Shown here in pieces: positions 1 through 64,000 of a DNA stretch of 64,000 bases. This DNA is from Stegostoma tigrinum (taxonomy: Eukaryota): assembly GCF_030684315.1 (NCBI RefSeq), contig NC_081375.1, positions 31,113,073 through 31,177,072 of the forward strand. Direction: 5' to 3'. The position numbers and the translations under genes were made by a program. How positions within the stretch are numbered: position 1 is the first letter of the stretch; every line of letters begins with the position of its first letter. The notes beneath the pieces are model-generated. The model was not told the origin of the DNA. It did not search any database and was given only the letters and a program-made list of their open reading frames with translations.

Positions 1-1124
1 CCTATTCCAAACAGATGATCTTTACTTTATTGCTTGTCTTAATATTTCCTTTATCTACATCACCATAGACATTTGAGGCTGAGGCATACAGATTCGTATG
101 ACTCGGGTAATCACCAGGTATAGAGATGAGATACGAAAGCATAGTTAAAGCAAAAAGATCTCCCAGCATTGTACTGAATTGGGAGGGAAGCTCCAACACC
201 TTCTGGTCGACTCCTGCTTCTACTTGGTTTTTGCATGTTTCAATGGAATTTGAAAAAAAGGACTTCTTCAATACATTTAACAGTTTCCCCTCCTTAAAAA
301 CTGCTGCGAACTAGGTTACTTTTATCCCATTCCATATTTTAATATTCAAAGTGAAAATTGTTAAATTTTAGTTAATTTTCCTCAGCAGTCTGGGATCATT
401 CTCCATCTTCAACACGGTCCAGGTATTTGTTTCCCTATTCCACTCAGTTCATTTCTCCCATTCTTGTCTTATTCACTACTGTTTTTGGAAGGGACTTTTA
501 TTTACTTACCACAACATTTGCTGTACACTATTTATCTCATTAATCTCCCAGTACCAGTAGCAGGTCTCAAGTTTAAAAGGAGAGGTCTGAGATTTCTGGT
601 AAAGCATAACTTTAAAATTCAGATCTTTGCTTTGGTTTAGCATGTGAAGATGTTTAACACAATGATGTTAGAGTAATCATGTCAGCTGAAATCAACATCA
701 GTTTAATTAGCCCCAACAATTCTTTTTCTCACATTTTCTTTTAACTGCTAGAAAAATTAGCAGACAATTTGAAGACTTGAAATGTAAGGGGATATTCCCC
801 CCTCAAGACGTTTAAAGCAACAACAGAAGCACCATTTCTTAGCTTTCCATGTTACTGTTGCTCAGCTCAGTAGGCATTCGCTTACTGCGGTTTTAGAAGA
901 GAATATTGTTCTGGCACCTCCAAACTCCCGAGTATGATCGTTCGCATTACCCTCTTACTACCTCTTAACTTTTTTGTTAATCCTTGTTTACCATGTGTTT
1001 TGTGAAGGCAGACAAATTTCCACTTCTCCACTCTCAAATACAAGTCTTTTTCAGAAGTCATCACTCCTCTAGATCGAGTTAAATTATTTACATGTTTAAC
1101 AATCACTTTCCAATCAAATTTAGA

Positions 1125-3190
1125 GCTAGGGAGTTACAGTTGTACAGCCAGAAGACACCCTTCAGTCCTACCCTTCCATGCCAGATATCCTAAATTAATC
1201 TAGTTCCATTTGCCAGCATGACCCGTATCCTTCTAAATCCTTCCTATTCGTATACCCATTCAGATGCCTTTTGAACAGTGTCACTGTACCAACCTCCATT
1301 ACTTCCTCTGGCAGCTCATTCCATACACACACCACTCTCTTGCATGAGCAAGTTGCACCTTACGCCCCTTCTACATCTTTCTCCTCCCATCTTAAACCTA
1401 TGTCCTCTAGTTTTGGAATACCAACCCTGGGAAAAAGACCTTGGCTTGTTAGTGCATCCACGCTCGTCACAATTTTGTCAACATCTATAAGGTTACCCCT
1501 CAGCCTCTGATGCTCCAGAGAGAAAAAGAAACTCCCAACCTTTTGCAGTGGATACAGTAGACCACATTAGTGAATGTGCAAGTGAACCTGTCTGATGTGG
1601 AAAGTTCTTTTTGGTCCTTGGATGGTGATGAGGATTTTTTTGGTGGCACCATGTAGCACTTTCCACAGGGAAAGGTGCTGGGGCTAGTGGGGAATCGTAG
1701 GCCGAACCTATGCCTACCTCTTTGTAGCATACATGGAACAGTCCCTCTTCCGCAGCTACAGGGGCACCATGCCCGACCTCTTACTTCGTTACAATCATTG
1801 ACTGTATTGGCACCGGCTCGTGCTCCCATGAGGAGCTTCAGCAGTTCAACTTGACTAACAACTTCCACCCCAACCCTCAAGTTCACAAGGACCATCTCTG
1901 AAACCTCTCTTTACTTCCTGCACCTCTGTCTCCATCTCTGGTGACCAACTCAAAACTGATATCTATTTCAAGCCCACCGACTCCCAAGCTCCCCAGACTA
2001 AACCACCTCTGTTCCTGCGAAAATGCGATCCCCTACTCTCAGTTTCTCCACCTACGCCACACCTGCTCCCAAGATGGGGTGTTCCATTTCCGAACACCCC
2101 AGATGTCCTCTTATTTCAAGGAATGTAACATCCACACCTCCCCTGCCCCTGCAATCTGACCCCACAACCAAGGATACATCTCCCTCCCCACTCCTATCTC
2201 CTTCCACAGGGACCGCGCTCTCTGACTCCCTCGTCTGCTCCACACTTCCCACCAGTCCCACCACCCCCAGCACCTTTCCCTGCAACCACAGGAAGTGCTA
2301 CAACTGCCCCTACATCTTTCCCCTGACCTCCATCCAAGGACCCAAAAAACCTTACGCATCTGACAGAGATTCACCTGCACATCCGTTAATGTGGTTTACT
2401 GCATCTGCTGCTCCTCACGTGGCCTCCTCTACATCGGTGAGACCACGCGGAGGCTCAGATTCGCGACAAATGACACCTTCCAGTTGCAAACCATTTCAAC
2501 TCCCCCTCCCACTCCCACTCCCTGGATGACGTGCATCCTGGGCCTCCTCCAGCGTCACGGCGATGCCACCTGAAAACTGAAGGAGCAACCCCTTATATTA
2601 CATCTTGAGAGCCTACAACCCAACGGTCTCAATGTGGACTTTACTCGTTTCAAATTCTCCCTGACCCCAGCCTCAGCCCACAACTAACCCTCCCTCTCAT
2701 TCCTGCCTCCTTTACCTGTCCGTCTTCTCTCCCACCTATCTGCTCCACGCACCTCACTGACCAATTCCCACCACTGACTAGCTGCACTCACCTATCACCA
2801 TCCCACCTACCTTCCCTAGATCCCCCACTCCTCTATTTATTTGAGTTCCCTCCCCTCCCTCCCCCACTTCTGAAGGACCCCAACGCGAAACGTCAGTTTT
2901 CCAGCTCCTCAGATGCTGCCTGGCCTGTTGTGTTCCTCCAGTTCCACACTTATCGCAGACTCGAACATCAGCACTTCTTACTACCACCCAGGCTTTTCAG
3001 GCTGTCCACATAGCTCGAACCCTCCAACCCCAACAACATCCTTGTTAATCTTTTCTGAACCATTCCTATAGCAGGGAGACCAGAGCTGATGGCAGTATTC
3101 CACAAGTGGCCTAACCAATGTCATGTACAGGCACAACATCCCATCCCAACTCCTACACTCCATGCATCAACCAAAAAGGCAAGTGTGCTA
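1125..3190 (-). mobile_element. CR1-type LINE 3' fragment (about 1125-1535 and 2981-3190) split by a Penelope insertion
   Basis: Minus-strand LYMTLVRPLVEYCHQLWSPCYR at 2981-3163; the CR1 3' end continues at 1125-1535. Confidence 0.75.
1540..2980 (+). mobile_element. Penelope-like element (Neptune-type), degenerate, with an inverted 5' segment (~1540-1712)
   Basis: RT-thumb remnant (KPT...AIPYSQF), Cys linker FPCNHRKCYNCP, GIY-YIG VYCICCS..GLLYIGETTRRL; the minus ORF 1500-1895 repeats FPCGKCY...FTCTFTNVVYCIHCKR. Confidence 0.85.
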
Positions 3191-3547
3191 TCTGACAAAC
3201 ATTCTACCAAGCCCAAGCACAACTAATGGTTTGGCTCAGAGTATGGAAAATAAATAACTCTGCATTTGAAAATCCTTTGAATCTATCAGTCTTGCTCCAC
3301 AGTAGAAGTTATTTGGATGAAAGATGTTCCACTTTTAATAAATGGAGTCAAATACAATTCCCAATCATGTGATCAAAGCAAGGATGTATTGTTACCTCTT
3401 CAATTGATTTCAGGGTAGTGCAACATGCATCAGCTTATAGTTCTTCCAAGTTATCAGAACCAAATATGTTTAACCACAAATGTTTCTTTTGGTTTTTCCA
3501 CATCCAGTTGTACTGATGATTCACAACAGATTTTTTTGTTTTTAACT

Positions 3548-3850
3548 GGCACAGTGGCATGTCACAGCCATGTCAATTCTAGCCTTGGATCTGGGTGGAG
3601 TTTGCATATTTTCCCCATGTCTTTCTGCCAAGGTGCTCCAGTTTCCTCCCACTGTCCAAAATGTGCAAGTTCATCGGACTGGCCATTCTAAAATGACCCC
3701 GTAGTGTCCAGGGATATGCATGCTGCATAGATTAGCTGTAGTAAATGCAGGTTCCAGGGATGGAGCTGATTCTGCATGAAAGGTCATTCAGAGGGTTGAT
3801 GAGGACTCAAATGGGCCAAATGTCTTCTTTCTTCACTAAGAGTTTATGAT
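3548..3850 (+). mobile_element. V-SINE (HE1-like)
   Basis: GTGGAGTTTGCATATTTTCCCCATGTC...GGTGCTCCAGTTTCCTCCCACTGTCCAAA V-domain-like core, CR1-like tail. Confidence 0.7.
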
Positions 3851-3917
3851 TTGGCAAGATTCACATAATATATTACAGCCTACAAATTATTACAATTACT
3901 ACTGAGGACACCAATCA

Positions 3918-4145
<228 letters not shown>

Positions 4146-4389
4146 TCAATGGAGCAAACTAAAATAAGTCCAGAGCTTGCAGTCAGTGACAAGGGGATCC
4201 CTGATCAACGAGGAAGCTGGCAAGATAAGTCAAGCAATCCTTGTAGAACAAACTGAACCAACCCTATGCCAGCTTAATACCACTGCTAGCTATTGGGGAG
4301 GCTCCCATTAGCTCTGATTTCATGTTGGAAAAAATGAACAAGTCACAAGAAAATTTTGATAGGCAGTAAACTGGTTTTACCGTTTTAAA

Positions 4390-4745
4390 AGAAAAAACAG
4401 AAAAACCTAGAGAAACTCAGCAGGTCTGACAGCATCTGAGGAGAGAGGAAAAGAGAGTTAACCACTTGAGTCCAAAGGCTCTTCTTTGGAACTGAAGGGA
4501 GTTGTCAAGTTATTGATTTTTTTGTTGACAAAAGGGGCAGGAAGAGTGGGGGTGGAATACAGATTGAGAGGGTGCCCACAGTCCCAGGATGAGCTCTCAC
4601 TTTGCAACAGTATAAAAACACAGTTTTCTAGCTGCTTGTTTCTCAACAATCTCCAGACTTGAAACATGAACTCAATTCATTTCTTCACAGATGCTACCAG
4701 ACCTCAAGAGTTAATAGCATCTGCAAAATTTTGCTTTTTATTTGT
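4390..4745. mobile_element. Short Penelope-derived element with inverted ends
   Basis: AACTCAGCAGGTCTGACAGCATCTG...GAGTTAAC at the left end, inverted CACAGATGCTACCAGACCT at the right end. Confidence 0.55.
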
Positions 4746-5266
4746 GGTTTTACCATTTAAATTTCACAATCTTACTGGAGTTGAAACAAAAATTGGGCCA
4801 CATACATGGAAATATTGCGCCAGGTTCAACTTAGAAGCTGATTTTCAAGATTGAAAATTAATTTTTAAACATGTATGAATTTTCATTACGAAATTGAGAA
4901 ATCAGTTATTAGACTCGTTTTTCAAGTTAAGAGATCTTGTCACATAACACCTATGAACATAGCATGCCAAGAAACTCAGTTACATCTCATTTTAAATAAA
5001 CATCAGGTTTTCCAAGAGTTTCCCTGTTAGAAATCAAGTAACTCAGCAATACTCAAATCTATGCTGTCTGTATTTCTCAACCACTTATTACTCTAATAGG
5101 TGTAAGGCAATTTATATATTGTAACAAAACTGAAATGTAAAAACAAGGAAATACAATTTTCCCATCGGTAACACTTCGTGCACATGTGCTATCACTGACC
5201 CACTGTAAACAATCAATACCAATAGACTGTTGCACTTCATAAAATTAACTCTCATGCTGCGATTAC

Positions 5267-5402
5267 CTGTACCACTTTCTGGATAGTTTAGGTCGCCCCC
5301 TAACAGTTTTATGCCAAACAACCGGAAAGTTGGTTGCACTGGCGAAGTTCTGAGTAACGGCAATAGTGTGATCCATATTGAGTACCACATGCCACCATCC
5401 AC
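5267..5402 (-). CDS. JMJD6: JMJD6 coding exon 4 (third Fe ligand H273, AT-hook-like RGRP)
   Basis: tatttcag|(G)[44 protein letters not shown](R)|gtaatc; 136 nt. Confidence 0.97.
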
Positions 5403-5454
5403 CTGAAATATAAGAACTGTATGTAAGGAAGTCATTTCTGAATCTCAATACATT

Positions 5455-5830
5455 TTCAATCACAGAACACAGGGTATGTTATAGAAACATATAAAATTAT
5501 GAAGGAAATGGATAAAATAGCAGCAAGGCTGTTCCCACTGGTCGGTGAAATTAGAACTAAAGGGCATAGCGTCAAAATAAGGTGGAGGAGATTTAAGACT
5601 GAGTGGAGAAGGAACTTAGTCACCTGAAAGGTCGCGAATCTGTGGAATTCCCAGACCAGTAAAGCAGTTGAGGCTTCCACTTTGAATGTTTTGAAGGCAA
5701 AAATAGATTTTTGAACAGTAAAGGAATTCAGGGTTACGGAGAGCAAGCAGGTAAATGGAGCCGAGTCCACAAAAAGATCAGCCATGATCTTAACAAACCG
5801 CTCGATGGGCCCGCTCCTATTTCTCATGTT
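5455..5830 (+). mobile_element. CR1 LINE 3' end fragment
   Basis: ATAGAAACATATAAAATTATGAAGG...AGGCTGTTCCCACTGG...AGGGCATAGC..AAAATAAG typical CR1 RT C-terminus and 3'UTR. Confidence 0.75.
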
Positions 5831-6690
5831 CTTATTAATGTATATAAAACATGTACATAATCAAGGCCTCACTTTGCTACAACTTGGTGAAAAGTGTCAG
5901 CTTTCTCAGCACAATCTGTCCTCAAATGAGGAACCCAAATCTTCCAACCTCAAGAATCGATACTGTCAAACACTGTCAAGCCAGGATCCTTCAGCAAGCC
6001 AGAGTTAGCATACCACTACCCTATCCATGCAACTTGTTCCAGATCAAACCTAAATTTAAGGAAAAGACCATCCAGATGGATTCTTACAATCTGGTTGTGA
6101 ATTAGCTGCAGTAGAGAAACAGAAAAATGTAGACTTAATATTGTTCTTCTAATATACTGCAAAAGTAATTCACGTTCACAGGTGATCAAAGCTGAAGATG
6201 TAGGAGGCAGACTGCACTGTAACGTGCATTTTGAAAAAGCCCACAAGGAAGATCAGGAAAATGAAAAATGAGTCAAATGAATGAATGTGGAGGTATTCTT
6301 TGGAAAAGAAAAAAAAACTTCTTAGAAGACAACTGGCTGTGGAGAACCCATCACGTAATACTAGAGGGTACTAACTTTTTCCTTTAGACAAATTTCCCAA
6401 ATCCTTTAATAAAGAAATGCGATTACAGTGTGCAGCCCTTCAGATTCTGAGGGCCAGAGAGCAGCTGAAATTCATGGCCAAAATGATTTAAAGTCAAGCT
6501 AAAATTCTGAAATAATTTTGAAAGAATGAGAAAATTAATCCAAAACAGGGAAACAGAGGAGGAAGTTATAAATTTGTGTCATCTAAAAGCAACAATATCA
6601 TGTTTTCAATCAGAAATGATGCCCGTGTGTCATAAGCAGAGTATTAACCCCACTTTATAACTAAACTTATCCTTTCTAAAAAAAAGTCAC

Positions 6691-6977
6691 CTGGCACAAA
6701 GACAGTCTCCCCTGGCTTCTGAAGGATTTCTAAAGGCTTAAACTCCCGGGGCCATGTCAGTTGCTGTGTCCGAGGGTAGACAATGACAAACCACGTAATC
6801 GCCTCATCTTGTTGGTTTCCACCTTCTTCCCTGGTTATCTTGATAAGTTCACGTGGTGTATTTGTAGGGAACAAACACCAACGCTTGTGACCCTGAACTA
6901 AAGCATTCCATGCACTTGTTCCTAAAGGATCAATATGGACTCCAGTTCCAGACCTTGGAGGGCCCATGACAAACCAT
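6691..6977 (-). CDS. JMJD6: JMJD6 coding exon 3 (JmjC, Fe-binding H187-x-D189)
   Basis: ttttag|(R)[26 protein letters not shown]...PGETVFVP(G)|gtgact; 287 nt, frame consistent. Confidence 0.97.
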
Positions 6978-9057
6978 CTAAAAAGATAAAACATTGGTAT
7001 TATTGTTAGTTTTACCTTTTACAAGAGTAAATGTAAGTTTTTGTCACTGCCAACTGCCATGTTATTCGTAATCAAAACGCAACTTTTTTTAACAAGTTCT
7101 TCCTCTGCAGGTATGTGTCTTTGCTTTCCTCTTCAAACAAATACTCAAGCAGTTATTCAGAGCATAACATTTCAATTATCTTCCACTTGGCATCCAGTTG
7201 TATATATGCCTATGCCTTGTGCCAATTGCTGAAAATCAGCAATTCATACAAGAATGAGGACACAATATTAACTCATCTTTGATCAGGGTATTAACTATCT
7301 GAAACTTGACTGCTCACATACCATCCCACCTCATATCTCACTTACTTTTTAGCTCTGTTGACCTCCGCCTATTCCTTATCCCAAAACATTAAATCAAGCT
7401 TATTGTCCTAGTTATAAATCCTTGAATGGCCCTGTACCTCTCACACGCTCCACTTTTTATCCTGACTTCCCGTCCTATCATTTTCTGACTTATTCCATTC
7501 ACATCCCTTGGTACTCTGCTCTGAGTATCAGAGCCTTCAATCTTCACTATTGTTTTCTCTGGAATTCACTTCTGAAATCCTATGGTTCCAACCGGTCTTC
7601 TACAGAAAAAAAATGAATATTTTGAAAAGGCACAAATGACTTGTTCAGATCTAGAACTATTGACTGGTGTTCATTACTACTGCTTTTATGAAAACCATGC
7701 TGGTATTCTTTCTTAAAGATGATACGCAAGATCAAGTTCTTGGCTCTTCTTTCAAAGTAATTGTCAATAATTCCCTAAAACATAATTTAATTGCAGACAA
7801 CTGAGTTTTTCTGGAGCAGCCAACAGAGTTCTTAGTATTCTGTTGCAATTTGGGCTCAAGCAGATTATGAACTACTTAATTACTCCAAGGATCCTTCGTA
7901 GACTATGTTAAATTATTCTTGTTGTAATTTCAAGACAGGAGACCAAAATACAACAGGATAGTTGGTGCTGAAAGTTAACATGTCGCTAGATGCAGAAAAG
8001 CATGAGGTGAGGTCTTAGGTTTATTTTTGGGATGAAGTAGAGTTTTGTGCACATTTAACTGCACTATGATGTTGATGTTGACACCACATGCCTCAAAATT
8101 GAAGAATACCCTTTTCCAACATTTCTGTTTGCTGAGTACAGTTTACAGATAAGCAACACCTACTTGCCACAGATTTTAAGCCAAGTTTGACCACGTGATC
8201 ACACTGAAAAGCAAAATTTGTTTTCTCCTGTGGTATCAATACAGGTATGCTGATTCAAGTGGAATCAATAGAAATGCAATGAGATACTTGACAAGTAGAT
8301 GGGATAGGCCACTTAGATTTGAGATGAGGAGACATTTATTCACTTCGTACTGGTAAGGCTGTAGAATTCTCTGCCATACAAAGTGTTTGAGGCCAAAACA
8401 TTTAATTTTTCAGGGAATCTGATATAGTTCATATGTTTAAAGGGAGCCAAAGCTAGGTGAGAAAGCAGGAACAAGGTACGGAGCTAGATGATCCGCCATG
8501 ATCACATTGGATGGTGCAGCATGCTCAAAGGCATAACAAGCATACTGTTCCTCCTATTTTCTACATGGAAAACAGTATGGAGTTTTGGTCATTTTCTTAA
8601 AACTTTGATTCTGTGCATCTCTCTAAATATACAATTTTTATTTGGCTACTTGGATGAAGATGTTAAAAGGGCAATTATGTTAAAAGTTCTGTCATAGTGA
8701 AAGTTTTTTTTTGGAAAAATTCTGCCAATCCAACTTACACAGCATAATTCATTACGAATAGTGTTAAAATGTTAAGACAGCCTTTGTTTTGTTTCATAAC
8801 AGATAACATTTATTACCACTCAGCTAGATGGAAGACATGTCACAGAAGTATTGTTCTACGTTAAACACTATTTTAGTCGAATGAAATGTTGGTTTCTCGG
8901 GTTCCAAAAGAGATCTCCAACTAAGACCTATTCTACATCACTAGAAATTCACCATGGAAGGTCTGGGATACAACAGAAGACACTGTGTATGCTCTTGGGC
9001 CAACATTACAGCTTTCCAGTAATTAATCATCAAGGGTGGCAGTTTAAGTGCTGTTAC

Positions 9058-9446
9058 CTGTATGGAGGTCTTCGCTTTTCCCCTGCAAACTGGAACAAAT
9101 CATCCTTAAAATACTTTGGAACGTCATAATCCTCTAATAGTTTTTTCCTTTTAGGGTGTTCCCCGTAACTGCTATCAAAAATGTAAAGAGGACTATCATC
9201 TTTTGTAGTTTCCATGTAGTCAGCATAATACTTCATCTTCATTTTAACAGAGTAGCCATCATTGTCTTCACCACATTTAAATTTTTGATTTCTGTACTTG
9301 CGCTTTAATCGTTCTAAAGTCCACTTTTCATGCGCTGCCCAACCAAGTTCAGCATTTAACACCACCACAGGCTTATATGGTTTTTCATACTTCTCGATGA
9401 ATTCTTCAACTGATGTCTGGAGGGCATCTATCCTTTCTACATTATC
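9058..9446 (-). CDS. JMJD6: JMJD6 coding exon 2
   Basis: tccttttattacag|DNVERIDA...[34 protein letters not shown]...RRPPY(R)|gtaaca; 389 nt. Confidence 0.97.
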
Positions 9447-9596
9447 CTGTAATAAAAGGAAAAATACATTCACCATAAAACTTTTGACTTTGGAAACGTT
9501 GGCACTGATAAAATCCAGATTGAGCCACTGCAGGGAAGTAGCCACAACTCAGGCAATGCAAGGACTCAACGACAGGGCTCAATTGTAGCCTCAAGC

Positions 9597-9822
9597 GTCT
9601 GTGTGGAATTTGCACATTCTTTCCTTGTCTGTACGGGTTCCCTCTGGATATTCCAGTTTCCTCCCACAGTCCAAAGATATGCAGGTTAGGTGGATTGGCT
9701 TTAGAAAATGGAGGGTTGCAAGGATAGGTACGAGGGGGAGTCTGGGTGGGATGCTCTTTGGACAGTCAATGTGGACTTGTTAGGCCGAATGGCCTGTTTC
9801 CACTTTGTAGGATTCTATGATG
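9597..9822 (+). mobile_element. V-SINE (HE1-like), 5'-truncated
   Basis: GTGTGGAATTTGCACATTCT...TTTCCTCCCACAGTCCAAAGATATGCAGGTTAGGTGGATTGGC. Confidence 0.75.
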
Positions 9823-11166
9823 ACATAGATTTCCCAGAAAATTGAGAAATTACAGATTTCTTGTATTTCAATAAGAACTTTAAATATCATTCAAACAAGT
9901 TATATTGTTTCCACCGAGGTACGTGCAATTCTCTAGCACTTAATTATAATACTTATTTTCCTTCGATCACCTGCAATTTATTAGTGCACTGAATTAAGAA
10001 TACTGGACTGTAACTTGCTATCTATTCATTGCTATTGATCGGTTAATATGTGATCTGATTATTAGTTATAAATTATCCCACAACTGCAATTTATTTTTAA
10101 GATACATAACTATTCTTAGTTGATATCTCCATTAATTGAATCTAGACTTCTGACTCTAGCTCTAAAACCTCTTCCAATGTCGTCCTGCATGGATAGAGAG
10201 TATAATTACATGAAACACAGTGTCCTCTTCAAATGAGCTGTTTTCCCCCACTCCCCCACAACTTGTCTTAAACTCACCTTTGTACATCATCTTGTGAACA
10301 CTGCACTTAAAGTGTACAACTGCACCACAACACGCTTCTCAACAATCACCAGTATAGATAATTAACTCTTACTGAAGTTGTTCACATCTAGAAATTATTG
10401 TGTCAATTCATATTAGAAAGGATGAATAGACTGAATGCCTCAGTTTGTACTGGTGCTCTAATATTCTGCAATTTTGATGCTCTTCCTAATTACTAACAAA
10501 ATAACATTATGTCTCATTTAATACCGTGGCAGTACACAACCAGATGTGGCAAGTTGCAGAGTAGGATCGCATTTGTTAACCAGTCTATTGGCTACTACCG
10601 TGCAAAAAAAATACGGAATATATTGCATTGGCTGCTTTTGTTTCCACACTTAAAACTGATGGGCTATTTAAAACGCTTCCAGTTAATTTTATTTAAGATG
10701 CTTCACCAAATGGGCCAGGTAGTGAAATCGTTACGTTACTTAGCTCGTAAGCCAGAGGCCTAGACAATTAATTACAAGAATTAGGATTTAGATCATATGG
10801 AACTTGGAGAATTCGAATTCAGGTTTGCAAAATTTAGAAAAATAAATATTCAACGCTTCCTCTAAATTCTCTTTGCATACAGTCCACTGGTTGTAACTCT
10901 AAGCCTGAAGACCAACTGGCCAACTCTGATTCAATGAAGAGTGTACAACTGCATGCTAAGAGCAGCATCCAGTGCAACTTGATTTGCGTTCATTGCCCTA
11001 AAAAATTTGCAATACAGCAATTGATCCATTAGCTCCATGCTGGTGGGTATGGTGCATACAAGCCTATCATGCATAGTTTCAGTGCTACATACGGTACATT
11101 GTCGATTCTTGAGGTCCATTGATATGTGTCCTTTCTCACCTATATGGTTCCTTTTGGGTAAGCAAT

Positions 11167-11475
11167 AGAATCATAGTCTCATAGCACAGAAACAGGCCCT
11201 TTGCATATTTCATCCATGCTGACCGGGTTTCCTAGCCAAACTAGTACCACTTGTCTGCAACTCCTCCAAACCTTTCCTATCCCTGTGCCTGTCCAAATAT
11301 TTTTTAAATGTTGCAGTTGTACATACCTCTATCACTTCCTCTGACAGCTCATCCCATATTCACACCAGCCTCTGCAAGGAAAAGTTGGCCCTCAGGTCCC
11401 TTTCAATTCTTTCCCCCTCTCACTTTAAAACTAAGCCCATTAGTTTTGGGCTTCCCTATGCTGGGGAAAGGGGCA
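11167..11475 (-). mobile_element. CR1 LINE 3' end fragment
   Basis: AGAATCATAG...CACAGAAACAGGCCCTT start; similar to 1125-1535, 30020-30270 and 51790-52370. Confidence 0.65.
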
Positions 11476-11965
11476 TTTCCCTTGCCACCAACCTCTCTCT
11501 TTTTTGGTTGTTATGAGATCTGAAGTTAAGTGGGCCTTTTGCAATACAAACTGAGGATTGGTGAGTAGCATATTATCAAAATAAAAGAGCAATTACTAAT
11601 GCCTAACATTTTGCCAAGTGAGTAGGCTAAAGGGCTGTAACTGGCTGGATTAAATTCGTTTAGTTTTAGGAGGACATGATGTAGCTGGACAATTTAACAT
11701 ATTGTCAGGGAGATGCCACTACATCTATACTGAAACAGGTTAGATAGATGTCAGCACAGGTTTTCAGCAGCTCATTTGGGAAGATGTTGGGCCCAAAGCC
11801 CTTGCCGCATTCAGTATGTTTGACCCCTTCTTACTGTATGTCGATTTAAGTGAACTATAAATTAGCACCTGTGGCTCATGCTGATCTCTGCTACTGTTGA
11901 AGATTGTTCCATCTCAAGGAGCCTCCTGACTTTTTTTTTCACAAAAAGAATTCTCTTTCTGGGGA

Positions 11966-12330
11966 TGGGCAGCACAGTGGTTAGTACTGCTATCTTACAG
12001 CATCAGGACCTGGGTTCAATTTTAGCCTTAACCAACTTCCTGTGCAGAGTTTGCCATTCTCTGTGTGGGATTCTTCCGGCTGCTTCCCATTTCCTCCCTC
12101 AGTCCAAAAGTGTGCAGATTAGGTGGATTGGCCATGATAAATTGCCCACAGCATCCAGGGATGTGTAGGCTAGGTGAGTTAGCCATGGGAAATGCAGGGC
12201 TACAAGGACACGGTAAGTTTGGGGGTGGGGGGGCGCGGGGGGGGTGGGGGGGGCGGTGTTGTTCTGGGTGGGATAGTGTAGACTAAATGGGCCAAAAGAC
12301 CTACTTCTTACACAGTGGGAAATCTATAAA
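11966..12330 (+). mobile_element. V-SINE (HE1-like), near full length
   Basis: tRNA-like head (GGCAGCACAGTGGTTAGTACTGC...GACCTGGGTTCAATT, A/B boxes), V-domain, CR1-like tail. Confidence 0.8.
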
Positions 12331-13304
12331 GGTCACTAAGCAGGCCAACATTTAATGCCCATTTCCAATTACCCTGGGAGATGTTAGCGAGATGCCCCCT
12401 CGAACTGCAACAGTCCATATGCTGCTGATACATCCACCACGTAGTGAGGCAGTTGAACATTTTAACCCAGTGACATGGAAGAAGCAGTGAGAGTTCCAAG
12501 TCCTAATGGTGGGTGGCTTGGAGAGAAACTTGCAAGGAGGTGTTCCCATATATCTGCTGCCCTTGACCTTTGAGATAATAGCAGTCACAAGTTGTAGGAG
12601 GTTTTGTCAAAGGAATGTTGGTGAGTTGCTGTATTGTGTTGATTCACACTGCTGTCACTGTATCTGTGGTGGCTCGGGTCAACGGGATGCCAAAAATAAG
12701 GCTGCTTTGTCTTAGGTAGTGTAAAGCTTTGTAAATATCATTGGAGCTGCACTTCTCCAGACAAAATTGGGAGTTCCCATTGTACTCCTGACTTGAATCT
12801 TGTCGATAGTGGACTTGTGTTAGGAAGTCAAGAGTTGAGTAATTTCTCCATTGTAGCAGAGTTACAAAGGTTGTTGGAAAAGTTGCTGCACAGGACTACA
12901 AACAAATGCTACTGTAAAAATAAATGATGCGACAACCTATGAAAATCAAGATTTGGGTCCTGACCCAAAACATCAAATAGCCTGCACCTCTGATGCTGCC
13001 TGGCTGGCTGTGATCCTCCAGCTCCACAATGTGTTATCTCAAGACCGGTCACCCTGTCACAACTTTTTAGGGAGGTTTTTCTTAAAAAAAACTTAAGGCC
13101 TGTAGGACAAAAGATACCAGTAGCACTGAAGTCTGAATGCAGCATTCAGCAAGAGTTGAGCTGAGCAGGATGAAGATAGGTCATGAAATGCAGGTTGAAG
13201 CAAGCAGTTTTAACAATTAAGATGTGGGCTTTGAGCTCAGCTTAGGTTAAATAGGAGAACACTGTGTCAGACAGTGAAGTGTGTTCTTTCAAACTGCAGT
13301 TCAC

Positions 13305-14175
13305 AGAACAATACAATGCAGAACAGGCCCTTCAGCCCTCGATGTTGCACCAACCTGTGAACTAATCTAAGCCCATCCCCCTACACTATCCCATCATCCA
13401 TATGCTTATCCAAGGACTGTTTAAATGCCCCTAATATGGCTGAGTTAACTACATTGGCAGGAAGAGTGTTCCACGCCCTTACCACTCCGAGTAAAGAACA
13501 TGCCTCTGACATCGGGCTTAAATCTATCACCTCTCAATGTGTAGCTATGCCCCCTTGTACAAGCTATCATCCTCGGAAAAAGACTCCCATTGTCCACCCT
13601 ATCTAATCCTCTAATCATCATGTATGTCTCTACTAAATCCCCTCTTAGCCTTGTTCTCTCCAATAAGAACAGACCCAAGTCCCTCAGCCTTTCTTCATAG
13701 GTCCTGCGCTCCAGTCAGGCAACATCCTGGTAAATCTCCTCTGCACCTTTTCACATCTTTCCTGTAATGGGGCAACCAGAACTGCACGCAATATTCCAAG
13801 TGAGGCCGCACTAGCGTTTTGGACAGTTGCAGCATGACATCACAGCTCCAGAAGTCAATCCCTCTACCAATAAAACCTAACACACCATAAGCCTTCTTAA
13901 CAGCACTGTCAAACTGGGTGGCAACTTTCAGGGATCTATGTACGTCGACACCAAGATCCCTCTGCACATCCACACTACCAAGAATCTTTCCATTGACCCA
14001 GTATTCTGCCTTCCTATTATTCTTCTCAAAATTAATCACCACACATTTATCCACATTGAACTTCATTTGCCACCTTTCAGCCCAATTCTGCAGTTTATCC
14101 AAGTCTCCTTGCAACATTCTTCCACACTGTCCACCACTCCACCGACTTTAGTGTCATCTGCAAACTTACTAACTC
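13305..14175 (-). mobile_element. CR1 LINE 3' portion (RT C-terminus), frameshifted
   Basis: ORFs LQGDLDKLQNWAERWQMKFNVDKC...LVRPHLEYCVQFW and LRGDLVETY...RGHSYTL; FADD motif at ~14155-14165. Confidence 0.93.
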
Positions 14176-16024
14176 ATTAGTACTGGCTATCAAAAAAATT
14201 ACAAACTTGTAAAAGATACACTGGAAGAGTCAAGAGGTAGTGAGATTGAGCTGGCTGTTACTAACGTATCTATGGAATTGGTCATTATATCCTCTGGTGT
14301 TGCTGACCCAAAAGGAACTATATAGGTGAGAAACGATACGCATCAATGGAGCTCAAGAATCAACAATGTACCATACAAAAACAAGACAGTGTGCAAGTAT
14401 CCCTAGCTAGGTACATGTAAGTATAGCCAGAGAAATCTCACTTAGCTGGGGCAATTGAAGAGAGGCATTGTTGAACAAGGACCAGAAAAAGTAGTTTACG
14501 CAAATAAATTTATCACACCAAGAGTTGACTCTATTGGCAACTGGAGCTTGCAGAGCACAAACTTCAAAGATATTGGTTCAGGGCAAAGTTGCAGTCTTCT
14601 GGTTGGGATTCTGCTATAGCTGTTCCAATGAGATGGTTGTGGGCCAAGTGTTTGTTTAGAATGGCAAGATAACAAGTGCAAATAAATGCAAAAGACTTAA
14701 GGAGATATCTGACTATAGACTAACTTCACAGTCCATAATGATCATAGTCGAAGAGTTTTGCCAGACAGCATGACAGGTCCCGAGTGACCCTACTCAGGCA
14801 AACAAGTTGTGCACCATACATGTGTAGTCTTGCAAAGCTGGGTGAGGTATGTACATGTTGAGAGGGTGACTGTGCAGACCAAAAGCTGAAATATTGTACT
14901 TAAATTCTGTTAAGAGTGAATTTGAGGCTCATTATTTCTGAACCTATCACTCAAAGAAAGTAGAGTTGAAAGGAACATATGAATGGTGGAGGACAGAAGG
15001 GAAGTATTCAGTAATGACCTTGTTCACGATCAAGGCTACTTGTCATTTCACACAGCTAGAAAAGTATAATCGGGTTGGCTGCAAATACAAGTTGGATACT
15101 TTATATGGAGGGAACAGCCAAGGGATGAAAAGTTGGCATGAAGATCAAAGAAAACAAGTGAGTTAAGATGGCTACTCAATTAGAGTCAAATTGTTTATTG
15201 CACTGACTGAGAAGAGAATGACAATATCTGGATGCAAAATGCAGTACAGAAGCCTTGGATAGGCAGCAGCAAATGAGAGTTTTAAAAGACCAATAGCACT
15301 ACAGAATAATGTATCGTGTTCAAAGGAAGAACAATTATTTGGGAAATAATGGGGCAGCACAGTAGGGAATTTGATCAGATTACAAAAATAGTTTGAGCAG
15401 GGAAGATGCTGGAAGACCAAAGCACCTGGAAACACTTCAGCAAGGGTCAAGTTTCTATCGAGGCTAGAACTGACCATTTTAACTGACTCCAGTTGTCAAA
15501 AGCACAGGTGTGGAGGGGTTATAATGGCAAAAATGAAGTAATCCACATTGTAAACAGGACATGCAGCTATCCTCAAGGTAACAGCCTTGAATCTTTTCAG
15601 AGTGGAACTTAAACAAAACAGATTGTGGAACTTTATATACGTTAACTGCCAAATTGATTTCTCCAGCTCAAAGATTTTATGTACATTTGGACAAGCTAAC
15701 AGATGAGAAAATATGGTTCAGCGTTACAGAGTTAATTTCATCCATCCTAAAGTTCTTCAGATGGGTAACTATTTTTAAGCATAGCTGACAGGTCATGTTA
15801 ATGTAAAATGACACTGGCCAACTAGTTGGCTCTGTTATTGGATAGATTAACATAAGGCCAAATAATTCTTCACTAAATATATCTGCATCTATGTAACAGA
15901 TAAGGTGGTATCAGACTCGAGTGAAAAGGAGAAACTGATTTTGCAACGGGTATTAACCCTATTGTTCTGTAGCCATTCATTCCCAAATCTAACCACGGTA
16001 GAATCAAAGAGTGAAGTTCACCCT

Positions 16025-16230
16025 AGTTAACAAAGTGTGGAGCTGGATGAACACAGCAGGCCAAGCAGCATCTTAGGAGCACAAAAGCTGACGTTTCGGG
16101 TGAAGGGTCTAGGCCCGAAACGTCAGCTTTAGTGCTCCTAAGATGCTGCTTGGTCTGCTGTGTTCATCCAGCTCCATGCTTTGTTATCTCGGATTCTCCA
16201 GCATCTGCAGTTCGCATTATCTCTGATACA
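16025..16230 (+). mobile_element. Short palindromic Penelope-derived element with TSD
   Basis: Arms 16028-16100 and 16114-16186 are inverted; TSD AAGTTCACCCT at 16014-16024 and 16231-16241. Confidence 0.85.
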
Positions 16231-17100
16231 AAGTTCACCCTTTGGACCGGATGCCATCATGTTTTTTTTCAGGTCACAAAAATAACTCCTCTGTTTCTCG
16301 ACTGAAATTATTTAAATTTTTCAACTGACTTCCGCAAGACTGGTCCCGAAATCCAACCCTGCTACTCAGTTACTCAGGAAAAAGCATGTTGGAAGTATTC
16401 GGCCAGCTGAGTACATTGACTTGAAACATGAACTTTGTTTCCCGCCCCACGGAAACGGCCAGATTTGCGAAGGACTGGCAACACTTTTAATTTCAGCTTC
16501 CCGGCGTCCGCAAATGTTTCGCTGTTCTTTTAGGTTCACTCTCTCTTTCCCTCAGCCCCCACCCCGCTGTTGCTGCCTCAGAACAGACAAACCCCACATA
16601 TCAAACAGCCTGCAGCCACAGTCGGTGTGGAGAGACTGCAGAGTGACCGCTGCCCACCTCATCCTCTCGAACTGCCCCGTCCTCGTCTGGCCCCACCGCG
16701 TTTCCAAATCGGGATTTGCCACACTAGGGTTAGGATCCAATTTCCACCTCCCCCCTCCAAACAAGCCGCCACCTCTCCCCAACTACCCCCCGGCCCCGCA
16801 TCTTTCTCAGGGTGGTACTGATGCTGGTGGGATGAGTCAGGTCAAAGTGAGCGGGGCCGGGCCAGTCCACGCTGCCGGCCGCCTTCTCCTCCACCACATG
16901 GAGCGCCCTACCCCGCTCTCCTGTCCATCCTCGGGAAACGGAGGCAGGCCTGGGCGATCACCCAATGGCGCAGTGCCCGGTGTGCGTGCAGGACGTGAAA
17001 CCCTGAGCTGATGTGGGCGAGTGACCGTGGGGGTGTGTGCATGTGTGTTTGTGGGGAGCTGGTCATGAGGCCTCCCCCACCTCCGGGGGCCTCTCCTTAC

Positions 17101-17229
17101 CTTGACAGTGCTCAAGGATAAAGAGAAAGTTTCGTGGTAGTTGTGCTTAGTCCAGTCGTAGGAATCCTTTAGCTCGGGGCGAGCGCTGCGCTTAGCTTCT
17201 TTTATTCTCTTCTTAGCTTTGTGATTCAT
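17101..17229 (-). CDS. JMJD6: JMJD6 coding exon 1 (aa 1-43)
   Basis: ATG at 17229; [31 protein letters not shown] matches the JMJD6 N-terminus; ends AAG|gtaagg, 129 nt, phase 0. Confidence 0.97.
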
Positions 17230-17526
17230 TTCTTAAAATCGACGGACGCCAGGCTTTCACACCACCCCCCACCCACTCTGTTACCGTCGCGATACCGCCG
17301 GCGGAGGGAAACCCTTCCAGAATCTTCAGCCACTTCCCCCGCACCGGCTCCGTCAATCACATCACGGCTAGGAAGTCCCGCCCAGTCCGCCGCCGGAGCC
17401 TTTACCGATTGGTCCCGATGAAACCCGCCCTCCCTTAAGGAGGAGCGTACATCTGATTGGTTCTGGCTACTGCCACTCGTATGACATTCCTGGGACACGC
17501 CCTCTTCTCGGCGGTTTGGTGATACC
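17230..17526. promoter_or_regulatory. Bidirectional CpG-island promoter shared by JMJD6 and METTL23
   Basis: Only 297 bp between divergent ATGs; CpG-rich; GGAAGT-CCCGCCC (ETS core + GC box) 17371-17383, ATTGG (inverted CCAAT) at 17408 and 17456, CCCGCCC 17424-17430. Confidence 0.85.
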
Positions 17527-17628
17527 ATGAGCGGCCTGTGGCCTCCCCCGTCCAAGCGCTTTGTGTTTGTAGAGGAAGGGCCACCCGGGGTCGGGGATGT
17601 CGAGCGGCTGGAGGTCGCTGTGCCCGAG
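17527..17628 (+). CDS. METTL23: METTL23 coding exon 1 (N-terminal 34 aa)
   Basis: accATGa; MSGLWPPPSKRFVFVEEGPPGVGDVERLEVAVPE|gtggtt; phase 0 joins in frame to VLDPQYGMYVWP. Confidence 0.8.
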
Positions 17629-18227
17629 GTGGTTGATAGTCTTCGTCATCTTGTTGCTTGGGGCGGGGGATGGAATGGAAATTAAACCTCTTGTGGGGTT
17701 GCTGCGAGAAGAGAAAAGCAGAGCTAAAACAGAAAGTCGCTGGTGAAGCTCAGCAGGTCTGGCAGAATCTGTGGAGAGATAAAGCAGAGTTTTTTTGTTT
17801 AATTCATTCATGGACTGAGGGTATCGCTGACTAGGCAGCATTTATTGCCCATTGCTAATCAGCCAAAAGCTTATGTGTTGTTAGACAAATTGAATAGCAT
17901 TGCTTGTAGTAGCACTGCCTTAGATCACAACACTGTCGTTAAAGTCCAGACAGCTATTTACAGCAGACCTGTAATTTGAAGTGAATGTATGGATGTACAG
18001 GTGCAATATGATATCTGAGGAGATAGTATGAAGGTATGATGACATTGTGATTTAAGGTGAAGGTAAAGAAGCCCTGCAGGACACTTTAAATTTATGAGAA
18101 TACTGTGATACCATTCATTATTTTGACGTCATGCTCACCTGATTTGAAACAGCTTCAGTGAAGAATAGTTAGAAAGCTCTGTCTAATGACTGTCAGTTTT
18201 GCATGCAGAATTGTGGGTCTTACATCT

Positions 18228-18836
18228 GGTTAGCTTTTATTAATAGAGGGATCGAGTTCCGGAACCAAGAGGTTATGGTGAAGCTGTACAAAACTCTGGT
18301 GCGGCCGCACTTGGAGTATTGTGTACAGTTCTGGTCACCACATTATAAGAAGGATGTGGAAGCTTTGGAAAGGGTGCAGAGGAGATTTACTAGGATGTTG
18401 CCTGGTATGGAGGGAAGGTCTTACGAGAAAAGGCTGAGGGACTTGTGGCTGTTTTCGTTAGAGAGAAGAAGGTTGAGAGGTGACTTAATTGAAACATATA
18501 AAATAATCAGAGGGTTAGATAGGGTGGATAGGGAGAGCCTTTTTCCTAGGATGGTGACGGTGAGCACGAGGGGGCATAGCTTTAAATTGAGGGGTGAAAG
18601 GTATAGGACAGATGTCAGAGGTAGTTTCTTTACTCAGAGAGTAGTAAGGGAATGGAACGCTTTGCCTGCAACGGTAGTAGATTCGCCAACTTTAGGGTAC
18701 ATTTAAGTCGTCATTGGACAAGCATATGGATGTACGTGGAATAGTGTAGGTTAGATGGGCTTGAGATCGGTATGACAGGTCGGCACAACATCGAGGGCCG
18801 AAGGGCCTGTACTGTGCTGTAATGTTCTATGTTCTA
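18228..18836 (+). mobile_element. Young 5'-truncated CR1 LINE
   Basis: Uninterrupted ~155 aa LAFINRGIEFR...LYKTLVRPHLEYCVQFWSPHY...FFTQRVVREWNALP; tail TGTTCTATGTTCTA. Confidence 0.93.
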
Positions 18837-18845
18837 AAAGCAGTT

Positions 18846-19095
18846 CTAAGCCAACCACATTGCTGTGGGTGGGGGGGTCACATGTCGACCAGCCCAGATA
18901 AGGAAGGCAGTTTCTTTCCCTGAAGGACATGAGTGAACCAGATGGGTTTTTATTTTCCCAATCGACAATGGATTCACAGTCATCATGAGACTCTTAATTG
19001 CAGATATTTTATTGAATTTAAATTTTACCATCTACCATGGCAAGATTTGAACCTGGGTCTCTGGATTAACAGTCCATTCGGCCATTACATCCCTA
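18846..19095 (-). mobile_element. tRNA-derived SINE (second family; related copies ~10715-10935 + and ~44115-44420 +)
   Basis: Shared segments GGACTGTTAATCCAGAGACCCAGGTTCAAATC...GTCTCATGATGAC.GTGAA.CCATT...CCTTCAGGGAA between copies. Confidence 0.6.
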
Positions 19096-19183
19096 AATAA
19101 GGCATATGTTGATGTGGAGATGTTTGGGCATAGTCCCCCAGTTCTGAAGAAGAGTCATACCAGACTGGAAACGTTACTTTCTT

Positions 19184-19444
19184 GGTTGTGAGTTTGCTCG
19201 CTGAGCTGGAAGGTTAGTTTTCAGACATTTCATCACCATTCTAAGTAACATCATCAGTGAGCCTCTGATGGAGTGCTGGTGTTTTTGTCCTGCTTTCTGT
19301 TTATCTGTTTAGGTTTCCTTGGGTTGGTAATGTGATTTCCTGCATTGGTGATGTCATTTCCTGTTCTTTTTCTCAGAGGAGGTAGATTGATTTGGAGCCA
19401 ATGTGTTTGTTGATGGAGTTCCAGTTGGAATGCCATGCTTCTAG
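19184..19444 (-). mobile_element. Penelope-like (Poseidon-type) 3' fragment with TSD
   Basis: Homologous to 59590-59850 (AF.WNSINKHI..L.P); TSD GTTACTTTCTT at 19173-19183 and 19445-19455. Confidence 0.75.
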
Positions 19445-22400
19445 GTTACTTTCTTATTAAGTAAGGACTGAAGGGATTTCTTCCAAGGACCAGCAGAAGT
19501 GATTAGACTGCTTTAGCGTAATGGTCTGCACATTGTTGTGGGCCGAAGGGCTGGTTCCTGTGTTAAACAGTTCTGTTTTATTTTTCCACAGATGCTGCCA
19601 AATCTGCTGACCTTCTATGGCAATGTTCTACTTTTGTTTCAGATTTCCAGCATCCACAGTTCTTTTGTTTATTTTGCAAGAGAGAAATTCAGGATGTGGT
19701 TGTCTTGGTTAATTTGATGACCACCTTCTTTGTCTCCCAACGGAAGATGAAAATCTAGTGTCCCCTTTTTCCAGTTGCCTTTCTCTCATGTGCCTCACGC
19801 AAGCTACCATTTTCCCCAACTTCGCTGAGTTTTTCAAAACATGGAAAACATCCCTGTCTGAGCAGGGGAAAGGGATGCAGTGGGTGCAGAACCAGCCCAA
19901 GGAAAGGGGATTAACCTTTCCTGCATAAGGCTGGGACTTTGGGGTTGTGCTGCGTCAGTGAAAGCATTTCCTCAGTATTGTCATCGGACCCAAACCTCTT
20001 TTTTTATTAACTCTGAAGATTTAAAGAAGGCTTTCAATAGCATTCATTGAGAGAATTGCACAACACCATCCTGGAAGAGGTCAAAATGCAATACTATGAT
20101 TACAGTTAATGCATTGTGACCAGCATGGGAAGATTATAAATTGTCTCCGTTCCTTTGCTTCTTGATCACTGATTTTTATCCTGAGGAAGGCAATATGGGA
20201 TGTTGACACTGGCATGCTGTGGCAACACCACCAGTTTTACAGTTAATGTTGTTTTGCTGGCTGAAGAATCCTATGCATTTTCAAAACATGAATGCCAGTC
20301 TGGGGAGTGGGTGGCACCAAGATTGACCTATTCATCACCTATGAGAAGACTAAGGCAATGATAACTAGATGGCACCCATGTGCCATTCACATCAGTAACA
20401 TGTCCTTAAAGGCTTCATCCACTTTCCCAACCTGGGAAGTCATTGTGGGTGGGGGGGGGGGGGGCGGTGGTGGGGGGGCGGTGGCGGGTGGAGGGGTCAG
20501 TTGTAATTCTACATTTGTGATAGTGCCAACCCTAATCTCTTCCAGCAGGACATGGAAGAGAACAGCAAAGGTGCTGTGTAGGTTGGCTATCTTTGACCAC
20601 TATGGTCTGCACGAGATCCTGGCTATCACATATTGAAATAGCATTATCAACAAACAGAGCTCTGGTTAAAGGCAGCTGCCGGATACTGTGATGCAGGAAT
20701 GACTGAGAATGGTGGAGCAGTTTTTTTGCCTCCCTTATGTATTACCTGCCACATTCGAAGTTCAGTTTTCACTGTCAGATCCAAAAAGTGATGAGATTGA
20801 CGAAGAAAGACCTGACAAAGTATATCTCAAAGTGACCTTCAAGAATGGGACACTGTTTGGGTTTGAGTGGCATATTGCAGTGCATCTGTGGCATCATTAA
20901 AGGAACTAAGTGTATATTTTTTGTTTGCTGATTTTGTATCATCGAATACAATTAGAAGCATATTTATGGAAGGACCCGTTTCCATTTTTGAATAATTGTA
21001 CAGCATGCTATTCTTGTTTTTTTTCTGCTGTTGTGGAGTACAACATCAAAACAATTTTTGAGAACAATTTTTAACAAGTAGGATAAATAAAAATAATACT
21101 TTAACTGCATATTTCAAAATTACAATCTAATATTATAACATTACTGTACAAAATGTTTCCTCAACAGATCAATTCATAAGGTAACTGCCACATTATTTCC
21201 TACCATCAAAACTGGTGAAGGAAACCAAATGTCTAGCTGTATTTTCCCATTTTTATTTCCTTGAGTTCCAATCAGCCTTACAATGAAATTTAACTCAATT
21301 ACTAAATGTATGATTCAGCATTCTCTTCATTATCATTTAAAATATATTCAGTTAATTTATAAGGTTGAATTTAGATCCAAAAGGTTATACAACACCAATT
21401 AAACATCAACATTTGTCTGATTTTAATTTTCCATCTCTATAATGTTTGAAAAAATACAATTATACAAAATATATAATAAACTAGACTTGGGAGTAAATCA
21501 CAAAATATTGCACAGAAGGAGGGGATTTGACCCCAGGATCTGCACCAGCTCTTGTAAGAAGTTAGTTTTGCTCTTTTGCTTGCTCTTCACTTTTCAGCAA
21601 TTTGTCTGCTTCAGGATTTTTTCCCAATTCAGTTTGAAGACGATTGTTAAATCTTGGAATTATTAATGCTGCTGTTTATTACTGTAGTACTGCAAAATGG
21701 TTCCTTGTGAAAGATGGCTCAATGAAGTGAAACAAGTGAAGGATTCAGTAATGTGAATTTGCAAGACAATGTGTTTTATATCCTCAGAGTAGATGGAATT
21801 TGATTTTACCATTGTGTGATATATAGCATTGTGACACAGTACTGAAGAGATGGTGCAATCAGTAGCAGTCGCCTTCAGTTTCTACAGTGGGCTTGGACTC
21901 AATGGCTTTGACTCACCGAAGTGGGAGTATTGACAATAAACCATGTTTAACAAAGACAGTTAATTTGTTTTAAAGATTAATTATCTTTTAATTTAACACA
22001 GCAGACAATTTTCACAGGGGATGCCACAAACAACATTGAGATGAATGATCCTCTGTGCTACCTGATCCCTAAACTTCCTTCTCAATTCAGAATTCTTAAA
22101 TATAATGTTGTTGCACAAATCTGTGCCCATCTCAACACCAACGAAATGTTTAAACCTCTCCAATTTAGTTCCTGATGTTGTCCCAGAGCTGAAACGGCTC
22201 TAATCAAATTCACCAATTATATCCTTAGTGCTCAATGCACAGTATCCCTTCATTTATTTGCGGCATTTGACACAACCAACCACACCATTTCGCGTTCATT
22301 TTCTCTCGAGCTTTGGGTAACAAAGTAAGAATACTGTCATCTGGTTCTATTTTACTTGTTCATTTTGTGTCAGGAAATCTCATCTGGTGCACAGGCCAAT

Positions 22401-22551
22401 GGGCAGATCTGAGGATGTCATGGGTCCGTACCAGGCCTTGGCTGGCCGTCAGGCAACAAATTTATTTCCTCTCCCCAAAAAGTTACTGCTGAGGGTCAGT
22501 GGGTCTAAAAAAGGGTCTGCCTTTCTCCAAATCTGGTCTTTTATGCATTCC

Positions 22552-22794
22552 AAGATGACAAAATGTGGGGCTGGATGAACACAGCCGGCCAAGCAGCACC
22601 TTAGGAGCACAAAAGCTGACGTTTCGGGCCTAGACCCTTCATGAGAAAAGAAGCTTTTCTCATGAAGGGTCTAGGCCCGAAACGTCAGCTTTTGTGCTCC
22701 TAAGGTGCTGCTTGGCCGTCTGTGTTCATCCAGCCCCACACTTTGTCATCTCGGATTCTCCAGCATCTGCAGTTCCCATTATCTCTGATCACAA
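22552..22794 (+). mobile_element. Short palindromic Penelope-derived element with TSD
   Basis: 98-bp inverted arms 22553-22650 / 22654-22751 with a 3-nt loop; TSD TTTT(A/G)TGCATTCC at 22539-22551 and 22795-22807. Confidence 0.88.
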
Positions 22795-23155
22795 TTTTGT
22801 GCATTCCTATTTCATATGTCCCTTCCCTGGCCACACTGACAAGCTGTTTGTTCAGCCGCCTTGTCATGATTCTCTGCAATTCCGCCCACAAACAACAATA
22901 ACTCCCCACTTGTCCAAGAAGCTGTTTAAAGATTACCTATCATCAACTGTTTCGTTACAAGTATGAATATTTTCCCAAAGAAGAAAATGATACATTTAGT
23001 AAATCAGGCAACATTTATCAAGAGTGTATTTCAAGCCAATAGCCTTTCAGCAAAATGTTTTCCTCTGTAGCTTATCAATTTTTTCAAGGTGAGGTTCCTG
23101 TTAAGTGTCCTTTACCAGGTTAAAAATGCAATATAAATGTAAGTTTTTTTTTCAG

Positions 23156-23260
23156 GTACTGGATCCCCAATATGGTATGTACGTATGGCCATGTGCTGTG
23201 GTACTAGCACAATATGTGTGGTTTTCCAGAAACACAGTTAGAGGGAGAACCTTTTTAGAG
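23156..23260 (+). CDS. METTL23: METTL23 coding exon 2
   Basis: ttttttcag|VLDPQYGMYVWPCAVVLAQYVWFSRNTVRGRTFLE|gtaaat; 105 nt. Confidence 0.96.
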
Positions 23261-23920
23261 GTAAATGGAACTAACTTGATTTTGAATTACTACCCACGTA
23301 GAAAATAGGTGATAAATTAGAATACCAGTTGGATGATTTCGTGTAATTTCCCTCAGGATGCTGGCTTTTACCATAGCCTGATACATGTCCGGAACATGGT
23401 CGACTCAATCCGGGTTGTCAAACCATCAGGAACAAAAACAAAGTTGCTGGAAAAACTCAGCAGGTCTAGCAGCATCTGTGGAGGAGAAAACAGGGTTAAC
23501 GTCTTGTGTACGGTGACCCTTCTTCAGCAGGAATTGCGGCTGTTGCCAAAGAGCCGCTGCTCAGGAATTTGCATTTCCCCCATCACTGGTTAGAGTGGCT
23601 GGCGGAGGGAAGGACCTTGGATGTAGTATCCATCAATGCCCTCTGACTTTAGAAATAGGTGAACATTGCGTGGGATACAGTGCTTTATTTACCCCCTCCG
23701 TTTTGAGTTGGCAACACCCCAGCCTTCAGTTTTATGGCTTGTATTGCCCTTAACGTGCTTTGCTTATAAATATTCACCTGGCTACCGAATGTTTTACTGG
23801 TGGTGGTCAGTAGGTTAAAACAAACAAACAAAAAAACCCATCAGGTTAAATTTGATGATGAGAAGGTTGCTCAATTATGTGTGAGATAAATCTACTGGGT
23901 AAGAATGGGGGAAAAAAAAT

Positions 23921-24119
23921 CCGTGATAATGGGAACTGCAGATGCTGGAGAATCCAAGATAATGAAATGTGAGGCTGGATGAACACAGCAGGCCCAGCAG
24001 CATCTCAGGAGCACAAAAGCTGACGTTTCCGGCCTAGACCCTTCATCAACGTCAGCTTTTGTGCTCCTGAGATGCTGCTGGGCCTGCTGTGTTCATCCAG
24101 CCTCACATTTTATCATCAT
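23921..24119 (-). mobile_element. Short palindromic Penelope-derived element
   Basis: Arms 23958-24027 / 24048-24117; flanked by A8T on both sides (possible TSD). Confidence 0.85.
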
Positions 24120-24608
24120 AAAAAAAAATGTCATTTTTGCTCCGTAAGAGGATTGGATTTGAAAGAAAATGCCCCCTGCTGGCTAAGACTGACTCTTTAT
24201 TATCAGGAAATGGTTTACACAGTTTCCACCTAAAAGTTAGCAAATCAGGCAACTTCTGAGCTGGTCTCTTAAAAAGGATAGAAATAGGTATGATACTTTA
24301 AAAGATTACCCGATGCTTATGCAAAATTGCATTCAAATTCTTAAAATTGGAATCTTATACAGCTTTTTAAATAATATATGGTTATATCATAAAGATTAGT
24401 ACTTCACGTATTTTCTTCCAAAAATCAGTGCTGTTATGTGAGTCACCATTTACACCTCTTGCTAGATTAACTGACCTGTACAAAAATAGTGATTCCATTT
24501 GCAAATAAAAAGCTGCAAGACTTTAAAATTACAAAAGTAGAATTTTAAAATTATATTCAAAGTGTAATATTTTCAATGTAATAATGCAGTAACTAATTTT
24601 GTTTTCAG

Positions 24609-24846
24609 ATTGGAGCTGGTGCGGGCTTACCTGGCATAGTGGCAGCAAAATGTGGTGCCAGTGTGATTTTATCGGATGCTGCAGAGATTCCAAATTGCTT
24701 GGATAACTGCCGCCTCAGTTGCCAGATTAATAAACTTGAGGATGTGCCAGTCATCGGATTAACCTGGGGGCAAATATCACCTGATCTCGTGTTGTTACCG
24801 CAGATAGACGTAATTCTGGGCTCTGATGTGTTTTATGACACTGAAG
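24609..24846 (+). CDS. METTL23: METTL23 coding exon 3 (SAM-binding motif I, DxxY motif)
   Basis: ttttcag|IGAGAGLPGIVAAKCGASVILSD...GLTWG...ILGSDVFYDTE(D)|gtaaag; 238 nt; seven-beta-strand (METTL21-like) methyltransferase motifs. Confidence 0.96.
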
Positions 24847-25228
24847 GTAAAGGTTTAATATTTACAAACCCTATATTTCTACATTATGATAGAAAGGATT
24901 TTCTTATGTTTTGGATTGACCAAAAAATGTTAGTTACTGCTGTATTTATCTTAGAGGGAAAACAGAATTTCACAGCATATAACTTTGACAGATTATAAAA
25001 ACTCCTTTTCATCAAATTCCACTGAGACAAATTTCATTTAACGGTCTGGACACAAAATTTGGTATATTTCTTTTCACTGCCTTGTAAAACACTTGGGAAT
25101 GTTTTTACAAGTTAATGCAGTATAAATGCGGATTGTTAAAATCAACACCATTAACCATGAAAGAGAACTTGCTAATCGAATGCTCCATCAAGTTATCGAA
25201 CAGCAAAATAAAACAAAGAACAGTGGAT

Positions 25229-25353
25229 CAGGGATAAGGGGAACTGCAGATGCTGGAGAATCTGAGATAACAAAGTTTGAAGCTGGATGAACACAGCAGG
25301 CCAAGCAGCATCTTAGGAGCACAAAAGCTGACGTTTCGGGCCTCGACCCTTCA
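25229..25353 (-). mobile_element. Single-arm Penelope 3' end with TSD
   Basis: Perfect 14-bp TSD AAAGAACAGTGGAT at 25215-25228 and 25354-25367. Confidence 0.85.
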
Positions 25354-25624
25354 AAAGAACAGTGGATGATAGAGATCAAAAACAAAAACTGAAATTACTG
25401 GCAAATCTCAGTAGGGCTGGCGGCATCTGGGGAAAAGTCCTTGTCTGTTTACCCTGTCCATCTCTGGCACAATCTGCAAATATCAGGTGAAAAGTTAGCA
25501 ATCTGACAGTTTCTCTTCATACCTGTTGATTTGAATGCATAATATTTGATTACCTGCAATATTTTTGGTTTCTCTCCCTCTCAAAATATGCTTCTTAAAT
25601 TTACCTTAACTACTACTTGTTGCA

Positions 25625-26863
25625 GAGATAGTAGGAACTGTCGATGCTGGAGAATTTGAGATAACAAGGTGTAGAGCTGGATGAACACAGCAGGCCAAGC
25701 AGCATCAGAGGAGCAGGAAAGCTGACATTTTGGGTCTGGACCCATCTTCAGAAATACGGGAGGTGTAGGGGATTCCAAAGAGAGAGAGGGGGAAGCGGAT
25801 GGAAGATGGATAAAGGAGCAGATAGGTGAAGAGGAGACAGACGGGTCAAGGAGGCGGGATGAGACTGGTAGGTAGGAGGTGCAGGTTGGGGTTGAGGTAG
25901 GAGGAACGGATAGGTGGGACAGGTTAGGGAGGTGGGGACAAGCTGGGCTGGTTTTGGGATGCGGTCGTGGGCAGAGAGATTTTGAAGCTTGTGAAGTCCA
26001 CATTAATACCATTGGGTTGCAGCGTTCCCAAGCAAAATATGAGGTGCTGTTCCTGCCTTCAAGTGGCATCGTTGTGGCACTGCAGGAGACCCAGGATTGT
26101 CAAATCATCCAAGGAGTGGGAGGGGGAGTTGAAATGATTCACAACTGGGAGGTGCAGTTGTTTGTCACGAACTGAGCGTAGGTGTTCCACAAAGCGGTCT
26201 CCGAGCCTCTGCTTGGTTTCCCCAACGTAGAGGTGGCCATAGCGGCAACAGTCAACACAGTATACCACAGCAGATGTGCAGGTGAAACATCTGTTTAATG
26301 TGGAAGGTTTTCTTGGGGCCTGGGATGGGGTGAGGTGTAGACGCAGGTGTAGCACCTCCTGCGGTTGCAGGGAAGAGTGCCAGGGATGGTGAGGTTGGTG
26401 GGGAGTTGTAGGAACAGCACTTCATATTCCGCTTGGGAACCCTGCAGCCCAATGGCAAAATTGTGGACATCACAAGCTTAAAAAATCTCCCTGCCCCCGA
26501 CTGCATCCCAAAACCAGCCCAGCTCATCCCTGTCTCCCTAACCTATCCATCCTTTCTCCCACCTATCCACCTCAACCTCCAACTACCAGCCTCACCCTCA
26601 CCTCCTTGACCTGTCCATCTTCCCTGGACTGACCAGCCCCCACCCTAACTCCCCACCTACACACACCTTTACTGGCTCCATCCCAACCTCCTTGACCTGT
26701 CCGTCTCCTCTCCCTCTATCTGCTCCTTTATCCATCTTTCAGCCGCCTCCCCCGCCCCCTCTATTTATTTTAGAATCCCCTTCCCCATTTCGAAAGAAGG
26801 GTCCGGACCTGAAACATCAGCTTTCCTCCTCCTCCGATGGTATTTAGCCTGCTGTGTTCACCT
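25625..26863 (-). mobile_element. Penelope-like element (Neptune-type GIY-YIG end) with long inverted segment and TSD
   Basis: Minus ORF VVYCVDCCRYGHLYVGETKQRLGDRFVEHLRSV...PVVNHFNSPSHS; inverted copy ~26410-26860; TSD CTACTACTTGTTGCA at 25610-25624 and 26864-26878. Confidence 0.9.
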
Positions 26864-27012
26864 CTACTACTTGTTGCATGTAGTTTAAGGTTCCTGGAAA
26901 TTTTAAGATAACTTTCGGATTTGTGCTGATGTCATTAAGCTTAATTTATTATCAATTTATTGATGAATGTGACAAAGTAGAAAATAATGTTGCCTTTCTT
27001 TTTAAAAAATAG

Positions 27013-27097
27013 ACTTTGAGAATATATTAACAACAATTTTTTACCTCATCCGAAAAAATCCACGTGCACTTTTCTGGACCACATATCAGGAACGGAG
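27013..27097 (+). CDS. METTL23: METTL23 coding exon 4
   Basis: atag|(D)FENILTTIFYLIRKNPRALFWTTYQER(S)|gtaagt; 85 nt; not in the ORF track. Confidence 0.93.
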
Positions 27098-28115
27098 GTA
27101 AGTTTTAAAATTACTACTTGTGCCTGAACAATATTTTAAAACCCTTAAATTTAGCATTTTTGATTGAAATAGTACTTCAATGTAAAATTTTCATTTGATA
27201 ATTATTCCAACTGAATAAAAACTTCCGATTTATGGGATTGAGGCATTCTTCCCCTTGTGTAATATTTCTATTGCCAGTTGCTTAGATCATCTGCTAGCCA
27301 ACAAGAGGGAGATACTGGCTTTCTGTCTGGCTGTAGCTTCAGCACACAAGCTTATAGAACAGGCTGACAATTTCATCTGCTTAATTGCATTTATATTTTA
27401 ACACAAGTACTTCTATGTCAGAAATCACACTGTCAGCCAAGACATTGCCATTTTCAAGTGAAGCATTGGTTTAGGGAAATTAATAGGGGAAATGCCTTAG
27501 CAGTACATTGAAAGATTTTTCTGAATAAATACTTTTCAGAAACTGACTGGCATGCACTAATTGAATTAACTTTTTTGTTGTATATTTGAAGGCAGAATCC
27601 TGACATAAAATGTTTACTGCTGAAACTATTTTCTTATCAGAACTGCACCAAAATCTTTAAAGAAAAAAAAAATGCAATTCCATTGCATTGCACAATTGAA
27701 TAAACAGTGCAGTGGAGCAAATATACCAACACAAACCTATAGCTTAGCCTAAGCTGTTTCATTCACAAGTATATTGTGCCAATAACACTCAAGCAAAAAC
27801 AATGGTATGCAGCTGGTGAAGCCATTTGAATTTCTTTACAAGTGGACATAGGTGTTTTTGGGGCATATTTAAATTGCTTCCCATTTTTCATACCAGTACA
27901 TTTTGCACTTCAATTCTACTGTGTTAATTCCACTTCTATTCCGAGGATACCACAATCCAAAGGGATATTATGCCAATTTCCATTGCTCTCAACTGTCCAA
28001 CATAGCACTCTTAAAATTTTACATTATTAACCTCATTGCAAATGAGAAATGTTTGGGTTGCAGGACATATGCACTTTTGCTGTGTGTCCTTTTACTGTAA
28101 TTTTTTTTCTTCCAG

Positions 28116-28290
28116 TGCTGATTGGTCAATTGAATCATTGTTGTACAAGTGGAATTTGAAGTGTGTTCACATTCCACTAGAAACATTCGAAGCAGATGAA
28201 GAATTCCTTGCTGGATCAAACCTCCCTGGCAGTCACACTATTCACATGATGATGATCACTTTCGGGACTAGTGTTCCTTCAATAACCTGA
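28116..28290 (+). CDS. METTL23: METTL23 coding exon 5 (terminal, stop TGA)
   Basis: ttttcttccag|(S)ADWSIESLLYKWNLKCVHIPLETFEADEEFLAGSNLPGSHTIHMMMITFGTSVPSIT*; spliced CDS 705 nt = 234 aa. Confidence 0.95.
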
Positions 28291-28738
28291 AGCTAATTCA
28301 TTGGCAAAAATAGATATGCTATTCTTGCTGAATGAGTTGTTTTAGAAAGACTGTAATCCCCATTTGTGCTGTAATATTTTCATATAGAATCAATGTACAG
28401 GATAATTTTGAAAAAAAAAACCTGAACATCCTAGTTTAGTATGTGATACTATGTGGAAAAACTAGTGACAGAATTATTTAATTGCAGCAATTTTGCTGTT
28501 GATAGAATTGGTCTGGCATGGAAGGAACAAATAGAAATGCATGGGTATCAAAGCTTTTATTAACTTGAAGACCAAAAATCTCTTATTTTTGATATAAAGT
28601 ATTCCAGTTACTATATCCCATGACACCACTGAACCAATTATGTGCATTTCATGTTTTAGCTTAATTTTGTTTGTTTAACAAGAAAATAAGTCGGTCGCTT
28701 TCCCATTCTATCCAGTCCTCATTTGTAGCTGGAAATAC

Positions 28739-28744
28739 AATAAA
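28739..28744 (+). terminator. Candidate METTL23 polyadenylation signal
   Basis: AATAAA about 450 nt after the stop, followed by TTGTTGTT; further AATAAA at ~29280 and ~29574. Confidence 0.4.
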
Positions 28745-30019
28745 ATGATTGTTGTTCACCCCTGCTACAAGACTAAAAATAATGCGAAAGAAAACATTTC
28801 CTTTTCACAATGATTATTCTAGCTTGACACAAGTTGATCTCCAACATACACTTGAATTAGGAGGTACTTTATTTGCACAAAGCAACCATAATTTATTTTT
28901 AGTTGAATCAATTTGTTCCAAGTACCAATTCTTCTTCCCCTCCCCCACCCCATCCTAACTCTTGAACAGAGGAACAAGTTAAATGTTTACATATATAACA
29001 TTTTCTCCTAATCGGCTATAAATGGACACATCTAATTTGCTTCGCCCAATTGTGAAATGAAACTGCTTGATGGTGTTTATTTTAAATTGGTTGTCCTTTA
29101 TCCATTGTCTCAATCACTTGTTCCTCTCCAAATAATTTATGCTACATTCGATATCCAATTACGCCATGTTCCAAATACGAATTCTGGTGACAGCCAAAAA
29201 AATTAATGCAAAATTAACCCCTTACAATATTGCTGCTGATTTGGTATTGCCAAGCAACCATAGCAATTCGGTAACAGTAAATAAATAATATTTTTGATCA
29301 AAGTTAACTGTACCTGAACTAATTTAACTAAACATTAACCATTAGAAACTGAAGACCAAAGTAAATATATCATCTTGCACTAACAACACAGATCTTGAAG
29401 TTTACATTTGTTATGCTGGGTGTTTGAATGCTGCTCTTTTTCCCCAAGCATTATGCAGTCTTATACATGTTTGATGCAATGACATAATTTGCAGTTGCGT
29501 CTTCAATGCAGAAAATAAGCTTCACTGGTTAATGTCTCACCCCTGCATTGAAAGCAAATTAAGTGAACTGTAAATAAATAAATACCAATGGAAAATAGAG
29601 CCAAAATTGAGAACTTTCGGTAAGTAGATAAGATGTAAGGTTAAATTAGTAAAGGAAAATAAAGATTAACATAAGCTCTTTCTTCACGACCTTAAGCAGC
29701 AGCTTGTCCTGGCCAACTGATGAGCAGCAGAGAAAGTTTACAGATAAGGATACTGCAAATATGATCAATTTGGTAATCGTTATTGAAAGCATTCATTAAA
29801 AGTTATTTTCAGCCTCCAGATATTTAACAAATGCGATAATGTACTTTAGCAACATTCTTTTGACGAGATTTTATTGAATGTAAATATATTGAACTTCACT
29901 AATTCCACACCTCATTTTGGGAGTTTGAGACATGCTTATGTTTTGCTCCAGCAATCAAGGATTAAAGTTAATAAGAACATTGCAGACTTGGTTGATGTTT
30001 TCACTCAATGTTCCAGCAT

Positions 30020-30275
30020 TCATAGAGTCATAGAGATGTACAGCACGGAAACAGACCCTTCAGTTCAACACATCCATGCCGACCAGTCATTCCAAATTAA
30101 TCCAGTCCCATTTGCCAGCACCTGGCCCACATCCCCCTCATCCCCCTCATCCCTCCCGTTCATCTACCCATCCAGATGCCTCTTAAATGTTACCACTGCA
30201 CTAGCCCCCACCACCTCCTCCGGCAGCCCGCTCCACACATGCACCACCCCCTGCCCTTCAGGTCCCTTCTTTATC
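30020..30275 (-). mobile_element. CR1 LINE 3' end fragment
   Basis: CATAGAGTCATAGAGATGTACAGCACGGAAACAGACCCTTC = reverse complement of the CR1 3' tail. Confidence 0.7.
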
Positions 30276-31317
30276 ATAGAATCTCTACGGTCTGGAAGCA
30301 GGACATTTGGCCCATAGACCAATGTTACAAAATCTCATTTTGGAATAGCAATTTCACTTGCTCATAACAAACTCTACGTTCCCTCTACAAACCAGCTGCT
30401 AAGTGTTTTTCCAATTACTTGAAGTCTGTTGTAACTTCTCATTTCACATGAATGTTTGTGTATTATGTCAACAGACTAATACTCACACTAACTGCAGAAA
30501 TATGGACAAAACCATGCTTTCTTTCCTCCTCTATAGCATGACTAACTGTTGTGCTAGATTAATATGACAGCAATTCTACAAGTTTGCTCCTTGTAGAACA
30601 TTTGTACTACAAATCAATACTCTAGTTGTTTCTTCCATCCAGTCTTATTCATTCATGTTAATGAATCACAACCTTAATAAAAAGCCATTTCTGAAGTTTA
30701 GATTTATGGCTTAGCAATAATTGGCCACATTCAGCGTTCTTCTGGTAACACAGTTTACATAACGATTTAATCTCTAGCTGCATAAATTGTGGCCCCTTTG
30801 TAAATGAACTAAGATGCCTTAGCTATATGAAAAAGGTCATCTATTAATTAAGTTATAAAATTTAGACTTACCCAACCTCATACAGAATTGAAACAGTGCA
30901 AAGCTCGGCTGCGGACAATGCACCTCAGTCAACCTAAGTAACATGCATAATACATTTTGGAAAGAAGTGCCCAAAGCTAGCACTGACTTATTGTACTGTT
31001 CTAAATATTTATCTTCTTCTTTCAAGATGTACAATAAAAACAGGAGTGTAACTTTGAGTCTTATGGTACTGCTTCAACTAACAAGATCAAAGTTGATCTT
31101 CTGCCTCAATTGCTCTGTCCTGCATTATTCCATCTGAAGCATCATTGCATGACAATTCAAGCTATAAATACAGCTGTAACAATGCACAATTCAAATGTGA
31201 TTCCTCATGCTTCAACTGTTCTTCCTAGTAAGAATGCTGATGTTCAAGCCTGTCCTTGCAGTAGAATTCAGATAGGTTAAAATGCTATATTAATTCCAAC
31301 ATCTACTTTAATGTATT

Positions 31318-32103
31318 CAGAGACAGTAGGAACTGCTGATGCTGGAGAATTTCAGATAACAAGGTGTAGAGCTAGATGAATACAGCAGGCCAAGCAGCAT
31401 CAAAGGGGCAGAAAAGTTGACGTTTTAGGTCTGGGCCCTTCTTCATAAATGGGGGACGAGAAGGGGATTCTGAAATAAAGACAGAGGGGTGGCGGTGAAG
31501 AGACGGACAGGTCAAGGGGGCGGGGACAGAAAAACCAAGCAGAAGCTTGGAGACTGCCCTGTGGAACACCTACGCTCAGTTCGTGACAAATGATTGCACT
31601 TTCCAGTCGCGAACCACTTCAATTCCCCCTCCCACTCCTTGGACCGCATGTCCAGCCTGGGCCTCCTCCAGTGCCACCTCACGGTTGCAAGAACAGTACC
31701 TCCTATTTCACTTGGGAACGGTGCAGCCCAATGGTATCAAATGTGGACTTCACAAGCTTCAAAATCTCCCTAACCCTGACCACATTCCAAAGACAGCCAA
31801 GCTTGTCCACTCCTCCGACCTCAACCCCTACCCACCAGCCACATCCCTGCCTCCTTGACCTGTCCGCATTCCCTGGACTGACCAACCCTCATCTACACTC
31901 CCCTTTCATGGCTCCATCCCTGCCTATCTCCTCTCTACCTATCTGCTCCCTAATCCATCTACAAGCCACCTTGCACCCCTCCCTATTTATTTCGGATTCC
32001 CCATTGCCTATTTCTGAAGGGTCCAGACCCAAAACGTCAGCTTTCCTGGTCCTCTGATGCTGCTGGGCCTGCTGTGTTCATCCAGCTCCACACTTTGTTA
32101 TCT
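31318..32103. mobile_element. Penelope-derived element with inverted termini
   Basis: GIY-YIG C-terminal remnant (EHLRSVRDK...PVANHFNSPSHS) on +; termini 31350-31490 and 31980-32103 are inverted; degenerate TSD ATCTA(C/T)TTTAAT. Confidence 0.85.
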
Positions 32104-34089
32104 ATTTTAATTTGCTTTCGTTAACCTCACCTGAAATCAAAGGAGTCTTAATTTTTGTTTGTCTATTATAACAGGGTCACATGTGCAGTTTTTGCATCCA
32201 AAGATTTCAATAACTGATATTTCCTCACCAGCTTACGACAGCAAGAACAGGCCAGAAAAGGGCGTGAAAAGTTGTTTCAAGTTTTCCACGCAAAGCTAAG
32301 GGAAACTCCAGACTTGAAAATCTAATCTTACCAAAGGCTGTCCATTCTGCCCTGGTAGCCTATGTTGTGGAAAGTGGGTATCTTCACCCAAATTTCAGCG
32401 CTTACACGTATGACACTGCCAGCTGGTTTCACTGGCAGCATGCAGATGACATTCCAACTGTAACAAGGAATGGGGCCTAAGTTGCCAACAGAAAAGTTTT
32501 GGCTGCTGGTGTTGCTGAATTCCAATCACTCTGCTTCCCACTCCATTTTAAAAACACACCAATTTTTCATGGTTGAAATACTGTAACCATAACAGCAAGT
32601 TGAGGGAGAGTACAAACACCTTTTCCAACAGTCAGCAAACAGCAAGATTTAGGTTTGAGCTTTTACAATGTCTGCAAAAATTGCTGTACAAGAGCTGACA
32701 TTTCCAAATGAAATATTATAAATGTTTACTACATATCTAGCACACGTATTGCAAATGCAGCTATACCTGAGAGCAAATTTGTGCTATGAAAAAGTTACAA
32801 ACTTTTAGGATAATATTTCTCAAACAGGCAAAACTACTGTCAAATTATATTGCAGTATGCCTGAAAACATATTTAATGCCATATTAAAACACAACACAGA
32901 ATAGGGAGCATGAATCACCAGATTCCATCTTATGGCATGTAAAATTCCATTCTACGACTAGTGTAAAGTCTTAAAAATCCCATTTGAATAGTCATAGCGT
33001 GCAGAGGTACAGCCAACACCATGCCACCAGGTATACTATTGTCAAGTTCCAAAGACAATTTTTCAGTGTCTAAGAGAAAGGATTTCATTACCATTTAACA
33101 TATAGAGGTGACAATATTCAAGTGTGGAGTATTTATGTGGATACTGTGTATTTTTACAAATACAGTAACAACATTGTAAGATAACTGAACTGTTACTATC
33201 TCCTAAAATATCAAGACTAGAAAAGGGGGTCTACCCAACATCTCTGGCAGACAGGGATGTCAGGGCTACAGTTTCTTCCATTGTACGTGGTTTACAGCTT
33301 GTCCTTGCCACACATCCATAAAAGCTCTGATAACCGGAAGTGAGACTTCACAGTTAAAGTACATGTGCAACTCAATTTATTCCCAGCCGTGCTATGGTCA
33401 TCACTCTGCAATACAAGTACTGAAGGATCCATAGGGAATGCTTCGTTGTCTGGTCAGCATTGTTCTTTCTGGGCGATACAGCTGAATAAAATTGCTCTAA
33501 GCTCTGGACAAATATAGTTACCTTTGCACATTATATGAAATGATCTGTTTAACACATTTGTGGCAAATTTTGAGTTCTAACTGAAATCTGGACAGGTCCC
33601 AATGGTATCAGAATCTTGTGTTTTTCGGTTCAAATGCAATGCAAATGAAACCAGGCTTAGTTTAAGTTAGAATCGCATGATCATTTCCCAATGGAGCATT
33701 TCAAATATCCAAGCATTGAGGTCAGGTTTTTATGAACAAAGAAATAATTAATTTGAAGCTCTGGGCCAAGTTTCCAGCACAACAGTACTGGATCCGTGCA
33801 CACAGTAGCCACAAAGATAAACTTTAACCTTACAAAAGATTGCCAAAATTTAATGTTTACCAAAATGGTCTAATAATTTTCAAAGTAGATCAACCGATTT
33901 TTTTTGTAAAAAGTAAGTGAGATGTTGAATTTAAGCAACAATTTCTCCCCGTACAATTGTTTTCATTCAGTAAATCAAAACAATAGTTCCCATCTGCAGT
34001 AGCTCAACCGAGCAACCACACGTCTGGGTCAATATCCCAAGATCACTTCAGTATTCAGAAAACAGCTTTTAACAGTTATAAACATAGAA

Positions 34090-34937
34090 CAATTAACACC
34101 AAGAAAAAAGTCTTTAATATCATTACAGACATACAAGTTGTACAGGATTCATGTACTGAAGCTAATAAAACTGTTAATTACACTCAATTTCAAAAATTAA
34201 CAGCATTCTAAACAGTGTATTCCATGTGGTAATGGATAAACCACATTACCAAGTACAAAAACAAGGTAGCTAAAGGTGCTTACTGCCTGCTCCATAATTT
34301 ACACGCAGCCACGTCTCTGGAGGTGCAGCTGACAGGCATTTTACTGGACAGCCATATTTTCTGCACGTCAAGGCATCATTACAGGAGCAATCAGGAGAAT
34401 ACAGGACACAGCCAAGCACTCTGCACTGCACTGCAACACGCCACCTTACAGCTAACCCGCTTTACAGAACTGCTACACAACTGCGCCTAGTGCACAAAAA
34501 TACATGAGACAATAAGATTAGTATTAGACTGAAATGAAAATAACAGAAAAAGACATATGCAAATTTGAAATTTAGAAAGATAATTACTTCAGCGTACAGA
34601 AAAAAAAACTTTACAAAACCTGGAAATACGTTCCATGCTTTTTACCTTATGTACATATCCAAGCCAAAATGCATCTGAAGTCGAACATTTCACTAAATTG
34701 TAAGAAGTTTAAGTAATAGCAACACAGATGGCACATAACACAATGAGCCTTCTCAGACACTAATTTTAATTCAAGACTTAAACTGACAAAACCTATTATA
34801 AACAATAATGTTATAATAACCTTTTAAGTAGATCACTGCTTATTTTAGGAAGGTCTCTCCACCACCTAAACAGTTGTCAAGAGTTGGTATTTCTTGCAAG
34901 GCATCTACCATGTAAATCTTCCAGCCATCCAGAATAT
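34090..34937 (-). other. SRSF2: SRSF2 non-coding terminal exon (3'UTR)
   Basis: Acceptor tttgtctgtttgttccag|ATATTC at 34937; blocks (TTATGTGCCAT, AATTTAGTGA..CGACTTCAGAT, TGTATTTTTGTGCACTAGGCGCAGTTGTGTAGCAGTT) resemble the human SRSF2 3'UTR as recalled; ends near ATTAAA. Confidence 0.8.
34113..34118 (-). terminator. SRSF2 polyadenylation signal ATTAAA
   Basis: Minus strand ATTAAAGACTTTTTTCTTGGTGTTA followed by U/GU-rich sequence; resembles the recalled human ATTAAAACATTTTCTTGGTGTTA. Confidence 0.7.
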
Positions 34938-37900
34938 CTGGAACAAACAGACAAATTAAACTTTTTTCAAAAAATCTTCTTCACAAATGTTAAAAAATAT
35001 CCAAAATAACCTTGCTTACTAGAATTGTAGAAGTTACACTTAGTTCAAACAGGGGTCCACCTGTTCAGCACAAAAGCTGTTCCCTTCACTTCTTACAACA
35101 GGATAATGAAATTCTAAAAGTATACTTGGCCCAAAGAGTACATTCCATTAAATTCATACTTATGGGGTTCTTGAGGGCAACTTTCAGGTAACATGATGTT
35201 GGATATGAACAACTAAATATCAAAAAGGTCCTACACCATTTCAACTATCAAAGCTCGCATGTATGCCTCATTGAAGGCTGCCTCGAGAACAAAAATTTAA
35301 TTTGACATTACGTCAAAATGTTAGCACAGGAAATAGTAAGGCAGCTAATACTAACAATTTTGCAATTGCTGAATGAAAAGTTGTCTACAAACCTTTTTTG
35401 AAAGCTTTGAAATCATGCAAATAAAATTCTACATAAACAGAATACTAATATGACTTCTGGAGCAAAAAACACAATCCAATAAAAATGTATTAACAACGTG
35501 CAATTTTCAATTCCAGTCTTGTGTAACTTTCCACTAATTATCACAAAACAAGTCTTGATATCACCACTATGATTAAAACCTACAGTATTATCTATAAAAC
35601 CAAAAATTCTAGATGCCTTAATACTTCATTGCAATTCCTTTCTTCCATTTTGTATCCATTCTATGGATATATGTATCCGTTAATATTAAATTTCAAATTT
35701 TCAAGTAAAAGCAACTCAACAACTTTCTCATGCAGAGAAAAAAATGGATGCTGGTGACAACTGGCAATTCTCATTAGCAAGTTGAATAAAATGCTCGTGT
35801 CATGCAGATGTAATTACCAATCATTTCATTTAGAAGACAATATCTGTCATCATTTAAATCAATCCTTCTAATGGTTGACTAAGCAGAGTTTGTTTTATCA
35901 GCTTGTACCCGACAGCATTTTAATAGTAATATTAAACCAAGACTTCAATATCTTTATTAACTCCACATTTGAAAGTCAGGAGCTGGATAACATACTCACC
36001 AGTTGCCTGGGTGAATGCAGCCACAACAAAACTGAAGAAAAGTGGCATTATCCAAGACAAAGTAATCCGCTTGCTCAGCAACCTTGCCAGTGAACTCAAT
36101 ATCCATCCTTTCACCAGTGTATTGTTGCAACTGCAGTACATATAATCCTCAGGATGCAGTACATCAACTCATCAAGCTTACTCCAACAGTACCTACCTGC
36201 CACAAGACCTCTCCCACTCTGAAGAACATGAGAAGCAAAATCATGGATACATCATCATGATCCCAGAGACACAAAAGGATTCTGACTTGGGACTAAAAAT
36301 AACTTGCTTCATCATTGCTGGATAACAATCTTAAGACCCCACCCAATGCCACTCAAGCATCCGAACTGTACTATTCTGCGAATCTACTACAAAGACTGCA
36401 GCAGCGAAAGATGATCCATCACAACAATCTCAGTGCAACCAGGGCTGAGTAATATTTACAGCCTTGCCAAAAATTAACAGGGAAGATTATATTAAATTTG
36501 TGATTCTCAAATTTTAGGTCCAAAGTGTTTGTGCCATGTTGTGTTACGACCTATGAAGAATGTTAGGTTACGATAAATTAAAACCTTACTTTGGATAGAA
36601 AAGATTCACATGACATGATTATTTGGATCTGTTGCTGTCATGGCAGCAAGATGCAGCTTCACCATTCATTGAGCATCTGCAATCAGCAATGTAAGTGTCC
36701 AAAAAAAACTTGCATTGTGAACCAAGGTGTTTTCCATTCAAACAAATACTTCAAGCCAAAATAACAATTGCAAATAAAAACGTTTAAAAGATAGAAAATA
36801 ATGGCTTCAGTTTTATAGTAAGGTAACATTTCAATCCTATGCGTTTTACTTCCAAAAATGTGGATTGTGGAATTAAACAAGTTAATGTCTTGTAACATAA
36901 TATGAGATAGCATGAAGAGGGTTTGAAGTTTGACATTTACCATTTGGTGATTAAAAAGACTATGAAGATATGGAATATATTAGTGCACATATTGAACCAA
37001 ATTAATGATTTTAAAACTGTCATACTAGGATATTGATTGTGCATGGAAATCCCTCATGAAGCCCTAAAACCCCAGGTGTTACCCAACTGTAGATGTGTCC
37101 CGCTCACGACTCCAACATCAGAGGTTCCACTGCTTGGTTACAGAAATGATTGATTGGGTGTTGCAGGCTGAAGTTAGATGTAAAGTAAAATAAACATTCG
37201 AAAGAGAGTACAGGAAGAAAGGGTGCAGACTAAGCAAAGTTCTGTGTGCGAGAAAAGGTATGGGGTAAATAGAATGCATGAGGTCAAGCACACAACAGTG
37301 GAGGACAGAAAGCAAAGTGACCACTTGGCCCAATGACAGTATAACCACTCAAACAAGACCAGTGATATGCCTGCAATTGTACAAGTTAACAATTACTCTT
37401 CTGGTAAAGGGAATCAGTGGAAAAGCAAGGTTGATGACAAGGTGCATTGTTGACAGTGCTCAGGTGTACTGTGGAAAATAAGTGTCAGAAAAACTATTCA
37501 AATGTAATATTGTGTTATTGTGTCCAAAACCTGCTGCATAATTACAGAAGTAATTGAGAAAACTGGGCCTGTTTTCCCTCAAGTTTTGAGGAATCTACTC
37601 CCGGTAAAATTAGAAAATTAAATTCCCACATGATCTAAAATCTACTTCAACCATTAAAATATTAAATTTAAAATATCTCTGCCCACTTGAGTCTTCATTT
37701 CAAAACAAGAGTGAAGGCTACAAAATTTGGAGGGAGTGGTCAAAGTCTCACTTTGTTCAGTAAAACAAGTGACAATCAGATTGAGGCAATCTGAACTATA
37801 AGGCACTTTCTTTTCCATTTCAGATGTTCTCATTCTTACATTATTCTAATTTGTTTCTGGCTTTGCTTGGGTTTTTTTCTCCCCAGATTCTAATTCATCC

Positions 37901-38935
37901 CTGGAACAATTTTTACCTACCATTAAGCTTCAGACAGGAAAATTATTCACAAGATTTGTGTGCACAGGGTTCACAAAGTCTCTCCAGCCACAAGAGGAAC
38001 CAGCAGCAGATATCATTTTTATAAAAATTTAATATCCATATTACTACTTCTTTAAAAGAAAGATCATGAAGTACCATTTTGAGTTTTTTTTCCTGCTGCT
38101 GTTCAAATCCAAATGTGGATGACAAACTAAGGAAAATGGTTTGAATAAGTTACTGTGCCTGAAGTGTGAAGGAGCCAAATTATCAGAAGAGACAGCATCT
38201 TGGCATCATGACTTCAACTGTTATTTCAACTGTTTGCTCATTCAGCTCTCACACTGCTGGGCACAGCAACTCCCCCAGGCCAGTAGCCCTGCTAAATAGG
38301 AAAAAATGCAAGTTAATCAATTCCTCAAACACTTTTTAAAATATAAAAGCAGGAATTATCTCCACAGAAATGTTTCTTCACCCCCACCACCTCCGCACTG
38401 ATGCTAACCGAAATGGGTGTCAAAGAGGTAACCACCAGCATCACAATGGCTCATGGTCAATACAAAGCACTGCAGATTTTCAATCAAAAATGTCACATTT
38501 AAGAGGAAATTACAGAACTTTCATTCCTTGATGCTGATCAAACTAAATTCATTAATTCACAAATTATGCAAGTACACAGGATTACTCCGTCTGCAGTACT
38601 ATTTACTAACTGTCCGTGTGGAATTGGCATTAAGGAATTAATGTTTCAGCTGCACAAACAGAGGTACGTACATGCTGGTAAACTAACATACTATGGTTTC
38701 AACAACAAAACGGTAGTCGGAAAATTATCTCCCATGACTAATAATGGAAATTCAATGGAGTCAGCATCAAGACTTCCCCTTTCAGAATTTCTCAATAACC
38801 AAAAGCAACTTTAATAGTTTAGTCATTCATTCACCCGTAAAGCTGTAAATATGCATTATTACTTTCGAGAATGATTCAAAAAATAATGCTATTACTTTCG
38901 TGTATTTACTCACTTTGGTGCAATTTACCACTTTT

Positions 38936-39224
38936 TTATGGTGATCCAATTCCATCTTTCTGTGGAGATCTTGAATATATGGGGGTTTTCGACCGGGATT
39001 TTGACTTGGATCCTCGAGACATTTGCGATCCACTCCTAGATCTTGATACAGACCGAGACCTTGACTTTGATTTAGATTTTGACTTCGATCTTGATCTTTC
39101 AACAGACCTCGATTTTGAACGAGATCTGGATCGAGAATAGGTGCGAGACCTGGACCTGCTGTAGCGGGATCTTGACCTAGTTCGACTTCTGGACCTTGTA
39201 CGGGACCGACGTCGTCTTCTCGGA
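38936..39224 (-). CDS. SRSF2: SRSF2 coding exon 2, RS domain, stop TAA
   Basis: ctttctcag|(S)[27 protein letters not shown]...[10 protein letters not shown]; spliced CDS 642 nt = 213 aa; donor GTG|gtaaat 7 nt after the stop (GT at 38928-38927). Confidence 0.96.
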
Positions 39225-39647
39225 CTGAGAAAGGAAAGTTTTAGTAAGATTAATAAGTGGAAAATAATAAAAAGTACAAAATCTCTGACAAAACCATTGT
39301 TTGCCAATTTTCACAGCCCTCTACACCCAAAGCTGTATGCATTTGAGCTTCATAGGTAATATCATCTCTCAATGCCTCCCTTCAAGTGCAAGTTTTAATC
39401 TGTGTATGTGACAATGATAGGAAATGTAACCAAGGGGCAAAGAAGATGATAATCCTTTCACTATCTGAAATCCCCCCTAGAGATGTTTCTTTCCAAGAGG
39501 CACTGTTACCTATCCATAAGTACTCTCTCCCTCTTGAGCTCATTAAACACAACATAATACAGTTTTCCACTTCACTGGGTTTATATTAAAAACAATAAGC
39601 CCATGCACATTGGGAAATTAAGACAACTATTAAATCTTTAAATAAAA

Positions 39648-39795
39648 AACATAAGAACTGCAGACACCGTAAATCAGGATTAAAAACAGAAGTTGCTGGA
39701 GAAGCTCAGCAGGTCTGGCAGAATCTGTGAAGAACAAAATCAGAGTTAACGTTCTGGGTCCAGGTTGAGCTTTTCCAGCAACATGTGCTTTTCTA
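39648..39795. mobile_element. Short Penelope-derived element (GAAGTTGCTGGAGAAGCTCAGCAGGTCTGGCAG family)
   Basis: Same family as 17725-17790, 19575-19670, 23425-23530, 40745-40857, 60814-60950 and 62855-62950. Confidence 0.6.
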
Positions 39796-40744
39796 TGAAA
39801 TCTCTAAACTATTTTAGCCATGCAATTCTCCCATGTGTCAATTTAATTATTGAATGCCACTTTGTCTGTAATTCGCAGCTGCCAAAAAGCAGAATGGTTA
39901 GCATCAGCTCTCTCCAAATGCAGAGTATGGCACCCACAGACAATCAGTTGTCCTCACATTACTAAAAGCTGACACAGCCAAAAAGTCAACCAAGCCCCCA
40001 CTAGAGGTTTACATGGTTTGAAATACCATGTTATGAGAAACAGTTGTTCTTTAGAACACAGAAATACATGGAACTCAATAAACTAGATCAGGGTCAAAAC
40101 TCAAGAAATACTTCAGAAACTAAGTCTATAAAATTCATTCCAAACGGAATTCACAATGGGGTGCAATAGATTCTTTTTAGGAACATGCTTCATTTCTGTA
40201 GAACGTCCATTATATACGTTTACTACTGATCTCCGTTTTCCTTTGAATGTTGCGAGATCAAAAAAAATGGTATCACTTATCTGTTATAACTGTTCCCCTG
40301 CCTAAATATTTGCTCAACCACGAATAAATGAAATAAACGCGTCTTTAACCAAGTACTCCAGTTCACAGTATCTCAGGAGTGATAACTGTACGACACAAAA
40401 CCCTTTGCGCCCAGGCTCAGTAAAGCACATCCTTATCTCAAGAAGAGCAACAAAAGAGTCAGTTTTTAATAACTGTCTAGAGCCTGTGAAAACAGCCTCC
40501 CTCGGCGCGGTATCTATTAGCTGGCAGTATAGGAGATTAAAAAAAAATACTGTCAAAAGGAAAATGTGTATCTACTCGGGATGAAAGAAGCGAAACTTGT
40601 TGCTTAAAACTCTAACCGGGCTTTTGATTTGAAGTTAAACCAAAATTGTTGCCTTTTCGAGGCAGGTTTATACGGCGAGGACCAGCCGAACTTGAACAAG
40701 TTGAAATCGATACCTACCATCACAACTGAAGCAAGTTCCCGAAA

Positions 40745-40857
40745 TTCTGAGGGAGGGTCACCGGACCCGAAGCGTTAGCTTTGATGTTTTTTCCCCCTTC
40801 TTCACAGATGCTACCAGACCTGCTGAGCATTTCCAGCAACTTCTGTTTTTGTTCCCG
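40745..40857 (+). mobile_element. Short Penelope-derived element in SRSF2 intron 1
   Basis: CTGAGGGAGGGTCACCGGACCCGAAGCGTTA...CAGATGCTACCAGACCTGCTGAGCATTTCCAGCAACTTCTGTTTTTG. Confidence 0.65.
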
Positions 40858-41044
40858 AGAATTCTTGACCAGCCCCAAGAAATGGCGACTCCCACAAGTT
40901 CATAAAGGAATGGGTGACAAGAGGGGTGGAGGGCGCTGAGCTTGATCGTGCCTTACTCGATCCGCCACACAAAACTTTTAGGGGAAGAGAACCAATGAAG
41001 CACGGCGATGCCGCCACCCTCCCCTCCCTTTCTCGCCCACCAAC

Positions 41045-41397
41045 CTGCGGCTTCTCCTGCCGTAGGCGCCACCGTAACGTCGGGACGAGCCTCCTCGGCG
41101 GTGTGACTCGGCCGGGCGGCCATAGCGCGCCATTTGCACCCTCAGTTCCCGGCCATCCAGCATCGCGCCGTCCATGGCGTCGATGGCATCCTCGGCGTCC
41201 CTCTTGTCGTGAAAGCGGACGAAGGCGAAGCCGCGGCTCTCCCGGGTGAAGCGGTCTCGGGGGATATAAACGTCGCCCACTTTGCCGTACTTCTCGAACA
41301 CGCGCTTCAGCGTCTCGGGCGACGTGCGGTAAGTTAGGTTGTCCACCTTCAGCGAAGTCATCCCTTCGATATCGGGGGGCATTCGTCCGTAACTCAT
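41045..41397 (-). CDS. SRSF2: SRSF2 (SC35) coding exon 1, RRM
   Basis: [62 protein letters not shown]...QMARYGRP; ends AG|gttggt; 353 nt. Confidence 0.97.
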
Positions 41398-42243
41398 CGC
41401 TACAAATCAACCTAGCTTCCGAACAGCAGTAAGTTAGAAGGAGACTGTGATAGAGCCGGCTCTGTATAGAAAACCGCCAGAAAACCAGCGCCTGGCCCAA
41501 CGACAATCACAAGATGGCGCCTGCGTCACCCGGAAACACACCCAAACCGCCAGGGGGAGGATGTCCCAAAAACGCACATTTCAACTTCAAATAAAACTTT
41601 TTTTCGCTGCACTCTATGTTTTAAGGCCAACATAATAATTTCCGTATATTTTGTTCCGTCACTGACTCAGGAATTAAATCACCGCAACCGCGGCGCCCCC
41701 TGGGAACTGTAGTTTACTTGCCTCCTGCTCTTCATTCGGTTCATATTCATCGCTGCCAACGACATTCAACATTGCGTTCGTTGTCAAGCAGGAAATCGTC
41801 AGTCGGGGCGTTATCCGCTTTGGAACATCAAGTTCAATCAACTTGAGAGGAAAAAAAATTCAAAGACTAACGTTAATTTCCGATTGCGGCGCACGCGCTT
41901 GGTGTTTCCGGTATTGTGGCGGTTGATGTGATTTCTGAGTGGGGAGTAGTTGAAGAAGACTGACTGAGTGAGGGAGTGAGTGTTTGATGAGGGGAGTGAG
42001 CAAGGCAGGAAGAAGGAGAGGGAAGGGGAAGGACGAAATGAGTGAGCGAGGAGCAGTTGAAGAAGGCTGAGCGAGTGACGATGAAAAGAGAGTGAGAATC
42101 AGCCGTTTTTCCAAACAAAATTCTCATTGCAACCGAAAGCCTGGAATTTGAAAGAATATCATTTTGAAGTTCGCCAGTCAAAACTAAAACTTATTACCGA
42201 GCCCACAAAACAGTGCACCAAGCAAATACCTAGATGTTTAACA
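41398..42243. promoter_or_regulatory. Bidirectional promoter / 5'UTR region shared by SRSF2 and MFSD11
   Basis: YY1-type CAAGATGGCGCC 41510-41521; TGCGTCA+CCGGAA 41522-41535; ZNF143/THAP11-type ACTACAGTTCCCA (minus) 41701-41713; NRF1-like GCGCACGCGC 41889-41898; TTCCGG 41906-41911. Confidence 0.8.
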
Positions 42244-42339
42244 ATGACACCAGAAGGAACAAAACTCATGAATGTCATAATTTTGGGATGCGGCTTTCTG
42301 TTAGTTTTCAGTGCCTTTCAAACTGGCGGCAACATAGAA
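42244..42339 (+). CDS. MFSD11: MFSD11 (UNC93-like MFS protein) coding exon 1
   Basis: acaATGa; MTPEGTKLMNVIILGCGFLLVFSAFQTGGNIE|gtgagt; 96 nt. Confidence 0.93.
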
Positions 42340-42883
42340 GTGAGTGCTTAGTTCTTGAACCTGAATTCATGCGATTTCCATCATTTCCTTTAATGTTGGA
42401 AGGAATTAGTAACTTTTATTGTTTTCTTTGGAAGCTTTTTGAAACTTTCAATATAAATTTAATGTCTAACTGCCCTGAAAATCTGTAAAGGAAGTGGGTG
42501 TTTATTGATGAGTTTATCTATGAAACTGCTGATGTAGGTTTTGGATTGATAAGATGGTTTAAGTGCAGTTTAATTTGAAGTTTTCACGAGATATATTTTC
42601 ATACATTAAACCTATTGCATTTTTCAGGCTGAAGAAGGAAATGTAAAATTGTGATGCAATTTTTTTCTTTTAAAATGAAGCTTTCAAATGTATATGTGAG
42701 TGTATACAATGTGGAATAGGATCTTATCAAAGCTCTAGCTTTTCTTTGTTTTGGACTTTGTTAAGTAACAATAGATTGCTGCGCTTATCAGTTCTGAGTC
42801 TTTTTGCTGGTGTCTAAAATCCACATATTAGCGGGTTCTGGCAGATTTCATTAGGTCACGATCAAAAACGAAACCAAAGCTAA

Positions 42884-44006
42884 TCTTAGATAATAAAATG
42901 TGAGGCTGGATGAACACAGCAGGCCCAGCAGCATCTCAGGAGCACAAAAGCTGACGTTTCGGGCCTAGACCCTTCATCAGAGAAGGGGATGGGGTGAGGG
43001 TTTTGGAATAAATAGGGAGAGAGGGGGAGACGGACCAAAGATGGAGAGGAGAGTATAGGTAGGGAGGGGTTAGGTCAGTCCAGGGAAGACGGACAGGTCA
43101 AGGAGGTGGGATGAGGTTAGTAGGTAGGAGATGGAGGTGCGGCTTGGGGTGGGAGGAAGGGATGGGTGAGAGGAAGAACAGGTTAGGGAGGCAGAGACAG
43201 GCTGGGCTGGTTTTGGGATGCAGTGGGCGGAGGGGAAGAGCTGGGCTGGTTGTGTGGTGCAGTGGGGGGAGGGGATGAACTGGGCTGGTTTTGGGATGCG
43301 GTGGGGGAAGGGGAGATTTTGAAGCTGGTTAAGTCCACATTGATACCATTGGGCTGCAGGGTTCCCAGGCGGAATATGAGTTGCTGTTCCTGCAACCTTC
43401 GGGTGGCATCATTGTGGCACTGCAGGAGGCCCATGATGGACATGTCATCTAAAGAATGGGAGGGGGAGTGGAAATGGTTTGCGACTGGGAGGTGCATTTG
43501 TTTATTGTGAACCGAGTGGAGGTGTTCTGCAAAGCGGTCCCAAAACCAGCCCAGTTCGTCCCCTCCCCCCACTGCACCACACAACCAGCCCAGCTCTTCC
43601 CCTCCACCCACTGCATCCCAAAACCAGTCCAACCTGTCTCTGCCTCCCGAACCTGTTCTTCCTCTCACCCATCCCTTCCTCCCACCCCAAGCCGCACCTC
43701 CATCTCCTACCTACTAACCTCATCCCACCTCCTTGACCTGTCCGTCTTCCCTGGACTGACCTATCCCCTCCCTACCTCCCCACCTATACTCTCCTCTCCA
43801 CCTATCTTCTTTTCTCTCCATCTTCGGTCTGCCTCCCTCTCTCTCCCTATTTATTCCAGAGCCCTCACCCCATCCCTCTCTCTGATGAAGGGTCTAGTCC
43901 CGAAACGTCAGCTTTTGTGCTCCTGAGATGCTGCTGGGCCTGCTGTGTTCATCCAGCCTCACATTTTATTATCTTGGATTCTCCAGCATCTGCAGTTCCC
44001 ATTATC
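42884..44006. mobile_element. Young Penelope-derived element with ~410-440 bp inverted arms and TSD
   Basis: Arms 42888-43296 / 43538-43974; spacer encodes RFAEHLHSVHNKQMHLPVANHFHSPSHS...LGTLQPNGINVD on the minus strand; TSD ACCAAAGCTAA at 42873-42883 and 44007-44017. Confidence 0.92.
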
Positions 44007-46189
44007 ACCAAAGCTAAACTTCCTTCTCTTGCTGCAGAAATGTTGTTTTAGACACTTTGAAGCTGTGTGTGTGAGCAGTGCATAGTTTGAAAAACATTTT
44101 AACAAGTTAGGAGAGTTGATAGTCTAATGTATTATAGCCAGACTATTAACCAGGAGACCCATGTAATGCTCAAGCAACCTAAAGTTGAATGCTGCCGTGA
44201 TGTTTCAATTGAATTTTTAAAGATCTGGAGTTAAAAGTCTCATGATGAACGTGAAACCATTACTGATTGCCGGGAAAAGTCCATTTGGTTTATTAATTCC
44301 TTTTAGGGAAATAAACTGCTGTCCTTACCTGGCTTGGCTAAACGTGACTCCAGATCCACAGAAATGTGCTTGACTGCTCAATGGGCAATTAATGCTGGCC
44401 TGGCTCTCACCCCATGAATTAATAAAATTAAAGTTAACCATTTAAGATAGTTGCATACCAAGTATGTGCAGATCACTTACCTCTTCTGCTTTTCTAAAAA
44501 GAATGGTGTCTAATCACTAACAGTAGCAGTCGACACACTCAGTCACTTCTCACCTTGGCATGCCATGCTTGATCCCCACTAAAAATTATCACTTTGTCCC
44601 ATCCTGGTTATGCTCCCTACTAATGTTGCTACATTTGCTTTAATGTGTAAAAAGCCTTCTAATATATATAGGGATTGGTTTAATCTCATATGATGGTTTT
44701 TTGTATATGAATAGTTTGTAGACTTGTCATATAGCTAGAAATAAAATGGATGAAGTTATTCATTTTAGGATTGTTCAAGGTATGGATGCCTTTTAACAGC
44801 CAGAAGGTTTGTTGTCAGGGAGAGTTTGTGAGCGGGGAATAGTTAATGATGTATCAGTGGCGTTCAGAATGATAGGGAAGCCTTTATCATAGGCAAACGT
44901 GACAATATTGTGGATATGTTAGATACCTGAAGTATAGTATCATTTTAAGGGATGGCTGTGTGCAACTCACACTCAAAAGATTTTGAACCTTTTTAATTGT
45001 AATTCCTAGCAATTTAAATGAATACTATTGACAAAGGTTACACTCCCTACCCAGATCAAAAGTTGATAATATTATTTATTTCTTGGTATAACTTGCTTTT
45101 AAGCTTCATGCGTCAAGATTCAATTAAACGTTGAAGATTATTTGCAACGAAAAGTTGGTGTTAAGTTTGAGAATCTCACAAGTGCAAACTTGAAAGTACT
45201 GTAAATGGTAGAAAACTGATTTTGCCACTGTGCAGTGGCTTTCAGTACACATTGATTTTTAAACTTCTTATCCATATTTTCAACTTCATCCATAACCATG
45301 CCTTTCCTTATTTTTGTGACCTCCTCCACCCCTGTTCCTCTAACTCTTGTCTTTTTTGCATCCTCCACCCCATTCACACCAATGTTAGTAGCTGAGCATT
45401 CAGCTGTATAGACATCAAATTCTGGAATTCAAGCTTTCTGTATCATTGATTCTTTTAAAGATGTTTATTAAAACCTTTCTGTTTAAACAAGATTTTAATC
45501 ATTAATATGTCCTTTTTTTAGCTGGGTGTCAGTTTTTATCTAATTATTTACTTGTAAAATGCCTTGGAATCTTTTACTACTTTTAAATATTCCATGTACT
45601 TTCAAGTTGCTGTACCAGTGATTATTGTCAAATTTGAACCAAATGATCAGTTTTGTCTCTGTTACTGAAAAACAAAGGTTCAACAATATAAAGTTTGTTG
45701 GAAGGGATAGAATTCTCAATAAACAGACACTAGATCATACAGCTGTGTTAGTTTTCGTAATGTTGTTGGCAACATGAGTAATAGGTATGATGTGATATGC
45801 TTATAAATGTGTATGTGTGTTTTGAGGAATTAGCATGAAATAAACTTGATAGCCCTAATTCAAGTTCGTAGGATAAAACTTGTCAAGTTTGGTCGTCAGC
45901 AAAGCTGTTTGAGAAACGGAAATCTGGTACGAGTGTCTGTCATGTTAGGAATGTCTCTTGTATGTGTTTCATTCTGTGCCAAAAATGAAGAATTTATTGT
46001 TTGAATCCAGTCATACACTGGATTTGGAAGTATTTTCAATCTAGAACTTTTGAATTTCTTGACTGGATTAAAGATGAAATTTGATTGACAGCTTTAACTG
46101 CAGAGACTGAATTTACATGTCCGTAGGTATAGATCAGATTCTGCCATTAAGTGAGATTATTCATGTACGTGCATGGGGGCAATTCTGTT

Positions 46190-47595
46190 TATTAACTGGA
46201 TCTTTGTGAATGGTCATGGAAAGGCTTGGTGATTACAATGCTCTTGATGTGGCCTATGTGCACTTCCAGAAAGCATTTGATACATTGTCACACAACAGAT
46301 AACAGTAAAGTTATAGGACATGAGTTAAGAGTCAGTAGCAACATAGATAGAAAATTGTCTGAGTGGGAAATAGAGTAATAGTAGAAAGACAGTAGAAACT
46401 GCCAATGCTGGAGACTTTTGAGATAATAATGTGTAGAGCTGGATGAACGCAGCAGGCCAAGCAGCATCCAAGGAGCAGGAAAGCTGACGTTTTCAGAAAA
46501 AAAGAAGGGTCCAGACCCAAAAGGTCAGCTTTCCTGTTCCTCTGATGCTGCTTGGCCTGATGTGTTCATCCAGCTCTCCACGTTGTTATCTCCGAGTAAT
46601 AGTGGAGTTTTTTTTGGTCTGGTGATAAATATTTATAGTGGTGTTCCCCAGGAGTTGGTATTAGAATTCTTCCTTATCCTGATGTATATTAAAGATCTAT
46701 AGCTTGTTCACTGGGGAAATTTACATGTTTGTAGATGACATGGAACTTGGAAGAATTGTAAACGGTGAGTGGGATAGAGTAGTATTCCAAAAGGGCATAG
46801 GCAACTTGGTTTAATTTGCAGTTGACAACTAATGTCGAGAAATGTGAGGTGATGCATTTTGGTCAGAAGAACATCGAAACACAATGGCACAATTCTAAAG
46901 TGGGTGCAGAAGCAGAGGAACCTAGGTATATATGTGTGCTAATCACTTAAGTTAACATGACAAGTTGAGCAAGCATTTAATAAAGCATAAAGAATCATGC
47001 ATTTTATTAAAAGGGGCATAGAGTACAAAAACAAGGAAGGTAGTGTTGAACTTGAATAAGACACTTGTTAGACCTCAGCTGGAATATTGTGCACAGTCCT
47101 GGGAACCACATTGCTGGAAGGATGTGAACGCATTGGATGGATTTCAGAAGTTATTAATGAACATGGTTCCAGAGATGAGAAGTTTCAGGTGTGAGGATAG
47201 ATCGAAGAGTTTGGAACTCTTCTCCTTGCAGAGAAGAAGGCAAGGAGGGAATCTGATAAATATTTTCAAAATCATGAGGTGCTAGGTAGAATAGACAGAG
47301 AAGCCTATCAAGAATTATGAGCCACAGATTTAGTAATTTGCAAAAGAAGCAAATAAGTGTTTGCTCACAGTGAGTAGTTAGGGTATGGAATGCGCTGCCT
47401 GGAAGTGTGGTGGAAGCAGGCTCAATTGTACCATCCAAGAGGAGTTTGGATGATTATGTGGATAGAAATAATGTGAAGTGTGTGGGTAGAGAAAAGCAGG
47501 AGATTGGCAGTTGGTATTGAGACTCATCTGAAGAGCTAATGCAGACATGATGGGCCAAATGGCCTCATTCTGTGCCATAACACTTCTGTGATTGT
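46190..47595 (+). mobile_element. Degenerate CR1 LINE (RT region to 3' end), interrupted by a Penelope insertion
   Basis: DV.Y..FQKAFD, SGVPQ, F(V)DD and LNKTLVRPQLEYCAQSW remnants. Confidence 0.85.
46383..46593 (-). mobile_element. Short palindromic Penelope-derived element nested in CR1
   Basis: Inverted arms ~46420-46490 / 46520-46592; TSD GAGTAATAGT at 46373-46382 and 46594-46603. Confidence 0.85.
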
Positions 47596-47803
47596 GTTCA
47601 CTGTTTGCACGTGGTCACATTAGGTTTGGTTATTATTATTGTACCAGAAACTTGAGCAGGTCCTCAAGAGCTATACTCTATCATGTTCATCCCTTATACA
47701 GTTGCTTTGAGCTACCACACTAGTTTATAAAAGATGAGCATATGCTGATTTTGCAGAATATGTTTTCCTTTCCATTGAAATAATTATGATTTTTGTTTAA
47801 CAG

Positions 47804-47859
47804 CAAACAGTCATCAAGAGTGTTAACAGTACCCGGTTTCATGGAAGTGGATATACCAG
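47804..47859 (+). CDS. MFSD11: MFSD11 coding exon 2
   Basis: ttgtttaacag|QTVIKSVNSTRFHGSGYT(S)|gtgttt; 56 nt. Confidence 0.92.
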
Positions 47860-48175
47860 GTGTTTGTTTCCTTATCTTCCTTTGTGACGGATTATTGTAT
47901 GGAGACTTTCAGATTTGTTGAAATATCAAACTTTGCAAATTTCTTAATAGAGCTATGTAGTCATATAATGAAGTATACTTTCACACAGTAGCTTTTTATC
48001 TGCCATTTAAAGAAAGATTGGAAAAGGTTAGAATCATTGTTGATAATTTATAAATTAGTGCTTGTTTTAAATATAGTTCTTCACTTGAACTTTTATTTCA
48101 ATTATTGTCAATTTGTATATGGTTAGTTCCAGCATTTCATTGAGTTAACAGATCATCTTTCTCTTTCTCTTATAG

Positions 48176-48283
48176 CTTGGCCATAATTTATACTGTATTT
48201 TCTGCTTCAAATATTTTGACTCCGTCAATTGTTGCTGTTTTGGGAGCTCGACTTTCAATGGTCATTTCTGGTTTAGTGTACAG
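48176..48283 (+). CDS. MFSD11: MFSD11 coding exon 3
   Basis: ctcttatag|(S)LAIIYTVFSASNILTPSIVAVLGARLSMVISGLVY(S)|gtaata; 108 nt. Confidence 0.94.
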
Positions 48284-50158
48284 GTAATAACAAGTTCACC
48301 TTCTTATGTTTCTATTTTCCTTGTGTTTTCAAAAAATTATTTATCTGTGTACTATTTCTATAAACATATTGGGATAAGTTTAAAACGTATTGTCATCTTG
48401 TAAGTAGGAGCAGGGGTAGACTGCATTCTTTCGACAGAAAATCATTGCTCACTTTCTATTTATTTCCAGTTTCCTGCTGGCTTATATATCTCTCAATTCC
48501 AAGAGACCAAAAGTCTCTATGCCTTGGACTTAAGAATATTCTTTTAGCTCTGGAATAGAAAGTTTCAAAGGTCCGCAACCCATTGAGTTAAGACATTTTT
48601 CCTAATTTTAGTCTTAAATCATTGACTCCTAACTTTAAGAATGTGTCTGCTCTAAATTCCAGAGTCATAGGGTTGACACTTCAACACTGTTTCCTATCAA
48701 GACCCTTCAGAATCTTGTATGCTTCACTGGGATCCAGACTGTAGAAGTAGAGTGTTCTTGGGTGTAGGCCCAATTTACTTAACCTCTTAATTTAAAATAA
48801 CATTTAATTCCAGCAACTTAGGTAGTAAACCTTCATTTTACAGTCACGACTGCGTCCTTCCTCAAATAATGAGTTCAAAATTTTACACAGTACTCCAGGT
48901 CAAATTTCAGCAGACAGTTATACAATTATAGCAAGACTTTTTTTACTTTTTTCCTTTAATCCACTTGCAATAAATCCCAATTTGCCCTCTGATTTCCTAA
49001 GTTCTTGCTGTATCTGTATCATACGTTGCTTTGTTCTTTCATGAATATATCCAGGTTTCTTTAAGCGTTCACATTTAGAACTTTAGATATCTAGGATAAC
49101 TGTAAAAATGGTTTGATTTTATACCTGCCACCAAATGTGCAGTTACAGAGAGAATTCTTTATGCTCCAATTGATTAGGTTATAGGAAGTCTCATTAGTAT
49201 GAGGAACTTCAGTTATGAAGACAGATTAAAGAAGTTATCGCTGTTTTCCTTCAAGAGGAAGATGTGGTTGAGAGCAAATCTGATAGCGGTATACAAAACA
49301 GGCACTTGGGAATGGTGACTTAACACTTTTTTTTCCACTGTTTTAATTTAAAAAATACAAGTGACAATGTTTTTTCTAATATACATAAAGGGTCTGGACA
49401 GAGTAAGTGGGGAGAAAGTGTTCTCACTCATAAAGGGATGGGGGGGAGAAAAGCAGATTTGAAGTAATTGGGACAAGAAAGAGAAACAACAAACAGCTTT
49501 AGTCACACAACAAGTGGTTAACGTTTAGGTAGCACTGTAACAGTTTCTGGAGCAGCACCTTCAGTAAGCCCTTCAAGTGGCATAAGAAAACTTTTCTGTA
49601 AAGAAAGTCTGTCAAAGATTAAGGAGAGAGTGTGTGAGAACAGCATTGCTCATTTGGAGAATCTCAGATGATCATTGAATTACTTTTTCTTCAGTGGTGT
49701 CAAATTTGTGGCTTACTAATTTTGGAGTAGAGATGTTTATAACTTAATGTTTCTTGCCACAGTATTTTATCTTTCAGAAGGGAGGTCCCCACCATCAATG
49801 TTGCTCATCAGCTTGATCAGCTAGGACAATGAGTTCTGCCTAATCTTTGTTTATTTCTATTGTTGCTTTTCCCCTTGTTTGCTTTTGGTGAAACCAAACA
49901 TACTGTTTGCTACACTTGATCAGATGTAGGAATTCATTTTGTTTTTTGTGTGTGCGTGTGCTATATAGAGCTGCATCGGTATTCTGTGGCATGCACAGAT
50001 TGAGAGTTTTTTTTTAAGAATCAGAGCTATATCAAAAAGTGAGCTGGAATTTGTTGTTAGAGTCATAGAATTTTACAGTATTGAAGGAACCCATTTGGCC
50101 CCCTGTGTGTGTACCGGGTCCCAAAAGAGCTACTTGGGCAGTCTCATTCTCCAATTTC

Positions 50159-50163
<5 letters not shown>

Positions 50164-50221
<58 letters not shown>
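50164..50221. repeat. (CT)29 microsatellite
   Basis: Perfect CT dinucleotide run. Confidence 0.97.
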
Positions 50222-50222
<1 letters not shown>

Positions 50223-51789
50223 AATTCATCACTCTCAAATACATGATTTTGCAGAGACGTTTACTACCACTCCGCAGGTTTCCAAATCCTCATGCTTTTA
50301 AAATGTTGTTGCTGTGATCAGAGAGTCAGAATGTGGTAAAATGGAATTGATGTGTAATTGTGAAAGAGAAATTGGGAAAGAGTTTTTTGAGGGTGTAACC
50401 AGCAAGATGATTAGAGAGTGCCATTAGATGCCATACAGTTGAATTTGCAGAAGCAATATAAGGACTACCATAAGGAAAGATTTCCATGAAATTAGCTCTT
50501 TTGGGATTTTTCTTAGTCTTTTGTAGGATGGGAACGTTGCTGGTTAAATGACCACTTACTGCCTGTCACTAATTGTGCCATGAAAAGATGGCACTGAACT
50601 GCCTTCTTCAGCTATTACAGTAAATTTGGTGCAGGTGCACCCACAGTACTATGAAGGAGGGAGTTGCAGGATTTTGATTTAGTGACAATGAAGAACTGGT
50701 GATATGTCTCCATATTAGATTGGTGTAAGGCTTGAAAGAGGATTCAAAAAAACTGGTGTTGCCAGTCATCTGCTGCCTTTGGCCTTCTAGGAATAGAGAT
50801 CCTAGGTTTCGGGTCAACATCTGGAATTCTCTGGCTAACCAGCACTGTGGGTGTACCTGACAATACCGTACAGACTTCAGCCATTCCGAACGGTTGCTCA
50901 CTGCCACCACCTTTTGAAGTCGAGAGATATATATGGAAATTAAATGTTAGCCTCGCCAGTAGCACCAAAATTCCACAGACAGACATTTATAAGGTATGTT
51001 GCTGCAGTGCATCTTAAATTTGGTACAGACTGCCAGATATAAGTATTGATTGAAGAAGATTATTTCGTGAACAGAAAGCACAAATGTAGCTAAATGGGCC
51101 ATGTATGGGGTAGTGTTGCGAGGATCAGTGCATTCCCAATCTGTGTCAATGCCTTTGATGTGACCAAGTGTAACATACCTAAGTTTCTGCTGATTCAAAA
51201 TTTCAAGGGGATGTGAGCTGTAAGGGGGATGCAAAGACTTTGGAAAGAGATTATGCTTTGCTTGAATGATTGGGCATCAAGGTAGGGAAGTGGGAAGTTA
51301 TCCATCTTTGTAGAAATATGGAAAAGCAGAATTTTTTAATGACTAGCTAGTACTGTGCATGATTCACAGGAAACTCCAAAACACAGCAATTTGATAATGA
51401 CTAAATAGTCTGCTTATTTGTGATGTTGATTCAAGGATAAATATTGGTTAGGACAGGAAACTGGAGAGAAATCCCTTGGCCTTTGAACAGTGCCATTCAC
51501 CATTTTACATTCACCAGAGTTCGCAGCTGGTGCCCTGGTTTGAAGTCTCATCTGACAATGCAGAGAGCATTACAGCATAGGTGTTAGGTTATTTCTGCTG
51601 GCAACAGAGTCCAGAACTGGGGTCATAATTTCAAATGAAGGATGTTGAGGCGAGAGGTGAATCGTACTTCATTCAGAGGGTTGTGAGCCTTTTGAATTCT
51701 GCACACTTAGTTTGTAAGTGTTCTGAATGTGTTAAATGTTGGTTAGCAGAACTAAAAGGTCAGTTTCCTGTTTCACTGCTGCATAGTGT

Positions 51790-52370
51790 TGAAGAATCAT
51801 ACAGCATTGAAACAGACCCTTGGGTTAACTCGATCGTGCTGACCAAGTCGCCCAAACTAAACTAGACCTACCTGTCTCTGACCCGTTTCCCTGTAAACCT
51901 TTCCGATTCATGTACCTATCCTAATATTTCTAAATTTTTTCGCTGTATCTGCATCTACCACTTTGTCTGGCAATTCATTCCATATATGAACCAACCTCTA
52001 TGTGGAAAAAGTTGCCTTTCAGCTTCCCTTTAAAACTTGTGCCTCTCACCTTAAAAATGTGCTCCCTACTTTTGAACTCCCACCCCCCACCCTGGGGCGG
52101 GGGGAAAGAGTTCTTTTCTATTCACTTTACCTATTTCCTTCATGATTTTATAGGCATCTATAAGATCACTCCTCAACCTCCTATGCTACAGTGAGACAAG
52201 TCACGGTATATCCCCACATAACTCAAAGCCTCAAGTCCTGGCAACGCCCAGGTAAATTGTTTCTGAACTCTGTCCAAGTTAACAATATCCTTCCTATAAC
52301 AGGGTGACCTAGAACTGTACACTCCAGAAGACACCTTACCAATGTCCTGTATAACCTCAGCATGAGACTT
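51790..52370 (-). mobile_element. CR1 LINE 3' fragment
   Basis: GAATCATACAGCATTGAAACAGACCCT tail end; TCCTATAACAGGGTGACC.AGAACTG = reverse of QF.SPCYR. Confidence 0.75.
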
Positions 52371-52409
52371 TACTCTTCATGTTTATTGTGTCAACCATGT
52401 TGGAAAGGG

Positions 52410-54670
52410 TAACTACGACCACAAATTCATAGAGTGCCTTAGGGATGGCATCCTAGAGCAATTTGTCGTCGAGCCAACTAGGGTGTAGGCCATCTTGGAT
52501 CTAGTAATAGTAATGAGTAATAGGTTTAATAAATGACCTCTGAGTAAAAGATCCCTTAGGAAGTAGTGATCATAACATTATGGAATTTTATATTCAGTTT
52601 GAGTGTGAGAAACTACTGTATGTAACTTAAATAATGGGAACTACAATGAAAATGACGATAGAGAGTTAGCTATAGTGGACTGGGTAGATAGATTACCAAG
52701 AAAGACAGTCAGCAGCATTGGAAAACATTTAAGGAGGTAACTCATGACTCTCAGCAAAATAGTATCCCAGTGTGGAAGAGAGATTCTAAGAGAGAGGTAA
52801 GCCAACCACGGCTAACGAAGGAATTTAAAGAGAATATGAGGTTGAAAAAAAAGCATATACGGAGACAGACAGCAATGACAGCCCCAAAGACTGGAATAAA
52901 TTTAGAATCTACCAAAGGAGGTCTAAAACTTAAAAACTTCTTTAAATATATAGAAAGGAGAAAAGGGGTCCTAGTGAACATATATCACTTAGAAAATAAA
53001 TATGGGGAGATAATTATAGCAAACAGGGGAATGGTAAAGAAGTTAAATAGATAATTTGAATCAGTTCTTATGGTGGAAAATACTTGGAACATCCCATTAA
53101 TTCTCAAGAACCTGAGAGAGCCAATAGGTACCACCAGCAGAGAAGTAGTATTAAACAAACTAATAGGGCTAGCAGCAGATAAGTCCCCTGATTTAATGGT
53201 CTGCATCCAAAGATCTTTTTAAAAAAAATGTAGCTGCAGAGATAGTGGATGCATTAGTTATATTTTTCCCCAAAACCCTTGGATTCTGCAGAAGTACCAA
53301 AGAACTCGAAAACTAATGTGACACCCCTATTCAAAAAGGGAGGGAGACTGATGGCAAGTAACTATAGGCCAATTAAGCTTAACATCTATTGTTGGAATCA
53401 GTTTGTAAGGAAGTTGTTGGGAAATGTTTGGAAAATCATAATGCAATGGAGTGGAAGCAACATGGTGTCATGAAAAGGAAATTGTGTCTGACTAATTTAT
53501 TAGAGTTTTTGAAGCAGTCTCTACCAGCGTGAATACTGGGAACTGGTAGATGTTTTGTATTTTAACATCTGTGAGGCATTTGACAAGATATGTCTCAAGG
53601 GTTAAGTCATAAGATAAGAGCCCATGGTGTTGGAGGTATATATTGGCGTGGGTAGAAAATGTGCTAATGGGCAAGCAACGAGTTGGGGTAAGAGGTTCTT
53701 TTCCAGATTGGCAACCTGTAACCAGTGGGGTTCAGCAGGGATCAGTACTGTGACCACAACTGACTACAATGTGTATTAATGGCTTGAAGGAAGGAAGCAA
53801 GTGTACTGTAGCCAAATTTGCAGATACCACAAAATATGTGGAAAGTCAAGGTCGGAGGGGGATACAAACATTCGACAGAAAATAAGTGAGCAAGAAGTTG
53901 GCAAATGGAGTATGATGTGGCAAAATGTGAAGTTTTCATTTTCAAAGGGAGTAAAAAACCCAGAATTATTTAATTGGAGAAGAGCTGCAAAAAGCTGCAA
54001 CACAGAGGGCCTTGATGTATTTATGCATGGAATACAAAGCTGACACACAAGTGGAGCAGGTAATCAGAAAGACAAATGGACCTTATTTTAAAGGGGTTTG
54101 GAATGCAAGAGTGGGAAGTGTTAGTGGAACAGCACAAAGTAGTGGTGAGACCATATCTGGAGATGTACCGTGAGCAGTTTTGGCCCTTTTATTTAAGGCA
54201 AGATATTTTTTCATTAGAGGCAGTTCAGAGAATGTTCATTGGGCTAATGATCCCCAATATGTCTTATGAGCAACAGGTTGAGACTACTCACTGGAATTCA
54301 GAAAAATGAGAAGTGATCTCACTAAGACACATAGGATCTTAAGGGTCCTGACCGGTTCAGTATTGAGAGGATGTTTCCTCATCTGGAAGAGCCTAGGAAC
54401 ATAGGGTGTATTCTTAGAATAAAAGAGGTATAAGTTTAAAACAGAGACAAGTGGGAATTTCTTCTATCAGGATTGACGCTCCTTGCCACAAAGAGCTGTG
54501 GGGACAGAGTCCTTCTGGAAATTTAAAACTGAGATGAATATATTCTTGTTCAATATGGTTACAGTAAAAGGGTGAGAATTTGGACGTGAAGCATGTTGGA
54601 TCAGCCGTAGCCCTGTGGAATGGTGGACCAGGCTCGAGGGCAGAATGATCTACTCCTGTTCGTATTTCTT
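52410..54670 (+). mobile_element. Long degenerate CR1 LINE (APE-endonuclease end through RT and 3'UTR)
   Basis: EPTR..AILDLV and LG.SDHNIMEF (APE end), DKSP, NVTPLFKKGGR..ASNYRPI, SGVQQGSVL, KFAD, VRPYLE remnants. Confidence 0.9.
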
Positions 54671-54804
54671 GTCAGCTTGATATAGTTAGGAGTGCTCATC
54701 ATTGTAACTTTCATAACATATTGACCATAATGGAGAGATTGTAATTTTCTGAGTTAAATTGGGTTGCATTTAAATTTTAATTTAAATTATTTCTTTGTTC
54801 TCAG

Positions 54805-54884
54805 TGTATATGCTGCAGTGTTTATTGAGCCACTCACTTGGTCATTTTACTTAGCTTCAGTCATCATCGGAATAGCAGCTGCAG
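54805..54884 (+). CDS. MFSD11: MFSD11 coding exon 4
   Basis: ttgttctcag|(S)VYAAVFIEPLTWSFYLASVIIGIAAA(V)|gtgagt; 80 nt. Confidence 0.94.
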
Positions 54885-55994
54885 GTGAGTTTTCTTTCTG
54901 ATACACTAAGTAAAATTGTTAAAACTTGAGCATAACTTTTTCTCCCCCATACAATGACAACTCCCCACCCCCACCACTGCCAATCATGAGGTCAGAATTG
55001 AGGATGACTGATAATTGAGTGTTGTGGGTGCAGTTGCACTCCCTTGGACGGGGACTGTGTGGGATGGCACTGAGAATGTGTAACAGTGCAGCTTGCTTCC
55101 TAAATAGCAATAAGTTTGCAAATGCGCACACATTTTTGTGTGTGTGCGCGCGCACGCACGGTATGGGGCAGCACCTGGCTGGTACATGACTGGGCTTTAA
55201 GGATGCTGTCAGCACCAGGAGTCCAGGGGGTTCCAGCAGGAAGATGGGCGTATGGCTGGTGAAGTGAGTTTTCAAGAATGGTGTGAGAGGGTTCACTGGT
55301 GCTTGCATGGAAATCGTGGTTGACACTTGGCCAATTTCTGGTCTGTACCTCCCTTTTTTAAGAGCCCAATCTTGTTTTTAATTTGGAAACACATCAATGT
55401 AACTTCTCTTTCAGTGAAGTTTTTTTTTCCCCTCTCCATCTACTTCTCCAGAAGATTCGATTAATTTGTTCATAATTAATTTTACCAAAAGAAGTCACTG
55501 ACATGGCAGTTAGTTTAAAGTGTGTGACTAAGTTAATTAATAAAGTTGGCATTTTAATAAAAGCTGGTAGAAAATCTCCCTCTTTTTGTTCGGCCACATC
55601 CTTTGTATTTCCCTTAATTAACTACTTCCCTTCCCAGGCATACTATGAGATGCCTAAACCCTTCGACTCATTATGCTCAGTGGAAAATACCGTCGTAACT
55701 TGTAACCTAGTTTTGTCGCACTTTGGGTGAAATGGAAAGAAAGGAAGTTGCATACTCAGTCCGTTATGAGTTCAAACATCGATTTACATTACAACTTCTA
55801 TCGTAATATGAAAGGAGTTTACGCTTCAATATAAGTGCAGGTTGCAATGGAAAGCTCAAGATGCTTTTAAATTTTCCTGAAGCTATTCTTGCTTTGTCAA
55901 TTTTCAGCTCATTGGCATTAATCTTCACGGTGGAGGACATTGTTAGCATTCCAAGCTTGTAAATAATTAAGGTAGCCTTGATTTTTACTAGCAA

Positions 55995-56745
55995 AAATAG
56001 GGCTAAGGGTCAATAAATCTCCTGGACCTGATGGTTTGCATCCGAGTATTTTAAAGGGAGTAGCTGCAGAGATAATGGAAGCACTGGGAGTTTTTAGATT
56101 CTGAACAAAAAAAAACTGAAGAATTGGAAAGCAGCCAATGTAACAACCATTATTTAAAAAGTGAAAAAGACAAAAAGCTGATAACAATAGTTATGTCACA
56201 AAAAGTTAGCATCCAAATTCAGGTAGTAGCGAAACCAAATTTACTGTTGGCTGTTAATTTAATGGGAACAATGTATAAAAATAAGGAAGTCTTGCTAAAA
56301 GTATACAGAGCATTCATCAGACTGCAGCTCAAATATGTGCTCCTGAGATGCTGCTTGGCCTGCTGTGTTCATCCAGCTTCACACTTTGTTATCTTGGATT
56401 CTCCAGCATCTGCAGTTCCCATTATCCCAGCTCAAATATTGTGAACAGTTTTGGCTCCCTTAACTAAGGTGAGATACAGTAGCATTGGGTGCAGTCTGAG
56501 ACAGTCAATCTAGGTTTATTTCAGGTATGGAGGGATTTTCTTGTGAGAAGAATTTGACTACATTGGGCTTGTACTCATTGGCAATTAGAAGATTGGGAGG
56601 AGACCTTACAGAAATATCAAAGATTCTTAGGGGCTTGAAAAGGTAACATAGAAAAGATTGTTTCCCTTTTTAGGAGAGTCAGAAGGCATGATCTCTTGAG
56701 CTGGGGAATTGCCTGTTTAAGACAGATGAGGAAGTTTTTTTATAT
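55995..56745 (+). mobile_element. CR1 LINE fragments
   Basis: NKSPGPDGLHP.ILK, ANVTT..F and YKNKEVLLKVYRAFIRLQLKYC remnants. Confidence 0.8.
56337..56427 (+). mobile_element. Single-arm Penelope 3' end nested in CR1, with TSD
   Basis: Perfect 12-bp TSD CAGCTCAAATAT at 56325-56336 and 56428-56439; splits the CR1 RLQLKY|C motif. Confidence 0.87.
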
Positions 56746-57807
56746 CTGAGATGGCCGATATGTCCAATGAGTGATCTGAAGACTGCCACGTGAGGCAAGT
56801 TGTACATACAGGAGTGGGTAGATTGGTTGTTTGGAGATTTACATGCACCGTCTGATATTTTATTTTGCTTTTGCTTATTTCCACTAAAGCTTTTGCTTGG
56901 GTCCCATTAGAAGCGAGCTGTCTCTGTTTTAGTCAATCATGACCCAGTGTCATACGTGATTCAACATGTATGTTTGACGTCTTCAGGCATGCCTTTGAAG
57001 GCATTCCTAAAGTTTTTCTGCAGTCCTTCTCCTGACTGAATTCTGAGTGGAGCACTTGCTTTTGGTAACCTGGTGTCAGGTGTAAGAACAATTAGTTACA
57101 CCCAGAAGAGCTGCTTTTGAGTGATTACCACCTCAATGTTTCAATGCTTTGAGGAGGATGCTATCGTTGGAGTACTTTGGATGATTTTGCAAAGGCACTG
57201 CCTGTGGTACTTTTCCAGTACTTTGAGCTCCTTGATGCAGCTTGTCCAAATCTGCAATACATATGAGGGCACTCTAACCGGCTGCCCAGAACATTTTGCG
57301 TATGCACAGGGAGGATTCCTGAGCCATGTCAGGATTTACAGTAAACTAGAAATGCAAAAAAAAAAGCAGATGTCATAATCTAAAATTGTCAAACTCTATG
57401 TTAAGTCTGGAAGGCAGCCAGCTGCCTGGTCAAAACAGTTTTGTTGGGTTTGGAGCAGTGAAATCGGAACTGGGGCAGAGTGGAGACTAAATGGCAGAGA
57501 CTGGAAGCTTGAGACCATACTTCTGAATTAAATGAATGTGCATTACCAAGTGATTATTCAGGTTGTTTTCAATTTCTCCAATGTTGAGGCTGCATCAAAA
57601 GCAGTGAATACAGCATATTAAATTTAAAAGGTACAAGTGAATTATTGCTTCTTGTGATAGGACCAAGGTCACTATTATTCCTGGGAGGGAGGGAGGTAAA
57701 ATGGCACGTATAGTATCCATTTTTGTGCTTACTCAGGAAGGGAATCATGTGTTGTTATCAGAGAGATGATTATTACAATGATTGAATATTTCTGATCCTT
57801 ATTTCAG

Positions 57808-57904
57808 TGATATGGACTGCACAAGGCACCTGTTTGACAACAAACTCAGATGAAAACACGATTGGAAGAAATAGTGGAATATTTTGGGCTCTGTTGCAAT
57901 TTAG
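57808..57904 (+). CDS. MFSD11: MFSD11 coding exon 5
   Basis: ttatttcag|(V)IWTAQGTCLTTNSDENTIGRNSGIFWALLQF(S)|gtattt; 97 nt; UNC93-family WTAQG motif. Confidence 0.95.
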
Positions 57905-59049
57905 GTATTTAGTAAAATTAAGTTTACAAACTGTACAACAGCATTATGGAAAACAACTTGTCTTCATAAATGTGTGCATTGGTCGGCTTCATTGATGAGC
58001 CTTGTTTTGTATAGTGTAATACAATTTGGGAAAGAAGCTCCGTATTAATTAACTTTGCATTTAACTTTGAAAAACATGTTGAAGCATTCTTTGTGATGCA
58101 AGCAGATGAAAGTTGGTGCCAAGATGATGATTCTGGGAGCAATTACCAAAGCTTGGTCATTTGTTTTTAAAAGTGAGTCAAATAGAATATGGGGAAGAGG
58201 TAATTAGAGAGAATTAAGAGAGAATTCCCAAGCGTGGGCTGAAGTGACTAAAGACGTGACCGCGAACAGTTAAACCATAGCGGGGATGGTTTGGAGACAC
58301 GCCTAAAAAGCCAGAATCGGAGGAAATGAGATGTCTGGGAAGTGTGAACATTGGAGGCGGTTGCATAGATAAGGAAAGAATATCCCCAGAAGGATTTAAA
58401 TAAAAGGATGTGAATTTTAAATTTGTTGCATTTTGACTGTGGGCGTTGTTTTTGTTTAGCAAGCTGATAGCTGAGTGGGACTTTTTCTTAAAAAATACAC
58501 AATGCAAAGTTCAGAGGTTTCCTGAGCCTTGAGGATGGGAGGCTGACTAGAAGTACATTGATTCCTCTGGGAGGACAATTATAAAGACACAAATAAGAAG
58601 CCTAACTCGGGATGGGTTGAGAGAGGGGCAGAGTTGGTTGTTGCTACAACCAAGAAGAACGCAGTGTTTTAATGCAAACTGACCTATGTTTCAAGTTTTC
58701 TCAAGTTTTAAGTACCTTCTAGAGTTGAAGAGAAAGAAATATGTTTGAATAACTTGTCTTGATTCTGTGTACAAGAGCTGGCTGTGCCATAGCTGTACCT
58801 TCCATTGATGTAATTGGCGTATATCAGGCAGGATGCTGCTGCCCTCAGAAACGCAATGTAACAACATGACAGAAATGAAAAACTGCCCTTCAGGTGTTGA
58901 GTTATTTTTGCAATCTGTTTCTTTCTTGTTTCTCTAATCTTTGACATTTGAATTGCATTCTGGAAGGCAATTCCTGAATTTCCATCCATACCTGCAGCTT
59001 AGAATTGTAAAATACTATAGGTTCTGACACAAGAAAATTACATGAATCT

Positions 59050-59870
59050 GGAGGTTGTAGACATGCTTACTGAGCTGTTGGGTTTGGTTGCAGACATTTT
59101 GTCACCCTGCAAGGTAACATTGTCAGTGTGACTCCAGTGAAGCGTCGGTGTTCTATCCTGCTTGTTATTTATATGCCTCAGTTTGTTGGGGTGCTTGGTA
59201 CCACTTCCGGTGCTGTTTCTCAGTGGTTAGTACTTTAATCACCCTACTGAAAGTCAAGGACATTTCAGACATGACCACAAGACTACTTGGAACCCTAGGT
59301 ATCAGTGTAACCCACAAACCAACAACCACCCTACAACAACTGCTGACAAACGTCAAGGATCCCATACCCAAAACCAATGTAGTATACAAAATACCACGCA
59401 AGGACTGTGAGAAACACTACATAGTCTAAACTGGAAGGAAACAGACAATACGGATACACGAACATGAACTAGCCACCGAGAGACACGACCAATTCTCACT
59501 TGTCTCACTATATACTGATAACGAGGGACACAAATTTGTCTGGGACAATACATCCATAATCTCAGAAGCCAAACAGAGACATGGCAGAGAATTCCTAGTG
59601 GCCTGCTATTTTAACTGGAACTCCATCAACAAACACATTGAATTAGACCCAGTGTACAAACCACAGAGAAACTGAATCAGAAGTGGTACCAAACACCCCA
59701 ACAGACTGAGGCATGTAAATAACAAGCAGGATACAACACCAGTGCTTCACCGCAGGTACGCTGATGATGTTGCTGAGCAGGGTGACGAAACGTTTGCAAC
59801 TAAACCGACTGGTTTGGCGAGCATGTCTGCAACCTCATCCACAACCTGAGCCTAAACATCTTTTCAAACT
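59050..59870 (+). mobile_element. Penelope-like element (Poseidon-type GIY-YIG end) with inverted 5' segment and TSD
   Basis: SDMTTRLL..LGISVTHKPTTTLQQLL..VKDPIPKTNVVYKIPRKDCEKHYIV*TGR...RIHEH; 59050-59220 is inverted relative to 59675-59840; TSD TTACATGAATCT at 59038-59049 and 59871-59882. Confidence 0.9.
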
Positions 59871-60012
59871 TTACATGAATCTTATTTGAATTTAACTGTG
59901 TTCCAATCACCTTTTAGTTTAAATTAATTGTTTTATTTTGGGTATTCTATTAGTTATAACAGCAAATACATTACTAAGCAGTGTGAAACTTAATCATTTT
60001 TTTTCCGTCTAG

Positions 60013-60071
60013 TCTTTTGTTTGGAAATCTGTACATATATTTTGCCTGGAAGGGAGAAACACACATCTCAG
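60013..60071 (+). CDS. MFSD11: MFSD11 coding exon 6
   Basis: ttttccgtctag|(S)LLFGNLYIYFAWKGETHIS(D)|gtcagt; 59 nt. Confidence 0.93.
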
Positions 60072-60813
60072 GTCAGTTTCATTTTTCCGAAATGTGTTGT
60101 AGGTATATATAAATAGGAAGTCCGCTGCTGAGATGTTTTATTCCATTCTCCAGCATCTGCAGTTCCCATTATCTCTGATAGTTAGAGTTCTGACTGTTTT
60201 GGTACTTCAGAGCTTTTTCTTTTATAGCTTAGTAATTTTCAAAATTTCTTTCTTGATTGCAAGAAGCAGACCTCATTGTCCAAAATGCTGCATATATCAT
60301 CCATAACATTTCTCATTGGATATCGCAGGAGTGTCGTTAGGAACTAGTGAGAGGACCCATTTTTGAGTTTCAGAACAGAATTGGATGATTATCAGAAGCA
60401 GAAAAAGTATCATGGATATAAGGAAAAGGCTAGGGGCGAAGGCACAAATGTAATTTCTCTTGCAGAAACCTGTCACAGGCATGAGAGGCTGGATGCCTCC
60501 TCCTGTACTACAATCATGTATGATTTTATTCTTGACTATCTTCATCTACTATACTGATCCTGAATTTTCAGTTTTGTTAAATATGTATTTGGCCACACTG
60601 TCTAGCCTCCACATTTTGAGTACTCCTCATGCCTCCTGGTTTTTCAAATGACATATTTTTGCCAGGTCATTGACCCCCATTAGCTTCTTCAGTGTTGATC
60701 TTGACAAATATTTCCAGATTTTCATCCCCACCTTTACATGCAGAACAGGTCTTTGTATATTCTTACAGGTGCATGACATTAATGGAGTATGGAATGCAAC
60801 AAGAATGCTTAAA

Positions 60814-60950
60814 CTAAGTTTCAGGAAAAGCTCAGCAGGTCTGGCAGCATCTGTGAAGGAAAAGAACTAAGTTAACGTTTCGGGTCCAGACTTGCTGAGC
60901 TTTTCCTGCAACTTTGTTTTTGTTCCTGATTTACTGCATCCACAGTTCTT
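60814..60950 (+). mobile_element. Short Penelope-derived element with internal inversion and TSD
   Basis: AGGAAAAGCTCAGCAGGTCTGG / CCAGACTTGCTGAGCTTTTCCT; TSD AAGAATGCTTAAA at 60801-60813 and 60951-60963. Confidence 0.75.
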
Positions 60951-61594
60951 AAGAATGCTTAAATTGTTCAGAGATGTTTTAAGAAAAACAGAGCTATAAA
61001 TTGATAACTGAGTTTCGGTTCTACAAACACAGAAATTACATGAACTGTGTGAACCAAATGGCCCCTTCCGTGCATTTACCTCCATTTACCTCAAATCTAT
61101 TAAACAGATAACAGGTGACCTTTGGTTTGCAAATGTCTTTGAAAGGTTTGTAGTACTGTTTGCTTAGTAACTGTAACTTTTGTAAGAGCACTTTAAGTTA
61201 GAATGTATGATTGTTTTCAACCCTTGGAATATTTCTATTCTTTTTGGTAAAATTACACAAGTCAATTTTCTTAATTTTCCCTCCTTCACAATGTAAGCGC
61301 TTAGTCCATTCCATTACAGTTCCATTCCACCTTCAGCAAGGTAGTCTAACTTTATTTTTCTTTTGTTAGTTGCATGTCCCCTATATTTTCCTTCATCTTC
61401 CTTCTCTAATATTCATGAAACATTTTTCCAGATGTCTCTTTATGAAGGCAATGTATCCTGTCCTCACCCCTTCTCCCTGTATTTTTTTGTAGTATATTGT
61501 TATTGCCTAAGTTAATAAGTGTACTTTTCCCCTCTTCCTTTGTGTTTTCGCAGCTTAATAATTCAATACTAATCTTTGCTCTTTATTTCTTCAG

Positions 61595-61739
61595 ATCATA
61601 ATCGTAGGACTGTTTATATTGCATTAACTGTAATTAGTGGAATGGGAAGTGTCCTTTTTTTCTTAATAAAACAACCAGTTTCTGAAGTTTCATCTATAGA
61701 ACAGGACAAATCTGATGATGAGTCTGATATTATACTTAG
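61595..61739 (+). CDS. MFSD11: MFSD11 coding exon 7
   Basis: tttcttcag|(D)HNRRTVYIALTVISGMGSVLFFLIKQPVSEVSSIEQDKSDDESDIIL(R)|gtaagt; 145 nt. Confidence 0.93.
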
Positions 61740-62595
61740 GTAAGTTTGTTATAATTTCTTCAGCAATTTCTTTTAAAGTTGCAACGAGCTATTTCACTGA
61801 TTTGCTATGTTGGGAAATTTATACGTTTGATTTTTCATTATTTCTGTATGCACACATACTGGAGAAATTCTGCACAGTTTTATTCAACTTTCAAAGAAAT
61901 AAGTTAGGAATGTGCAAGTTTATTTGTTTTTATGGGTTCCTAATGCATATTAGGTAATGTTATAAGTAATGTATATATAAACCTTCCCAAAGCTCCAGGT
62001 GAGCATTAAAGTGTTGATGTGTGCGCAGCTGGAATACCAGGCCAGAATGACTGTTATTGGAATTCCAGTGACCCTGCAGGAAACTATCAACTCTTTCTAT
62101 CACTGATTCAGTATTACTGCTCAGTCTTTGACTTTTTTATCTGTATCAGTTTTTTGACTTTGTAACCTTCAAGATAATTGGATACTACATACATTACAAG
62201 AGGAATTTAATTTATTGGTTGAAACAATTTCTTTCTTAGATAGCAGTGAACTAATGTCTAGTTTTAGCTCTTTTCTTCATTCACCAACATTTCAAATATA
62301 TGGTGTGCTATAGACTACAGTTGGGATAGTTTGAATGTGTGTCAAAATCAGATGAAAAGAAATTAAATGATTCCAACTGTTTTGATAATGTGTTCATAAA
62401 TGCACTGAACAACTAAAGATGGCATTTTGTAACCATCTGCTTTACTGAAGAGTCTTGCTTCAGTTGAACTAATCCATTTGGAACAACCTACTAATAATCT
62501 GAATATTAAATGTTAAATGTTAGAAGTGACTAATTCTATCCGCATCAAAACCGATTTCTGTGATGAATTAATGAGTTATTTTGCTCTATTTACAG

Positions 62596-62633
62596 GCCTC
62601 AAGAACAACGATCACAAGCAATTGATGCAATTC
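62596..62633 (+). CDS. MFSD11: MFSD11 coding exon 8 (gene continues beyond the window)
   Basis: ctctatttacag|(R)PQEQRSQAIDAI|gtaagc; 38 nt, phases compatible; AIDAI resembles the AVDAF motif preceding the next helix. Confidence 0.8.
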
Positions 62634-63239
62634 GTAAGCATGCCTTTATAGGCAAAGATTTATACAAGGATGGGGCAGTATGGGTACTGGCAAAAAGTTA
62701 AATTTCATAAACATGCTGGCTTGTCGAAAACATCAAATGATCCACTCTCACTTCTGGCTTTTAGAAGGGTGTCTAAGAACCCACCAATTCTGCCACCCAA
62801 TATTCTGGCTTTAATGGAGAGTTCACAGGTCTCCAAGCATTGTGGAACAATTCAGAAGATAGGTCACTGAACCCGAAATGTTAACTCTGCTTTCTTTCCA
62901 CAGCTGCTGCCAGACCTGCTGAGTTACTCCAGCAAGTTCTGTTTTCTTTGGTTGCTTCCTTGCCTAGATGCTATCCTTGTGCTCACAAGACTGGTACAAT
63001 TGTATTTCACTGCTTTAAAAACTATCAACTTCCTGGGAGTTATTTTTCCTGTTTGAACTTTCTCATTTTGATCAGTTTTTCCCTCCCATCTGCCTTCAGT
63101 GCAGTATGATAACAGCTTTGCAGCCAGACTACAGGGGAACAGTAATATCAACATCAACAGCAACAGGACCAGCCAAGGGAATCACCATTAGTGATAGCTG
63201 CTTCTCCACAGTTACACGCTTCTCCATCTGGCACAAGGG

Positions 63240-64000
63240 TTGAATAGAACTCTTAACTTGAAAGAGGCTTTTGTATAGTATATAAGGCAGCCCTTCTTGA
63301 TGTGGCGATGTAAAAAACTCTGAAAAGGCTCAGACTTTCTTAATTACTTGTAACTGGTATCTGAAACTTTTTGGAACATACCCTCCTTCCAAGTGAAGCA
63401 GATGAATGCACATTTCCACTTTCTTTCGGGGATCCGCTGCTAACATCTGCAAGATTTCATAATATTCTGCTACAAGTACATTTCCCAGATGGCTGATGAC
63501 CTGGAAAAGACCACCACCTACACCAATTTGGATATTGATAAGGTTGTCACATTTTGGAGGACTCTGATATTTGTGACACTGGTAGAATTTCACGAGTATA
63601 CAGAGTTAGTTAGTACATTCATGACAGACAAGGCACCCTCAAATTTTGCTAGAGTTTTTAACCTTCAAAAAAGGATTCCATTCTGTTACTATTCAGCTGA
63701 GTTGTAACCATGGGAAGGTTTCATGTTTGAGCAAAATATCTGGATGTTGCCTTGATGCTTTCAATGTGTGTTTGTCACATCATCCACAGAGTTTTGCATC
63801 TTCAAACAGTCAGTGGATATTCTTTTGGAGATGAGACCTTCTTAGTGAAGATGTGGCTGATGATGCTCGTGAGAACTTCTACTGTAGAGTAGGCTAATTG
63901 AGTGAATTCTTAGGTTGCTGAAGGTTCATTTCCAGTGACTAATTCAGAATACACCAATATAGGCATCCAAAATGGTTGTGGCCTCGTGTACCTAGCACAA
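63240..64000 (-). mobile_element. Old LINE fragment, possibly RTE-like (a related piece lies at ~56750-57270)
   Basis: Degenerate minus-strand RT-like words (LNSNRMES, YLLKHETF); heavily decayed. Confidence 0.35.

What the first reader, a model, noticed from the sequence alone, without database searches (positions are those of the whole stretch)
42884..44006. Palindromic Penelope insertions: a recurring self-complementary architecture with a fixed second-arm start
Seen: at least seven insertions of one Neptune-type Penelope family are a complete 3' end plus an inverted duplicate of the same 3' sequence, each flanked by a 10-15 bp TSD (clear in five; degenerate at 31318 and only A8T at 23921). 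They are 16025-16230, 22552-22794, 23921-24119, 25625-26863, 31318-32103, 42884-44006 and 46383-46593. In six of the seven, the inverted arm begins at nearly the same point (...TT(G/A)TTATCT, about 35-45 nt inside the 3' terminus), although arm length ranges from ~70 to >400 bp. Known: Penelope elements often carry inverted 5' pLTR segments, whereas L1-type twin priming inverts without duplicating. Inference: insertion uses two priming events, one at the RNA 3' end and one at a defined internal site or on a second or processed RNA. This would produce MITE-like hairpin retroelements at high density in this genome.
Basis: partly seen in the sequence, partly recalled or inferred. Interest (0 to 1): 0.7.

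Follow-up and report, generated by a model that had tools for sequence, protein, structure and literature searches.

The report
Twin-primed Penelope palindromes, one tail each
These mirror-image inserts are real copies of a known kind of jumping gene (a Penelope-like retroelement) in an already described layout, and their very regular ends suggest that the element likely copies one RNA twice, once from each side of the cut DNA, starting at two fixed points inside the RNA.

Summary
All seven palindromes exist and have target-site duplications (TSDs; one weak). They belong to a huge RT + GIY-YIG Penelope-like family with a Neptune-type linker. The layout (inverted copy, 30-40 bp tail at one end) is published, and the scan found it before on other shark DNA.

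Two corrections. The 'complete 3' end' is not an RNA end: in tandem copies the tail runs on into the ORF start. The tail-less arm is often the long, ORF-bearing one.

In 1.22 Mb of the same genome, 3' ends fall at two sites about 33-36 nt apart. 62 of 62 TSD-backed pairs have one tailed and one tail-less arm (72 of 74 in other loci). The arms share length class and rare variants. TSDs are mostly 14-16 bp, with the same base preference on both sides. Short copies stop at a wall about 30 nt upstream of the predicted hammerhead cut.

Best model: a double-strand cut primes two reverse transcriptions on one RNA, one at each internal site; short palindromes are run-offs to the RNA 5' end. Not a MITE family: 41 of 41 centres differ.

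The parts
42873..42883 (.). Left TSD of the main element (11 bp exact; 15 bp with one mismatch)
42884..43539 (-). Long arm: end of the GIY-YIG ORF, 3' UTR/pLTR, ends at the proximal site (no tail)
43318..43539 (-). C-terminal 74 aa of the PLE ORF (endonuclease end), open
   Evidence: 95-100% identity to the listed top genomic matches
42953..42980 (-). Minimal hammerhead motif (CUGAUGA-A-stem II-GAAACGUC), left arm
   Evidence: motif type as in PMC4209133; no Rfam hit at gathering score
43538..44006 (+). Shorter arm: 3' UTR/pLTR plus tail, ends at the distal site
43848..43854 (+). TATA-like TATTTAT, 62 nt upstream of the predicted ribozyme cut in the youngest subfamily (function inferred)
43882..43909 (+). 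Minimal hammerhead motif, right arm (one stem II change)
43972..44006 (+). Tail (about 33-35 nt) between the proximal and distal TTATC sites
44007..44017 (.). Right TSD of the main element
16025..16230 (.). Short palindrome: tail-less arm left, tailed arm right; TSD 11 bp
22552..22794 (.). Short palindrome, both arms stop at -29; TSD 13 bp (1 mismatch)
23921..24120 (.). Short palindrome: tailed arm left; TSD A8T (weak)
25625..26863 (.). Long palindrome: tailed ORF-bearing arm left (- strand); right arm ends about 20 nt short of the proximal site; TSD 15 bp
31313..32103 (.). Long palindrome: tailed short arm left, tail-less ORF-bearing arm right; TSD 12 bp (1 mismatch)
46383..46593 (.). Short palindrome: tailed arm left; TSD 10 bp
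25229..25353 (-). One-armed tailed copy of the same family, starts at -24; TSD 14 bp
56337..56427 (+). One-armed tailed copy of the same family; TSD 12 bp

Best explanation
These are insertions of an endonuclease-bearing Penelope-like retroelement, each likely made by two target-primed reverse transcriptions from the two ends of a staggered cut, one starting at a distal and one at a proximal site inside what is likely one RNA molecule. Steps: (1) inferred: the GIY-YIG protein, probably a dimer, nicks both strands about 14-15 bp apart (shown: TSD length, same base preference on both sides). (2) inferred: each 3' end primes at one of two internal TTATC-marked sites about 33-36 nt apart, helped by 1-4 nt of pairing (shown: bimodal ends, tail continues into the ORF, one arm of each kind in 134 of 136 pairs). 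(3) inferred: both cDNAs come from the same site pair on one RNA (shown: shared length class and rare variants). Priming in the 5' leader runs off at the RNA start about 30 nt before the hammerhead cut and gives the 130-250 bp class; priming in a downstream tandem unit gives the long class. (4) inferred: the two cDNA ends are joined head to head by end joining (shown: small overlaps or short fillers, all centres different).
For: Ends bimodal: 127 of 250 at 1-27 nt after the anchor, 115 at 48-73, 6 in between, 2 read through. 62 of 62 TSD-backed pairs are tail + no tail against 50% expected, p=2e-19; 72 of 74 in loci chosen in other ways, 2 with no tail, 0 with two tails. Tail runs into the ORF start in 7 tandem copies. 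Of 60 resolved pairs the tail-less arm reaches further 5' in 29, the tailed arm in 21, 10 equal, so both arms need an RNA template. 41 short/short, 19 long/long, 0 mixed, p=5e-16. Rare alleles shared by the two arms: 19 against 5.2 (max 17 in 2000 within-subfamily permutations). 64 of 84 perfect TSDs are 14-16 bp; A at -7 outside the TSD in 53 and 49 of 84 on the two sides; microhomology mean 1.67 (75 proximal ends) and 2.26 (62 distal ends) against 0.62-0.65. 43 of 247 copies stop in the 4-nt bin -32..-29, 8 in -80..-37, 7 around the cut. PAc in vitro cuts and extends both strands and starts at two internal sites that bracket the tail (PMC11167929).
Against: No biochemical or RNA-end data here; the RNA start is inferred from DNA, and the test for a cap-derived G was inconclusive. 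Shared rare alleles could also come from two RNAs of one source locus or from gene conversion between the arms; the own partner is the strictly best match in only 9 of 62. 126 of 250 ends were not in TSD-backed pairs, and some are true one-armed insertions of either type, so double priming is not obligatory. Two tail-less/tail-less pairs with good TSDs exist; L253 may be a mixed long/short case. PAc initiation was reported as not homologous to the cut DNA, whereas short homology is enriched here. D. virilis Penelope has a TATA-less internal promoter and an intron ending at the hammerhead (PMC2377424, PMC4209133), so the wall need not be a TATA-driven start.
Confidence: 0.62

Rival explanations
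1. Twin priming on two separate RNA molecules held by an asymmetric dimer (one subunit set on the distal site, the other on the proximal site), both usually from the same source locus.
For: Explains the one-tail rule and avoids one RT having to displace the other's cDNA; PAc is predicted to be a dimer (PMC11167929). Sharing of rare alleles is significant but modest.
Against: 0 of 60 resolved pairs mix a short and a long arm; two independent RNAs, each with a leader and a downstream site pair, should mix often unless the two are bound in register.
Confidence: 0.2
2. Single priming followed by fold-back or self-priming: the first cDNA snaps back on a palindrome and is copied as DNA, giving the inverted arm (related to the self-priming proposal in PMC3846280).
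For: Some centres are palindromic overlaps in hammerhead stem II (10-12 nt in pairs 38, 43, 57); it would explain shared variants and length class.
Against: A fold-back copy cannot reach further 5' than its template and cannot add a tail it does not hold, yet the tail-less arm is the longer one in 29 of 60 pairs and 12 of 19 long pairs. Both outer junctions show microhomology to the template and the same target preference.
Confidence: 0.08
3. Both arms are primed at the distal site and the tail is later removed from one side by endonuclease resolution of the intermediate (the suggestion in PMC8557442).
For: Gives a strict one-tail rule by construction; the D. virilis endonuclease needs the tail for recognition (as summarised in PMC11167929).
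Against: Proximal junctions carry excess template-target microhomology (1.67 against 0.62), as expected of priming; PAc starts at both sites in vitro; tail-less one-armed copies with clean TSDs exist.
Confidence: 0.07
4. A self-propagating MITE- or SINE-like hairpin family amplified from master copies.
For: 41 of 62 pairs are 128-243 bp between the TSDs and very abundant.
Against: 41 of 41 centres differ; TSDs run from 11 to 17 bp; the ends are unequal; the same ends occur on 0.4-3.6 kb ORF-bearing copies; short copies lack the sequence beyond the tail that PAc needs in vitro.
Confidence: 0.03

Closest known systems
EN+ Penelope-like insertions with inverted pLTR and 30-40 bp tail (Craig et al. 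2021 PMC8557442 Fig. 2; Adineta vaga Pen2a, PMC3846280; passages read)
   Same: [quoted passage not shown]
   Different: Those passages describe the tail as optional. Here it is counted: one tailed and one tail-less arm in 134 of 136 pairs, on either the long or the short arm, with two coupled size classes.
PAc (Poseidon of Anolis carolinensis) in vitro, Frangieh et al. 2024 PMC11167929 (main text and start of methods read)
   Same: Both strands cut and extended; two internal RT start sites that bracket the tail; RNA continues past the sites into the ORF; hammerhead cleavage not required.
   Different: Different clade (this family has the CX4CxxC linker); here the sites lie before the first ATG rather than 111-118 nt inside the ORF; PAc work did not test coupling of the two sites within one insertion and reports no primer-template homology.
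[quoted passage not shown]
   Same: Core with an extra base between positions 9 and 10.1 and a palindromic 15.2-16.2 pair; they saw dual motifs 100-700 bp apart on opposite strands.
   Different: They propose ribozyme-cut or circular RNA as template; 5' ends here pile up about 30 nt before the predicted cut, not at it.
L1 twin priming
   Same: Both target nicks prime cDNA on one RNA; inverted 5' part; variable TSD; microhomology at the centre.
   Different: L1 primes once at the poly(A) tail and once at a variable internal site and inverts without duplicating; here both sites are fixed, internal, 33-36 nt apart, and the same sequence is copied twice.
Non-LTR retrozymes (bioRxiv 10.64898/2026.07.22.740005; abstract, introduction and part of methods read)
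   Same: Short non-coding, hammerhead-bearing derivatives of PLE pLTRs.
   Different: Retrozymes are head-to-tail tandem families; these are head-to-head and each built anew. Rare head-to-tail dimers do occur here (22 exact hits).

Membership tests
EN+ Penelope-like element | Single ORF with RT and C-terminal GIY-YIG endonuclease | tested here: met
   725-767 aa open frames in L067, L068; RVT_1 E 1e-6 to 1e-4 and GIY-YIG E 0.001-0.006, both below Pfam's curated cut-offs; DKG and YIDD motifs seen directly
EN+ Penelope-like element | [quoted passage not shown] | tested here: met
   VVYCIHCTRCGFLYIG...AEH...ANH in L067-L070; definition from PMC8557442
EN+ Penelope-like element | Partial tandems forming pLTRs | tested here: met
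   pLTR + tail directly before the ORF start in L088, L093, L094, L098, L099, L106, L114
EN+ Penelope-like element | Inverted 5'-truncated copy and 30-40 bp tail | tested here: met
EN+ Penelope-like element | Hammerhead motif in the pLTR | tested here: met
   Core motif by sequence; no Rfam hit at gathering score; stem I is only about 2 bp; activity not tested
Neptune clade | CX2-5CxxC linker between RT and endonuclease (shared with Nematis) | tested here: met
   PCNRRKCYTC in L067-L069
Neptune clade | RT groups with named Neptune elements in a tree | not tested
   No hit among the 120 listed is named Neptune or Nematis, so no reference was on hand; PMC8557442 finds Neptune paraphyletic
MITE / DNA transposon | Fixed short TSD | tested here: not met
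   11-17 bp among 84 perfect TSDs
MITE / DNA transposon | Equal terminal inverted repeats and copies of uniform internal sequence | tested here: not met
   One-sided 26-46 nt overhang in 49 of 50; 41 of 41 centres differ
L1-type twin-primed insertion | Inversion without duplication, poly(A) end | tested here: not met
   Same 3' sequence on both arms, no poly(A)
Non-LTR retrozyme | Head-to-tail tandem units each with a hammerhead | tested here: not met
   The seven insertions are head to head

The most novel reading that the evidence does not exclude
Penelope-like elements integrate by coupled twin priming: one protein dimer makes a 14-15 bp staggered cut and hands the two DNA ends to two fixed start sites 33-36 nt apart on a single RNA, so every two-armed insertion has exactly one tail. 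The very many short palindromes are 'strong-stop'-like run-offs that record the element's transcription start at the front edge of the hammerhead. The genome is then a ready-made in vivo read-out of the PLE mechanism.
Probability: 0.5. Interest if true: 0.6.

Novelty: new member of a known kind. Interest (0 to 1): 0.4.

Why it matters
How Penelope-like elements form their inverted repeats and one-sided tail is named as an open question in PMC8557442, and PMC11167929 leaves the steps after initiation unvalidated. The counts here turn it into three sharp predictions for the existing in vitro system: the two nicks of one target take different start sites, both arms come from one RNA, and leader-primed products end about 30 nt before the ribozyme cut. 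Practically, these inserts (about 160,000 TSD-backed palindromes by extrapolation from 62 in 1.22 Mb) should be annotated as PLE stubs, not as MITEs or conserved hairpins.

Tried and rejected
Rfam scan of the window: 0 hits at gathering score. Pfam found nothing in the 74-aa window fragment. A first, too permissive end-mapping drifted into flanks and was discarded (replaced). Cap-derived G at the wall: G 2,439, A 805, templated T 74,515 exact matches, but in the 30 G loci read the G is mostly explained by the partner arm or the TSD: inconclusive. Ribozyme cut as the 5' end: no peak (7 of 247 within -4..+3). Splice acceptor at the wall as in D. virilis: no AG before -32 and no shared upstream exon in the short copies read: disfavoured. 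A special RNA 3' end about 70 nt past the tail: head-to-tail joins there number 22, but two control positions gave 4 each, which fits microhomology-guided template jumps. RNA folding of the pLTR-tail region: no unusual stability, z 0.90. Sequencing runs: no RNA holder listed; contigs of four guessed-RNA runs with small word shares cannot show starts and were not used as evidence. Literature: no paper for 'Penelope + shark genome + Neptune' or 'Penelope-like elements + target-primed + cryo-EM' from 2023; 'Penelope + twin priming' gave 3 listings, none on PLE mechanism by title or abstract start. Pyatkov 2004 was not held, and Arkhipova 2006 and Evgen'ev and Arkhipova 2005 were not read; they or supplements of the papers read may already state the one-tail rule.

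Full report
OBSERVATION. The seven insertions named are real inverted repeats, each between TSDs of 9-15 bp; the one at 23921 is only A8T. Six tail-less arms end at a proximal TTATC(T); 25625-26863 ends about 20 nt further in. The main element, 42884-44006, has an 11-bp exact TSD, a long minus-strand arm carrying the last 74 codons of the ORF and no tail, and a shorter plus-strand arm with the tail.

FAMILY. The 74-aa fragment gave 193,277 first-look candidates in G000. Long copies encode RT, a PCNRRKCYTC linker and a GIY-YIG domain with the CCHH motif (Pfam hits below curated cut-offs). By PMC8557442 (passages) that linker marks Neptune and Nematis; no tree was built. The closest named proteins are from sharks. 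A minimal hammerhead core lies in the repeated end, and one 31-mer of it occurs 74,515 times exactly.

THE '3' END' IS INTERNAL. In seven near-full-length copies the tail runs straight on into the ORF's 5' end, with an ATG about 40-45 nt later. In a tandem transcript both end points are therefore internal. This matches PAc, where RT starts at two internal sites that bracket the tail and both strands are cut and extended (PMC11167929, main text read).

TWO SITES. I sampled 1,224,000 bases: 264 kb around and including the window, and 960 kb at arbitrary places on other contigs. A 19-nt anchor gave 250 ends and 0 in shuffled sequence. Ends are bimodal: 127 at 1-27 nt after the anchor, 6 at 28-47, 115 at 48-73, and 2 read on into the ORF. 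Both modes sit just after a TTATC motif; the motifs are 33 nt apart.

ONE TAIL PER PAIR. Of 88 head-to-head candidates, 62 passed a TSD score that mismatched flanks reach in 1 of 300 trials. All 62 have one tailed and one tail-less arm (50% expected, p=2e-19); the 26 without TSD support split 16 to 10. In five other sets of loci, chosen by ORF or hammerhead match, 72 of 74 follow the rule, 2 have no tail and none has two (a few loci overlap, so some pairs may count twice). A family-blind search of the same 1.22 Mb found 58 TSD-flanked inverted repeats: 49 of 50 of this family and 8 of 8 others have a 26-46 nt overhang on one side.

BOTH ARMS NEED RNA, PROBABLY THE SAME ONE. Among 60 resolved pairs the tail-less arm reaches further 5' in 29, the tailed arm in 21, 10 are equal. 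That excludes simple fold-back as the general route. 41 pairs are short/short, 19 long/long, none mixed (p=5e-16). Of the 2 unresolved, one is long/long split by an unrelated insert and one a short tandem. The arms of one insertion are 87.6% alike against 78.4% between insertions, and share 19 rare alleles against 5.2 in within-subfamily permutations (max 17 of 2000); the own partner is strictly best in only 9 of 62. Two RNAs from one locus, or gene conversion, are not excluded. All 41 short centres differ, so each was built anew.

TARGET SIDE. 84 perfect TSDs are 11-17 bp, 64 of them 14-16. The flanks show the same preference on both sides (A at -7 in 53 and 49 of 84, A at -3 in 42 and 45), as expected if one enzyme makes both nicks. 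Template-target overlap averages 1.67 nt at 75 proximal ends and 2.26 at 62 distal ends, against 0.62-0.65 by chance, which points to priming at both.

THE 5' WALL. Measured from the predicted ribozyme cut, 43 of 247 copies stop at -32..-29, 8 in the 44 nt before -36, 7 around the cut, and 74 run through the 100 nt examined. In 30 loci picked only by the exact hammerhead 31-mer, 6 stop at -31..-33 and 24 run on through the 70 nt printed, so the wall is not an artefact of old subfamilies. Five of seven near-full-length copies begin at or downstream of -26. A TATA-like TATTTAT lies at -62. I infer an RNA start near -32; this is not shown, and the cap-G test was inconclusive. D. virilis Penelope has a TATA-less internal promoter and an intron ending at the hammerhead (PMC2377424 passages; PMC4209133), which is a caution.

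MECHANISM. Shown: geometry, two end sites, one-tail rule, coupled arm lengths, TSD size, symmetric target preference, unique centres. Inferred: staggered double cut by a dimer, two primings at the two sites on one RNA, run-off to the RNA start (short class) or random truncation (long class), end joining at the centre. One-armed copies of either type with clean TSDs exist, so the second priming can fail. Confidence 0.62; two RNAs on an asymmetric dimer 0.2; fold-back 0.08; tail removal by endonuclease 0.07; MITE-like family 0.03.

KNOWN AND NEW. [quoted passage not shown] I found no paper that counts the one-tail rule or the coupling of arm lengths, in six searches; key older papers and all supplements were not seen. 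The scan's own notes hold 67 similar findings in at least 12 genomes; they are not evidence. Two of them mention a pile-up at the ribozyme cut, which I do not see here.

VERDICT. Real; a new member of a known kind. Interest 0.4, for the testable mechanistic regularities rather than the shape.

Noticed in passing
window 59050-59870: A different PLE family (GIY-YIG end without a visible CX4CxxC linker in the frames read, Poseidon-like) with the same layout: 183-nt inverted arms, 34-nt overhang on one side, exact 12-bp TSD.
   Followed up: partly
window 60814-60950 (also 39652-39792, 40743-40858): A third short palindromic family with a hammerhead-like GAAACG motif and similar tail; 60814-60950 has a 10-13 bp TSD and about 31 nt of one-sided overhang.
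   Followed up: partly
L197-L218: 22 exact head-to-tail joins in which sequence about 70 nt past the tail is joined to the -30 wall, giving retrozyme-like dimers; most TSD-backed cases still have one tailed and one tail-less outer end.
   Followed up: partly
window 2244-2983 and 1545-1691: Older, diverged PLE fragments of the same superfamily (about 73% identity to the main element).
   Followed up: no
window 13302-13881 and 18229-19009: Other repeated segments of 580-600 bp that match elsewhere in the window and are unrelated to this family; not identified.
   Followed up: no
window 60145-60180: An isolated tail fragment of the main family, 29 nt identical to the tail of 42884-44006.
   Followed up: no
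L057-L060: Four identical copies with identical flanks on small contigs: a segmental duplication or assembly redundancy; three were dropped from counts.
   Followed up: no
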